Positions 1-36,719 of a stretch of DNA of 36,719 nt are shown here, in pieces. A program made the translations under genes and the position numbers. The stretch spans positions 1-36,719 of the forward strand of contig JAYEOW010000033.1 in the NCBI GenBank assembly GCA_034723395.1, written 5' to 3'. This stretch comes from Candidatus Margulisiibacteriota bacterium (GTDB lineage Bacteria; Margulisbacteria; WOR-1; O2-12-FULL-45-9). Numbering within the stretch: position 1 is the first letter of the stretch; the number at the start of each line of letters is the position of its first letter. A model generated the notes under the pieces. That model did no database searches, had not been told where the DNA came from, and saw only the letters and a list, made by a program, of their open reading frames with translations.

Positions 1-1272
1 GAAAATGGAGCGCATAGCATCACGCAAACGGTCGCGAAAGTTAACGGTAAAGAGGTCCAGATGCTCCAGCACTGGCCGGTTAGAAAACCGAGACCATTTG
101 CCACCAAACTTCCCGTCAAGGAACCGCTGGTTACCGGACAAAGGATCATCGACACCCTGTTTACGATCGCTAAGGGGGGGACCGCTTGTATCCCGGGACC
201 GTTTGGATCGGGAAAGACCGTCGTTCAACACCAATTCGCCAAATGGGCGGATGCCGATATTGTTATCTTTATCGGCTGCGGTGAGCGCGGCAACGAGATG
301 ACCGATGTTTTGATCGAATTCCCCGAGCTGAAAGATCCCAAGTCCGGCAAACCGCTGATGCAGCGAACGGTTCTGATCGCTAACACATCGAATATGCCGA
401 TCGCCGCGCGCGAGGCATCGGTCTATACAGGGGCCACGATCGCCGAATATTATCGCGATATGGGATATAACGTCTCCCTTTCAGCAGACTCGACTTCACG
501 CTGGGCCGAGGCGCTCCGTGAGATGTCGGGCCGGCTCGAAGAGATGCCGGGGGAAGAAGGTTATCCAGCTTATCTTGGCGCAAGATTAGCCGACTTTTAC
601 GAAAGGGCCGGCTACGGGATTTGTATGGGGTCGGAAGAGCGGAAAGGATCGTTCACTATTATCGGTTCGGTCTCCCCTCCGGGCGGAGATCTTTCCGAGC
701 CGGTAGTTCAAAACACTTTACGAATAGCAAAGGTTTTTTGGGGATTAGATTACGCCCTCGCCCACAAACGCCACTTCCCCGCCATCAACTGGCTGCTCAG
801 TTATTCCCTTTACCTGAACAATCTTGAAGATTACTTCGAAGACAATGTCGCCGGCGATTGGAGCAAACTCCGCGCCGAAGCGATAAGATTACTCTCCGAA
901 GAAGCGGAACTCGAAGAGATCGTCCGCTTAGTCGGCGTCGACGCCCTCTCCGCCCGCGAACAGCTGATCCTATTCGTCACCAAATCTATTCGCGAAGATT
1001 TCTTATACCAGAGCGCGTTTGATCCAGTCGACCAGTTCACCAGCCTGGACAAACAATATCTGCTGCTCCGATTGATCCTCACCCTTTATAAAGAGTCGCT
1101 TAAAGCGATCGAGCAGGGGGTAGAAGTCGATGATATCAGGGGCCTTAAAGCTATCCCCCAGATCTCACGGGCAAGATTGATCCCCGAAGAAAAAGCCAAA
1201 AGCGAGATCGCAGCGATCGAAGATTCGCTTAAGGGAGAAATTTCGACATTAAAAGGAGCGCTGGTTAGATGA
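1..1272 (+). CDS. atpA: V/A-type ATP synthase subunit A (5' end outside window)
   Basis: Frame is open from base 1. Walker [44 protein letters not shown]. Confidence 0.97.
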
Positions 1273-2645
1273 TAAAGGAATATCAAACTGTTACCGGCAT
1301 TGCCGGGCCGCTTTTGATCGCCGAGAAAATCGAAGGCGGTAAATTTGACGAGGTCGTCGATATCGAGCTTCCAAGCGGAGAAATCCGCACAGGAAAGATC
1401 CTCGAGGTTGAAAAAGATAAGGTCCTTATCCAGGTATTTGAAGGGACCGATGGTTTAGAGATAAAATCGACCAAACTTCGTCTTAAAGGGCGTGGATTAG
1501 AGTTAAATGTCAGTCCCGGCATGCTGGGAAGGGTATTTTCCGGTCTCGGAAAACCGATCGATAAGGCTCCTCAGATCATCCCAAAAAAGAAAGTCGATAT
1601 AAACGGTATTCCGTTGAACCCTATTTCACGCGATTATCCAAACGATTTTATCCAGACCGGCATCTCGACCATTGATGGGCTAAACACCCTTACCAGGGGA
1701 CAAAAACTGCCGATCTTTTCCGGCTCCGGTCTCCCCCACTCCCGTTTAGCGGCACAGATTGCCCGGCAGGCAAGTGTTTTGAAAGGCGGAGAAAAGTTTG
1801 CGGTTGTTTTCGGCGCGATGGGGATCACCTTCGAAGAAGCTGAATTTTTTATGGCCAACTTTAAAAAGACCGGCGCGATCGAGAACGCGGTCCTTTATAT
1901 CAACCTGGCCAACGATCCGGCAATCGAAAGGATCGCAACCCCTCGCGTAGCGCTGACCGCCGCCGAATATCTCGCTTTTGATCTCGGCATGCATGTCTTA
2001 GTAATCTTGACCGACTTAACTAATTACTGCGAATCTTTACGCGAAGTTTCTGCAGCAAGGAAAGAGGTCCCTGGCCGCAGAGGTTACCCCGGCTATCTTT
2101 ACACCGATTTAGCGACGATGTACGAACGCGCAGGAAGAATTAAAGATAAAGATGGTTCGATCACTCTGATTCCGATCTTGACCATGCCGGATGATGATAA
2201 AACCCATCCGATCCCCGACTTGACCGGCTATATTACCGAAGGACAAATCATTTTGGACCGCGGGCTGGAGAGAAAGAAGGTTTATCCGCCGGTCGATCCC
2301 CTCCCTTCACTATCTCGCTTAAGAGATAAAGCAATCGGGAAAGGAAAGACCAGGGAAGACCATGCGCCGGTCGCTAACCAATTATTTGCCGCTTATGCAC
2401 GCGGCCGGGAAGTTCGCGAACTCTTAGTCGTTCTTGGTGAAGGGGCTTTGAATGATGTCGATCGGCAGTATTTGAAGTTTGCCGAACAGTTTGAGAACAA
2501 CTTTATTACCCAGGCCGAAGACGAAAACCGGACAATTCAACGGACGCTCGATATTGCCTGGGAGTTATTGGGAATTCTCCCGCGGGAAGAGCTAAAACGG
2601 ATCAAAGACGATATGTACGAGAAGTATGGCAAAAAAACGCGTTAA
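1269..2645 (+). CDS. atpB: V/A-type ATP synthase subunit B
   Basis: [44 protein letters not shown]; overlaps the subunit A stop. Confidence 0.97.
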
Positions 2646-3249
2646 CGCAACACGGATGGAGCTCCTCCGTCTTAGGCGGAGGACTCAGTTAGCCAAGAAA
2701 GGACATAAGCTTTTAAAAGATAAGCTGGATGGCCTGATCCAGCAATTACTAAAGGTTGTAAAAGAGCACGGCCGCCTAAGCAAAAAATTAGAACAAGAGT
2801 TGATCGAGATCTTCCAAAAGCTGGTATTAAGCTCGGCCCAGATCAGGCCCGAAGTCTTGATCGAAGCGACAAAGCTTTCTGAATGTAAAACCAACGTCGA
2901 TATTACCCTGAAAAATCTGATGGGAGTAAAGATCCCCAAGCATGAGCTAAAGATAGAGGGCGATCCGATCTCCTACCCTTTTTCGGAAACGACCGGGGAG
3001 CTTGATCAATCCCTGACCAGATTTAAGGTTATTCTTGAAGAATTGGTTAAACTGGCCGAATATAATAAAACCATCCTCATCGTCGCCTCGCATATTATTG
3101 AGATTAAGAGAAGAGTAAACGCCCTCGAATATGTACTGATCCCCGAGCTCGAAGAATCGGTACGGTTTATCAAGATGAAGCTGGCTGAAATAGAGCGGAG
3201 CAATACGGTTTCGCTACTGAAGATCAAGGATATTGTTCGGGCGAGATAA
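2626..3249 (+). CDS. atpD: V/A-type ATP synthase subunit D
   Basis: ATRMELLRL...GHKLLKDK and [13 protein letters not shown] motifs; follows subunits A and B. Confidence 0.95.
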
Positions 3250-3254
3250 AATCT

Positions 3255-3280
3255 GAAATTTTTCCTCTATTCCGCTGATA
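3255..3280 (+). promoter_or_regulatory. GAAATT-N16-GATA motif, copy 1 (putative alternative-sigma promoter)
   Basis: GAAATT TTTCCTCTATTCCG CTGATA; ATG of the sigma gene lies 10 nt downstream. Confidence 0.65.
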
Positions 3281-3290
3281 ACAAAACAAG

Positions 3291-5624
3291 ATGCCTGTTA
3301 TACATTTTAGCTATTATCGGATAAAAAATCTGCGCAATACCTACCACCCCCCCGAAGAGCAGCGGATCAGTCGGGAGATAAACCGGCTTAAGGCAATGGG
3401 AAAACCCTTTGGTCCAAGGTTGCGGTATATTTCTCAAAACACACAAGTAAGAATAATTGAGACGCTTTGCCGTCATCTGGACATTCGCCACCCTCGCCTG
3501 CTTGTCCCTGCAAATTTCGTCACCAGGCTTCCTGGCTGGAAAGCACAGTTACAAGGCATATATAAACACTATGCAAATATGCTGCCAAAAGAACAATCGG
3601 GAGGGAGAGTAATTGATTATATGCTTGATCATCTCGGCGTCCAACCGCTTGAAGGACTTCCTGTTGCTGAACAGATAAAATTACTGAGTACCGGAAGGGA
3701 CAGAATAAATTGGAAGCATGTTAACAACTTTGTAATAAAAGCCCTGGTTGAACTATTGGCTAAAAAAGCCGGGGTCCCGCACCTGCGCATGCTTACCCAT
3801 CGGCATTTCAGAGACCTTGAAATTGCAGAGCTAGGGCCCACCCTTATCGCACTCTACGAAAACTACGCCAAAAAAAGCTCCGGGCCAGCTCAAGCAATCG
3901 ATTTGCTGCTCGATAAGATCGGTGTTCCCAAATTTGACGATCAGAGCTGGGAACAACAACTAAGGTGTTTAAAACAAATAACAAATATCCACTGGGAAAG
4001 GATTCCCGCCACGACCCAACTTAAATTAGTGGCCCTTTTAAAAGAACATGTTCCACAAAGGAACGAAGTTGCATGCCCCCATGTGCGCGCACTGGTTACG
4101 GTCCAATTCAAAGGGCTGGAAATTGGCCTGCCTTTATCCGGTTTGCACGATTATTATCGAAGAACAAAACCCCGGGAATACAATGGACCAACCATTGATT
4201 TTATGCTGGATCAACTGGGTGTAGAAAAACTGGAAGAACTGCCTTATGAAAAGCAATGTCTTTGTTTAAGGTATAAGGGACAGTGGACATGGACAAATAT
4301 TCCAAAAGAGACAAGCTTGCGGTTCTTAACCCGAGTAAAAGAGCTAAATGCGCTCCCCCACTTGCGAAATTTGGGCTGGCATCACTTATGCGATACCACA
4401 ATTCCAGAGATCGGACAAAGCCTAACCGGGCTTTACACCCATTATCAAATCAGGAAAGATAAAGATGACCCGAGAGGGGTTGTAGATATTATCCTTGATC
4501 ATCTTGGGGCAGAACAACTCTCAAAACTTCCATTAAAAGAACAATTAAAATGCACAGCTCTAAGACAATTTCGCTGGAAGCGCGCTCCGCCGGGAGTTAT
4601 TAGACACTATATTGAAGCGCTCAGGCATGCCGCGGACTTGAGAAGTTCGGCCGACCTGCTCCAGTCTCACTTTGCACTCCAGGTTGGGGGCAAAGAAACA
4701 GGATTAGACAGCTTATTTCTTTTTTTATCACAGCAATGGCGCCAAACGCCCTCTCAAACCGGAGTGATTGGCTGGGCGCTCAAGGAATACGGGACAACGC
4801 TGCAAGAACAAATCAAGGCAAAAAGAAGACACGGCGCAAACCGGCTTGACCTGGAAGAAAAAACCTTTTTAATTGATATGGCCCAAACAGGAAGCAGAGA
4901 AGCAATGGAACACCTGCTTTTTTTCTACCGGCCAATTATTTACGGCTGTATTAAAAGAGCCGTTGCAAGGGTTGGATTACGCCGAAAAACATATGAGGAG
5001 TTATTTCAAGTTGGGCAAATCGGTCTGGTCCGTCTCATAAAGCGTTTTGAGCGCGGAGGCGCTACTTTTGAAACCTATGTAATTGCTTCATTACCCTGGA
5101 CCATCAGCAGAGAAATAAAGGGCGATACCGGGGATATTCATCACCCTATAAGCTACCTTGATAAAATGAGAGGAATATATAAAACAGAAGCCGCTCTGGA
5201 AGAAAAATTAGGCCGCAAACCAAGTGATGAAGAATTGGCTAAGAAGCTGGAAATGGGCGTTGATGAGCTGCGCGTTAAGCGGCATTTATATGCAAAACAT
5301 GGGAGCTCACTCCAATCTCCGCTTTTTAGCGACGGCGATGCGACCTTGGAAGACAGGATCCCTGATTCCCGCATTATCCGTCCTGATTCGGCTTACCAGC
5401 AAACTGAGCTCAAAGAACTATTAGAAAATGCCATAGAAGGTTCGGGCCTAAACGAAAACGAAAAATTTGCCTTAAGAAAACACCGTCTCGAACAATATAC
5501 CCTTGAGGAAGTCGGCGGGATGCTGAACATGACCCGCCAGCGGATAAAGCAATTAGAAGTTGAAGCCTTCAAAAAAATTAAAAAAAGGCGTTTTGCACAA
5601 GCATTAAAAGAATTTATTTCTTAG
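3291..5624 (+). CDS. Sigma70-family sigma factor with N-terminal tandem-repeat extension
   Basis: From about aa 530: region 2 (EELFQVGQIGLVRLIKRF...FETY), region 3 (EEKLGRKPSDEELAKKL), SLQSPL..TLED linker, region 4 (TLEEVGGMLNMTRQRIKQLE). About aa 60-500 are ~97-aa repeats. Confidence 0.85.
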   Translation: MPVIHFSYYRIKNLRNTYHPPEEQRISREINRLKAMGKPFGPRLRYISQNTQVRIIETLCRHLDIRHPRLLVPANFVTRLPGWKAQLQGIYKHYANMLPKEQSGGRVIDYMLDHLGVQPLEGLPVAEQIKLLSTGRDRINWKHVNNFVIKALVELLAKKAGVPHLRMLTHRHFRDLEIAELGPTLIALYENYAKKSSGPAQAIDLLLDKIGVPKFDDQSWEQQLRCLKQITNIHWERIPATTQLKLVALLKEHVPQRNEVACPHVRALVTVQFKGLEIGLPLSGLHDYYRRTKPREYNGPTIDFMLDQLGVEKLEELPYEKQCLCLRYKGQWTWTNIPKETSLRFLTRVKELNALPHLRNLGWHHLCDTTIPEIGQSLTGLYTHYQIRKDKDDPRGVVDIILDHLGAEQLSKLPLKEQLKCTALRQFRWKRAPPGVIRHYIEALRHAADLRSSADLLQSHFALQVGGKETGLDSLFLFLSQQWRQTPSQTGVIGWALKEYGTTLQEQIKAKRRHGANRLDLEEKTFLIDMAQTGSREAMEHLLFFYRPIIYGCIKRAVARVGLRRKTYEELFQVGQIGLVRLIKRFERGGATFETYVIASLPWTISREIKGDTGDIHHPISYLDKMRGIYKTEAALEEKLGRKPSDEELAKKLEMGVDELRVKRHLYAKHGSSLQSPLFSDGDATLEDRIPDSRIIRPDSAYQQTELKELLENAIEGSGLNENEKFALRKHRLEQYTLEEVGGMLNMTRQRIKQLEVEAFKKIKKRRFAQALKEFIS

Positions 5625-5626
5625 GA

Positions 5627-6043
5627 TCAATGCACAAAAGATACCTGCCCCAGCCCAACACTTACCTCCGGCGTCTGCGCTACCCAATTTAAACCGGCAT
5701 CGGTGGCGTGCAGAATAACTCCTGTCCCAACATAACTTGTCCCCACCACCCAGGCCGTGTTGGCATCGATCGCGCTTATACTAATCATCTCGATCTCCGT
5801 AGTTGAAGATAGTTTCCGCATAATTGGCAATAATTTAATTGCTGTTGCAGGACGCAAAGATGAATCTACCTCTAAAACACCAAACAGCTCTTTGGCCCTT
5901 AAAAAACACATTTCCAACTCCTTCCCTCCACCATTTTTCGAAAGACTATGCGCTCGGGAAAGCTCAGAAGCAGTCATCCGTAATATATTTTTCCATCCGT
6001 ATTTAAGCAGATCTTCTCTTTTTAATTTTTTATGATATTTCAT
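5627..6043 (-). pseudogene. Chimeric ORF: DUF5674-partner helical protein N-terminus joined to a BNR/YCF48-like propeller fragment
   Basis: N-terminal ASELSRA...CFLRAKEL helical segment switches abruptly to ISAIDANTAWVVG..GVILHATDAGLNW (Asp-box-like). Confidence 0.5.
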
Positions 6044-6402
6044 ATTTCAAATAAATCCCCCATTATCTCTTTAACTTTTTAACGTATTTCCGGGGATTGA
6101 ATAGATTGTGATGGATTATTCTGGCGTGGCCGAATATTCATCAATGCAGTATATTCCAATCTCTCCCCTTTCTTTCTAAATGGGGAATAATTTGCTCCCC
6201 ATACATTTTTTTGTTTCAACCCTTTTTTTAATAAAATCTGTTCTGCATCTGCATGCGATGAACAGCCAGCAGCAAGAATTCCCTCTTCGATATCCACCAC
6301 AACTTTAATCATATCACCAAAGAATTCTTCCGCCAATCCTTTGATTTTATTCTCACTAAGAGGTTTATGTGATATTTTAGGCCATTCCATTATTCTATTC
6401 AA
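6040..6402 (-). pseudogene. DUF5674 family protein with a premature stop
   Basis: FGDMIKVVVD..HADAEQILL..WGAN..NIRPRQNN. TAA at 6079-6081 is followed in frame by KVKEIMGDLFEI*, ending in an ATGA overlap with the next ORF. Confidence 0.6.
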
Positions 6403-6432
6403 TTATATAATAGAAAAAAGAAGTAAATTTAT

Positions 6433-7449
6433 TTAAACATTAAACCGGAAACTCAAAATATCCGCATCTTCAACAATGTAATCTTTCCCTTTGAGGTGGA
6501 ATTTACCCTGCTCTTTTAGTTTACCTTCCGACCCGGCAGAGATTAGTTCGCCATATTTAAACATTTCAGCGCGTACGAATCCTTTCTGAATATCTGAGTG
6601 AATAACCGAGCCGGCAATCGGCGCGCTCGAACCTTTCCTTACCGGCCAGGCACGGACCTCGTCTTCGCCGACGGTAAAGAAAGAGATCAACCCTAATCCG
6701 GAGAACGCAAGGGTGGTCATTTTATCCAGCGCCGATTCTTCGATCCCCATCTCTTTCATGAACTCTTTCCTATCTTTCTCGTCCAGATTGCTGATCTCCT
6801 GTTCGATCTCGACTGATATCTGGACAGCGGGGAGCGACAATTCCTGGCTGATCTCTTCTAATAGTGAGAGGTCTTTGATCTTTTCTTCAGAAACGTTCAC
6901 AACCAAGATGATCGGCTTCATCGATAAGAATTGATAAGTACGCAGCTGTTTTAATTCTTCGTCCGAAGCATCTAATTGCCTGATCGGGAGCTCATCTTCA
7001 AGATGCTTTTTGCAGCGCTCCATAAGCCCCTTCTCTTTTTCCATCTGCGGTGAAGACTTCCTCTTCTGCTCTTTTTCGATATTCTCGATCCGTTTCTCTA
7101 CCAGCATCAGGTCAGATATAACCAGCTCCGAAACGACCGCATCGATCTCTCCCATATTACGCGCAACTAAACATAATTCGTCCGCGTTCTTTAATTGGGT
7201 AAGGATCGCTGTTTTGGCCGGTCCTTGCAGGTTAAAGTCGGGCAGAAGGAGGAATTCGATCTTGGCATAGGTCGTCTTCTTGGGCTTATACATTTCCTTG
7301 AGTTTAGTTACACGGGGATCCTTTACCTCACAAACGCCGATATGGACTTCCAACGGCTTCTGCTGAATGTCACTTAACGACGCTCCGGTCAACAAGCTAT
7401 AAAGCTGCTGCTGTCCGGCCTGCGGTGCTCCTAAAATTACGACACGCAT
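6433..7449 (-). CDS. ychF: YchF/Obg-like ATPase homologue (degenerate P-loop)
   Basis: DPRV..L..MYKPKKTTYA and TGS-type C-terminus (FFTVGEDEVRAW, AGSVIHSDIQKGFVRAE, GKDYIVEDADILSFRFNV). Start reassigned to ATG 7449 (MRVVILG). Confidence 0.85.
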   Translation of the reverse strand: MRVVILGAPQAGQQQLYSLLTGASLSDIQQKPLEVHIGVCEVKDPRVTKLKEMYKPKKTTYAKIEFLLLPDFNLQGPAKTAILTQLKNADELCLVARNMGEIDAVVSELVISDLMLVEKRIENIEKEQKRKSSPQMEKEKGLMERCKKHLEDELPIRQLDASDEELKQLRTYQFLSMKPIILVVNVSEEKIKDLSLLEEISQELSLPAVQISVEIEQEISNLDEKDRKEFMKEMGIEESALDKMTTLAFSGLGLISFFTVGEDEVRAWPVRKGSSAPIAGSVIHSDIQKGFVRAEMFKYGELISAGSEGKLKEQGKFHLKGKDYIVEDADILSFRFNV

Positions 7450-7471
7450 GGTTCTATAATAGCATTGAAAT

Positions 7472-7497
7472 GAAATTTTTACCATTTTTTGACGATA
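7472..7497 (+). promoter_or_regulatory. GAAATT-N16-GATA motif, copy 2
   Basis: GAAATT TTTACCATTTTTTG ACGATA; ATG at 7508, 10 nt downstream. Confidence 0.6.
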
Positions 7498-7507
7498 TCT
7501 ATTCAGT

Positions 7508-8075
7508 ATGAGTATCGCGAATGCCTTAAACATAAATAGATCACGTGCTACCTCTGTAAGGGTGGCTGAAAAAGACGTGCTAAGTTTTCTCGACTACAGC
7601 AGATCGGCCGCTATTGTGTACTCCTCTTCGGATTAATTTAACATAGAAGTTTTACACGACGTAAAAAATCGTGTTACCCAAGAGATGACACCTGAAACTA
7701 GCTAGTACTGTAAAGCATGTTTGGCCGCGCTGGGAACAAGGAGCGGTTAAAATTAATATTGACGCTGGAAAGATTCGTGACGACCAACATTATATATACA
7801 AATATGGCTGGAATAGACAAACTCTCGATTCGAACGGAGTTTTAGCGCTTGCCCTTATTAATCGCTCGAATGCAAAATCTAAGGCAGGAAAGCAATTTTT
7901 GGCAGAAAAATTCCAACCTAATGAAGCTATGTACATCTTGGATATAGTGAAGCATGCGGCTATCACTTGGGATCCCCGATCTGCGAAGGCTTATCGGGGA
8001 CGCGGAGGCGTATATCTTATGCTTCTTCTTCTCCTTGTCGCCTCACTAAAAAATACTGATAGAGAGTCAGAATAA
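7508..8075 (+). pseudogene. Probable decayed orphan gene
   Basis: ATG sits at the same offset from the motif as in intact orphans, but the frame stops after about 42 codons; no long ORF in the 570 bp up to the tRNA 3' end. Confidence 0.3.
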
Positions 8076-8079
8076 AATT

Positions 8080-8154
8080 TGGTAGCCCTAAGGGGAATCG
8101 AACCCCTGTTTCAGCCTTGAGAGGGCCGTGTCCTAACCGCTAGACGATAGGGCC
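8080..8154 (-). tRNA. tRNA-Glu (CTC)
   Basis: Reverse complement GGCCCTATCGTCTAGCGGTTAGGACACGGCCCTCTCAAGGCTGAAACAGGGGTTCGATTCCCCTTAGGGCTACCA: cloverleaf, GGTTCGA T-loop, encoded CCA. Confidence 0.96.
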
Positions 8155-8196
8155 ATGATTTATAAGTATAACATATTTGTATGTTATAATAAATTC

Positions 8197-9390
8197 ATGC
8201 CAAAACCCGAATTACTAATCCCCGCCGGCAACAGCGAAAAGCTCCGCAATGCGGTCCTTTTTGGCGCGGATGCGGTGTACTTAGGCGCCGGTCCCTACTC
8301 ACTACGTTCATCCGACCAAACTTCTTTCGGTCTTAAAGAATTAAAAGGAGGCGTTGAGTCTGCCCATTCAAAGAATGTTAAAGTTTATCTCGCGATGAAT
8401 ATTTTTACCTTCGATGATGATATCGATGCGATGATGGAATATCTGAAAGAAGCAAACAAGCTTGGGATCGATGCCGTGATTATTTCAGACGTTGGCCTTC
8501 TCCCCTTAATTCAAAAACTCGATAAGAATATTAAGGTCCATCTAAGCACCCAAGCTAATACGCTTAATAGCGAAGCGGTTAAGTTTTGGAAAGATCATGG
8601 GGTAAAAAGAGTTGTTCTAGGAAGAGAATTGAATGCCCATCAGATCAAAATGATCAGAAAAAATGTGCCGGATATCGAATTAGAACTATTTGTTCACGGT
8701 GCGATGTGTATGTCGTACTCCGGTCGCTGTCTCCTCTCCAAACATATGACTGGAAGAAGCGCTAATCGCGGGGAATGCACCCAGCCATGCCGCTGGGAGT
8801 ATCGGTTGAAGGAAGTTACCCGACCAGAACAAGAGTTTCGTATCCAGGAAGATGAAAGAGGAACTTATATTATGAATTCCCGCGATCTCTGCTTGATCGA
8901 ACATATTCCCGAGCTGATCGAAGCCGGGATCAATTCCTTTAAGATCGAAGGGCGAATGAAATCGGCTTATTACGCCGCGCTGGTGACGAAAATTTACCGC
9001 AAAGCGATCGACTCAGATAAATACGATCCTGCATGGAAAGAAGAGCTTCAAAAAGTATCCCACCGAACCTACTCTACCGGATTTTATTTTAATGAGGATG
9101 ACACCGAAAGTGTTAAATGCGATACGAATATTCGAACACATAGTTTTGTTGGAGTAGTCGAAGATCATGGTGAGGAGCTCGAAGTTAAAGCACGCAACCA
9201 ATTTGCGGTTGGTGATGAGCTTGAGATTATCGATCCTAATCATGATGAGATCGTTAAATTTAAGGTTACAAGCATGAAAACAATCGAGAACGAACCGATC
9301 GCTGAAGCACATAATGATTATCATGTGCTGCTAAATGTCGATTTACCCCATAAAGCATCTAGATATTCACTTCTAAGAAAACAGCGATAA
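8197..9390 (+). CDS. Peptidase U32 family protein (TrhP-like tRNA hydroxylation protein)
   Basis: KPELLIPAG, GADAVYLG, HLSTQAN, FVHGAMCMSYSGRCLLS, NRGECTQPCR, KIEGRMKS. Start reassigned to ATG 8197. Confidence 0.9.
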   Translation: MPKPELLIPAGNSEKLRNAVLFGADAVYLGAGPYSLRSSDQTSFGLKELKGGVESAHSKNVKVYLAMNIFTFDDDIDAMMEYLKEANKLGIDAVIISDVGLLPLIQKLDKNIKVHLSTQANTLNSEAVKFWKDHGVKRVVLGRELNAHQIKMIRKNVPDIELELFVHGAMCMSYSGRCLLSKHMTGRSANRGECTQPCRWEYRLKEVTRPEQEFRIQEDERGTYIMNSRDLCLIEHIPELIEAGINSFKIEGRMKSAYYAALVTKIYRKAIDSDKYDPAWKEELQKVSHRTYSTGFYFNEDDTESVKCDTNIRTHSFVGVVEDHGEELEVKARNQFAVGDELEIIDPNHDEIVKFKVTSMKTIENEPIAEAHNDYHVLLNVDLPHKASRYSLLRKQR

Positions 9391-9391
9391 T

Positions 9392-9713
9392 CCTCACCCC
9401 TTTCTTGCGCCTTTGGCGCAATTCATTCCCCTCTCCATTTTCAATGGAGAGGGGTGGCACGAACAAAGTGAGTGACGGGGTGAGGTCAAAATAATAGGCT
9501 CCTTTGAGCGGCTCTGTTCGAGGCTGGCAGAGCGACCCCGAGCTCTGCCGAGGGGGAGCTGTGTCCAGCCGAGTTAGCCGCGTTGGGGATTCATAAGGGG
9601 GAACCCCTTATGTGGTTTTTTGGTAACTTTTTTGCCACCAAAAAAGTTACCGGGGTAAAAAGGAATAAAAACAAGAAACTAGAGCCTCTCTCGCTAGGGG
9701 CAGAGCCCCTGCA
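9392..9713. repeat. Cluster of REP-like hairpins
   Basis: CCTCACCCC...CCCCTCTCCATT/AATGGAGAGGGG...GGGGTGAGG (9392-9485); CATAAGGGG-GAA-CCCCTTATG; GGTAACTTTTTTG-CCAC-CAAAAAAGTTACC; AGGGGC-AGA-GCCCCT. Confidence 0.75.
9490..9590 (+). repeat. Left copy of an ~80-bp inverted repeat (partner 10690-10770), carrying a 21-nt insertion
   Basis: AATAATAGGCTCCTTTGAGCGGCTCTGTTCGAGGCTGGCAGAGCGA[insertion 9536-9556]AGCTGTGTCCAGCCGAGTTAGC matches the reverse complement of 10690-10770. Confidence 0.85.
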
Positions 9714-9737
9714 ACTACTACTTTACGATAATATCCT

Positions 9738-9763
9738 GAAATTCCTCGTCGTTTTTATCGATA
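9738..9763 (+). promoter_or_regulatory. GAAATT-N16-GATA motif, copy 3
   Basis: GAAATT CCTCGTCGTTTTTA TCGATA; ATG 9776 lies 12 nt downstream. Confidence 0.65.
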
Positions 9764-9775
9764 TAAATATTAGAT

Positions 9776-10633
9776 ATGCCAGGTCAAGAATTAGGAACAA
9801 AAGGAATACTTCGCAAACCATTACGATTCCAGTGGTTGAATCGTAGCAAACAACCACATCCACTCATTGCTCGGCAAAGAGTAGATGAAACTAGGAAAGG
9901 ATTACCAATCGATCCTACCGATACAAACTTTCCGGCCGATCGTTTACAAGAAATGGTGGCTAAAAGCCAAATAGAAACCAGATCTTTCGATCCTGGATTT
10001 CCAGAAGCAGCATTAGCTGCATTTTTACACGGGTTAAAAATTAGCATAGAGGGCATGACTTTCGATTTTGTTATAAAGGAGAAGAGTATGTCTTTATATC
10101 TTGGAGTCCGCGTTTTAAAAGATAAAGCTCTCTCCCCCCTTGAACCATGGCAGGTCCCTTGGTCACAAAGAGACAGATTTCAAGGATTGAACGCACAAAT
10201 TAAATTTCTCCCTCACAGGGCAACCGATTTGAGAAAAAATTATTTCGGCACCGAAACTCACGAAGGTCTTGGTTGGATCGAATTCGATGTCCCAGCTGCG
10301 GGGAATTTATTTAATCTTCATATTATGAATATTCAAGAAGATATTTATTTTGTAGAAGAGGGTCGCAGACAATTGCCCCTCTCCCCAGCTCACCGCAGGA
10401 AGTGGCACCTTTTGAGAGAATGGAAACACTTAGCTGTTGCTGCTCTTGAGGATCTGGCTCCGAGATTAGGATTACAATCGCTTATTGCGCCAAGAAACCA
10501 AAAGTATCCACATCTTTATGATGGTATTTTCTCTAAGAGATTAAATTATGATGGTTCCGGTATCTATCTGCTCCAACCTCCTATTAGTAAAAGAGTGGGA
10601 TATTGGACTACTCATTTCAGCAAACAAGGATAA
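9776..10633 (+). CDS. Hypothetical protein (orphan, 285 aa)
   Basis: Long ORF preceded by the motif; no recognisable domain. Confidence 0.7.
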   Translation: MPGQELGTKGILRKPLRFQWLNRSKQPHPLIARQRVDETRKGLPIDPTDTNFPADRLQEMVAKSQIETRSFDPGFPEAALAAFLHGLKISIEGMTFDFVIKEKSMSLYLGVRVLKDKALSPLEPWQVPWSQRDRFQGLNAQIKFLPHRATDLRKNYFGTETHEGLGWIEFDVPAAGNLFNLHIMNIQEDIYFVEEGRRQLPLSPAHRRKWHLLREWKHLAVAALEDLAPRLGLQSLIAPRNQKYPHLYDGIFSKRLNYDGSGIYLLQPPISKRVGYWTTHFSKQG

Positions 10634-10668
10634 TCACAGATTCATCTCCGGATTCCCCCTGAAATTTC

Positions 10669-10770
10669 TGCAGGGGCTTCGCCCCTAGCATCCCCCCACG
10701 CAGCTAACTCGGCTGGACACAGCTTCGCTCTGCCAGCCTCAAACAGAGCCGCTAAAAGGAGCTTATTATT
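10669..10770 (-). repeat. Right copy of the composite inverted repeat
   Basis: 10690-10770 is the reverse complement of 9490-9590 without its insertion; 10669-10688 approximates the reverse complement of 9694-9713. Confidence 0.85.
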
Positions 10771-10775
10771 ATATT

Positions 10776-10801
10776 GAAATTTCTCTCAACTATTATCGAT
10801 A
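10776..10801 (+). promoter_or_regulatory. GAAATT-N16-GATA motif, copy 4
   Basis: GAAATT TCTCTCAACTATTA TCGATA; ATG 10812 lies 10 nt downstream. Confidence 0.65.
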
Positions 10802-10811
10802 ATATATTGTC

Positions 10812-11270
10812 ATGAAAATAATATATCGATATCCAATTTTAGCAAAACCATTACCTGCGCAGGCCTTAAGATCGGTCTTTTATCGCGCTTATCTACGTAG
10901 AGAAACTGCTTCAGCCAAGCCAGCGTTAAAAATGCTTATGTCTAAAATCAAAACTGGTAAATTCAGGCCGCATTACAACCGCGCTGAAATTGATAAATTA
11001 TTCAGAGACCAAGTCCTTGCCCCCTACGGAAGCGGAAGGTATTTGCACGAAAGAAAACTTGATTCGATCGGCTGCTGGAATGATCTATTGAATAACCTCG
11101 CTACTATAGCTAAATCAAATCGCGATTATTTAAGAGAGAGCAGAAACGATCCCCCGGAAGATAGATTAGATGCCGCCAGAGATGTCCAACAAGGCATCAT
11201 TAAGCTAAAAATAATCGAGGATTACATCTATTATCATCCAGAAATATTAAGCGGCGTTATTACAGATTGA
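10812..11270 (+). CDS. Hypothetical protein (orphan, 152 aa)
   Basis: ORF preceded by the motif; convergent 3' overlap with the next gene. Confidence 0.6.
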   Translation: MKIIYRYPILAKPLPAQALRSVFYRAYLRRETASAKPALKMLMSKIKTGKFRPHYNRAEIDKLFRDQVLAPYGSGRYLHERKLDSIGCWNDLLNNLATIAKSNRDYLRESRNDPPEDRLDAARDVQQGIIKLKIIEDYIYYHPEILSGVITD

Positions 11271-14200
11271 TCTCCAAATTCCCCGTAATATCGGTCAGCT
11301 TATAATCCGGCGCACGGCCGATTTCATGTTCTGCCTGGATAGTAAAATCGACATATTCAGAGATCGAATATTTATACCTCAAAGAAAAATCGTTTACTTC
11401 ACTCTCCGCTCCGGAAAACGATCGTGAATGGACATAATCGAAATCTACACGAAGTTTATCCCCTACCCGATAGATAAATCCAACGCCAGGAGAAATTGTA
11501 TAGATCACATTAGAAAGAATATAATCGGTCGTCCGGCTGAATGATCCGGATACCGAATAAGCCCAAAAATCGGAAACATTCCACATTCCCTTAAGGGAAC
11601 CGGTGTGGGTTTTGGTATCGGTGACGTTTGAGGTGGATTCCCCACTCCCCTCATCGGTCTTTTGATAAGTGTAGCGGGAGTCGATCGAGAATTTTTCAGA
11701 AAGCGATGTTTTGGTAATCACATCAAAAGTTTTTCTATCCGTCCTCCCCTGTGTATAAGAATATGGCTCCTGGGTTGCTGCCAGCGTATTTGAGAACGAA
11801 TTTTCGATCTGATAATTTATTTCTGTGGATAACTGCTGAAAAGGGGCCATTTTTAGAGTATAAAGTGTTGAGTTTGTATCTTCATTCTTCTCCTTCACCG
11901 TATAATTTGGATAATCATTATTATAGACCGTATAATTATTCCCTAATTTACGAATCAGCCCCAGCATCACCACTTTAGTCGGCACTAGATTGATCTCCGC
12001 CTGCTGCTGATCGTTGTTATAGCTAAGAGTTTTTGTCCTTAGAATTTGAGTAAAATTCGGTTTATACAGATACCTCATCCGTAAATATTTGTAAGGACGA
12101 AGATCAAAAGAGAACGATCCGCTCTGCCTGGAGACCGCTTCAGATGTAGTTGCAAACTCATCCAGCAAAGAAGTGATCGTATATTTACCATCGGTCTTAA
12201 AGATCGGGTGCGGCTGCGCGCGATAAGATAGATCGGTTACGTTAGTCTGTCCATCTTCACTATCGTCAATGATCTGAAACGAAGAAGAGAATAAAAAGTT
12301 TTTGGAAGGAGTCGCTGACAAATTAAGATTATAGGTTCGCTTATAGGGTTCTAATCCGGTCGGCTCAGTTCGATTCTCAAGCTCGACATTCGAAGTAAAG
12401 GTAACTTTCTCAAGCCCAATCGTTGCCAGGCCGAGATTTACCCTCCGGTAATCGGTCACCTCTTCCGATGGAGAGCGTCTAAGCCATTTCTCAAGTGTAC
12501 CTTTTAGACTAGTTGAGAAAATTCCCGCTTGATGAATAGTCTCAACCGAATTTTTGGTGATCACCCGGCGGATCGAACTCCCGGTTACCGGATCGTTACT
12601 CTCATCGGTCTCATTGAAAACATATCCAAGGGAAGGAAATTTATCAGGAGTAAGTTTTGCTTTACCCAATTTATAAAGATTCTCATACATCACCCCACCC
12701 TCCAAATACCTCTGGTACGAATAATTTCCCTGAGAAAGGAAAAGAGAATTCGGCCGATAGCTCAATCCTCCAGCATACTCCCAAACATCTTCCTTTGGAT
12801 CAGGATCGGCGATTTTGTCAAAATGAGGGCCCACACTTTTTAAACTGGCAGTTATCCCAAAGGGCCCATAACTTGAGGCCATATTAAATTTAGAAGCGAT
12901 CCCCGATTCTTCTGTTCCCAACTTCCTGGCCGAATAAGCGATCTCACCATCAGCAGTCAGATTATCGGTAACCACTGTCAGATCAGTACCAACCACATAA
13001 TGACTAACCGGCTCCGCGCTGCTCACAACCTGCCCATCACTTACAATATCCGAATCATTTATATATGTTGCTCCGACCTTTAGATTTGGGCTCGGCTTAA
13101 TAAAACCGCGTAACCCGTAAGTAGCGTGCTGATACACGGTCTGCCGGTAATCATAGTTGACCTGAATAATCGACTTGGGGTCGACCACCCCCTTGATAAA
13201 GGCAATACTGCCGGACTGATAATCGATCGTATAATCATCACCCCGTTTTTGGAGGATGCCGTCAACCGTTACCCGCTCGCTGTCAATGACCAGCGGTGAA
13301 AACTCAAGCTTATATGGCCCCTGGGTCCCGTCCCCGTACATCCGGTCATATTTTGCATCTCCCTTAGGTGATGAATAAAGTGAAGAAAACCCCCACCTAC
13401 CGTAATCCCCTTTGATCCATCCGCCCGAAAGGACTTTATCAAGCCGGGTAAACTCAGTATCGGTAAACTCTGCCGTAAAATCACCCAGAAAAGCTTCGGT
13501 ACTCCCCCGCCTTAAGCGGATCGATATCTTTTCTTCGTTCTCTCCAATATATGAAATTCCCAGCGCTGAACTCTTATAAAAAGTCGCGTCAATGCTTGTC
13601 TCTTCCGCGCTTCCGGAAATATTTATGCGCAGTATCTCTTCGCGCGTCTGTTGGGTCCCCGGCACGTATCCCTCTTTTGACCCTTCTAATGACCGGGTTT
13701 TAAAAGTTATGCTCTGGCTCCCTTTGATCAACAGCGGTGATGATTCAGGACTCACAACCGTCACTTTAATCGCTTCTCCGGTAACCAGAGGCGGCAGCTC
13801 ATCTTCTTCATCAGGAATAAAATCGAGGGGAGATCGGGCGTCGGGTTCGCCGCCCATAATTTCCGGAACTGCCTTTTTAAATGATTTATACCAGACTACA
13901 CTTTTTGACCACTGAGGCTTAAATCCCTTTGGATCGAATTTTATATGTTTTATCCATACAGTAAAAAAGTGCCCCCCCTCTTGATAATCTTTTGGGATCT
14001 TGAACCTTGCCCACCAGTACCCGTTGCGATATACCATGGGGATTTTTACTTCACGGTCCGAATAAAGGGTTACTTTCTGGGCTGGAGCAAACGTACGCAA
14101 GCGTAAGGTAGTAGTTTCTCCAATGTCCGGAGGGTATTTAGGGAAAAAACTTAAGGCATAATCCTTTGTATAGATAGCTTCTTCGTAAAGTACATTTTGA

Positions 14201-14289
14201 GCGGTCCCGACGTCATAGAAAGAAATCAGCGCAAATAAAAACAAAACGACCAATATTATGCGGCGCCTTAAACGTCCATTAATGGACAT
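11260..14289 (-). CDS. Large outer-membrane beta-barrel-like protein with a SprA-like internal motif
   Basis: Signal peptide; LQKRGDDYTIDYQSGSIAF..IQVNYDY motif; alternating beta-strand pattern over the C-terminal ~600 aa; SD AAGGAG. Confidence 0.7.
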   Translation of the reverse strand: MSINGRLRRRIILVVLFLFALISFYDVGTAQNVLYEEAIYTKDYALSFFPKYPPDIGETTTLRLRTFAPAQKVTLYSDREVKIPMVYRNGYWWARFKIPKDYQEGGHFFTVWIKHIKFDPKGFKPQWSKSVVWYKSFKKAVPEIMGGEPDARSPLDFIPDEEDELPPLVTGEAIKVTVVSPESSPLLIKGSQSITFKTRSLEGSKEGYVPGTQQTREEILRINISGSAEETSIDATFYKSSALGISYIGENEEKISIRLRRGSTEAFLGDFTAEFTDTEFTRLDKVLSGGWIKGDYGRWGFSSLYSSPKGDAKYDRMYGDGTQGPYKLEFSPLVIDSERVTVDGILQKRGDDYTIDYQSGSIAFIKGVVDPKSIIQVNYDYRQTVYQHATYGLRGFIKPSPNLKVGATYINDSDIVSDGQVVSSAEPVSHYVVGTDLTVVTDNLTADGEIAYSARKLGTEESGIASKFNMASSYGPFGITASLKSVGPHFDKIADPDPKEDVWEYAGGLSYRPNSLFLSQGNYSYQRYLEGGVMYENLYKLGKAKLTPDKFPSLGYVFNETDESNDPVTGSSIRRVITKNSVETIHQAGIFSTSLKGTLEKWLRRSPSEEVTDYRRVNLGLATIGLEKVTFTSNVELENRTEPTGLEPYKRTYNLNLSATPSKNFLFSSSFQIIDDSEDGQTNVTDLSYRAQPHPIFKTDGKYTITSLLDEFATTSEAVSRQSGSFSFDLRPYKYLRMRYLYKPNFTQILRTKTLSYNNDQQQAEINLVPTKVVMLGLIRKLGNNYTVYNNDYPNYTVKEKNEDTNSTLYTLKMAPFQQLSTEINYQIENSFSNTLAATQEPYSYTQGRTDRKTFDVITKTSLSEKFSIDSRYTYQKTDEGSGESTSNVTDTKTHTGSLKGMWNVSDFWAYSVSGSFSRTTDYILSNVIYTISPGVGFIYRVGDKLRVDFDYVHSRSFSGAESEVNDFSLRYKYSISEYVDFTIQAEHEIGRAPDYKLTDITGNLEINL

Positions 14290-14403
14290 CTTTGTGTCTC
14301 CTTTCTTTTTAATGTTTCGTAATGTTCCGTGATGTTTCTTCTCTCTGCAACCTTATGGAACTTTTCGGAACCTACCGGAACACCACAGAACCTCTCTATA
14401 TAC

Positions 14404-14429
14404 TATCGACACATTTTAGCGGAAATTTC
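14404..14429 (-). promoter_or_regulatory. GAAATT-N16-GATA motif, copy 5
   Basis: Minus strand GAAATT TCCGCTAAAATGTG TCGATA, upstream of the start at 14289. Confidence 0.6.
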
Positions 14430-14485
14430 GCTTTTTCAATTAATTATAACCCATCGAATTTATTCCGCGCAATCTCCCCTTTTCC

Positions 14486-14514
14486 TTGATAATACCATAA
14501 AAATATGCTAGAAT
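14486..14514 (+). promoter_or_regulatory. Sigma70 promoter of the trehalose operon (probably leaderless)
   Basis: TTGATA-17 nt-TAGAAT with a TG extension; ATG 6 nt downstream. Confidence 0.6.
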
Positions 14515-14520
14515 CATAAT

Positions 14521-15996
14521 ATGCCTTGGACAAAAGAAAGCCTAAAAGAGCTAATACAAGATAAATTAAAAGACTACCTCTTTGTAGTTGCCTCAAATCG
14601 TGAACCCTACATCCATAAATACAGCGGAGAAAAGATCGGCTGTTTTAGGCCCGCTTCGGGTGTAGTTACCGCGCTTGACCCGGTCCTCCAGGCCTGCAAC
14701 GGTATCTGGGTAGCCCATGGAAGCGGCGATGCTGATAAAAAGGTGGTCGATTCAAAAAGCCGGGTAAGGGTCCCCTGCAATGTAAAGAGTCCGAGCTACA
14801 CACTAAAAAGGGTTTGGATGAATAAAGCCGAAGAGGCTGGCTATTATTACGGATTTTCTAACGAAGCTTTCTGGCCCCTCTGTCATATCGTATATGCAAA
14901 ACCGAAGTTTAATGAGCCTGACTGGAACTACTATAAAGCGGTAAACGAACGCTTTGCTAATGCAATATTAGAAGAGATCGATGATAAAGAGGCATTCATC
15001 TTCCTGCAGGATTATCATTTGACCCTGGTTCCCAAAATAATCAAAAAGGCCAACCCGAAGGCCAAGATCGTCCATTTCTGGCATATCCCCTGGCCCAATC
15101 CCGAAGTCTTCCGGATCTGCCCGTGGAAAAATGAGATTTTAGAAGGACTATTAGGGGCAGATCTTTTGGGATTCCATCTCCACTATCACGTTGATAACTT
15201 CCTCGAAACGATCAACCAGAATATGGAAGCAAAAGTAGATAAGGTCGCCTCATCGGTCGTTTATGGCGGGATCGAAACTTTGGTCCGCCCCTATCCAATT
15301 AGTATCGATAGCGAAAAGATCGCTGCCGAAGCTGCCACCAAAGATGTCGAAAAAGATATAAAAAAGGTAAAAGATCAGCTCGGGATTACCAGTGAGCTGA
15401 TCGGGATCGGTACCGACAGGGTTGATTACACCAAAGGGATACTAGAGAAATTCCAGGCGATTGACCGGTTCTTAGAGAAATATCCCGAATATCAAGGGCG
15501 TTTTGTCTATATCCAGATCGGGTCGTTGAGCCGTATCCACCTCGATACTTATAAGAAATTAAACGACGAGATCAATAGCCTGGTTGAACGGATCAACTGG
15601 AAATACTCCTCCGATAACTGGTCGCCGATTATATTTATCAGGAAATACTTTACTCCGCAAGAACTATTAGCAATTTATCGGATGGCAAATCTTTGCATCA
15701 TCTCCTCCCTCCATGACGGGATGAACCTGGTTGCCAAAGAGTTTATCGCCGCTTCTGGTAAGAATAAAGGGATGCTCCTCCTCTCCAAATTCACCGGAGC
15801 CGCCAGAGAGCTTACCGAATCCGTTATGTTCAATCCTTATAATCCGGAAGAGTTTGCCGATAAGATCAAGGACTCTCTGACTATCCCCGAAAAAGAGCGC
15901 GAAGAACGCATGCAGAAAATGAAAGCGATCGTTGAGGAGAACAATATCTTCCGCTGGTCAGCTAAGATCATCCAGGCGCTACTAAGACTCTCCTGA
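14521..15996 (+). CDS. otsA: Trehalose-6-phosphate synthase (GT20)
   Basis: ASNREP, YYGFSNEAFWPLCH, QDYHL, HFWHIPWP, DRVDYTKGI, DGMNLVAKEF, LSKFTGAA. Confidence 0.95.
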   Translation: MPWTKESLKELIQDKLKDYLFVVASNREPYIHKYSGEKIGCFRPASGVVTALDPVLQACNGIWVAHGSGDADKKVVDSKSRVRVPCNVKSPSYTLKRVWMNKAEEAGYYYGFSNEAFWPLCHIVYAKPKFNEPDWNYYKAVNERFANAILEEIDDKEAFIFLQDYHLTLVPKIIKKANPKAKIVHFWHIPWPNPEVFRICPWKNEILEGLLGADLLGFHLHYHVDNFLETINQNMEAKVDKVASSVVYGGIETLVRPYPISIDSEKIAAEAATKDVEKDIKKVKDQLGITSELIGIGTDRVDYTKGILEKFQAIDRFLEKYPEYQGRFVYIQIGSLSRIHLDTYKKLNDEINSLVERINWKYSSDNWSPIIFIRKYFTPQELLAIYRMANLCIISSLHDGMNLVAKEFIAASGKNKGMLLLSKFTGAARELTESVMFNPYNPEEFADKIKDSLTIPEKEREERMQKMKAIVEENNIFRWSAKIIQALLRLS

Positions 15997-16718
15997 TGAA
16001 ATATCTTCTCTTTTTGGATTATGACGGCACCCTTACTCCAATTGTAGACAAACCATCCCTCGCTGTTTTATCCGTCCCCCGCCGCAGATTATTAAAAAAA
16101 GCGTCAAAAAACCGGCAAATAAAGATCGCGGTGGTTAGCGGCCGTAAACTATCCGACCTTAAACAGAAGGTCAATATCAAAGGGATCTATTATGCAGGCA
16201 ATCACGGGTTTGAGATCGAAGGGCCTAAAGTTAGAGTGATCCATCCCAAAGCAAAAAAAATCATCCCTACCCTGGTAAAAATAAAATCCAAACTAAAAAA
16301 CGCTTTAAAAGGGATCTCGGGGATAATCGTCGAAGATAAAGTCTTGACCTTAAGCCTCCATTACCGCCTGGCCAAGACAAAAGATCTAAAGCGGATCGAT
16401 CGGATATTCCATTCGGTTACCGCGCCGTATAAAAGCATACGGGCCACGCATGGTAAAAAAGTTTATGAAGTAAGGCCAAAAGTAAAATGGGACAAAGGGC
16501 AAGCGGTTTTATGGTTAATAAAAAAAATAGCCAAAAAAAACAAGGCGGTCCCGATCTATATCGGCGATGATGTCACCGACGAAGACGCGTTTAAGGTCCT
16601 CAAGCGGAAGGGGCTGACCCTCCGGGTCGGCCGGTCAAAAAACAGCAGCGCGCAAAGGTTTCTGCGAAACGTAAACAGCGTTTACAATTTCATAGAATCG
16701 CTGCAAAAGATGTGTTAG
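15996..16718 (+). CDS. otsB: Trehalose-6-phosphate phosphatase (HAD)
   Basis: FLDYDGTLTPI, VSGR, YAGNHG, DKGQAV, YIGDDVTDEDAF. Confidence 0.95.
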   Translation: MKYLLFLDYDGTLTPIVDKPSLAVLSVPRRRLLKKASKNRQIKIAVVSGRKLSDLKQKVNIKGIYYAGNHGFEIEGPKVRVIHPKAKKIIPTLVKIKSKLKNALKGISGIIVEDKVLTLSLHYRLAKTKDLKRIDRIFHSVTAPYKSIRATHGKKVYEVRPKVKWDKGQAVLWLIKKIAKKNKAVPIYIGDDVTDEDAFKVLKRKGLTLRVGRSKNSSAQRFLRNVNSVYNFIESLQKMC

Positions 16719-16729
16719 AATAAATCCCG

Positions 16730-17396
16730 ATGGAAGAAATTATACCGAAACTGGAGACCATCTTTTCGGATTACCGGTATCTGGTCGCCGCCAGCGCTTA
16801 TCTGATCTGGCTCGGTATCAGCTGGATAATAGTCAAATTGTTCGAAGAATCCGCCCATCGGTTCATTAAAAAAGCCGATGGAATAGTCATCAAAGAGGCA
16901 AAATTCCCCCTCTGGTTTATTTTGATCTTTGTCGGCTTTTTTGTGGTAGCCAGAACAGTAGGCCTGCCCCCCAGGATAATTCCTTATGTTGACCGCTTTA
17001 CCCAGCTTTCGGTCATCTTCATGGTGGTTTACTTTATCGTCCGCCTCTTTATAAATTTTATCGAGGTAGGCGGCAAGCGCAATCGTGGGCTAAAAAATAT
17101 GATCCCCACCTTCTCGCGGATCATTGACGTATTTATCTGGGGCGTCGGGATATTTATGCTGATGGACATCTTCGGCATATCGATCACCCCGCTGATGGCC
17201 TCTTTAGGGATCGCCGGTTTGGCGATCGGCCTCGCCTTACAGGATACCCTGAGCAACTTCTTTTCCGGGCTCTATATCCTGCTTAGCCAGCCGGTCAGGG
17301 TTGGAGATTATATCGAGATCGAAAACGGCCTAAAAAGAAGGGATCGAGATCCCTTTTCCGGTCCGCACTGTCCATATGAAGGGAGAAGGTAAATGA
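16730..17396 (+). pseudogene. mscS: MscS-family mechanosensitive channel with internal deletion and frameshift
   Basis: GIAGLAIGLALQDTLSNFFSG..PVRVGDYIEI, then at about 17333 the sequence jumps to another frame reading KEGIEIPFPVRTVH...*, the MscS C-terminus. Confidence 0.8.
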
Positions 17397-18157
17397 GCAC
17401 GGGTTTAGGTTGCGCATCCTTCCATTTCTGCACCTCTTCCCTATTGATTGAGATCACCGGTAAAAGCGCTCATCATCTTAAAGAATTTGTCCGGATCTTA
17501 AAAGAGATCGACGAATCTTCGATCTTTTTCCACGTCCACAACGCGTTCCGCGAATACAGTTTTGCCCCCGGCCAATATTCCAACGATTTCGCCCGCTGGG
17601 TAGCCGAAGACCTCAAAGAAAGCACTCTGGCCGAAAAGCTCTCCTCGGTCTACGCGCTCGATTTTACCGACCTCAACGCGATCCGGGACCGGTTTGTCGA
17701 GATCATGGAAGATCACCTAAGCACCGCAGTTGAGATCAGAAAAGCCTCTCCCGGAAGAGAGTTTCACTTTTTACGCTCGATTGCTATAGTTTCGAAGACC
17801 CCCTATCAGGCCAAAGATCTCGAAGAATTTTCTACCATGCTAAAAAGGGTCGGAATGCGTTCTTTGTACTTCCACTTCTTTGACGCCCGTCTAAGGTTGG
17901 GCCATAAGACCAACGACTTCTCGATCTGGATCAGGAATTGCCTGCAAAATGAAAAGGTCGCTGATGAGATCGATGCGCTCGATCCCTACCTTATGACCAT
18001 GGACCAGTTGCGCGACCGCATTGTAGATATCTGCCAGGGAAGAATAAATAATAAACTGTTCTCCATGATCATTAGGATTCCCTGTGAGATCGCGCATGAT
18101 ATATTTACTTTCGGCAAGAGAATTTATCGGCTTTTGTTCAGGTGGATAAATGAGTAA
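17393..18157 (+). CDS. DUF5752 family protein (TreT-associated)
   Basis: Two internal repeats (SIFFHVH..NDFARWV and SLYFHFF..NDFSIWI); directly upstream of treT. Confidence 0.8.
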   Translation: MSTGLGCASFHFCTSSLLIEITGKSAHHLKEFVRILKEIDESSIFFHVHNAFREYSFAPGQYSNDFARWVAEDLKESTLAEKLSSVYALDFTDLNAIRDRFVEIMEDHLSTAVEIRKASPGREFHFLRSIAIVSKTPYQAKDLEEFSTMLKRVGMRSLYFHFFDARLRLGHKTNDFSIWIRNCLQNEKVADEIDALDPYLMTMDQLRDRIVDICQGRINNKLFSMIIRIPCEIAHDIFTFGKRIYRLLFRWINE

Positions 18158-19400
18158 GAAAGCAAACCCAAAATCAAAAATCACCTTGGCCGATTACGCA
18201 ACCATTATCCGTCCGCAAAACTTTGAAGAAATCATAATGCTGGCCGATAAATTACGCGGCAAGACCATTAAAATGGTAAACTCAACCGCCGAGGGCGGCG
18301 GGGTTGCCGAAATGCTTCACCGGGTCGTCCCCCTCTTTAATGAACTCGGCTTAAAGGTTAAATGGGAAATTATTAAGGGGCGCGGCGAGTTCTTCAATGC
18401 AACTAAGGCGTTCCATAACGCCCTGCACGGTAAAAATAGCGAGATCACCCAAAAGATGTTCGATGTCTACAACGAGATCAACGAAGAGAACATAAAAGAA
18501 ATGAGCTTTGACGAAGACATCATGCTGATCCACGATCCGCAGCCCGCCGCGCTGATCAAGATGAAAAACAAATGTGATGCGCGCTGGATCTGGCGCTGCC
18601 ATATCGATACCTCCCACCCCAACATGCAGGTCTGGAATTTCTTAAAAAAATATATCAGCCAATACGATGCTTCGATCTTCTCTGCCCCGGGATTCGCCAA
18701 GGAGCTCCCGATCCCGCAATATATGATCTATCCGGCAATCGATCCCTTTGCCGAGAAAAACCGCGAATTAACCCATTACGAGATCAATTCGGTAATGAAG
18801 CGCTTTAATATCCCGATGGACAAGCCAATCATCACCCAGGTCTCCCGTTTCGATTATCTCAAAGACCCGATCGGCGTATTTGAAACTTACAAATTGGTCA
18901 AGAAACATGTCGACTGCCGTTTTGTTTATGCCGGCGGCACTGCCAGCGATGATCCGGAGGGAAACGAGGTATTAAACCTGCTCAGAGAAAAGTGTAGCGG
19001 TGAAAAAGATTTCCACATTCTTCTGCTCCCTCCATTTTCTGATTTTGAGATCAATGCTCTGCAGCGAGCCTCTTCCATCGTTCTGCAAAAATCACTGCGC
19101 GAAGGATTCGGCTTAACCGTTACCGAAGCGATCTGGAAAGGAAAACCGGTCATTGCCAGCGCGGTAGGCGGGATCCCGCTCCAGATAATCAATAATTTTA
19201 CCGGGATATTGGTCCATTCGATCGAAGGGGCCGCTTACCAGATCAGGTATCTGCTGAGCAATCCAAAAGTGATGCAAAAACTCGGGGAATACGGGAAAGA
19301 ACACGTCAGGGAAAAATTTCTGCTTACCAGAAACCTAAGGAACTATTTACTGCTATTCCTAAGCTTGTATTATCCGGGGAAAAGCGTAATCGAGGTCTAA
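18150..19400 (+). CDS. treT: Trehalose synthase TreT (GT4 glycosyltransferase)
   Basis: VNSTAEGGGVAEML, IHDPQP, WRCHID, QVSRFDYLKDP, QKSLREGFGLTVTEA. Confidence 0.9.
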   Translation: MSKKANPKSKITLADYATIIRPQNFEEIIMLADKLRGKTIKMVNSTAEGGGVAEMLHRVVPLFNELGLKVKWEIIKGRGEFFNATKAFHNALHGKNSEITQKMFDVYNEINEENIKEMSFDEDIMLIHDPQPAALIKMKNKCDARWIWRCHIDTSHPNMQVWNFLKKYISQYDASIFSAPGFAKELPIPQYMIYPAIDPFAEKNRELTHYEINSVMKRFNIPMDKPIITQVSRFDYLKDPIGVFETYKLVKKHVDCRFVYAGGTASDDPEGNEVLNLLREKCSGEKDFHILLLPPFSDFEINALQRASSIVLQKSLREGFGLTVTEAIWKGKPVIASAVGGIPLQIINNFTGILVHSIEGAAYQIRYLLSNPKVMQKLGEYGKEHVREKFLLTRNLRNYLLLFLSLYYPGKSVIEV

Positions 19401-19401
19401 G

Positions 19402-19773
19402 CTAACCATTTTTTATATATTTTTTCAACTTGTTTAAAAGGTCTTCGATCTCAAATGGCTTCATCACCACTTCGTCAGCGCCCGCCTGCAGGCATTTTGC
19501 TTCAATATCCGGGACATCGAAAGCGGTTACCGCAATAACCGGGATATTTTTTGTTTTCGGATCGCCCTTTATCCGCCGGCAAACCTCAAAACCGTCAATG
19601 CGCGGAAGCATAATATCCAAAAGAACAGCGTCCATCGGGGACCTCCCGATAATCTTTAGGGCTTCCTCTCCTGTTTCGGAGGTCTTTACAGCATAGCCCG
19701 CCCCTTTCACAATCTCGGTAAGCATTATTAAAGTTTCGGGATAATCTTCGATAATTAATACCGTCTTAGCCAT
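19402..19773 (-). CDS. Single-domain response regulator (receiver)
   Basis: VLIIED, LLDIMLPRIDG, IPVIAVTA, KPF. Start reassigned to ATG 19773. Confidence 0.9.
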   Translation of the reverse strand: MAKTVLIIEDYPETLIMLTEIVKGAGYAVKTSETGEEALKIIGRSPMDAVLLDIMLPRIDGFEVCRRIKGDPKTKNIPVIAVTAFDVPDIEAKCLQAGADEVVMKPFEIEDLLNKLKKYIKNG

Positions 19774-21433
19774 TTTCTTCCTCTTCCCTCTCTTTTTCCC
19801 TTCTTGCAAGCTCCCTAGCCACTGGACTTACCGATTCATCCTTCAATTTCGCGATTTTTATTTCCTCACTATACGCCTGGATGTCCCTGTCGTCAATATA
19901 AGTCTTATTTGATCTTACCGCCTGGGTTATTACCCAATCGCAAACTTTTAATATTCCACGTGGGATACCGTAGCTTAAGTCGTAAATTTTATCGATCGCC
20001 CCAGCGGTAAAAGGCCCCAACCCCTTCCCTCCCGCATTATTGATCCTTTTTTGGATCAGCTCTTTGGTCTCTTCGAGATTAAGCGATCCCAGCAGAAGGC
20101 TCTCTACAATCCGATCAAAAAGCGCCGGCAAGTCCCTTTTTAACTTTTCTCGAGCCTGAGGAAGGCCTGCCATCACCAAGAAGATATTCGGCAGGTCGCC
20201 GAGAGTACGGAGAAACTGCTCAAATTCCTCTTTAAATTCGTGGGCCTCGTCGATCAGCAGTAATATATTTCGTTTGTACTTTTTACAGAGGTCCTGAAAC
20301 TCATAGATCGTATACGCCCGCGTGGATGTAGTTCGTTTAGAGATCGTTGAGGAAACCAGATTTATTAATTCGTCAGGCTTTGCCGGCGGGCGTAATATAT
20401 AAATAGTTTCAAACTTATTTTGAAGGTTTTTTTCCAGCCACTGAAGCAGGGTGGTTTTTCCGGTACCCAAACCGCCAATCACCAGGATATGCCCGCTTAG
20501 CGTATTAAGTTTTTCAACGATAATCGAGATTTCAACCTGATGGCCGGTAAAAATATCAGGAATAATATTTAGGGTAAAGGGATTTTTGGTCCAGCCAAAT
20601 TTACCAAACCATCCCTTTTGTTCATCGTTCAGGTCAGGAACTTTCAGCCGCACACCGCACTTCCCGCAGAATTCGGCGTCCAGCGCGTTCCGGGCCCGAC
20701 ATTCAGGGCAATAAATATGGTTCGTCTTCCACCACATTATGACCACCCTCACCGCTAAACCTACCAAAGCAAATAAAATAAGTAACAGAAGCCCGTCCAG
20801 CCACATGAATCGAAGCTCATATCGTTTTGTAAATTCATCAATCGCTATCCGCGAAGTTAATTTCTTTAACTGCCTGTCGGAGATCTCCGCTTTAAGCAGT
20901 TTTGCGTTTATTTCGTCCAAATACATATTCGCGTTCGCGTGACCCGACAAAAGCTTATCGACCCGCAGAAAATAATCTCTCGCGATCAGCAATTTACCAT
21001 CGCCATAGTATCGCTCACCGCGCAAAAACATATCATGCGCCTCTCTAATTTTTTGCCGTTCTCTATCGGCGCTTAGCTGGCCCCGTAAAGGGAACCGCTT
21101 TATCGTGGCGGGCGGGCTGGTGGAAGTAGTGGTAGCCGCTACTAAGGTCGTGGTGGTCATTAAGCTTGTGGCAGCGGCAGTTGTTATGGTAGTCCCTGTT
21201 TTCCCCTCAATCGATCCCAATCTCTCTTCTTCAATTAACGCTTTTAATTCCAGCGCGCCGATATGGCTTGGATCGATCAGCAGCGCGTGATCAACGTCTT
21301 TAACCGCCCCCTTGATATCCCCCTTAAAATATTTGCCGGAGGCGAACTCAAAATACTCGTCCGCGGTTATAGCGGCAGCCGGAAGAGAAATAATACAGAA
21401 GATCAGCAAGATCGCCGTAAGCAGTTTTTTCAT
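19766..21433 (-). CDS. TPR / TM / zinc-ribbon / ExeA(GspA)-like AAA ATPase
   Basis: Signal peptide, TPR-like helices, Thr-rich linker, TM helix, CPEC..CGKC, NPF, Walker A GGLGTGKTT, Walker B LLIDEAH, GIPRGI. Confidence 0.8.
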   Translation of the reverse strand: MKKLLTAILLIFCIISLPAAAITADEYFEFASGKYFKGDIKGAVKDVDHALLIDPSHIGALELKALIEEERLGSIEGKTGTTITTAAATSLMTTTTLVAATTTSTSPPATIKRFPLRGQLSADRERQKIREAHDMFLRGERYYGDGKLLIARDYFLRVDKLLSGHANANMYLDEINAKLLKAEISDRQLKKLTSRIAIDEFTKRYELRFMWLDGLLLLILFALVGLAVRVVIMWWKTNHIYCPECRARNALDAEFCGKCGVRLKVPDLNDEQKGWFGKFGWTKNPFTLNIIPDIFTGHQVEISIIVEKLNTLSGHILVIGGLGTGKTTLLQWLEKNLQNKFETIYILRPPAKPDELINLVSSTISKRTTSTRAYTIYEFQDLCKKYKRNILLLIDEAHEFKEEFEQFLRTLGDLPNIFLVMAGLPQAREKLKRDLPALFDRIVESLLLGSLNLEETKELIQKRINNAGGKGLGPFTAGAIDKIYDLSYGIPRGILKVCDWVITQAVRSNKTYIDDRDIQAYSEEIKIAKLKDESVSPVARELARREKEREEEENG

Positions 21434-22696
21434 CTAGTTTTTCCCTTCTTTTTTTATCTTCAGGAATTTACCTAATCTTTTCTTGAAGTCGATCGCCCTC
21501 TTATTTCCAGGAGCAAGCTCAATCGACTTATCAACCAATTCCCCGGCTTTATTATAATTCCTTTTTTGGAATTCAACCACCGCTTTTTCCAAATAATTAT
21601 TCGATTTTTTCAATTGTTCGCGCAGCGCCCTCACTTTTTCTAGCAACGTTTTTTGCCGCATTTCCTCCACGATCCGGTCGACGAATTCCCGGCTGTCGCG
21701 ATGGACTGGATCAATTTCAAGCACTTTCCTAAATTCAGAAAGCGCGTCCAGGTATTTATCTTCCCGATAGTACATCTTTCCAAGCTCATAATGTTTCTCA
21801 ATCGTTGCCTCTTTCCTAATACCAAATCTCAAAGCAAAACTTAAGCGGTGAGCTACTCCAATATTTTCATAAGGGACATAAGCGTAATCAAGATCAAAAT
21901 ATGGCGCCTTAAATCCGATTCCGCCTTGGACGCGAGATTGAGCATAGCCAAACCTTAAAGCAAAATAATCGCTAAAATCGTATTCACATCCATAGTTAAC
22001 ATATGCCTCTTCGTTGTGTGGCAGATTATAATCTGCTGATAGGGTTAATGGATTAAGCATGAATTTGGTCAACCCTACCCCAACAACTGTTTTACGCGGC
22101 AACGGGTTCTGTTCTTGAATAAATTTTAATTCTCCGATCTGATTAATAAAATTTACCCCTACATTCATTCTGGGCGAAACTTCTAACAATAAACCTAGAT
22201 CAGCGCTTACCGTCTCCGCTTTAATATTATCCAGGTATTCTGAGACCATATGAACATTAAGCCCAAAAGAAAGCGATTTATTTATATACTTCCCCCAGGA
22301 AAGAGTTAAAGCGTTATCAGCCGCGGTAACATCTGCCTCCCTGCTTCCTGAAGCGTCATATCCGGCAATCATCCCGTAATTTAAATAACGATAACTCAAT
22401 CCAAAGTTACCTAGTTCCCCCGCAGGATAGACTATGCCTAAATATTGGAGAGAGGTCTCCTGCAACCAATTAGCATTCATAGATAGGATCTCAAAAGATT
22501 TTAATGTAGCTAATCCGGCTGGATTCCAATAGGCTGCATCTGCCCCATTAGCCAAAGCAGTATACGATTCTCCCATCGCTACCGGACGAGCCCCAATTCC
22601 AATCTTTAGAAAATTACCAGCAGACGTCCCTTGGGCAATTCCGCTATTTGTCAGCGTTCCTAAAATAAATATTAACAGTGTTAGTTTTTTTAACAT
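21434..22696 (-). CDS. PorV/PorQ (UPF0164) family beta-barrel protein with C-terminal TPRs
   Basis: FLKIGIGARPVAMGESY..AAYWNPAGLA signature; barrel end LDYAYVP..GVAHRLS; TPR tail. Confidence 0.85.
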   Translation of the reverse strand: MLKKLTLLIFILGTLTNSGIAQGTSAGNFLKIGIGARPVAMGESYTALANGADAAYWNPAGLATLKSFEILSMNANWLQETSLQYLGIVYPAGELGNFGLSYRYLNYGMIAGYDASGSREADVTAADNALTLSWGKYINKSLSFGLNVHMVSEYLDNIKAETVSADLGLLLEVSPRMNVGVNFINQIGELKFIQEQNPLPRKTVVGVGLTKFMLNPLTLSADYNLPHNEEAYVNYGCEYDFSDYFALRFGYAQSRVQGGIGFKAPYFDLDYAYVPYENIGVAHRLSFALRFGIRKEATIEKHYELGKMYYREDKYLDALSEFRKVLEIDPVHRDSREFVDRIVEEMRQKTLLEKVRALREQLKKSNNYLEKAVVEFQKRNYNKAGELVDKSIELAPGNKRAIDFKKRLGKFLKIKKEGKN

Positions 22697-22700
22697 CGGT

Positions 22701-25700
22701 TTATTTAATAATTAATAATTTTCCCGCTTTACTATCTTCCGGGCCTTTGATATGGAAAAAGTAGACTCCGGATGCTAATTCTCCCCCGCTAGTGCTCTTA
22801 ACATCCCAACTATACTGTCCGTCTCCATCAGTTTCATTTAAAGTTGCCACCAAGTTTCCGCCTGAGTCATAAATCCTGATGATTGCGGTCGACGATAGAT
22901 TGGTAAAAGTGATCGTGCTGTGCCCAAGATCGGGCCGGTAAGGGACTGGGAAGGCAAATGCCGAAGAGAGATCTTGCGCCGGGGTCGACATTAAGGTATA
23001 AACCGAAAAGTGCTGTACTGGAGCTGTTACATAGTTTAAGACTGTATTCACCGTCGAACCCGGGACCCTTACCCACAATTGATTGATCTCATCGAGCCAG
23101 TAGATCAAGAGCGACTGTTCATTAATCGGAGGGTTCGATCCATCAACAAAACCGTCGCTATTGCTATCGGTATAATACAATGTGACGGTTACAGGAGCGT
23201 TAAACGTGCTGGTATCACGACTACCATTTGTATCATAAGCATCAAATTCGGTAATACTTGAAATTATCGGGTAATGATAAGGATTTCCTTCGGCAGCGAC
23301 TTTATTATCGGCGGTAAGTATATCATTGGGATTGACCTCTTGTGGATCATTAATCGGGTCACGATTAATATCGATCCAACCATCGCTGCTGAGCGCTCCC
23401 ACTCCTAATGTTACCTTCGCCAGCCCATCACTACTAATAAATGTATTTTGTCGGTCCTTATCAAAAATAACTCTAAAACTCCATGTTTTATCTTCCAACA
23501 TCGGATTCCCATTGGTATCGGTCGCCTCTTTAGAAACAGTTACCCGATAGCTATACCCCTTAGTTAAAGCTGTTGGGGTAAAAGTTAAAGTTTGGCTACC
23601 CGTCCAGCTATAACTCCCGTTAACAAACAGGTCGAGACTATTCCCTTGATTATCTAAAATCGCCTTCATTGAAAAAGCATTCTGCACCGAGGTTGTATTC
23701 ATATCCAAGTTAAAGGTTACGATCACATCTGCTTCAGGGGTAACATTTATTACCTCATCGGTCGGAGAATAACTGGTTACCTCAGGTGTGGTAGGAGCAA
23801 GCCCGCCACTGTTTGCTCCGTCGCTAAGAACGGATTGGCTGGTTATCTGGTCAGCAGTATCCGAAATGTTACGTGATTTTTCGTAGAAAGTATATTGTGA
23901 TACTGGTGAAGAAAGCCCGGTTACGGTTTTTGTTCCCCAATTAGTGATCGTTTCCCAACTAGCAGCATCTCCTAATGTCCCATCCATCTGCACATACTTA
24001 TTTTCTGCTTCCTTTGTCACATAGATCGCATATTCCAATCCAGTTGCCTCAGCCGTTAACCTGTTTACAGCCACATCAACAGTTGAAGCAGTTGGACTAT
24101 CAACCGTTGGAGCTAGCGGAGTATACGGCTTGATATATTTTTTAATCGAATCAGGCGTTAAGCTCTCACTGGTCCCCACATTTCCAAAATCATCAACATG
24201 GACACAGCGAACTTTATTTACGTAATCATTTCCCTCTAACGTTGCTCCAACTGCCGTCGCCTGCGGTGAAGGATCGGCCGTCCCGGTATCTCCGGCAGTA
24301 CTACTCCCATAAGCTCCCCCATTGATCGCAAGATAGAATGTGTTCGTATCCGGATGAGTTTCGGTAAATGAGCAATCAAGGGTAACTGTGGTATCACCGC
24401 CAAGTGGTTGTGTATAAATTTCGGTAGTCACTAATGGTGCAGGATCAAGGTTATCTATATCAAAACCGACTGGTGAAATACCATAGGCGCTGTTATCGGT
24501 CCCATCATTTACTTGGAATCTTATGCGAACATCTACGCTATCCGCATCGTCGATGTAATCTTTGGATGTATCCCAAACCAGGCTATGCACCGGACCGGTA
24601 AAATCAGTCGCTGAAGTAAGACCCGTTTTTGTTCCAGTAATATCCCCATCGGCAATCGCGTTCCACGCACCAGCATTTACCTGGTAATAAAAACTCCCGT
24701 TAACCACACTACACGCGTCACTTTCGGCATCCTTGATCCTAAAAGTTATCGTAATATCCCCTGACCCATCCGTTGCCTGAGAAGGCACGGGTAGAACATT
24801 ATCACTTGCTCCATTGTTAAGGATTGGTGCAACGTTAGATGCCGATGCTCCTGGACCTAACGCCGATTCACTCGACGCCTGGTGGGCAGCATCAGAAGTA
24901 TTACGCGATTTTGTCTGAAACCTATATTGACTAACCGGCGAACTTAATCCGGTAACCGTTTTTGTCCCCCAATTTGCGATTGTTTCCCAGCTGGCTGTAA
25001 CTCCAAGGGTCCCATCCATTTGCACATATCTATTTTCCGCTTCCTTGGTTACATAGATCGCATATTCTAAGCCGACAACTTCACTGGCATGTTTATTGAT
25101 CGTCACATCAACCGTTGAAGCAGTCGGATTCCCAACCGTTGGAGCAAGTGGAGTATACGGTTTTACATATTTCCTACTCGCAGTTGGAGCAAGGCTTTCA
25201 TTGGTCCCCACATTTCCAAAATCATCGACGTGAGTACACATAACCTTACTAACATAGTCATCACCAAGAAGCGTAGCCCCAGCTCCAGTTGCCTGAGCCG
25301 ATGGATCAGCTGTTCCACTATCCCCCGCTGTTCCACTACCATAAGCCCCACCATTGATCGCTAGATAAAAAGTATTTGTATTCGGATGGATCTCGGTAAA
25401 CGAACAATCTAGGGTAACGTCTGTCACTCCAGCACTCGGTTGAGTTGTAATATCGGTCGTCACTAGCGCAGCTGGATCCAAATTATCTACATCAAATCCA
25501 AGCGGAGAATCACCATTAGCACTAGCAACTGTTCCATCATTTACTTTAAATCTTATCTGGACATCAACGCTATCGGCATCGTCTATATATTCCTTTGATG
25601 TATCCCAGACAAGCGTATGGAGTGCTCCAGTATAGTCTACTGCCGAAGTGAGTCCAGTTTTCGTTCCGGTGATATCAGAATCAGAAATCGGATTCCATCC

Positions 25701-26435
25701 GCCACCATTAACCTGATAATAGAAGCTCCCCGCCTCAACACTGCAGAGATCGGTCTCCGCATCTTTGATCCTAAAAGTTATCGTGATATCACCGGATCCA
25801 TCGGTTGCCTGCGATGGCATCGGAAGGACACTTTCACTAGAACCATTGTTAAGAATCGGCGCCGAATTATAAGTGACTTCTGCATAAACCTGAGTAACAA
25901 ACGGATTAGGGGATGCATCGTTGGTGTAAACCCCAAACGCTTCTATTGAATTGGCACTTATTCCATTTATATCGTCAGGAATCCATGCCACACTTGTTTT
26001 TGGATTGGTCGTATAATCATAAGTTGTCGTATTCCAGACATTTCTGGTCGGATCGATCCCCGGATCGGTCGTATCGTATGTCGTCCCCCCCACCAATAAA
26101 GCAGAGCGGATATTACAAGCTTGGGGAGCGGTCTTTTTATGCCGATAAACTATGCTTAACTTTGACACTGCAGCAGTAGTCGGGATGCTAAACAGGGTAA
26201 AGTCAAACCGGTTTCTCCCATTCGCTGTCGCGTAGATATAAGAGCCATCATCATCTGGTACTGCTTCGTATACTTTGTTGTAATAACTACCATCACCGCC
26301 AAAGGCTACCCAGGTCCCGGTAGAAGATTCATCAGCGGTCGGTCTTCTAATTTGAGTACCAGCAGAAAAAGACGGCAAAGCACAAAATAATACCAAAAGA
26401 AGGGCAATAAAAATCCTTACAGCATCTTTGCGCAT
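22701..26435 (-). CDS. Large secreted/surface protein: 2 x 344-aa repeat, Big_5 Ig-like domain, T9SS type A/FlgD-like C-terminal domain
   Basis: Signal peptide; acidic Ser/Thr-rich beta domains; PEVTSYSP..VTFNLDM..LTFTP; C-terminal FPVPY..IRIYDSGGNLV..WDVK..LASGVYF..GKLLIIK. Start is ATG 26435 or TTG 26474. Confidence 0.8.
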   Translation of the reverse strand: MRKDAVRIFIALLLVLFCALPSFSAGTQIRRPTADESSTGTWVAFGGDGSYYNKVYEAVPDDDGSYIYATANGRNRFDFTLFSIPTTAAVSKLSIVYRHKKTAPQACNIRSALLVGGTTYDTTDPGIDPTRNVWNTTTYDYTTNPKTSVAWIPDDINGISANSIEAFGVYTNDASPNPFVTQVYAEVTYNSAPILNNGSSESVLPMPSQATDGSGDITITFRIKDAETDLCSVEAGSFYYQVNGGGWNPISDSDITGTKTGLTSAVDYTGALHTLVWDTSKEYIDDADSVDVQIRFKVNDGTVASANGDSPLGFDVDNLDPAALVTTDITTQPSAGVTDVTLDCSFTEIHPNTNTFYLAINGGAYGSGTAGDSGTADPSAQATGAGATLLGDDYVSKVMCTHVDDFGNVGTNESLAPTASRKYVKPYTPLAPTVGNPTASTVDVTINKHASEVVGLEYAIYVTKEAENRYVQMDGTLGVTASWETIANWGTKTVTGLSSPVSQYRFQTKSRNTSDAAHQASSESALGPGASASNVAPILNNGASDNVLPVPSQATDGSGDITITFRIKDAESDACSVVNGSFYYQVNAGAWNAIADGDITGTKTGLTSATDFTGPVHSLVWDTSKDYIDDADSVDVRIRFQVNDGTDNSAYGISPVGFDIDNLDPAPLVTTEIYTQPLGGDTTVTLDCSFTETHPDTNTFYLAINGGAYGSSTAGDTGTADPSPQATAVGATLEGNDYVNKVRCVHVDDFGNVGTSESLTPDSIKKYIKPYTPLAPTVDSPTASTVDVAVNRLTAEATGLEYAIYVTKEAENKYVQMDGTLGDAASWETITNWGTKTVTGLSSPVSQYTFYEKSRNISDTADQITSQSVLSDGANSGGLAPTTPEVTSYSPTDEVINVTPEADVIVTFNLDMNTTSVQNAFSMKAILDNQGNSLDLFVNGSYSWTGSQTLTFTPTALTKGYSYRVTVSKEATDTNGNPMLEDKTWSFRVIFDKDRQNTFISSDGLAKVTLGVGALSSDGWIDINRDPINDPQEVNPNDILTADNKVAAEGNPYHYPIISSITEFDAYDTNGSRDTSTFNAPVTVTLYYTDSNSDGFVDGSNPPINEQSLLIYWLDEINQLWVRVPGSTVNTVLNYVTAPVQHFSVYTLMSTPAQDLSSAFAFPVPYRPDLGHSTITFTNLSSTAIIRIYDSGGNLVATLNETDGDGQYSWDVKSTSGGELASGVYFFHIKGPEDSKAGKLLIIK
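23799..25862 (-). repeat. Intragenic tandem duplication, period 1032 nt (344 aa)
   Basis: APILNNG..PSQATDGSGDITITFRIKDAE begins at 25862 and again at 24830; the two copies are collinear. Confidence 0.9.
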
Positions 26436-26645
26436 CTTAGGGTAATTTATAACAGTTTTTAGACGGATTTTCAAGCGTAAATGCAGTTTATCAGCATTGA
26501 TTACGGCCGCGGAATAACCGATAGGAACTCATATCCAATCAAGACCCTCACCGAACTTACCGGAAATGATAGAAATCCCCCCGATTTTCATATATAATTA
26601 CGGCGAACTCAGGGCAGGCACACTTAATCCAAAGGAGAAATAAAT

Positions 26646-27209
26646 ATGAAAAAAATAGTATGGATCGTTCTTATTATCGTACTTATATTCCTCGGTGGTT
26701 ACATATTCCTGAATAGAGGAACTAAATCGGACATTACGGATGAACTCTTTAAGATTGCGGAGACAGATACAACAGGTGTGACAACAGAAGATACCGTTCC
26801 CGCAAACACGGTCACAACAAGTATCGTTGCAACTACTACCATTCCCATAGTGAAAGAAAAGAAAACTATTGTCGCTCCAGTCGGGCAAGGATTATCGATA
26901 ACAGGAGCTCTAGGCACTGGGGTCGAAGGACGTGTTCTGGTTGGGGAAGCGTCCGAATTTGGGAAAGATGTCGGGAGAGTATATTGCGTAATCACCGTAA
27001 CCGGGGCAAATGGGCCGACCGAAGTAGCACACGTTTGGTATTTCAACGACCAAGAAAAGGCTAATACTACCCTGCCTATTAAATATAAAAAGCATCGCAC
27101 CTGGAGCTACAAGACCATCCATCCGCAGCATGTTGGAAACTGGAGAGTGGATGTGATTAATCGATCGGGGAAGGTTTTGAAGTCTTTTTCGTTTGTGATA
27201 GGTGAATAG
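26646..27209 (+). CDS. DUF2914 domain-containing membrane-anchored protein
   Basis: N-terminal TM, Thr-rich linker, VYC..HVWY..RTWSYK..GNWRVDV; SD AAGGAG. Confidence 0.8.
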   Translation: MKKIVWIVLIIVLIFLGGYIFLNRGTKSDITDELFKIAETDTTGVTTEDTVPANTVTTSIVATTTIPIVKEKKTIVAPVGQGLSITGALGTGVEGRVLVGEASEFGKDVGRVYCVITVTGANGPTEVAHVWYFNDQEKANTTLPIKYKKHRTWSYKTIHPQHVGNWRVDVINRSGKVLKSFSFVIGE

Positions 27210-27242
27210 GAGTATCTCTTGCGGGGCGCAGTTACCTGCTGT

Positions 27243-28310
27243 TTAACGATTGGTCATATAAAGTGTCTGGGTCGGATAGGCAAACTCTATCCCTTTTTCT
27301 TTGAATTTCTCAAAGATTTTTAGGTTTATCTCCTGCTGAATATCCATGTAAAGGTTATAGTCATTGCCCTGGATATAATAAACCACTTCAAAATCCAGGC
27401 TGGAATTTCCATAACTAAAAAAGTGAGCGCGGTCAAGAGAGGCGCGGTCGATATTATCGACGATCTCGGATATCATGGGCGGAATACTTTTTAGCTGCTC
27501 CAGAGTGGTCTGATAGATCACGCCAAACTTAAAGACCACCCTTCTTTTTTCCATCAACCTATAATTCCTGATGCGGCTGTTGGTCAGGTCTGAGTTTGAA
27601 AAGACCAGGAGCTCGCCGGAAAGGCTGCGAATCCGGGTGGTCTTGATCCCAATATGCTCAACCGCCCCCAGATAATCGCCGATGATGATAAAGTCGCCAA
27701 CCTTGAAAGGTTTATCGATCAAGATCGCAAAGGAGCTGAAAAGGTCCCCCAGAACTGTCTGAGCCGCCAGGGCAATGGCCACCCCGCCAATTCCAAGTCC
27801 TGCCACCAGGGTGGAAATATGCAGCCCCATGTTGTCCAAAACAAAGACCCCTCCAGTTGCCCAGAGGATCCAGTTTATGACCACCAAGATACTTTTCAGC
27901 GAGGCCGCGCTTTTTTCGTCCTTTTCCCCGGCCCGGAAATAGAACTTTTCCAGGGAAAAAGCAATTATATCCTGGGCAACGCGGATGGTTTTGTAGACAA
28001 GTACCGCCACCAGAAGCGTGTTGAGTACCCTGCCCACCTTTAAGCTCAGCAGAAGAGTGTTGGCTGCCAGGTAAAAAGCAATAAAGATATAAAAGAAGCT
28101 CTCGATCTTCTCAAATAGGCTGACCAGAAAATCATCAAAATCACTAATGGTTTTTTGAGCGATTCTCTTTAGAATAGAAACAACAATGTTTTTGAAGATC
28201 CAGGCCAGGATCAGGAGGCCGACAAAGGTCAAGAGCGCTACCGCATAGGCGATCAGGGAATTGGCGAAGTATTGCTGCCGCATGATCGAAGCTAAATTTT
28301 CATTCAACAT
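27243..28310 (-). CDS. mscS: MscS-family mechanosensitive channel (intact)
   Basis: GLGIGGVAIALAAQ, DKPFKVGDFI, IGIKTTRIRS, IRNY, GIEFAYPTQT. Confidence 0.92.
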   Translation of the reverse strand: MLNENLASIMRQQYFANSLIAYAVALLTFVGLLILAWIFKNIVVSILKRIAQKTISDFDDFLVSLFEKIESFFYIFIAFYLAANTLLLSLKVGRVLNTLLVAVLVYKTIRVAQDIIAFSLEKFYFRAGEKDEKSAASLKSILVVINWILWATGGVFVLDNMGLHISTLVAGLGIGGVAIALAAQTVLGDLFSSFAILIDKPFKVGDFIIIGDYLGAVEHIGIKTTRIRSLSGELLVFSNSDLTNSRIRNYRLMEKRRVVFKFGVIYQTTLEQLKSIPPMISEIVDNIDRASLDRAHFFSYGNSSLDFEVVYYIQGNDYNLYMDIQQEINLKIFEKFKEKGIEFAYPTQTLYMTNR

Positions 28311-28407
28311 ATTTCGATTATATCAGAATATGGCTCAGAGGTAAATATCGAGCGGGGGACTGCGAGTCCCAACCTAAACCCCTCCCCTATTTTCATCTAA
28401 ATAATAC

Positions 28408-28433
28408 GAAATTTTTACTGTTTTTTGTCGATA
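28408..28433 (+). promoter_or_regulatory. GAAATT-N16-GATA motif, copy 6
   Basis: GAAATT TTTACTGTTTTTTG TCGATA, followed by an SD-like GAGGGG. Confidence 0.62.
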
Positions 28434-28454
28434 AATATATAGAGGGGAATTAAT

Positions 28455-29115
28455 ATAAAAGTACTTTCCCGCAGAGAAGTTATTCAATTTTCGCTTCTGG
28501 CTGCCGCAAGCGCATTCGTCTCAAGATGTCGTCAGTTAACCCGCGGAAAGAAGACTACTCCCCATCGCGATCCTCAAGCCAAGCGTCTTATTGATTTCAA
28601 CATAAACGGATGCTATACCGGCGCAGCTATTCCAATAGATTATCGTTCTATGGGAAGCATGGTTTCTGACATAGATGGATTTGAAAAAATGATCGGAAAA
28701 CAACTCGCTATCGTGGCCGCATTCAGCGCTTTTTCCCGGAATGGGATACCTCATTACTTTAACACCGGGATAGGAGGAAATTATCGGCCATTAGAAATTT
28801 ATAAAAATATTACGACGAACGGTTCCATTCTTTTTCTTTCGTGGGAAGCCCGTGATTGGCATCCTTCACACCCTCTAAATTCTAAAGGGAGGCGGAAACG
28901 GCAGGAAGGCCGAGTGGTTTAGAGATGCCTTCTGGAAAATCAGGCATAAGTATCCAAAAATAAAAGCCTTTGTTTTATTTCATTTCGATCATCGCACCGG
29001 AATTGTTAACCAGATTGCACCAAATTCAAATTGGAAAATAGATGCGCCTCCAGATGCAGCGCTTGCTGTTAAAAAAGCACTTTCAGATGATTATTTTGTG
29101 GGGAGGATAAAATAG
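28455..29115 (+). pseudogene. Tat-signal glycoside hydrolase family 26-like pseudogene
   Basis: ATA in the start position after the SD; SRREVIQFSLLAAA twin-Arg-like leader; FEKMIGKQLAIV and LSWE; then a frame change near 28885 to KAEWFRDAF..YPKIKAFVLF..NWKID. The central catalytic region is missing. Confidence 0.65.
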
Positions 29116-29120
29116 TTAAT

Positions 29121-29162
29121 CTGGGGGAGAAGGCCTTCGACTCCGCTCAGGCCAAGGATTCG
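29121..29162 (-). other. tRNA 3'-end remnant (Gln-like, att-like) interrupted by a small hairpin
   Basis: CTGGGGGAGAAGG[CCTTCGACTCCGCTCAGGCC AAGG]ATTCG; removing the insertion gives the reverse complement of CGAATCCTTCTCCCCCAG. Confidence 0.45.
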
Positions 29163-29242
29163 TCCTCCGCGCCGCTGGGGCGGCGGTTCCAGGACATGGA
29201 ATTTTTCTTCCGCTCGGAATTGTTTTAAATAATAATACATCG

Positions 29243-29361
29243 CCTTAATCCTCACTCCTTAATTCTTATCCTTAAATTTTGCGCAAACAAGCTAACGGGA
29301 ACTATATAACTAAACAAGGATTAGGATTAAGGATTAAGGAAATTTTGCTTACGCAAAATTT
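29243..29361. repeat. Inverted array of CCTTAAT/ATTAAGG heptamer repeats plus a small hairpin
   Basis: CCTTAATCCTCACTCCTTAATTCTTATCCTTAA ... AAGGATTAGGATTAAGGATTAAGG, then AATTTTGC-TTAC-GCAAAATT. Confidence 0.65.
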
Positions 29362-29362
29362 A

Positions 29363-29467
29363 TTGACTATTTACGAAAATATTCGAAACGATTTTATTAA
29401 ATAATGATGAGCGGCGATTGCCGCCGTTCAATCGCCGCTCATTTTCCGTTTTCAGCGGCCTTTTCGG
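29363..29467 (+). repeat. Left 105-bp inverted repeat of the defence cassette
   Basis: Exact reverse complement of 36552-36656; contains a 14-bp stem ATGAGCGGCGATTG-N8-CAATCGCCGCTCAT. Confidence 0.97.
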
Positions 29468-29536
29468 ATTGGACGATTTCAAGTTTTTCTTCGGAATGAT
29501 TCCAACTGCATTTCATGCAGTTGGCGGCAAATTCTT

Positions 29537-30403
29537 TTAATTCTTCTGGAACACATTTAGCACATCGGCTTCATTCTTCGAAACTGATAATTGTTGGACT
29601 TTCTCTTTTGAGAATCTAATAATCCGGCCTAAATTTAAACGGCACAAAAATAATATTTTCCGCTTTGCAAGCTTGGCAATCCCTTTATTTCTCCTTAAGA
29701 AAAAGTCTAGGCTCACAAAAAGCTCTTCATAAGCCATATAAATCGCAAAAATATACAAAAATGGTAAATAAACAACTGTTAATAATGGAGGAAGAAGAAA
29801 AGAGCGAAGATTAACTGTAGTAACCAAAACCTGATAATTACTAAATACACTAAAAAGGGCAAAAAGAATTAATAAAAGGCCCAAAATTGCAAGAATTGAA
29901 TCCATTATTCTCTTGACTGAAGAATGCTCCTTTTTCATCTCTGCTACGACACTAACAATACCGACAAAAACAAACAGTGGAACGAGAACTATCTCAGTTA
30001 ATACGCTAAAAGCATAAAAGCCCACAATGAATTCGAGCACCAAGATTAGCTTTAGATTATCCAGTAATAATTTCCTAAAATGGTGCTCATCCCGTAAAGC
30101 CTTATTTGAATTCATTAAAAGCACAACTGCCACACCTATACCCCAGAGAATAGTATCCTTCATCAATGAGACATCCCATAATTGAGTTTTATAAAACAAA
30201 ATAATTATCGAGGTTACGTATAAAAGCATCGTGATTAGTATAAAAATAATCTTTCCCCTCATCAGAGCCCTAAATATATCAAAAATTGACTTCCGTAGAT
30301 TCCTTTGCAATAAAGCACAAACAAGGATAAATAAACCCCAAAGGATGACGGCCAATTCTCTATTGTTAAATATGCCAGTAAATAATCTTATATCTGTTGT
30401 CAT
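29537..30403 (-). CDS. Multi-pass membrane protein (about 7-8 TM), unknown function
   Basis: Repeated hydrophobic helices and a basic C-terminal tail. Confidence 0.8.
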   Translation of the reverse strand: MTTDIRLFTGIFNNRELAVILWGLFILVCALLQRNLRKSIFDIFRALMRGKIIFILITMLLYVTSIIILFYKTQLWDVSLMKDTILWGIGVAVVLLMNSNKALRDEHHFRKLLLDNLKLILVLEFIVGFYAFSVLTEIVLVPLFVFVGIVSVVAEMKKEHSSVKRIMDSILAILGLLLILFALFSVFSNYQVLVTTVNLRSFLLPPLLTVVYLPFLYIFAIYMAYEELFVSLDFFLRRNKGIAKLAKRKILFLCRLNLGRIIRFSKEKVQQLSVSKNEADVLNVFQKN

Positions 30404-30451
30404 TTGATTTTAAGCGGGGCAAATTCTTCTAATTATACGGATTTCTTAAAA

Positions 30452-31330
30452 TTACCAGAATACCCCATCTACCAAATTGTCATCGATTTTAAGAAAATCA
30501 AATGTAGCTTTGCCTTCCTCATCTATCTCCAATAAAATATGCCCCTCACTCCGCGTTGAAAACATATATCTTGTTTTATTGTTATATGCTACACCCCTTG
30601 AATATTCGGGCTTTGAATATGAGGGTTCGATGCTTTCATCACCAGAGTTTGCAGACACTATATTAAAATGCGGTTTCCCCATCGTCTGAAATATCTCTTT
30701 GCAAAACCCAGACGAATGGCCATGATGGGAAGCAACAAAAAAAGAACTATTTGCAATCGAGTTTTTAAAATTATCGTTTTTTAGCAATTCTATCCACGCA
30801 TTCGATTCAAGGTCACCATGAAAAGAGATCTTCCAATTTTTATATTCAATAAAAGTTGAGATGCTTGAGTTATTAACAAAACAACCTTTTCCTAACAATT
30901 TTGCTTCTTCAGGAGTCAAGGATTCACCATGATAAATATTCGCACCCCAATCAGGAGTTGATGAAAGGGATTGATTATAAGATTTCTGCCAACCAGAATA
31001 CACATCCAAATTATGGTATAAATCTTTATCTCCTGTTTTTACGTCATCCCAATTATATATATGTCTTTTCATTATGCCTGGGCTCAAATCTCCTTTTAAT
31101 CTTTCAATATCAGTTAAATGATCATCATGTGGATGCGACAATACAAATTTGGTTAATTTATGCCCATTATATGTTTTCGCTCCAACCAATTCGTTCTCAG
31201 CAATATATTTAATGGGGGAAAAAGATTGTGTAGAGCCGCAATCAATCAACAGCGTATAATCATTAGGGGTTCTTATAAAAGCACAAAAACCTTGCTCAAC
31301 ATTAAATATTAGCACTCTTAGCTTACCCAT
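30452..31330 (-). CDS. ComEC/Rec2-type metallo-beta-lactamase-fold hydrolase
   Basis: NVEQG, LIDCG, SHPHDDH (HxHxDH), NNSS, HGD, SHHGHSSG; SD GAGGAG. Confidence 0.88.
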   Translation of the reverse strand: MGKLRVLIFNVEQGFCAFIRTPNDYTLLIDCGSTQSFSPIKYIAENELVGAKTYNGHKLTKFVLSHPHDDHLTDIERLKGDLSPGIMKRHIYNWDDVKTGDKDLYHNLDVYSGWQKSYNQSLSSTPDWGANIYHGESLTPEEAKLLGKGCFVNNSSISTFIEYKNWKISFHGDLESNAWIELLKNDNFKNSIANSSFFVASHHGHSSGFCKEIFQTMGKPHFNIVSANSGDESIEPSYSKPEYSRGVAYNNKTRYMFSTRSEGHILLEIDEEGKATFDFLKIDDNLVDGVFW

Positions 31331-31345
31331 TAAATAATATCTCCT

Positions 31346-31780
31346 CTAGCTTAGATCAGTTCTTTTAGAAATTCGTTTCTCAATAAACTCATGAAAATTA
31401 TAACCAGACAAAAAACCAAGCAACACAAAAGCTGTCTGATTTTTTGTGGTTTCTGTGAAATCAAAAGCCAGAAAAATGATCAAAAAGGCAAGTCCCCCAG
31501 CAATAGCTCCCAAAATTGGCCTTGATAAATACCACCATATCCATCTTTCAAAATCAAACATCTTCGAATTATCAACCTTCTCAACAGCACTTTGGTAAAA
31601 TCCCCTAGTCATGTAAACAGCACTACCAAGAAGGCCAGAAAATATCGCGAGAGAACAAGATTTTTCGGAAAAACTCAGAATAAAGTGATCCCTATAGGTT
31701 AGGAACAAAAAAGTTCCGGCTATAAGGTAGCTTACAATAATTACCAGGAAAATAACCAGTTTCTTAAACACCATTCGCAC
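31346..31780 (-). CDS. Small membrane protein (about 4 TM)
   Basis: GLLGSAVY..FD..WIWWYLSRPILGA..GFLSGY helical-hairpin pattern; GTG start with SD GAGGGAG. Confidence 0.75.
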   Translation of the reverse strand: MRMVFKKLVIFLVIIVSYLIAGTFLFLTYRDHFILSFSEKSCSLAIFSGLLGSAVYMTRGFYQSAVEKVDNSKMFDFERWIWWYLSRPILGAIAGGLAFLIIFLAFDFTETTKNQTAFVLLGFLSGYNFHEFIEKRISKRTDLS

Positions 31781-31807
31781 ACTCCCTCATCAACTAAAAA
31801 TAACATA

Positions 31808-31852
31808 TTGACATTTTCATCAGGCAAAAGTATAATCGAAAATGAATCGAAA
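31808..31852 (+). promoter_or_regulatory. Consensus sigma70 promoter with an overlapping direct-repeat operator
   Basis: TTGACA(31808)-17 nt-TATAAT(31831); AATCGAAA at 31834 and 31845 (11-bp period). Confidence 0.8.
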
Positions 31853-31860
31853 GTCAAGAT

Positions 31861-33336
31861 ATGCTAACTAAAAGACAAAAACAAGTTCTGGATTTCATCA
31901 AATCATTCCTTAAAAAGAAGGGATTCGCCCCCTCTTTAGAGGAGATAAAGAAGCACCTTAAGTTATCTTCGGTTTCTACAGCACATCATCACATGAAGGC
32001 ACTGGAACGCCTTGGCTTCCTCAAAAGAGAAGAAAACCAGCCTAGAGCTGTGGATGTTTTTGAGGCGGGGCAAATGGTTACAATTCCTCTACTTGGAGTT
32101 ATCTCCGCTGGCGTACCGATCGAGGCAATCGAAGATAAGGAAACCATCGCAGTGCAAAAATCGAGACTGCCCAGAAACGGTGAATTTTACGCACTGAAAG
32201 TAAAAGGCACCAGCATGATTGATGAAAACATTAATGATGGCGATATTGTGGTTGTTAGAAGTCAGTCAACCGCAGACAATGGGGATAAGATTGTTGCTTT
32301 GATTGATAATACCGAAGTCACACTAAAAAAACTATTTAAGGAAAAAGGCCGGATTAGACTCCAGCCAGCAAACGCTGAGTTACAACCAATTTATGTTGAT
32401 CCTAAGAACTTAGTTATTCAAGGAAAAGTAATAGATATTGTCAAAACACAAGAGGCATCACCAGAAATTAGCACTCAAGAACAAGAAGATCTTTTCCCCC
32501 TCCCCCAATCAAACAACGAAGACCTCCCTCTCAATACAATCATGTGCAATGATTCTCTTGAGAGAATGAAAAAAATGCCCACAAACTCAATCGATTTAGT
32601 TATTGCAGATCCTCCCTACAACCTCTCAAAGGGTAATTCGTGGTCTTGGAAAGGAAACAAAACTCTTCCGGGATTTGGCGGCACATGGAATAAGACAAAA
32701 GAATCTTGGGACAATATGCCCCTAAATGATTACTTAAATTTTACTTTGGCCTGGCTTTCCGAAGCAAAAAGACTATTAAAACCATCGGGATCAATTTGGG
32801 TATTTGGAACCTACCATAACATAGGAATAATTAATATCGCACTCCAGTTTCTTGGCATTGAAATTATTAATGAGGTTGTCTGGTATAAAAGAAACGCCTT
32901 CCCAAACTTATCTGGTCGGCGACTTACCGCAAGCCATGAAACGCTATTGTGGGGACATGTTGGAGAAAAGAAACGTAAGTATTATTTTAATTATAAAAGA
33001 TCAAAAGAGTTTTATTCTCCATCTGACAAATTAAAGGCACAGGGGAAACAAATGCGCACAGTTTGGGATATTCCAAACAATAAAAACCGTGAAGAAATCA
33101 AATATGGCAAACACCCAACACAAAAGCCACTTAGTATATGCAAAAGGATTATTCTTCTTAGCTCAAAAGAAGATGATATTGTGTTTTCTCCATTTGCCGG
33201 AGTAGGAAGTGAATGTTTGGCTGCGAAATTACTAGACAGACAATACATTGGCATTGAAAAGGAGATACAATATGTCGAAATCGCACAAAAGCGCCTCAAA
33301 AATACAAAGAAACTATTACAACTTTTTAAAGCATGA
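31861..33336 (+). CDS. lexA: LexA repressor fused to a beta-class N4/N6 DNA methyltransferase
   Basis: LTKRQKQVLDFI..APSLEEI wHTH, ISAG cleavage site, GTSM Ser, TLKK Lys; then ADPPYN, HPTQKP, SPFAGVGS. Confidence 0.92.
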   Translation: MLTKRQKQVLDFIKSFLKKKGFAPSLEEIKKHLKLSSVSTAHHHMKALERLGFLKREENQPRAVDVFEAGQMVTIPLLGVISAGVPIEAIEDKETIAVQKSRLPRNGEFYALKVKGTSMIDENINDGDIVVVRSQSTADNGDKIVALIDNTEVTLKKLFKEKGRIRLQPANAELQPIYVDPKNLVIQGKVIDIVKTQEASPEISTQEQEDLFPLPQSNNEDLPLNTIMCNDSLERMKKMPTNSIDLVIADPPYNLSKGNSWSWKGNKTLPGFGGTWNKTKESWDNMPLNDYLNFTLAWLSEAKRLLKPSGSIWVFGTYHNIGIINIALQFLGIEIINEVVWYKRNAFPNLSGRRLTASHETLLWGHVGEKKRKYYFNYKRSKEFYSPSDKLKAQGKQMRTVWDIPNNKNREEIKYGKHPTQKPLSICKRIILLSSKEDDIVFSPFAGVGSECLAAKLLDRQYIGIEKEIQYVEIAQKRLKNTKKLLQLFKA

Positions 33337-34142
33337 AAAAACTACTACCACTTATCAAATGGTCGGGCAGTAAAAGAAGCCAAGCAGAAGAAATAATTGG
33401 CCTCTTCCCAGATACCGTTAACACTTACTACGAGCCATTTCTTGGAGGAGGCTCCATACTAGGTGCTTTTTCCCCAAAGAAGGCCATTTGTGGAGATGTT
33501 TGCCAAGCCCTCATAGAATTGTGGAAATTAGCACAAACCAAGCCTGATTTAGTCCATAGTGAATACAAAAAACGCTGGGAAAAACTTCAAAAAGACAAAC
33601 ACCCATTCTATTATGAGGTTAGATCTCGTTTTAACAAAAAGCAGTCACCTCACGACCTGTTATTTCTAACAAGAACTTGCGTAAATGGTCTTATAAGATT
33701 CAATAGAAAAGGTGAGTTTAACAATTCCCTGCACTATTCCAGAAAGGGGATCCACCCTGAAAACCTAAGAAACATAGCAAAAACATGGAGCAATAAAATA
33801 GAATCATATAGTTTTGATGTAAAACATTATTTTGATCTTACAAAAAAGGCTGGTAAAAATGATTTCGTTTACCTTGATCCTCCATATTTCAATACTCGTG
33901 GAAGATATTTTGGAAAAATCGACTTTACTGAATTTCTAAAATATTTGGAAGACTTAAACAATCGGAAAATACGATTTGCCCTTTCTTTTGATGGTGCCAG
34001 AGGTGAAAAATCATATATCGTAAAGCTGCCCAAGAAACTGTACAAAAGACATCATTTGATACACTCAGGAAATTCAACTTTTAATAAAGTGCAAAATGGA
34101 AAAGTCGAAAAGGTTTACGAATCTATCTACCTGAATTACTAG
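33333..34142 (+). CDS. Dam/D12-family (alpha-class) DNA adenine methyltransferase
   Basis: LIKWSGSK, YYEPFLGGGS, NGLIRFN, FVYLDPPY; ATGA overlap with the upstream gene. Confidence 0.92.
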   Translation: MKKLLPLIKWSGSKRSQAEEIIGLFPDTVNTYYEPFLGGGSILGAFSPKKAICGDVCQALIELWKLAQTKPDLVHSEYKKRWEKLQKDKHPFYYEVRSRFNKKQSPHDLLFLTRTCVNGLIRFNRKGEFNNSLHYSRKGIHPENLRNIAKTWSNKIESYSFDVKHYFDLTKKAGKNDFVYLDPPYFNTRGRYFGKIDFTEFLKYLEDLNNRKIRFALSFDGARGEKSYIVKLPKKLYKRHHLIHSGNSTFNKVQNGKVEKVYESIYLNY

Positions 34143-36156
34143 CTCTGATCACTCTCAACTCTATTGCGTTTGAGTACCTATGGGTTAGTTTTTTAATGGT
34201 TGGCAAAAATTGTTCGGCCTGATCATCAAAAATCGTATAAATGATAACAAAGTCTCTCTCGGGTGAATAATCAACGCCAAACACCATATTCAACTTGCCT
34301 TTTTTCAGTACCTGTTGTAATCTTTTTTTGTCTGAGAAACGGAAAGCGGCACCACTCAAAACCTGGCACTTTTTACTGAGCTTATCACTAAATGGTTCCC
34401 ATAACTCCTCCCCAAGTTTTCTTGTGGAAATTGGAGGCCTCTTAATCAAGTTCCCAATATAGCTCCTTAAATGATTACCAATATTCGTTTCAAGCAGAGA
34501 TTCGCTAGCTTTTGACTCAATTGCAACCAGGGTATTCCCTGATCTAAATTGTATCAGATGATCTGGCCTTTTTGTTTTATCACCAGAAACCCTTGGCAGG
34601 GAGGTCCATCTATATTCCCTCTTCTCATCAAAATCGATAATTGAAATTCCACTCCAGTCTCCACCAGGGGGGTTACATAAACCTTCATAGACATCCTCAT
34701 TCAGTGATCGTGCACATAACAAATGGATAACGGAGTCGATATCATGCTCCCCAAAAGAAGGTGTTAGCTTTGCCGCTCTTAATATTTCTGGCTCCATAAC
34801 TTTTTTATTCTGGGGAACTAGCAACCCTCTATTTTCTATTCCTAGGGACGTTGGGCTATCAACCAATATTGCATTACTTAGATTGACAATAGCCTCCCAT
34901 AAACCATTAGTTCTACTTAAATGATACATATCTTCCTGCAATTTTTTCCAAACATCCGATTTTGCAGGACCATATACAATTGTTAATAAGTCTATTTTTT
35001 CGTTACCAAATATCATCCTGGCTAATGGAACAAGCCCCCTATCAGGTCGAGAATCATCCCCACGAGGTTTGAAGCCAGCTATCCAAACACACAGCAGTGG
35101 TCGTTCCCCATCAGAAAGCCAGTTTAGAAACTCACTATTAATGCTTTTACCATAAAGTTTACCAATTTCTTTTGCATATGCCATTCTTCTATTTCCGTCT
35201 AAAAGACAAAAAGGCATATCCTTGGATCCAGCCCCAACTGCACCTTGTTGGATAGTTATTTTTAATAACTTCTTGAACGTTTTAGTAATTGTTTTGAGGC
35301 CAATCTTTTTATTCCAGGACATGCCCTTTTTTATCAACCATCCTGCTTTGTCAAATCCAGTCCGCATTTTTTCTACGGATTCAAATTCATCAGGCGATAA
35401 AATATCATTTCTTTTCCGCTTTTCAGCAAGTATCTTTACTACATTTCGGGACTTAGATTGCAAAGAAGAAATATATTCTTTAAGATTAGTGTTAAATAGT
35501 ACCCCCCTAACTAATTGTGTTGCATCTTTTAATCCAAAGCAATCCTTGAAATCCCTATAATTATCGGCACCTATGGATGGACTAGAAACAAAAACCGGCA
35601 AAGCAATTGCTCCTTCAATCTCACCTAAAGTCAAATAGGCAAAAGGAACTAATGGATTAGGAAAACGAGCAGCTTTCTTATCGCGCGCAAGACCCAATTC
35701 TAGTCCGCCAATTTCTGCAAAATAGAGGTATGGAACTTGGGCATAAGCCATTGCCAATGCTCTTCCACTCCTCTGCCATGCATTATTACCAGCAGGGAGG
35801 GCTCCACAAAACTCTAATGCTAAAATAGGTTCTTCATATTCACCATCGGCAGAACTATTTAATCTTGTTATTATTGCATCTGTAGCCTCTCTTAATGGCG
35901 CCCCCCTGTCCATCAAATGTTTTTTAAGATCTATTCCCCACCTATCATGTCCAGGAAACAATTGAATAAAAAATGAAATATTAGTGTCAGAGATAACCTT
36001 ATAAATAGGGGTAAAAGCTTGCCCGCCAACAAAAGAAAATATAGGGTCATTGGGATTAACTGATGCTGCAAGTAGACTGAGCGCACTCTCGCACTCTAGA
36101 ATATTATCGCCATGGATTCTCAGCCTATATGTTTTTGAATTATTCTTTTGGTTCAT
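34123..36156 (-). CDS. Type IIS restriction endonuclease, BsmI/Mva1269I-like
   Basis: 677 aa; EcoRI-like AGNNAWQRS segment and C-terminal PD-X14-ESK (E547); convergent with two MTases. Family assignment is from recall, not a search. Confidence 0.7.
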   Translation of the reverse strand: MNQKNNSKTYRLRIHGDNILECESALSLLAASVNPNDPIFSFVGGQAFTPIYKVISDTNISFFIQLFPGHDRWGIDLKKHLMDRGAPLREATDAIITRLNSSADGEYEEPILALEFCGALPAGNNAWQRSGRALAMAYAQVPYLYFAEIGGLELGLARDKKAARFPNPLVPFAYLTLGEIEGAIALPVFVSSPSIGADNYRDFKDCFGLKDATQLVRGVLFNTNLKEYISSLQSKSRNVVKILAEKRKRNDILSPDEFESVEKMRTGFDKAGWLIKKGMSWNKKIGLKTITKTFKKLLKITIQQGAVGAGSKDMPFCLLDGNRRMAYAKEIGKLYGKSINSEFLNWLSDGERPLLCVWIAGFKPRGDDSRPDRGLVPLARMIFGNEKIDLLTIVYGPAKSDVWKKLQEDMYHLSRTNGLWEAIVNLSNAILVDSPTSLGIENRGLLVPQNKKVMEPEILRAAKLTPSFGEHDIDSVIHLLCARSLNEDVYEGLCNPPGGDWSGISIIDFDEKREYRWTSLPRVSGDKTKRPDHLIQFRSGNTLVAIESKASESLLETNIGNHLRSYIGNLIKRPPISTRKLGEELWEPFSDKLSKKCQVLSGAAFRFSDKKRLQQVLKKGKLNMVFGVDYSPERDFVIIYTIFDDQAEQFLPTIKKLTHRYSNAIELRVIRASNSGR

Positions 36157-36175
36157 AGCGACATTTGCCTACTGC

Positions 36176-36397
36176 TCAGTCAATAAAAAAAGAAACATCT
36201 TTTCCATAGATGCTAGCAAGCTCTCTCAGCTGAATAATATCGATACGTCTCTGCCCCAATTCAATCTTGGACAAATATGATTGCGACTTATTTAATCTAT
36301 CCGCCACCTCGTTCTGGTCGAATCCAGCTTCATTTCGTGCTTGCTTTAATCGATCCACAATCTTTTTGTGTTCTTTTGAATAGATGACTTTGCTCAT
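36176..36397 (-). CDS. Xre-family HTH controller (C) protein
   Basis: RLKQARNEAGFDQNEVA..SQSYLSKIELGQR; directly upstream of the REase; SD GGAGG supports ATG 36397. Confidence 0.85.
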   Translation of the reverse strand: MSKVIYSKEHKKIVDRLKQARNEAGFDQNEVADRLNKSQSYLSKIELGQRRIDIIQLRELASIYGKDVSFFID

Positions 36398-36413
36398 AAC
36401 TTGCAACCCCTCC

Positions 36414-36457
36414 TATACCATGGTATATTCCATTATGTCATATTCCAAATTGGAATA
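36414..36457 (-). promoter_or_regulatory. Palindromic operator candidates (C-box-like)
   Basis: TATACCATGGTATA (36414-36427) and TATTCCAA-A-TTGGAATA (36441-36457), with a partial copy at 36426. Confidence 0.55.
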
Positions 36458-36551
36458 CTGCCGTTCCTCTCTTTCCTGCAGAAAAAATTTGTTTTTGGCC
36501 AAAATAAAGTGCGAGCCGATATTTTTTAGGGTTCTTTGGCAGTTTTTCAAG

Positions 36552-36656
36552 CCGAAAAGGCCGCTGAAAACGGAAAATGAGCGGCGATTGAACGGCGGCA
36601 ATCGCCGCTCATCATTATTTAATAAAATCGTTTCGAATATTTTCGTAAATAGTCAA
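36552..36656 (-). repeat. Right 105-bp inverted repeat of the defence cassette
   Basis: Exact reverse complement of 29363-29467. Confidence 0.97.
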
Positions 36657-36719
36657 CCATTTATTGGCTCTATAGCAAAGAGTGTGCTAAAAAATAAGTA
36701 AAAGTGTGGTAGGTTTTCC

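Follow-up and report, generated by a model that had tools for sequence, protein, structure and literature searches.

A predicted alternative sigma factor with an N-terminal array of undescribed repeats in a Margulisiibacteriota bacterium

What is a 510-residue array of tandem repeats doing at the front of a sigma factor? Control of a sigma factor usually falls to a separate anti-sigma protein or to a short region within the factor itself. The question is raised by a gene in a 36,719-nucleotide stretch of Candidatus Margulisiibacteriota bacterium (assembly GCA_034723395.1, contig JAYEOW010000033.1), referred to here as the window, in which the original prediction had placed a sigma factor fused to about 4.5 tandem repeats. 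No RNA run is listed for this stretch; the only run that contains it is a DNA metagenome from brine, and the assembly may derive from that run. The open reading frame, P0001, is present as claimed, and its start codon is confirmed by orthologues (P0009, for example) that open with identical residues. The N-terminal 510 residues of the product are made up of tandem helical units of ~95 aa and the C-terminal 260 residues form a sigma-70-type module; gene, repeats and sigma module are all real. The features are as follows.

3254..3282, forward strand: TGAAAT-N17-GATAAC, a promoter-like site that stops 8 nt short of the ATG (leaderless-type spacing)
3291..5624, forward strand: ORF P0001, repeat-array sigma factor, 777 aa (ORF call)
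3291..3428, forward strand: N-terminal leader, residues 1–46 (low confidence for residues 1–14; helix 20–35 conserved in orthologues)
3429..3686, forward strand: repeat unit 1, residues 47–132 (leave-out HMM 57.6 bits, E 5.5e-20; iterated HMM)
3711..3974, forward strand: repeat unit 2, residues 141–228 (leave-out HMM 90.6 bits; within the two-unit model)
3993..4271, forward strand: repeat unit 3, residues 235–327 (leave-out HMM 85.0 bits)
4290..4556, forward strand: repeat unit 4, residues 334–422 (leave-out HMM 96.8 bits)
4575..4814, forward strand: repeat unit 5, degenerate and terminal, residues 429–508 (iterated HMM E 7e-10; leave-out HMM 2.1 bits over 429–461)
4839..5126, forward strand: sigma regions 1.2 and 2, residues 517–612 (Sigma70_r2 sub-threshold; RpoD alignment; helices in the model)
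5169..5387, forward strand: sigma region 3, residues 627–699 (Pfam Sigma70_r3, 44.7 bits)
5445..5585, forward strand: sigma region 4, residues 719–765, with an RpoD-like 4.2 recognition helix (Pfam Sigma70_r4; RpoD alignment)

The repeats had been recognised from H-x-R-x-L anchors at nt 3489, 3780, 4080 and 4359, all of which were recovered (a further match, at 3804, is a chance one). In the phase used by the original prediction, four units (residues 64–160, 161–260, 261–353 and 354–450) gave pairwise Smith–Waterman scores of 60–125 against shuffle means of ~25 (z 7.2–23.5), and for each of the six pairs 0/200 shuffles reached the observed score; pairwise scores of the fifth (451–530) were non-significant (z 0.1–1.4). 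When the array was re-phased from the conserved W-x3-P, residues 47–132 proved to be a full unit too, and the array consists of five units, four of them highly significant and the last degenerate (47–132, 141–228, 235–327, 334–422 and 429–508), where about 4.5 had been counted. The signature of each unit comprises W-x3-P, a long helix, H-P-R-x-L, G-L-Y, D-x-M-L-D-x-L-G and Q. The iterated HMM by which unit 5 is scored itself includes fifth units; the leave-out HMM was trained on units 2–4 only, from 13 orthologues with P0001 excluded. Because this model still gave unit 5 its 2.1 bits, and because the fifth-unit segment score of 7.4 exceeded all shuffles (maximum 3.8; 0/100 attained 7.4), the last segment of the array is a real but strongly degenerate terminal unit.

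Across 16 orthologues, mean column conservation was 0.54–0.61 in units 1–4 versus 0.49–0.54 in sigma regions 2–4: in these alignments conservation of the array equals that of the sigma module, and the array is real and under selection. Unit 3 is the best conserved of the units, with 21/99 positions at least 90% conserved, and it has kept C262 (14/16 sequences), H264 (16/16), C323 (16/16) and C325 (15/16). These four residues were considered as a zinc or redox site, but a predicted helix places C323 only two residues from C325, a spacing at which they are unlikely to bind a metal together. Position-matched units from 14 orthologues were 42–49% identical, compared with 31% between different units of one protein, figures that lend no support to the ‘programmable specificity’ originally proposed and that point to units which are old, fixed, individually conserved and positionally orthologous, unlike those of TALE- or PPR-type arrays. 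Among the 16 aligned sigma-type proteins, unit number is five in 15/16 (the truncated first unit of P0019 counted) and four in P0009. A predicted model of two units reached pLDDT 93.8 and pTM 0.85, which makes the array a rigid, all-helical one. A helix-turn-helix reading of the P-E-I-G...G-L-Y stretch was dropped, as the model has a beta-bridge there and not a helix. Complex prediction between the array (residues 40–515) and the sigma module (residues 516–777), with a 16-row alignment for each part, gave 0.22 and 0.25 against a mark of 0.32, which is no argument for an intramolecular contact or against one.

Does the unit belong to any described family? Scans with Pfam, NCBIfam and PADLOC placed no family on the array, and sequence and profile searches of the PDB with the array returned no match. 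With the two-unit model, all matches from Foldseek against the PDB and BFVD and from a wide VIA-align comparison were at noise level. The ESM Atlas gave no match by features and a best TM of 0.37 by structure; a row from a ‘helicase associated (HA)’ cluster, with TM 0.26/0.31, fell under the bar. When the full-length model was compared with the PDB, the best 50 matches listed were sigma-factor entries only; they include two integrative sigma–RpoC models, and those in rows 10 and 30 are not structures of RNA-polymerase complexes. The text accessible to a full-text literature search held no description of a sigma architecture with an N-terminal repeat array. The ~95-aa unit is without a detectable relative, by sequence, profile or fold, among the described domains and solved structures searched. 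The array units would be a previously undescribed domain, and the earlier remark that no sigma group is known with this architecture is supported.

The C-terminal module is more familiar. Pfam Sigma70_r4 (PF04545, the −35-binding HTH) scored 45.9 bits over residues 719–765 (cut-off 24.1) and Sigma70_r3 (PF04539) passed its cut-off of 25.3 over residues 627–699, while Sigma70_r2 (PF04542, core binding and −10 recognition) reached 17.8 bits in P0001 against a cut-off of 24, which it exceeds in the orthologues P0012 (28.2) and P0014 (24.5). Against the RpoD of the same genome, P0001 aligns without gaps from region 2.2 right to its end, with 33% identity over 218 columns (E 4e-32); in this alignment P0001 keeps the F-x-T-Y motif of region 2.2–2.4, and a region-1.2-like helix precedes region 2. 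The T-W-W-I-R-Q of RpoD aligns with I-A-S-L-P-W, A-S replacing the W-W of region 2.3. The absence of this pair had been remarked upon correctly, but it is not special, since group 3 sigma factors usually lack the pair and the FliA-like sigma encoded on contig C55 of the same genome does so too. Because Sigma70_r2 is sub-cut-off in P0001 and region 3 is absent from 5/16 aligned family members, binding to RNA polymerase is something that we infer.

Since the true RpoD of this genome sits elsewhere, on contig C29 (391.5 bits, RpoD_Cterm cut-off 354), P0001 would be an alternative and not a primary sigma factor; its own score with that model (TIGR02393) is 105.4 bits. It also falls below the cut-offs of the RpoS (91 bits, cut-off 378.7), FliA_WhiG (TIGR02479; 80.8 bits, cut-off 189.6) and SigBFG (69.5 bits, cut-off 234.35) models, the C55 protein being nearer to TIGR02479 at 135.6 bits, and it exceeds that of the generic superfamily model TIGR02937 (67.5 bits, cut-off 42.9). 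Nor is P0001 an ECF (group 4) factor, a group defined by sigma2 and sigma4 only: region 3 and the region-1.2-like helix are present. In sequence terms, a protein with regions 1.2, 2, 3 and 4 such as this would lie between groups 2 and 3.

The family is rare, with 37 clusters among 1.84 billion representatives, and its occurrence is patchy: it was found in 6/146 genomes of the phylum and 3/41 close relatives, and P0001 is for this reason an accessory gene. A profile of repeat-only proteins added just 2 new proteins. Among 30 relatives scanned, Pfam sigma domains were present in seven and an AAA_11/AAA_12 helicase in six; 16 showed no family and one a spurious match. Four of the proteins with no family carry a degenerate ECF-like sigma tail that is colinear to the C-terminus (hhalign probability 99.9), although against the sigma70-ECF model the same tails are sub-threshold (E 7.6e-5 to 0.026). 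The partners fused to the array are sigma modules, degenerate ECF-like sigma tails or Upf1/MkoA-like SF1 helicases, and across these proteins the array behaves, as far as their sequences go, as a portable N-terminal module. In the helicase-fused relatives P0010 and P0023 the match to Mokosh MkoA, as to Pfam AAA_11/AAA_12, is confined to the helicase core, the N-terminal array being the new module. A search for relatives with varying repeat number or another effector had been suggested, and both were found: sigma factors carry one, four or five units and other proteins two to seven, with the helicase fusions in addition. One natural orthologue (402 aa, in genome G138) has a single unit followed by sigma regions 3 and 4; together with the four-unit P0009 it suggests that sigma function does not in itself require the array.

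The gene does carry the motif promoter that had been reported for it, at 3254–3282, and there is no Shine–Dalgarno sequence between this site and the ATG. The 1.68-Mb genome contains 82 strict matches to the motif, where its base composition would predict ~3, and the motif is equally abundant in 41/41 sampled relatives, in 38 of which the array was not found. It is a sigma-28-like promoter class spread throughout the bacterial class. As the sigma that reads this TGAAAT-N17-CGATAW class, the conserved FliA/WhiG-like protein encoded on C55 is the leading candidate. A housekeeping role for the motif was rejected: canonical TTGACA/TATAAT-like sites lie upstream of 153/1454 crude genes, compared with 71/1454 for the motif. 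Of the two circuits originally suggested, autoregulation is disfavoured because the motif is just as abundant where the array was not found, while a cascade, with the P0001 gene under the control of a different, conserved sigma, is plausible.

Gene neighbourhoods were compared between the window, six further sigma-type loci (L015, L016, L017, L020, L030 and L031) and two helicase-type loci (L028 and L029). Neighbours were housekeeping genes (V-ATPase, ETF, gatAB, LepA, UvrA, peptidases and similar) that differed at every locus examined, and no partner gene for the array sigma was apparent across them. No Mza or Mokosh partners, nucleases or other defence genes adjoined any of these loci, and a PLD-nuclease partner was absent at the two helicase-type loci.

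Several known systems share part of this design. Group 3 (FliA/WhiG, SigB/F/G) and group 2 (RpoS-like) sigma factors resemble P0001 in having regions 1.2, 2, 3 and 4, in lacking the Trp-Trp pair of region 2.3 and in being alternative factors beside a true RpoD; P0001 differs in scoring far below their family cut-offs, in a region 4.2 helix closer to RpoD than to FliA, and in its 510-aa repeat array, which those families lack. Region 1.1 of primary sigma factors, the place of which the array would occupy, is a short acidic domain; the extension of P0001, by contrast, is five ~95-aa helical units of variable net charge across relatives, and P0001 is not primary. What it shares with primary factors that have region 1.1 or a lineage-specific N-terminal extension, such as E. 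coli sigma-70 and M. tuberculosis SigA (PMC10011835), is an extension before region 1.2 through which binding to DNA or to core could be tuned in cis. Distant members of the array family bear an ECF-like sigma2–sigma4 tail. ECF41 and ECF42 are example groups of ECF factors with fused extensions, C-terminal in this type and of known folds, whereas the extension of P0001 is N-terminal and repetitive and belongs to no known family, and P0001 has region 3. P0001 resembles ECF factors with fused regulatory extensions (reviews PMC8999054 and PMC7826278) in being an orphan sigma: no anti-sigma gene adjoins it, and its likely regulator is the large domain fused to it.

MzaA of the MZA anti-phage system (NF041931, PDLC02203) also combines a C-terminal sigma module with ~500 N-terminal residues of other function. 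However, P0001 matches only positions 503–714 of the 726-position NF041931 profile, with 75.3 bits where the cut-off is 800 (36.5 bits in PADLOC), the N-terminal parts are unmatched, and Mza genes are not near P0001. TALE, PPR, PUF and mTERF arrays, which are modular readers of nucleic acid, likewise consist of all-helical units in tandem and are joined to nucleic-acid machinery or work alongside it; they have units of ~30–36 aa that in TALEs are near-identical save for the code residues and in the other three are more divergent. The units of P0001 are instead ~95 aa long, 31% identical to one another and position-conserved across species, and have no fold match; the array does not show the short near-identical units, code positions and freely varying number of the TALE/PPR type.

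The reading that we tentatively prefer, although it falls a little short of an even chance, is that P0001 is a functional accessory alternative sigma whose array is a cis-acting input or partner-binding module. Transcription of the gene would probably yield a leaderless mRNA and depend on a sigma-28-like promoter that belongs to another sigma, one found throughout the class; in the product, the array may be a platform that binds a partner or ligand and, in cis, sets the time or place at which the attached output (sigma or helicase) is active. P0001 would then be a one-component sigma for which a separate anti-sigma factor is unneeded. Both outputs act on nucleic acids, so an array that binds nucleic acid fits as well as a sensor does; the original prediction had offered nucleic-acid binding or a sensor or auto-inhibitory role, and either may hold. 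In the first case the units might attach to promoter-upstream DNA, or to structures in RNA or DNA, and so deliver the sigma or helicase to particular sites. We think this unlikely, given that net charge is not conserved (+17 in the array of P0001, −11 to +20 in 23 proteins), that Pfam, NCBIfam and PDB sequence and fold searches detected no DNA- or RNA-binding domain, and that divergent, positionally orthologous units give no sign of a repeat code. There is a slender chance that the ~95-aa unit has a new fold and that each unit in turn reads nucleic acid, in which case the five-unit array would position the sigma (in relatives, the helicase) over a long site in DNA or RNA; were this true, P0001 would be a sigma with a built-in reader of upstream elements, and the repeat a new class of modular nucleic-acid-binding repeat.

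A role in conflict, with the array sensing a phage or invader component and switching on a sigma response (as in MzaA) or a Mokosh-like helicase, would suit the patchy, accessory distribution, which includes MAGs outside the window's taxonomic family (one titled ‘Bdellovibrio sp.’, one unclassified), the tandem paralogues, 61% identical, in one genome, the matches of the helicase relatives P0010 and P0023 to the PADLOC MkoA core (270 and 183 bits) and the weak match of the P0001 sigma part to MzaA. That last match, however, spans the generic sigma part only, the examined loci have no defence genes beside them, and the viral contigs scanned held no relative, and we regard such a role as improbable. 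A further alternative is a spacer, tether or oligomerisation domain without signalling role, which might fix the sigma at a cell site or multimerise it. A rigid helical repeat on which Pfam and NCBIfam detect no ligand-binding family would be in keeping with it, but unit-specific conservation on a par with the sigma module, and the near-invariance of unit 3 at 21/99 positions, argue for specific interactions and not for a spacer, and the module is re-used on unrelated outputs; we rate this very unlikely.

The practical reach of the finding is limited by the rarity of the family and its confinement to uncultured bacteria. Built into a sigma factor and re-used on helicases, this large and conserved array looks like a portable module, one that might detect a signal or direct the protein that carries it to a target. 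Should its ligand or partner be found, it would stand for a new wiring of transcription initiation in a little-known lineage that is sister to the Cyanobacteria, and for a protein domain family not described before.

The repeat-array sigma gene is an uninterrupted ORF (3291–5624, forward strand; 777 aa) whose start is separated by a 41-nt gap from a row of V-type ATPase A, B and D genes. A convergent 138-aa ORF with no Pfam family (5627–6043, reverse strand) ends 2 nt past its stop codon, and further downstream, on the same strand, lie genes for a DUF5674 protein (6079–6402) and YchF (6433–7533). A U32 peptidase gene (8155–9390) has a tRNA-Glu gene (CTC; 8080–8154, reverse strand) immediately upstream of it. 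Pfam matches to sigma regions, by residue of the repeat-array protein, were:

Residues 555–598: Sigma70_r2, 17.8 bits, sub-threshold (cut-off 24)
Residues 627–699: Sigma70_r3, 44.7 bits (cut-off 25.3)
Residues 719–765: Sigma70_r4, 45.9 bits (cut-off 24.1)

NCBIfam sigma matches were likewise confined to the C-terminus (residues ~520–776), the best being RpoD_Cterm (105.4 bits, cut-off 354), RpoS (91), FliA_WhiG (80.8, cut-off 189.6) and SigBFG (69.5). The genome (1.68 Mb in 55 contigs, 97% complete) has its true RpoD encoded on C29 (391.5 bits, cut-off 354) together with several further sigma genes, region 4 scoring above cut-off at eight places. Aligned with this RpoD, the C-terminal 277 residues of the repeat-array protein run without gaps through regions 2.2–3.0 and onwards to the end (33% identity over 218 columns, E 4e-32). 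The tryptophan pair of region 2.3, originally reported as absent, is indeed missing: T-W-W-I-R-Q of RpoD aligns with I-A-S-L-P-W, the F-x-T-Y just before it being retained. Lack of this pair is normal in group 3 sigma factors, and the FliA-like sigma of the same genome is also without it. Given the RpoD alignment, a region 4.2 helix close to that of RpoD and a region-1.2-like helix ahead of region 2, the protein reads, by sequence, as a complete alternative sigma factor in which a foreign N-terminus replaces region 1.1.

In residues 1–510 the one Pfam match at E≤1 was to PAS_3, at chance level (E 0.12). The H-x-R-x-L anchors lay at exactly the nucleotides originally reported, and the four units in that phase were similar in all six pairs (pairwise Smith-Waterman z 7.2–23.5, observed scores reached by 0/200 shuffles); residues 1–63 and 451–530 showed no significant similarity to the units by the same comparison. 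Re-phasing, in which the unit was begun at the conserved W-x3-P and an HMM iterated over all 43 fetched proteins, placed five units at residues 47–132, 141–228, 235–327, 334–422 and 429–508, behind a conserved leader of ~46 residues. An independent control HMM, built from units 2–4 of 13 orthologues with the protein itself left out, gave 57.6 bits for unit 1 (E 5.5e-20) and 85–97 bits for units 2–4, whereas unit 5, matched over the first third of its length, reached just 2.1 bits; the unit-5 segment scored 7.4, a value that none of 100 shuffles attained (highest 3.8). Because units 1–4 are strong and unit 5 degenerate by this HMM, the earlier count of about 4.5 repeats was fair, although the better phase is four full units and a degenerate terminal one.

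The full-length AlphaFold2 model (16-row alignment; pLDDT 81.4, pTM 0.54) is all-helical, with the repeats mostly at pLDDT 85–95 and each unit predicted to form five helices and one short beta-bridge. A two-unit piece (residues 141–333) was modelled at pLDDT 93.8 and pTM 0.85, so that adjacent units are predicted to pack rigidly on each other. The first 50 matches that Foldseek listed for the full model are all sigma-factor entries, two integrative sigma–RpoC models among them; matches 10 and 30 are structures of something other than an RNA-polymerase complex. By Foldseek the two-unit model had no match in the PDB at E≤0.001 (best 2.3) and none in BFVD (best 0.63), and the array had no neighbour by PDB sequence or profile search, nor in the ESM Atlas. 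The expectation that it would match no characterised domain holds across these searches and Pfam. The architecture appears to be new, as proposed: a sigma-70-family factor with a previously undescribed repeat domain that makes up a small, separate family.

When residues 1–510 were scanned exhaustively with HMMER against 1.84 billion cluster representatives, 37 proteins reached E≤0.001 (24 of them ≤1e-10, 16 ≤1e-30); a word-indexed search, covering 5.8 billion clusters, gave 11. Pfam assigned sigma domains to 7 of 30 relatives and AAA_11/AAA_12 SF1-helicase domains to 6, with no family in 16 and one spurious zinc-finger row; seven more sigma-type proteins were among the word-indexed matches. 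Four of the proteins without a family (P0031, P0038, P0042 and P0043) carry a degenerate ECF-like sigma2–sigma4 tail at the C-terminus, as judged by comparing their profile with that of the sigma family, where the two aligned in colinear order right up to the final columns (probability 99.9, E 1.3e-35); sub-threshold sigma70-ECF-type rows occurred in P0042, P0043, P0038 and P0029 (E 7.6e-5 to 0.026), and P0031 had no sigma row in the family-profile scan. In the helicase relatives the core resembles the Mokosh helicase, MkoA, in PADLOC (matches of 270 and 183 bits). Such MkoA-like SF1 cores are found in a 1264-aa protein with five units (L028:3629–7423, forward strand, genome G144) and a 981-aa protein with two (L029:7322–10267, forward strand, genome G001).

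Unit number ranges from 2 to 7 over the whole family. In the 16-sequence sigma-type alignment, 14 proteins carry a complete set of five; P0019 also has five, the first of them truncated, and P0009 has four. The extra length of longer members (866–958 aa) is a ~140-aa N-terminal extension rather than added units; tandem overlapping paralogues from a MAG titled ‘Bdellovibrio sp.’ (L015:2810–5557 and 5554–8322, forward strand; 915 and 922 aa, sharing 61% identity) each combine five units with an extra N-terminal extension of ~140–230 aa. In genome G138, a 402-aa orthologue (L031:5769–6977, reverse strand, contig C5) has unit 1 only, joined directly to sigma regions 3 and 4, and is a natural ‘repeat-deleted’ form. 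HMM searching yielded both variation in repeat number and a second fused effector, the two things for which a search had originally been proposed.

Units at equivalent positions were 42–49% identical between 14 orthologues (unit 5, 35%), compared with 31% between different units inside one protein, and conservation of the array equalled or exceeded that of the sigma part (column means of 0.54–0.61 for units 1–4, 0.49–0.54 for sigma regions 2–4). Such conservation by position marks the units as old and fixed, the opposite of a rapidly re-assorted array, and leaves the proposed ‘programmable specificity’ unsupported. A role in targeting nucleic acid seems unlikely, since array charge is not conserved (−11 to +20) and there is no sign of a repeat code. 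Unit 3 is the most conserved (C262 14/16, H264 16/16, C323 16/16, C325 15/16); its nearly invariant C-P-H (residues 262–264, window 4074–4082) and Q-C-x-C (residues 323–325, window 4257–4265) are missing from the other units. A metal or redox site at these residues is conceivable, although C323 and C325, separated by two positions within a predicted helix, are unlikely to bind a metal together.

The array was found in 3/41 close relatives and 6/146 genomes of the phylum, the window's own included, four of them sigma-type (G000, the window's genome, G012, G143 and G138) and two helicase-type (G001 and G144). An orthologue of the same taxonomic family is in a record titled ‘candidate division WOR-1’; other sigma-type members came from the ‘Bdellovibrio sp.’ MAG and an unclassified MAG. 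Scanned viral contigs held no relative, and scanned metagenome contigs three. Neighbours were housekeeping genes that differed at every locus (V-ATPase, ETF/acyl-CoA dehydrogenase, gatA/gatB, peptidases, CysZ, LepA, UvrA), helicase-type genes lying among LepA, HemN-like and UvrA genes and cell-wall sugar enzymes. No anti-sigma-like gene adjoined the loci examined. YchF lies within 2–3 kb at two loci, which we take as chance. That the array senses invaders in defence is improbable: the idea draws only on this patchiness and on generic likenesses, of the helicases to Mokosh and of the sigma part to MzaA, and the loci examined had no adjacent defence gene, nor the two helicase-type loci a PLD nuclease nearby.

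The motif promoter originally reported is present, TGAAAT-N17-GATAAC lying inside the 41-nt gap and ending 8 nt ahead of the ATG, with no Shine-Dalgarno sequence between. The genome contains 82 strict TGAAAT-N17-GATAW sites where ~3 would be expected; an ORF of at least 80 aa begins within 200 nt of 71 sites, and 25 have a start within 12 nt, a leaderless-type spacing. In-window sites of this class are at 3254, 7471, 9737 and 10775 (forward strand). The consensus, an A-tract plus (G/C)TGAAATTT-N14-C-GATAWW, resembles the sigma-28/sigma-D class (TAAA-N15-GCCGATAT). As a promoter type it is not the predominant one: 153/1454 crude genes have a canonical TTGACA/TATAAT-like site ahead of them (12/1487 in gene interiors), compared with 71/1454 for the relaxed motif (16/1487). 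A perfect canonical TTGACA-N17-TATAAT at ~31800–31860, upstream of the gene at 31861, shows that both classes coexist. Twenty-two sampled downstream genes include glucan and glycogen enzymes, a Ser/Thr kinase, a RelA/SpoT-like protein, carbamate kinase and another sigma, 13 having no NCBIfam match at E≤1e-10; rpoD also carries the motif.

The motif was equally abundant in 41/41 relatives (16–123 sites each, 0–5 for the reversed control), in 38 of which the array was not found; the repeat sigma therefore cannot be the reader of the class. The obvious candidate is a 246-aa FliA/WhiG-like sigma (contig C55:4553–5293, forward strand; L007:928–1668; TIGR02479 135.6 bits against a cut-off of 189.6), kept in 38/41 relatives at 60–81% identity. 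Of the suggested alternatives, autoregulation or a sigma cascade, the first is thus disfavoured, and most likely the repeat-sigma gene belongs, as in a cascade, to another sigma's regulon.

A complete sigma module is established, as is a conserved five-unit array, predicted to be rigid and of a fold without found neighbour, in the position of region 1.1, reused ahead of helicases and ECF-like tails, patchily distributed as an accessory, accompanied by no partner gene at the loci examined, and occurring naturally in one- or four-unit forms. We tentatively infer that the array is an input module on a one-component alternative sigma factor, a platform that would bind a partner or ligand and so control or direct the fused output. 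Within the limits of a rare family with no cultured hosts, whose function is judged from sequence, it may be of interest to research on sigma factors and on the evolution of domains.

Follow-up and report, generated by a model that had tools for sequence, protein, structure and literature searches.

Long inverted repeats around a restriction-modification cassette as probable attachment-site arms of a large serine recombinase island at a tRNA-Gln gene

The window, a stretch of 36,719 nucleotides that constitutes one entire contig (C33), carries seven genes enclosed by two long inverted repeats. With a probability that we put at roughly 0.8, these repeats are two copies of the attachment-site arm (ARM) of a large serine recombinase (LSR) island located at the 3' end of a tRNA-Gln(CTG) gene, the payloads of which are swapped. 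The anatomy of the island, the ..CAA junction common to its sites, the domains of the recombinase, the conservation of the layout, and the replacement of cargo between fixed limits were all observed directly.

Positions 29363-29467 and 36552-36656 are exact reverse complements over 105 nt, and the match extends to 109 nt with position 106 as its sole mismatch.

29363 to 29471, forward strand: far arm (ARM), with the attR junction at its outer end (TTG, or ..CAA in the opposite strand); within it are the conserved motif GAAAATATTCGAAAC, a 14-bp GC hairpin at 29407-29442, and, at the inner end, the motif CCTTTTCGGATTG
36548 to 36656, reverse strand: near arm (ARM'), which with the adjoining S repeat forms an internal inverted attP-like site (P2)

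The 109-mer occurs twice in the whole 1.68-Mb, 55-contig assembly, the next matches being 14-24 nt long with E values of about 0.3 or worse. It is therefore not a dispersed high-copy repeat, a possibility that the original prediction had itself raised. Much of what that prediction described was borne out: the 105-bp repeats are perfect and enclose seven open reading frames, none of these has a recombinase or transposase domain, no target-site duplication was found at the arm ends, where the outer flanks of the two arms differ, and each repeat holds a dyad and a GC-rich hairpin. The dyad, TTACGAAAATATTCGAAA, is imperfect and lies near the outer end of the arms. The hairpin measures 14-15 bp (29407-29420 / 29429-29442 in the left arm) and held the top rank in a terminator scan in both directions and in both arms; it would serve as a bidirectional terminator shielding the payload. 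Between the arms the GC content is 35-40%, compared with 43-47% outside. An Rfam search of the left arm and its flank gave nothing meaningful (the only match, to snoR135, scored 18 bits with an E value of 0.81), and no tRNA was found in the left flank of the island.

The right arm stops 63 nt short of the contig end, and the sequence that follows links it to a second contig, C4, on which the recombinase gene is found.

36657 to 36665, forward strand: start of the S repeat, CCATTTATT; these first 9 nt of S are the target-site duplication of an insertion sequence (IS)
36666 to 36719, forward strand: left end (last 54 nt of the window) of a multicopy ISL3-family IS, inserted into P2 nine bases away from the site centre and forming the end of the contig
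G000:C4:273-1748: LSR gene, 491 aa, about 155 nt beyond the right arm

C33 terminates in the IS left end and C4 starts with the IS right end; CCATTTATT flanks both, the same 9 nt following the right end at G000:C4:127-135. The IS-bearing contig ends, four left and five right, resolve into four mutually exclusive 9-bp duplication pairs, with the right end on C18 unpartnered, and by eye the spacer on C4 is homologous to the one between arm and recombinase gene in the relative G019. Target duplication and synteny, as opposed to a read-through, thus suggest that C33 continues through the IS into C4. Since the IS sits 9 bp from its centre, the internal attP-like site in this genome is probably dead. 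The closeness of the right arm to the contig end, in a 55-contig metagenome-assembled genome (MAG) whose contig ends have overlaps of about 127 nt, could also point to mis-joined or fold-back metagenome reads. We give such an artefact practically no credence: the contig end is explained by the multicopy IS and not by the arm, the sequence outside the two arms differs, which is incompatible with a fold-back, and 46 metagenome contigs, assembled independently of one another, show the same architecture, as do several MAGs.

The protein encoded on C4 has the Resolvase (3.3e-19), Recombinase (1.5e-18), and Zn_ribbon_recom (2.6e-8) domains, and the S of its YARKST motif does not vary across the alignment. 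With the recombinase of G019 it shares 63% identity, and its closest solved relatives are SPbeta YokA/SprA (1.4e-12) and the A118 integrase. The original prediction had supposed a recombinase acting from elsewhere in the genome; this LSR gene lies just outside the right arm, with only the IS between. The tRNA-Gln(CTG) gene overlaps or abuts the 3' end of the LSR gene, which is itself flanked by a perfect 75-nt inverted pair, S (C4:127-201 / C4:1635-1709).

The ends of these repeats define three sites with a common ..CAA junction (marked here by a slash): the tRNA-side site attL, ..CTCCCCCAA / CCATTTATTATAAGG; the internal site P2, ARM' ..AAATAGTCAA / CCATTTATT..; and the outer left-arm site attR, ARM' ..AAATAGTCAA / TAAATTTTGCG, the last part being flank. 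The centre of the att site, AAATAG-TCAA-CCATTT, is an imperfect palindrome, and the conserved motif GAAAAWATYCGAAC is a putative binding place of the recombinase. The attL and attR sites are hybrids with a short core common to the target, as expected of an LSR integrative element; such an element should have a single attP and no further att site inside, and here a complete inverted ARM'/S site sits between the cargo and the LSR gene. No recombination directionality factor was identified.

Taken together, the island would read, in order: chromosome, ARM (outer end attR), motifs A and B, cargo, HTH gene, recombinase-derived motifs, ARM' and S, LSR gene, S' (outer end attL), and tRNA-Gln, with a size of about 8.9 kb when the IS is left out. 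ARM' and S together would constitute an intact inverted attP-like site, split here by the ISL3 element. In this order the ARM pair encloses the cargo, the S pair encloses the recombinase gene, and both pairs meet at the internal site. The repeats had been proposed as the ends of a non-autonomous transposon, a proposal that does not fit: the outer end of the left arm is attR, and that of the right arm is the centre of the internal attP-like site. Because the island extends beyond the right arm, across the recombinase gene as far as the tRNA, that arm is internal and not terminal; together with the lack of a duplication at the arm ends and of any further copy of the 109-mer in the genome, this separates the island from a non-autonomous or composite transposon.

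The arms enclose the following genes.

29537 to 30403, reverse strand: predicted membrane protein, 288 aa, matching no family
30452 to 31330, reverse strand: metallo-beta-lactamase-fold protein, 292 aa (Lactamase_B 6.6e-6; PDC-M48B, PDLC04675, 1.3e-36)
31346 to 31780, reverse strand: 144-aa protein with no Pfam or PADLOC match, hydrophobic by eye
31861 to 33336, forward strand: LexA-type repressor (LexA DNA-binding and S24 peptidase domains) fused to an N4/N6 DNA methyltransferase (N6_N4_Mtase 5.4e-57), 491 aa
33333 to 34142, forward strand: D12-class (Dam-like) N6-adenine methyltransferase, 269 aa (MethyltransfD12 6.5e-35), second methylase of the type IIS system
34123 to 36156, reverse strand: type IIS restriction endonuclease, 677 aa, a BsmI homologue
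36176 to 36406, reverse strand: HTH_3 regulator, 76 aa, first gene of the cargo operon

The endonuclease matches BsmI chains at 2.2e-84 over residues 12-605 and REase_II at 7.5e-115. A BsmI-family endonuclease accompanied by two methyltransferases makes this a BsmI-like type IIS restriction-modification (R-M) system: the enzyme is homologous over some 600 residues, and the two methyltransferases belong to two classes, which fits the asymmetric site of a type IIS system. Unlike in the BsmI system, one methylase is here fused to a complete LexA-type repressor, and a perfect promoter (TTGACA-17-TATAAT, 31808-31836) precedes the fusion gene. From the candidate defence system PDC-M48, which comprises proteins A and B, B alone was matched, and the neighbouring 288-aa and 144-aa proteins match no PADLOC model. 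A degenerate copy of motif B (30415-30434, 17/20 nt) lies just upstream of the 288-aa gene, which could therefore be a cassette in its own right.

Between cargo and arms lie inverted fragments of the recombinase gene.

29472 to 29542, forward strand: motif A (29472-29489) and motif B (29523-29542), which repeat recombinase-gene nt ~84-120 in inverted orientation
36478 to 36547, reverse strand: inverted recombinase-gene pieces (5'-UTR, 36478-36500; 3'-end, 36501-36528; nt 138-157 or 'IN', 36531-36547)

Motifs A and B are separated by a 33-nt insert that contains a small hairpin, and motif B is the far limit of the swappable cargo. The 5'-UTR piece occurs ahead of the HTH operon as well as ahead of the recombinase gene. 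A reading frame that enters the left arm (..EELKEFAAN..EKLEIVQSEKAAENGK*) was considered as the frameshifted end of a zinc-ribbon gene and turned out to be an inverted fragment of the 5' part of the recombinase gene.

The same layout recurs well beyond this genome. We surveyed the best 80 of more than 524 metagenome relatives, among which the S pair is present at 44 of 49 evaluable loci and the ARM pair at 46 of the 64 loci with at least 450 nt of upstream sequence. At 34 of 47 metagenome loci the recombinase gene has a tRNA at its 3' end. The 40 complete metagenome elements have arms with a median of 111 nt and 99% identity and a cargo of 617-5978 nt. These arms differ strongly from one element to another and are about 99% alike within each, and folding gives z below -2 for 36 of 42 arms, with stem sequences that differ between clades. 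An exact-pattern scan of the genome contigs with the 43-nt hairpin core gave no match; a degenerate 28-nt pattern of that core found 8 loci on 7 genome contigs. Hosts of the family include Margulisiibacteriota, Patescibacteria, and other MAGs, and its payloads comprise restriction systems, CBASS-like genes, transporters, and enzymes (defence genes in metagenome cargo were counted with Pfam only). G019 has tRNA-Gln, LSR, an unbroken internal site, and arms around a type IIG R-M system and an OLD nuclease; the G048 element sits at tRNA-Ser and holds three cassettes with 55-nt junction repeats between them; and a distant element of the family, at tRNA-Leu, carries a cargo of one gene. A literature search of full texts and of passages of the tycheposon preprint returned no description of this island layout, and an LSR-island family with swappable payload is apparently undescribed so far.

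Comparison of loci with similar arms reveals the exchange of payloads. In the 64 pairs of loci whose arms are 85% or more identical, the cargo interiors were unrelated in 57, the same in 4, and common in part in 3; the recombinase genes in such pairs were 82-94% identical. The swap points are sharp and fall at the stop codon of the HTH gene, which is the near limit of the swappable cargo, and at motif B, an 18-20-nt motif. The HTH_3 gene belongs to the conserved platform of the family, being the first gene of the cargo operon at 20 of 37 metagenome loci. Homologous repeats thus frame different cargo in relatives and in metagenomes, which upholds at the level of the family the part of the original prediction that spoke of cargo swapping; the part that spoke of phase variation by inversion fared otherwise, as described below. 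The argument that full identity of the repeats implies recent duplication proved too narrow, given that about 99% arm identity is usual across 40 independent and mutually divergent elements. Some process keeps the two arms of an element alike. A crossover with a 2-bp core cannot homogenise arms of 105 nt, so the LSR-island reading leaves this identity unexplained.

A rival view of the exchange would make the recombinase and the cargo modules separately mobile circles with palindromic sites (S'/S and ARM'/ARM), integron-like and run by a serine recombinase. Insertion into a junction would split the palindrome and leave each module framed by its own inverted repeat, tRNA genes would be the places where modules are added, strung together, and exchanged, and a circle state with adjacent arms (a hairpin) would keep the arms identical. 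Such a platform accounts at once for both repeat pairs, the common core, and an orientation fixed by the non-palindromic core dinucleotide. It also finds an echo in the three cassettes of G048 with their junction repeats and in the cargo segment itself, a circularly permuted ghost of the recombinase segment in which the UTR, B'A', IN, and 3' pieces keep the same cyclic order and which was opened at a different point than the recombinase segment. We nevertheless consider it unlikely. Arms track the type of recombinase and not the cargo, as the 57 of 64 pairs with unrelated payloads indicate, the swap points lie inside the arms, and neither a free cargo module nor a palindromic site turned up. 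Arrays at L046 and L077, examined as candidates for separately mobile cargo modules, proved to be complete elements in tandem, every one of which has a recombinase of its own or what is left of one.

The arrangement of the arms also bears on the claim of inversion. In its fullest form, this holds that the recombinase flips the 7.1-kb segment between the arms and changes expression or specificity, as in Hin/Gin or shufflons, an invertible and phase-variable defence cassette that we regard as very improbable. The arms are inverted with recombinase core sequence at their outer ends, so recombination of P2 with P3 would invert the cargo, and in one relative (L074) the cargo is indeed flipped while the arms are 95-97% identical to those of L073. 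Against this single case, the orientation of the cargo relative to the recombinase is the same at 40 of 40 metagenome loci and at 6 of 6 genome loci. The cargo has its own promoters and both arms have terminators, which leaves no obvious switching effect for a flip. The enzyme is an LSR of 491 aa, as opposed to an invertase of about 190 aa with sites of about 26 bp and both orientations. One Logan contig does link 36551 to 29467 on opposite strands. We did not retain it as evidence of inversion, since Logan contigs, which we take to be built from 31-mers, are assembled from words shorter than the 105-nt arm, and any path through the collapsed repeat is arbitrary. In the Logan contigs of X1, the only run that carries the sequence, depth is flat, 15.7-18, across flank and cargo; two sibling runs contain almost none of its words, which is uninformative. 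The MAG contig passes through the left arm unbroken. The island is not a regulated inversion switch.

In the LSR-island reading, the recombinase would have integrated a circular form by attP x attB recombination at the tRNA, and excision would be possible by attL x attR recombination. A circle with two equivalent attP sites should yield both insertion isomers, yet 40 of 40 elements represent one isomer, which the LSR-island reading leaves unexplained. A single-stranded circle folding into a double-stranded attP, as in the CTX phage, was rejected on paper, since a serine-type exchange would leave hairpin-capped chromosome ends. Neither a circle junction nor an empty site was seen in the Logan contigs of one run. 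The left flank contains an older remnant.

29124 to 29145, reverse strand: tRNA-Gln 3'-end-like repeat, whose reverse complement is similar to the tRNA-Gln 3' end of this genome

This repeat lies outside the island, closes an older remnant of about 240 nt between island and chromosome, and marks the former edge of the integration hotspot. Positions 29150-29216 share 88% identity with the sequence found 149-215 nt past tRNA-Gln in the relative G007, which likewise ends in a tRNA 3'-end repeat. A search for a clean empty tRNA-Gln site with this flank found none, and G007 gave the older remnant only. The flanking MscS protein has matches in 2 of 15 family genomes, and no tRNA-Gln lies near its homologue at either of the two loci examined; at 49-51% identity of this flank protein, the relatives are too diverged to show such a site.

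The island resembles several known systems without coinciding with any of them. With LSR elements and prophages (SPbeta SprA/YokA, Listeria A118, phiC31, Bxb1) it shares the Resolvase, Recombinase, and zinc ribbon domains, site-specific insertion, and hybrid junctions with only a few bases in common at the crossover. Known LSR elements have one attP and after insertion are flanked by attL and attR only; this family, unlike them, keeps a second complete inverted attP-like site between recombinase gene and cargo and has two adjoining pairs of near-perfect inverted repeats of ~75-110 nt. It targets tRNA 3' ends, a habit more typical of tyrosine integrases. SCCmec (Ccr) is likewise a serine-recombinase island at a single site, with variable cargo and tandem accretion (here at L046 and L077). 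SCC elements have short direct or inverted end repeats, no known internal inverted att site, recombinase genes within the cargo region, and rlmH as target, whereas the island described here has an internal inverted att site and a tRNA target. Hin/Gin/Cin segments and shufflons are similar in that inverted recombinase sites frame a segment, the recombinase gene lies just outside, and conserved DNA motifs occur within its 5' coding part. Hin/Gin/Cin systems have invertases of ~190 aa, 26-bp sites, a Fis enhancer, and coexisting orientations, in contrast to the LSR, the 105-nt arms, and the one dominant orientation of this family. Like integrons, the family has a platform with a recombinase gene beside an array of swappable cassettes that are poor in promoters, repeated junctions in G048, and sharp swap boundaries. 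In integrons a tyrosine recombinase acts on attC sites that are folded single strands, and, unlike in them, no cassette-borne recombination site was identified here. Cargo exchange may instead be homologous recombination within the conserved platform, which would comprise the arms, the recombinase-derived motifs, and the HTH gene.

Large serine integrases are prized because short sites suffice and because they run one way. This family of more than 524 metagenome relatives departs from the textbook LSR in its internal inverted site, its framed integrase gene and payload, and its exchange at fixed boundaries, and the reason for the spare site and for the identity of the arms could reveal a new mechanism of control or exchange for these enzymes. 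If true, the modular platform of separately mobile circles would mean that an integron-like system arose independently a second time and is widespread among uncultivated bacteria with small genomes. Knowing the reason for the spare site and for the arm identity would also explain how small-genome bacteria, in which few mobile elements are known, come by their defence and accessory genes.

The inverted repeats (arms) that bound the cargo of the window are 109 nt long with one mismatch, their first 105 nt being a perfect match, and are present in two copies only in the whole assembly (1.68 Mb, 55 contigs). The outer flanks of the arms are unrelated. As the original prediction had it, they carry no target-site duplication, and none of the seven ORFs between the arms (0/7) has a recombinase or transposase domain. 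Each arm contains a GC hairpin of 14-15 bp that ranked top in both directions in a terminator scan, and GC content drops from 43-47% outside the arms to 35-40% inside. Hairpin stems vary in sequence between clades but are constantly present, with 36 of 42 folding with z below -2, and are predicted to act as insulating terminators.

Features of the element on the window and on contig C4 of the same assembly
29363-29471: far (left) arm
36548-36656: near (right) arm, inverted copy of the far arm
36657-36719: 9-bp target duplication, then the left end of an ISL3-family insertion sequence (IS), which forms the last 54 nt of the contig
C4:127-201: S, the first 75 nt of the spacer that follows the IS
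C4:273-1748: large serine recombinase gene
C4:1635-1709: perfect inverted copy of S, between the recombinase 3' end and the tRNA
C4, opposite strand: tRNA-Gln(CTG), overlapping the 3' end of the recombinase gene

The window is the entire contig C33, and the IS left end that closes it also terminates contigs C5, C13 and C55, while IS right ends lie at the start of C4, C16, C27 and C39 and at the end of C18. Left and right ends were matched one to one through the 9-bp target duplications, which paired C33 with C4 (via CCATTTATT), C5 with C39, C13 with C27 and C55 with C16, leaving the right end on C18 without a partner. Internal copies of this IS occur in C10 and C24, its 9-bp duplication directly abuts TTGAC, a -35-like hexamer, in 7/7 insertion sites, and it is the cause of at least nine contig breaks in the assembly. 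Beyond the IS, C4 continues with a spacer of 146 nt and a 491-aa large serine recombinase (Resolvase, Recombinase and zinc ribbon domains). If the IS is left out of the count, a recombinase is thus encoded some 155 nt beyond the right arm, and the postulated enzyme acting in trans gives way to one encoded next to the cassette.

Three attachment sites share one junction.

Attachment sites (the slash marks the junction)
P1, attL: tRNA ..CTCCCCCAA / CCATTTATTATAAGG..
P2, internal site: near arm ..AAATAGTCAA / CCATTTATT..
P3, attR: far arm, read on the opposite strand, ..AAATAGTCAA / TAAATTTTGCG..

P2 has both element-side arms and is therefore an intact attP-like site, with an orientation opposite to that of P1 and P3. 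The centre of P2, AAATAG-TCAA-CCATTT, forms an imperfect palindrome like those of serine-recombinase sites. This arrangement accounts for the lack of a target duplication at the arms and for the framing of the cargo and the recombinase gene by an inverted pair each (the arms and the S pair, respectively), the two pairs meeting at one point. We read the whole as an island at the 3' end of tRNA-Gln(CTG), which would integrate by recombination of attP with attB at the tRNA and be excised by recombination of attL with attR. A hairpin, AAATTTTGC-ttac-GCAAAATTT, lies to the left of P3 and follows tRNA genes in relatives, which fits an insertion that parted a tRNA from the region downstream of it. 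In the source assembly P1 and P3 are intact, and the IS, 9 bp from the P2 centre, probably disables P2.

The enzyme and the junctions are those of a large-serine-recombinase integrative element, but the single attP of such elements is not what we find. The island reading gives no account of the retained inverted attP, nor, should the circle carry two equivalent sites, of the single insertion isomer observed. Full-text searching of the literature found no serine-integrase element with an internal inverted attP, and none appears in the available passages of the tycheposon preprint.

The ~240-nt stretch that separates the island from the chromosome (29124-29362) looks like the remnant of an older element. 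It ends in a repeat resembling the tRNA-Gln 3' end (29124-29145), and positions 29150-29216 share 88% identity with a remnant found in a similar place behind tRNA-Gln in the relative G007. Positions 29296-29309, CGGGAACTATATAA, are the same as the initial 14 nt of the arms in tRNA-Ser elements of two other relatives (G048, G035) and may be a fragment of an arm from another element. The hairpin repeat (29316-29362; also, e.g., at G003:C4:36650-36701) is preceded by AGGATTA-type repeats; copies are scattered through relatives, often directly behind tRNA genes.

A similarity search across 61 genomes (the source assembly and 60 relatives) showed that arm-like sequence occurs as inverted pairs in relatives. 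In G019 the order is tRNA-Gln, a 499-aa large serine recombinase, a 155-nt spacer, arm, HTH gene, type IIG restriction enzyme, OLD nuclease, arm and flagellin; G048 has the same layout with different cargo at tRNA-Ser(GGA). A distant element at tRNA-Leu, with a recombinase 44% identical, has a perfect 95-nt S pair, a 118-nt arm pair, one cargo gene and a 23-nt core common to all three sites. MAGs in which an exact-pattern scan detected arms carry the labels Margulisiibacteriota, Saganbacteria, Woesebacteria and 'Gammaproteobacteria'. When metagenomes were scanned with an alignment of the recombinase, at least 524 relatives were confirmed, and among the best 80 of these the S pair was present in 44 of the 49 loci with enough sequence and the arm pair in 46 of the 64 with at least 450 nt upstream. 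Twelve of the 18 loci without a detected arm pair have less than 2 kb upstream and three have 2.5-3.4 kb; in the other three (L106, L112, L114) the pair is absent despite 10 kb. A tRNA adjoins the 3' end of the recombinase gene in 34 of 47 loci, mostly tRNA-Ser but also Asp, Lys and Ala, with Gln and Leu as targets in genome loci; two loci lacking it are tandem arrays of two elements. Such tandems (two complete elements, or one and a remnant, at one tRNA-Ser; L046 8298-18166, L077 1-5843) have a hybrid junction, with the arm of one element and the S of the other. A decayed island, L032 (JAFGHC010000001.1, 3963-10110), has lost the near arm and the recombinase gene and kept the far arm, motifs B'A', near-side recombinase-derived pieces and the HTH gene, with a tRNA-Gln nearby in opposite orientation.

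Forty elements were complete (37 distinct, three being near-duplicates), with arms of median 111 nt and 99.0% identity. A crossover with a 2-bp core cannot homogenise arm pairs, and this 99% identity is thus beyond the island reading. Just inside the arms, these elements carry inverted copies of pieces of their own recombinase gene.

Recombinase-derived pieces in the 40 complete elements
Beside the far arm: recombinase nt ~84-120, 39/40
Beside the near arm: recombinase nt 138-157, 40/40
Next inward from the near arm: 28-nt recombinase 3'-end piece, 35/40 (in four of the five misses the gene is cut by a contig end)
Inward of the 3'-end piece: recombinase 5'-UTR piece, 39/40

The pieces keep the cyclic order of the gene with a different opening point, so the cargo segment resembles a second copy of the recombinase segment that has been circularly permuted and gutted. 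The 17 nt between recombinase nt 120 and 138 form a small palindrome in the gene; in the distant tRNA-Leu element the opening is near codon 450 instead. One possibility is that the pieces provide a shared promoter/operator for the HTH protein upstream of both operons.

Inversion of the cassette, as in phase variation, had also been proposed. Cargo orientation is identical in 40/40 complete elements and 6/6 genome loci, and the sole flipped element found is L074 (1-1143), one of the 18 loci in which no arm pair was detected. It is the flipped isomer of an L073-like element: its arms match those of L073 at 95-97% identity, motifs B'A' lie beside the recombinase-proximal arm and the cargo is on the recombinase strand. 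Inversion therefore occurs, but rarely, and phase variation is very unlikely. One Logan contig runs through the arm in the flipped direction. Its path is arbitrary, because Logan contigs are assembled from 31-mers and the arm is longer than that, and it was rejected as evidence of inversion; Logan depth is flat across flank and cargo.

The 7.08-kb cargo of the window is the largest among those examined (617-5978 nt, median 1476, in the complete elements). It encodes a 677-aa endonuclease homologous to BsmI (2.2e-84), partnered by two methylases, one of the D12 class and the other an N4/N6 enzyme joined to a complete LexA-type repressor, and, in its left part, a family-less 144-aa protein, an MBL-fold protein that matches PDC-M48B, and a 288-aa membrane protein; the seventh gene, for a 76-aa HTH protein, belongs to the conserved platform. 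A divergent promoter pair (31808-31857; TTGACA-17-TATAAT, 12/12, on the plus strand and TTGACT-17-TATACT on the minus strand) separates the LexA-methylase gene from the leftward three-gene cluster. The fusion (31861-33336) joins a LexA-type DNA-binding domain and an S24 self-cleaving peptidase to the methylase. LexA-type genes also occur at L075:3740-5389, L095:6426-7037 and L107:1021-1620, one more fusion (in a BglII-type system) and two stand-alone genes beside methylases. The association of LexA-type repressors with methylases suggests DNA-damage-responsive control of restriction-modification.

The proposal that cargo is swapped holds at the family level. In 64 pairs drawn from the 40 elements, identity is at least 85% in the arms and 82-94% in the DNA of the recombinase genes; in these pairs, cargo interiors were unrelated in 57, the same in four and partly shared in three. 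In a group of eight elements with alike arms and recombinase genes, recombinase-proximal homology in most pairs reaches the stop codon of the ~70-aa HTH gene and ends there or shortly beyond; it ends earlier in pairs with the two more divergent HTH genes (L047, L065). On the far side, homology covers the last 17-91 nt only, comprising motif B, sometimes two small hairpins, and motif A (A and B being the copies of recombinase nt ~84-120), except in one partly cargo-sharing pair, where it extends to 1405 nt, and two pairs with no far-side match. The G048 cargo (L023, G048:C12, 4859-9028) is an array of three cassettes with 55-nt junction repeats (6530-6584, 7954-8008) made of motif B and the 3' end of an HTH gene, each cassette having the last ~35 nt of an HTH gene before it and motif B after it. 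A degenerate motif B (17/20 nt) between the MBL-fold gene and the 288-aa gene hints that the window cargo could likewise be two joined cassettes. Cargo would be exchanged by recombination through the conserved platform of arms, recombinase-derived motifs and HTH gene. By Pfam, the HTH gene is in first position in 20 of the 37 distinct elements and 10 contain domains of the DNA methylase, restriction or CBASS type, the remaining elements carrying transporters, a racemase, a radical-SAM enzyme, other enzymes and unknowns. This mixed content, with defence-type domains in 10/37, makes the platform a general carrier of accessory genes, beyond defence.
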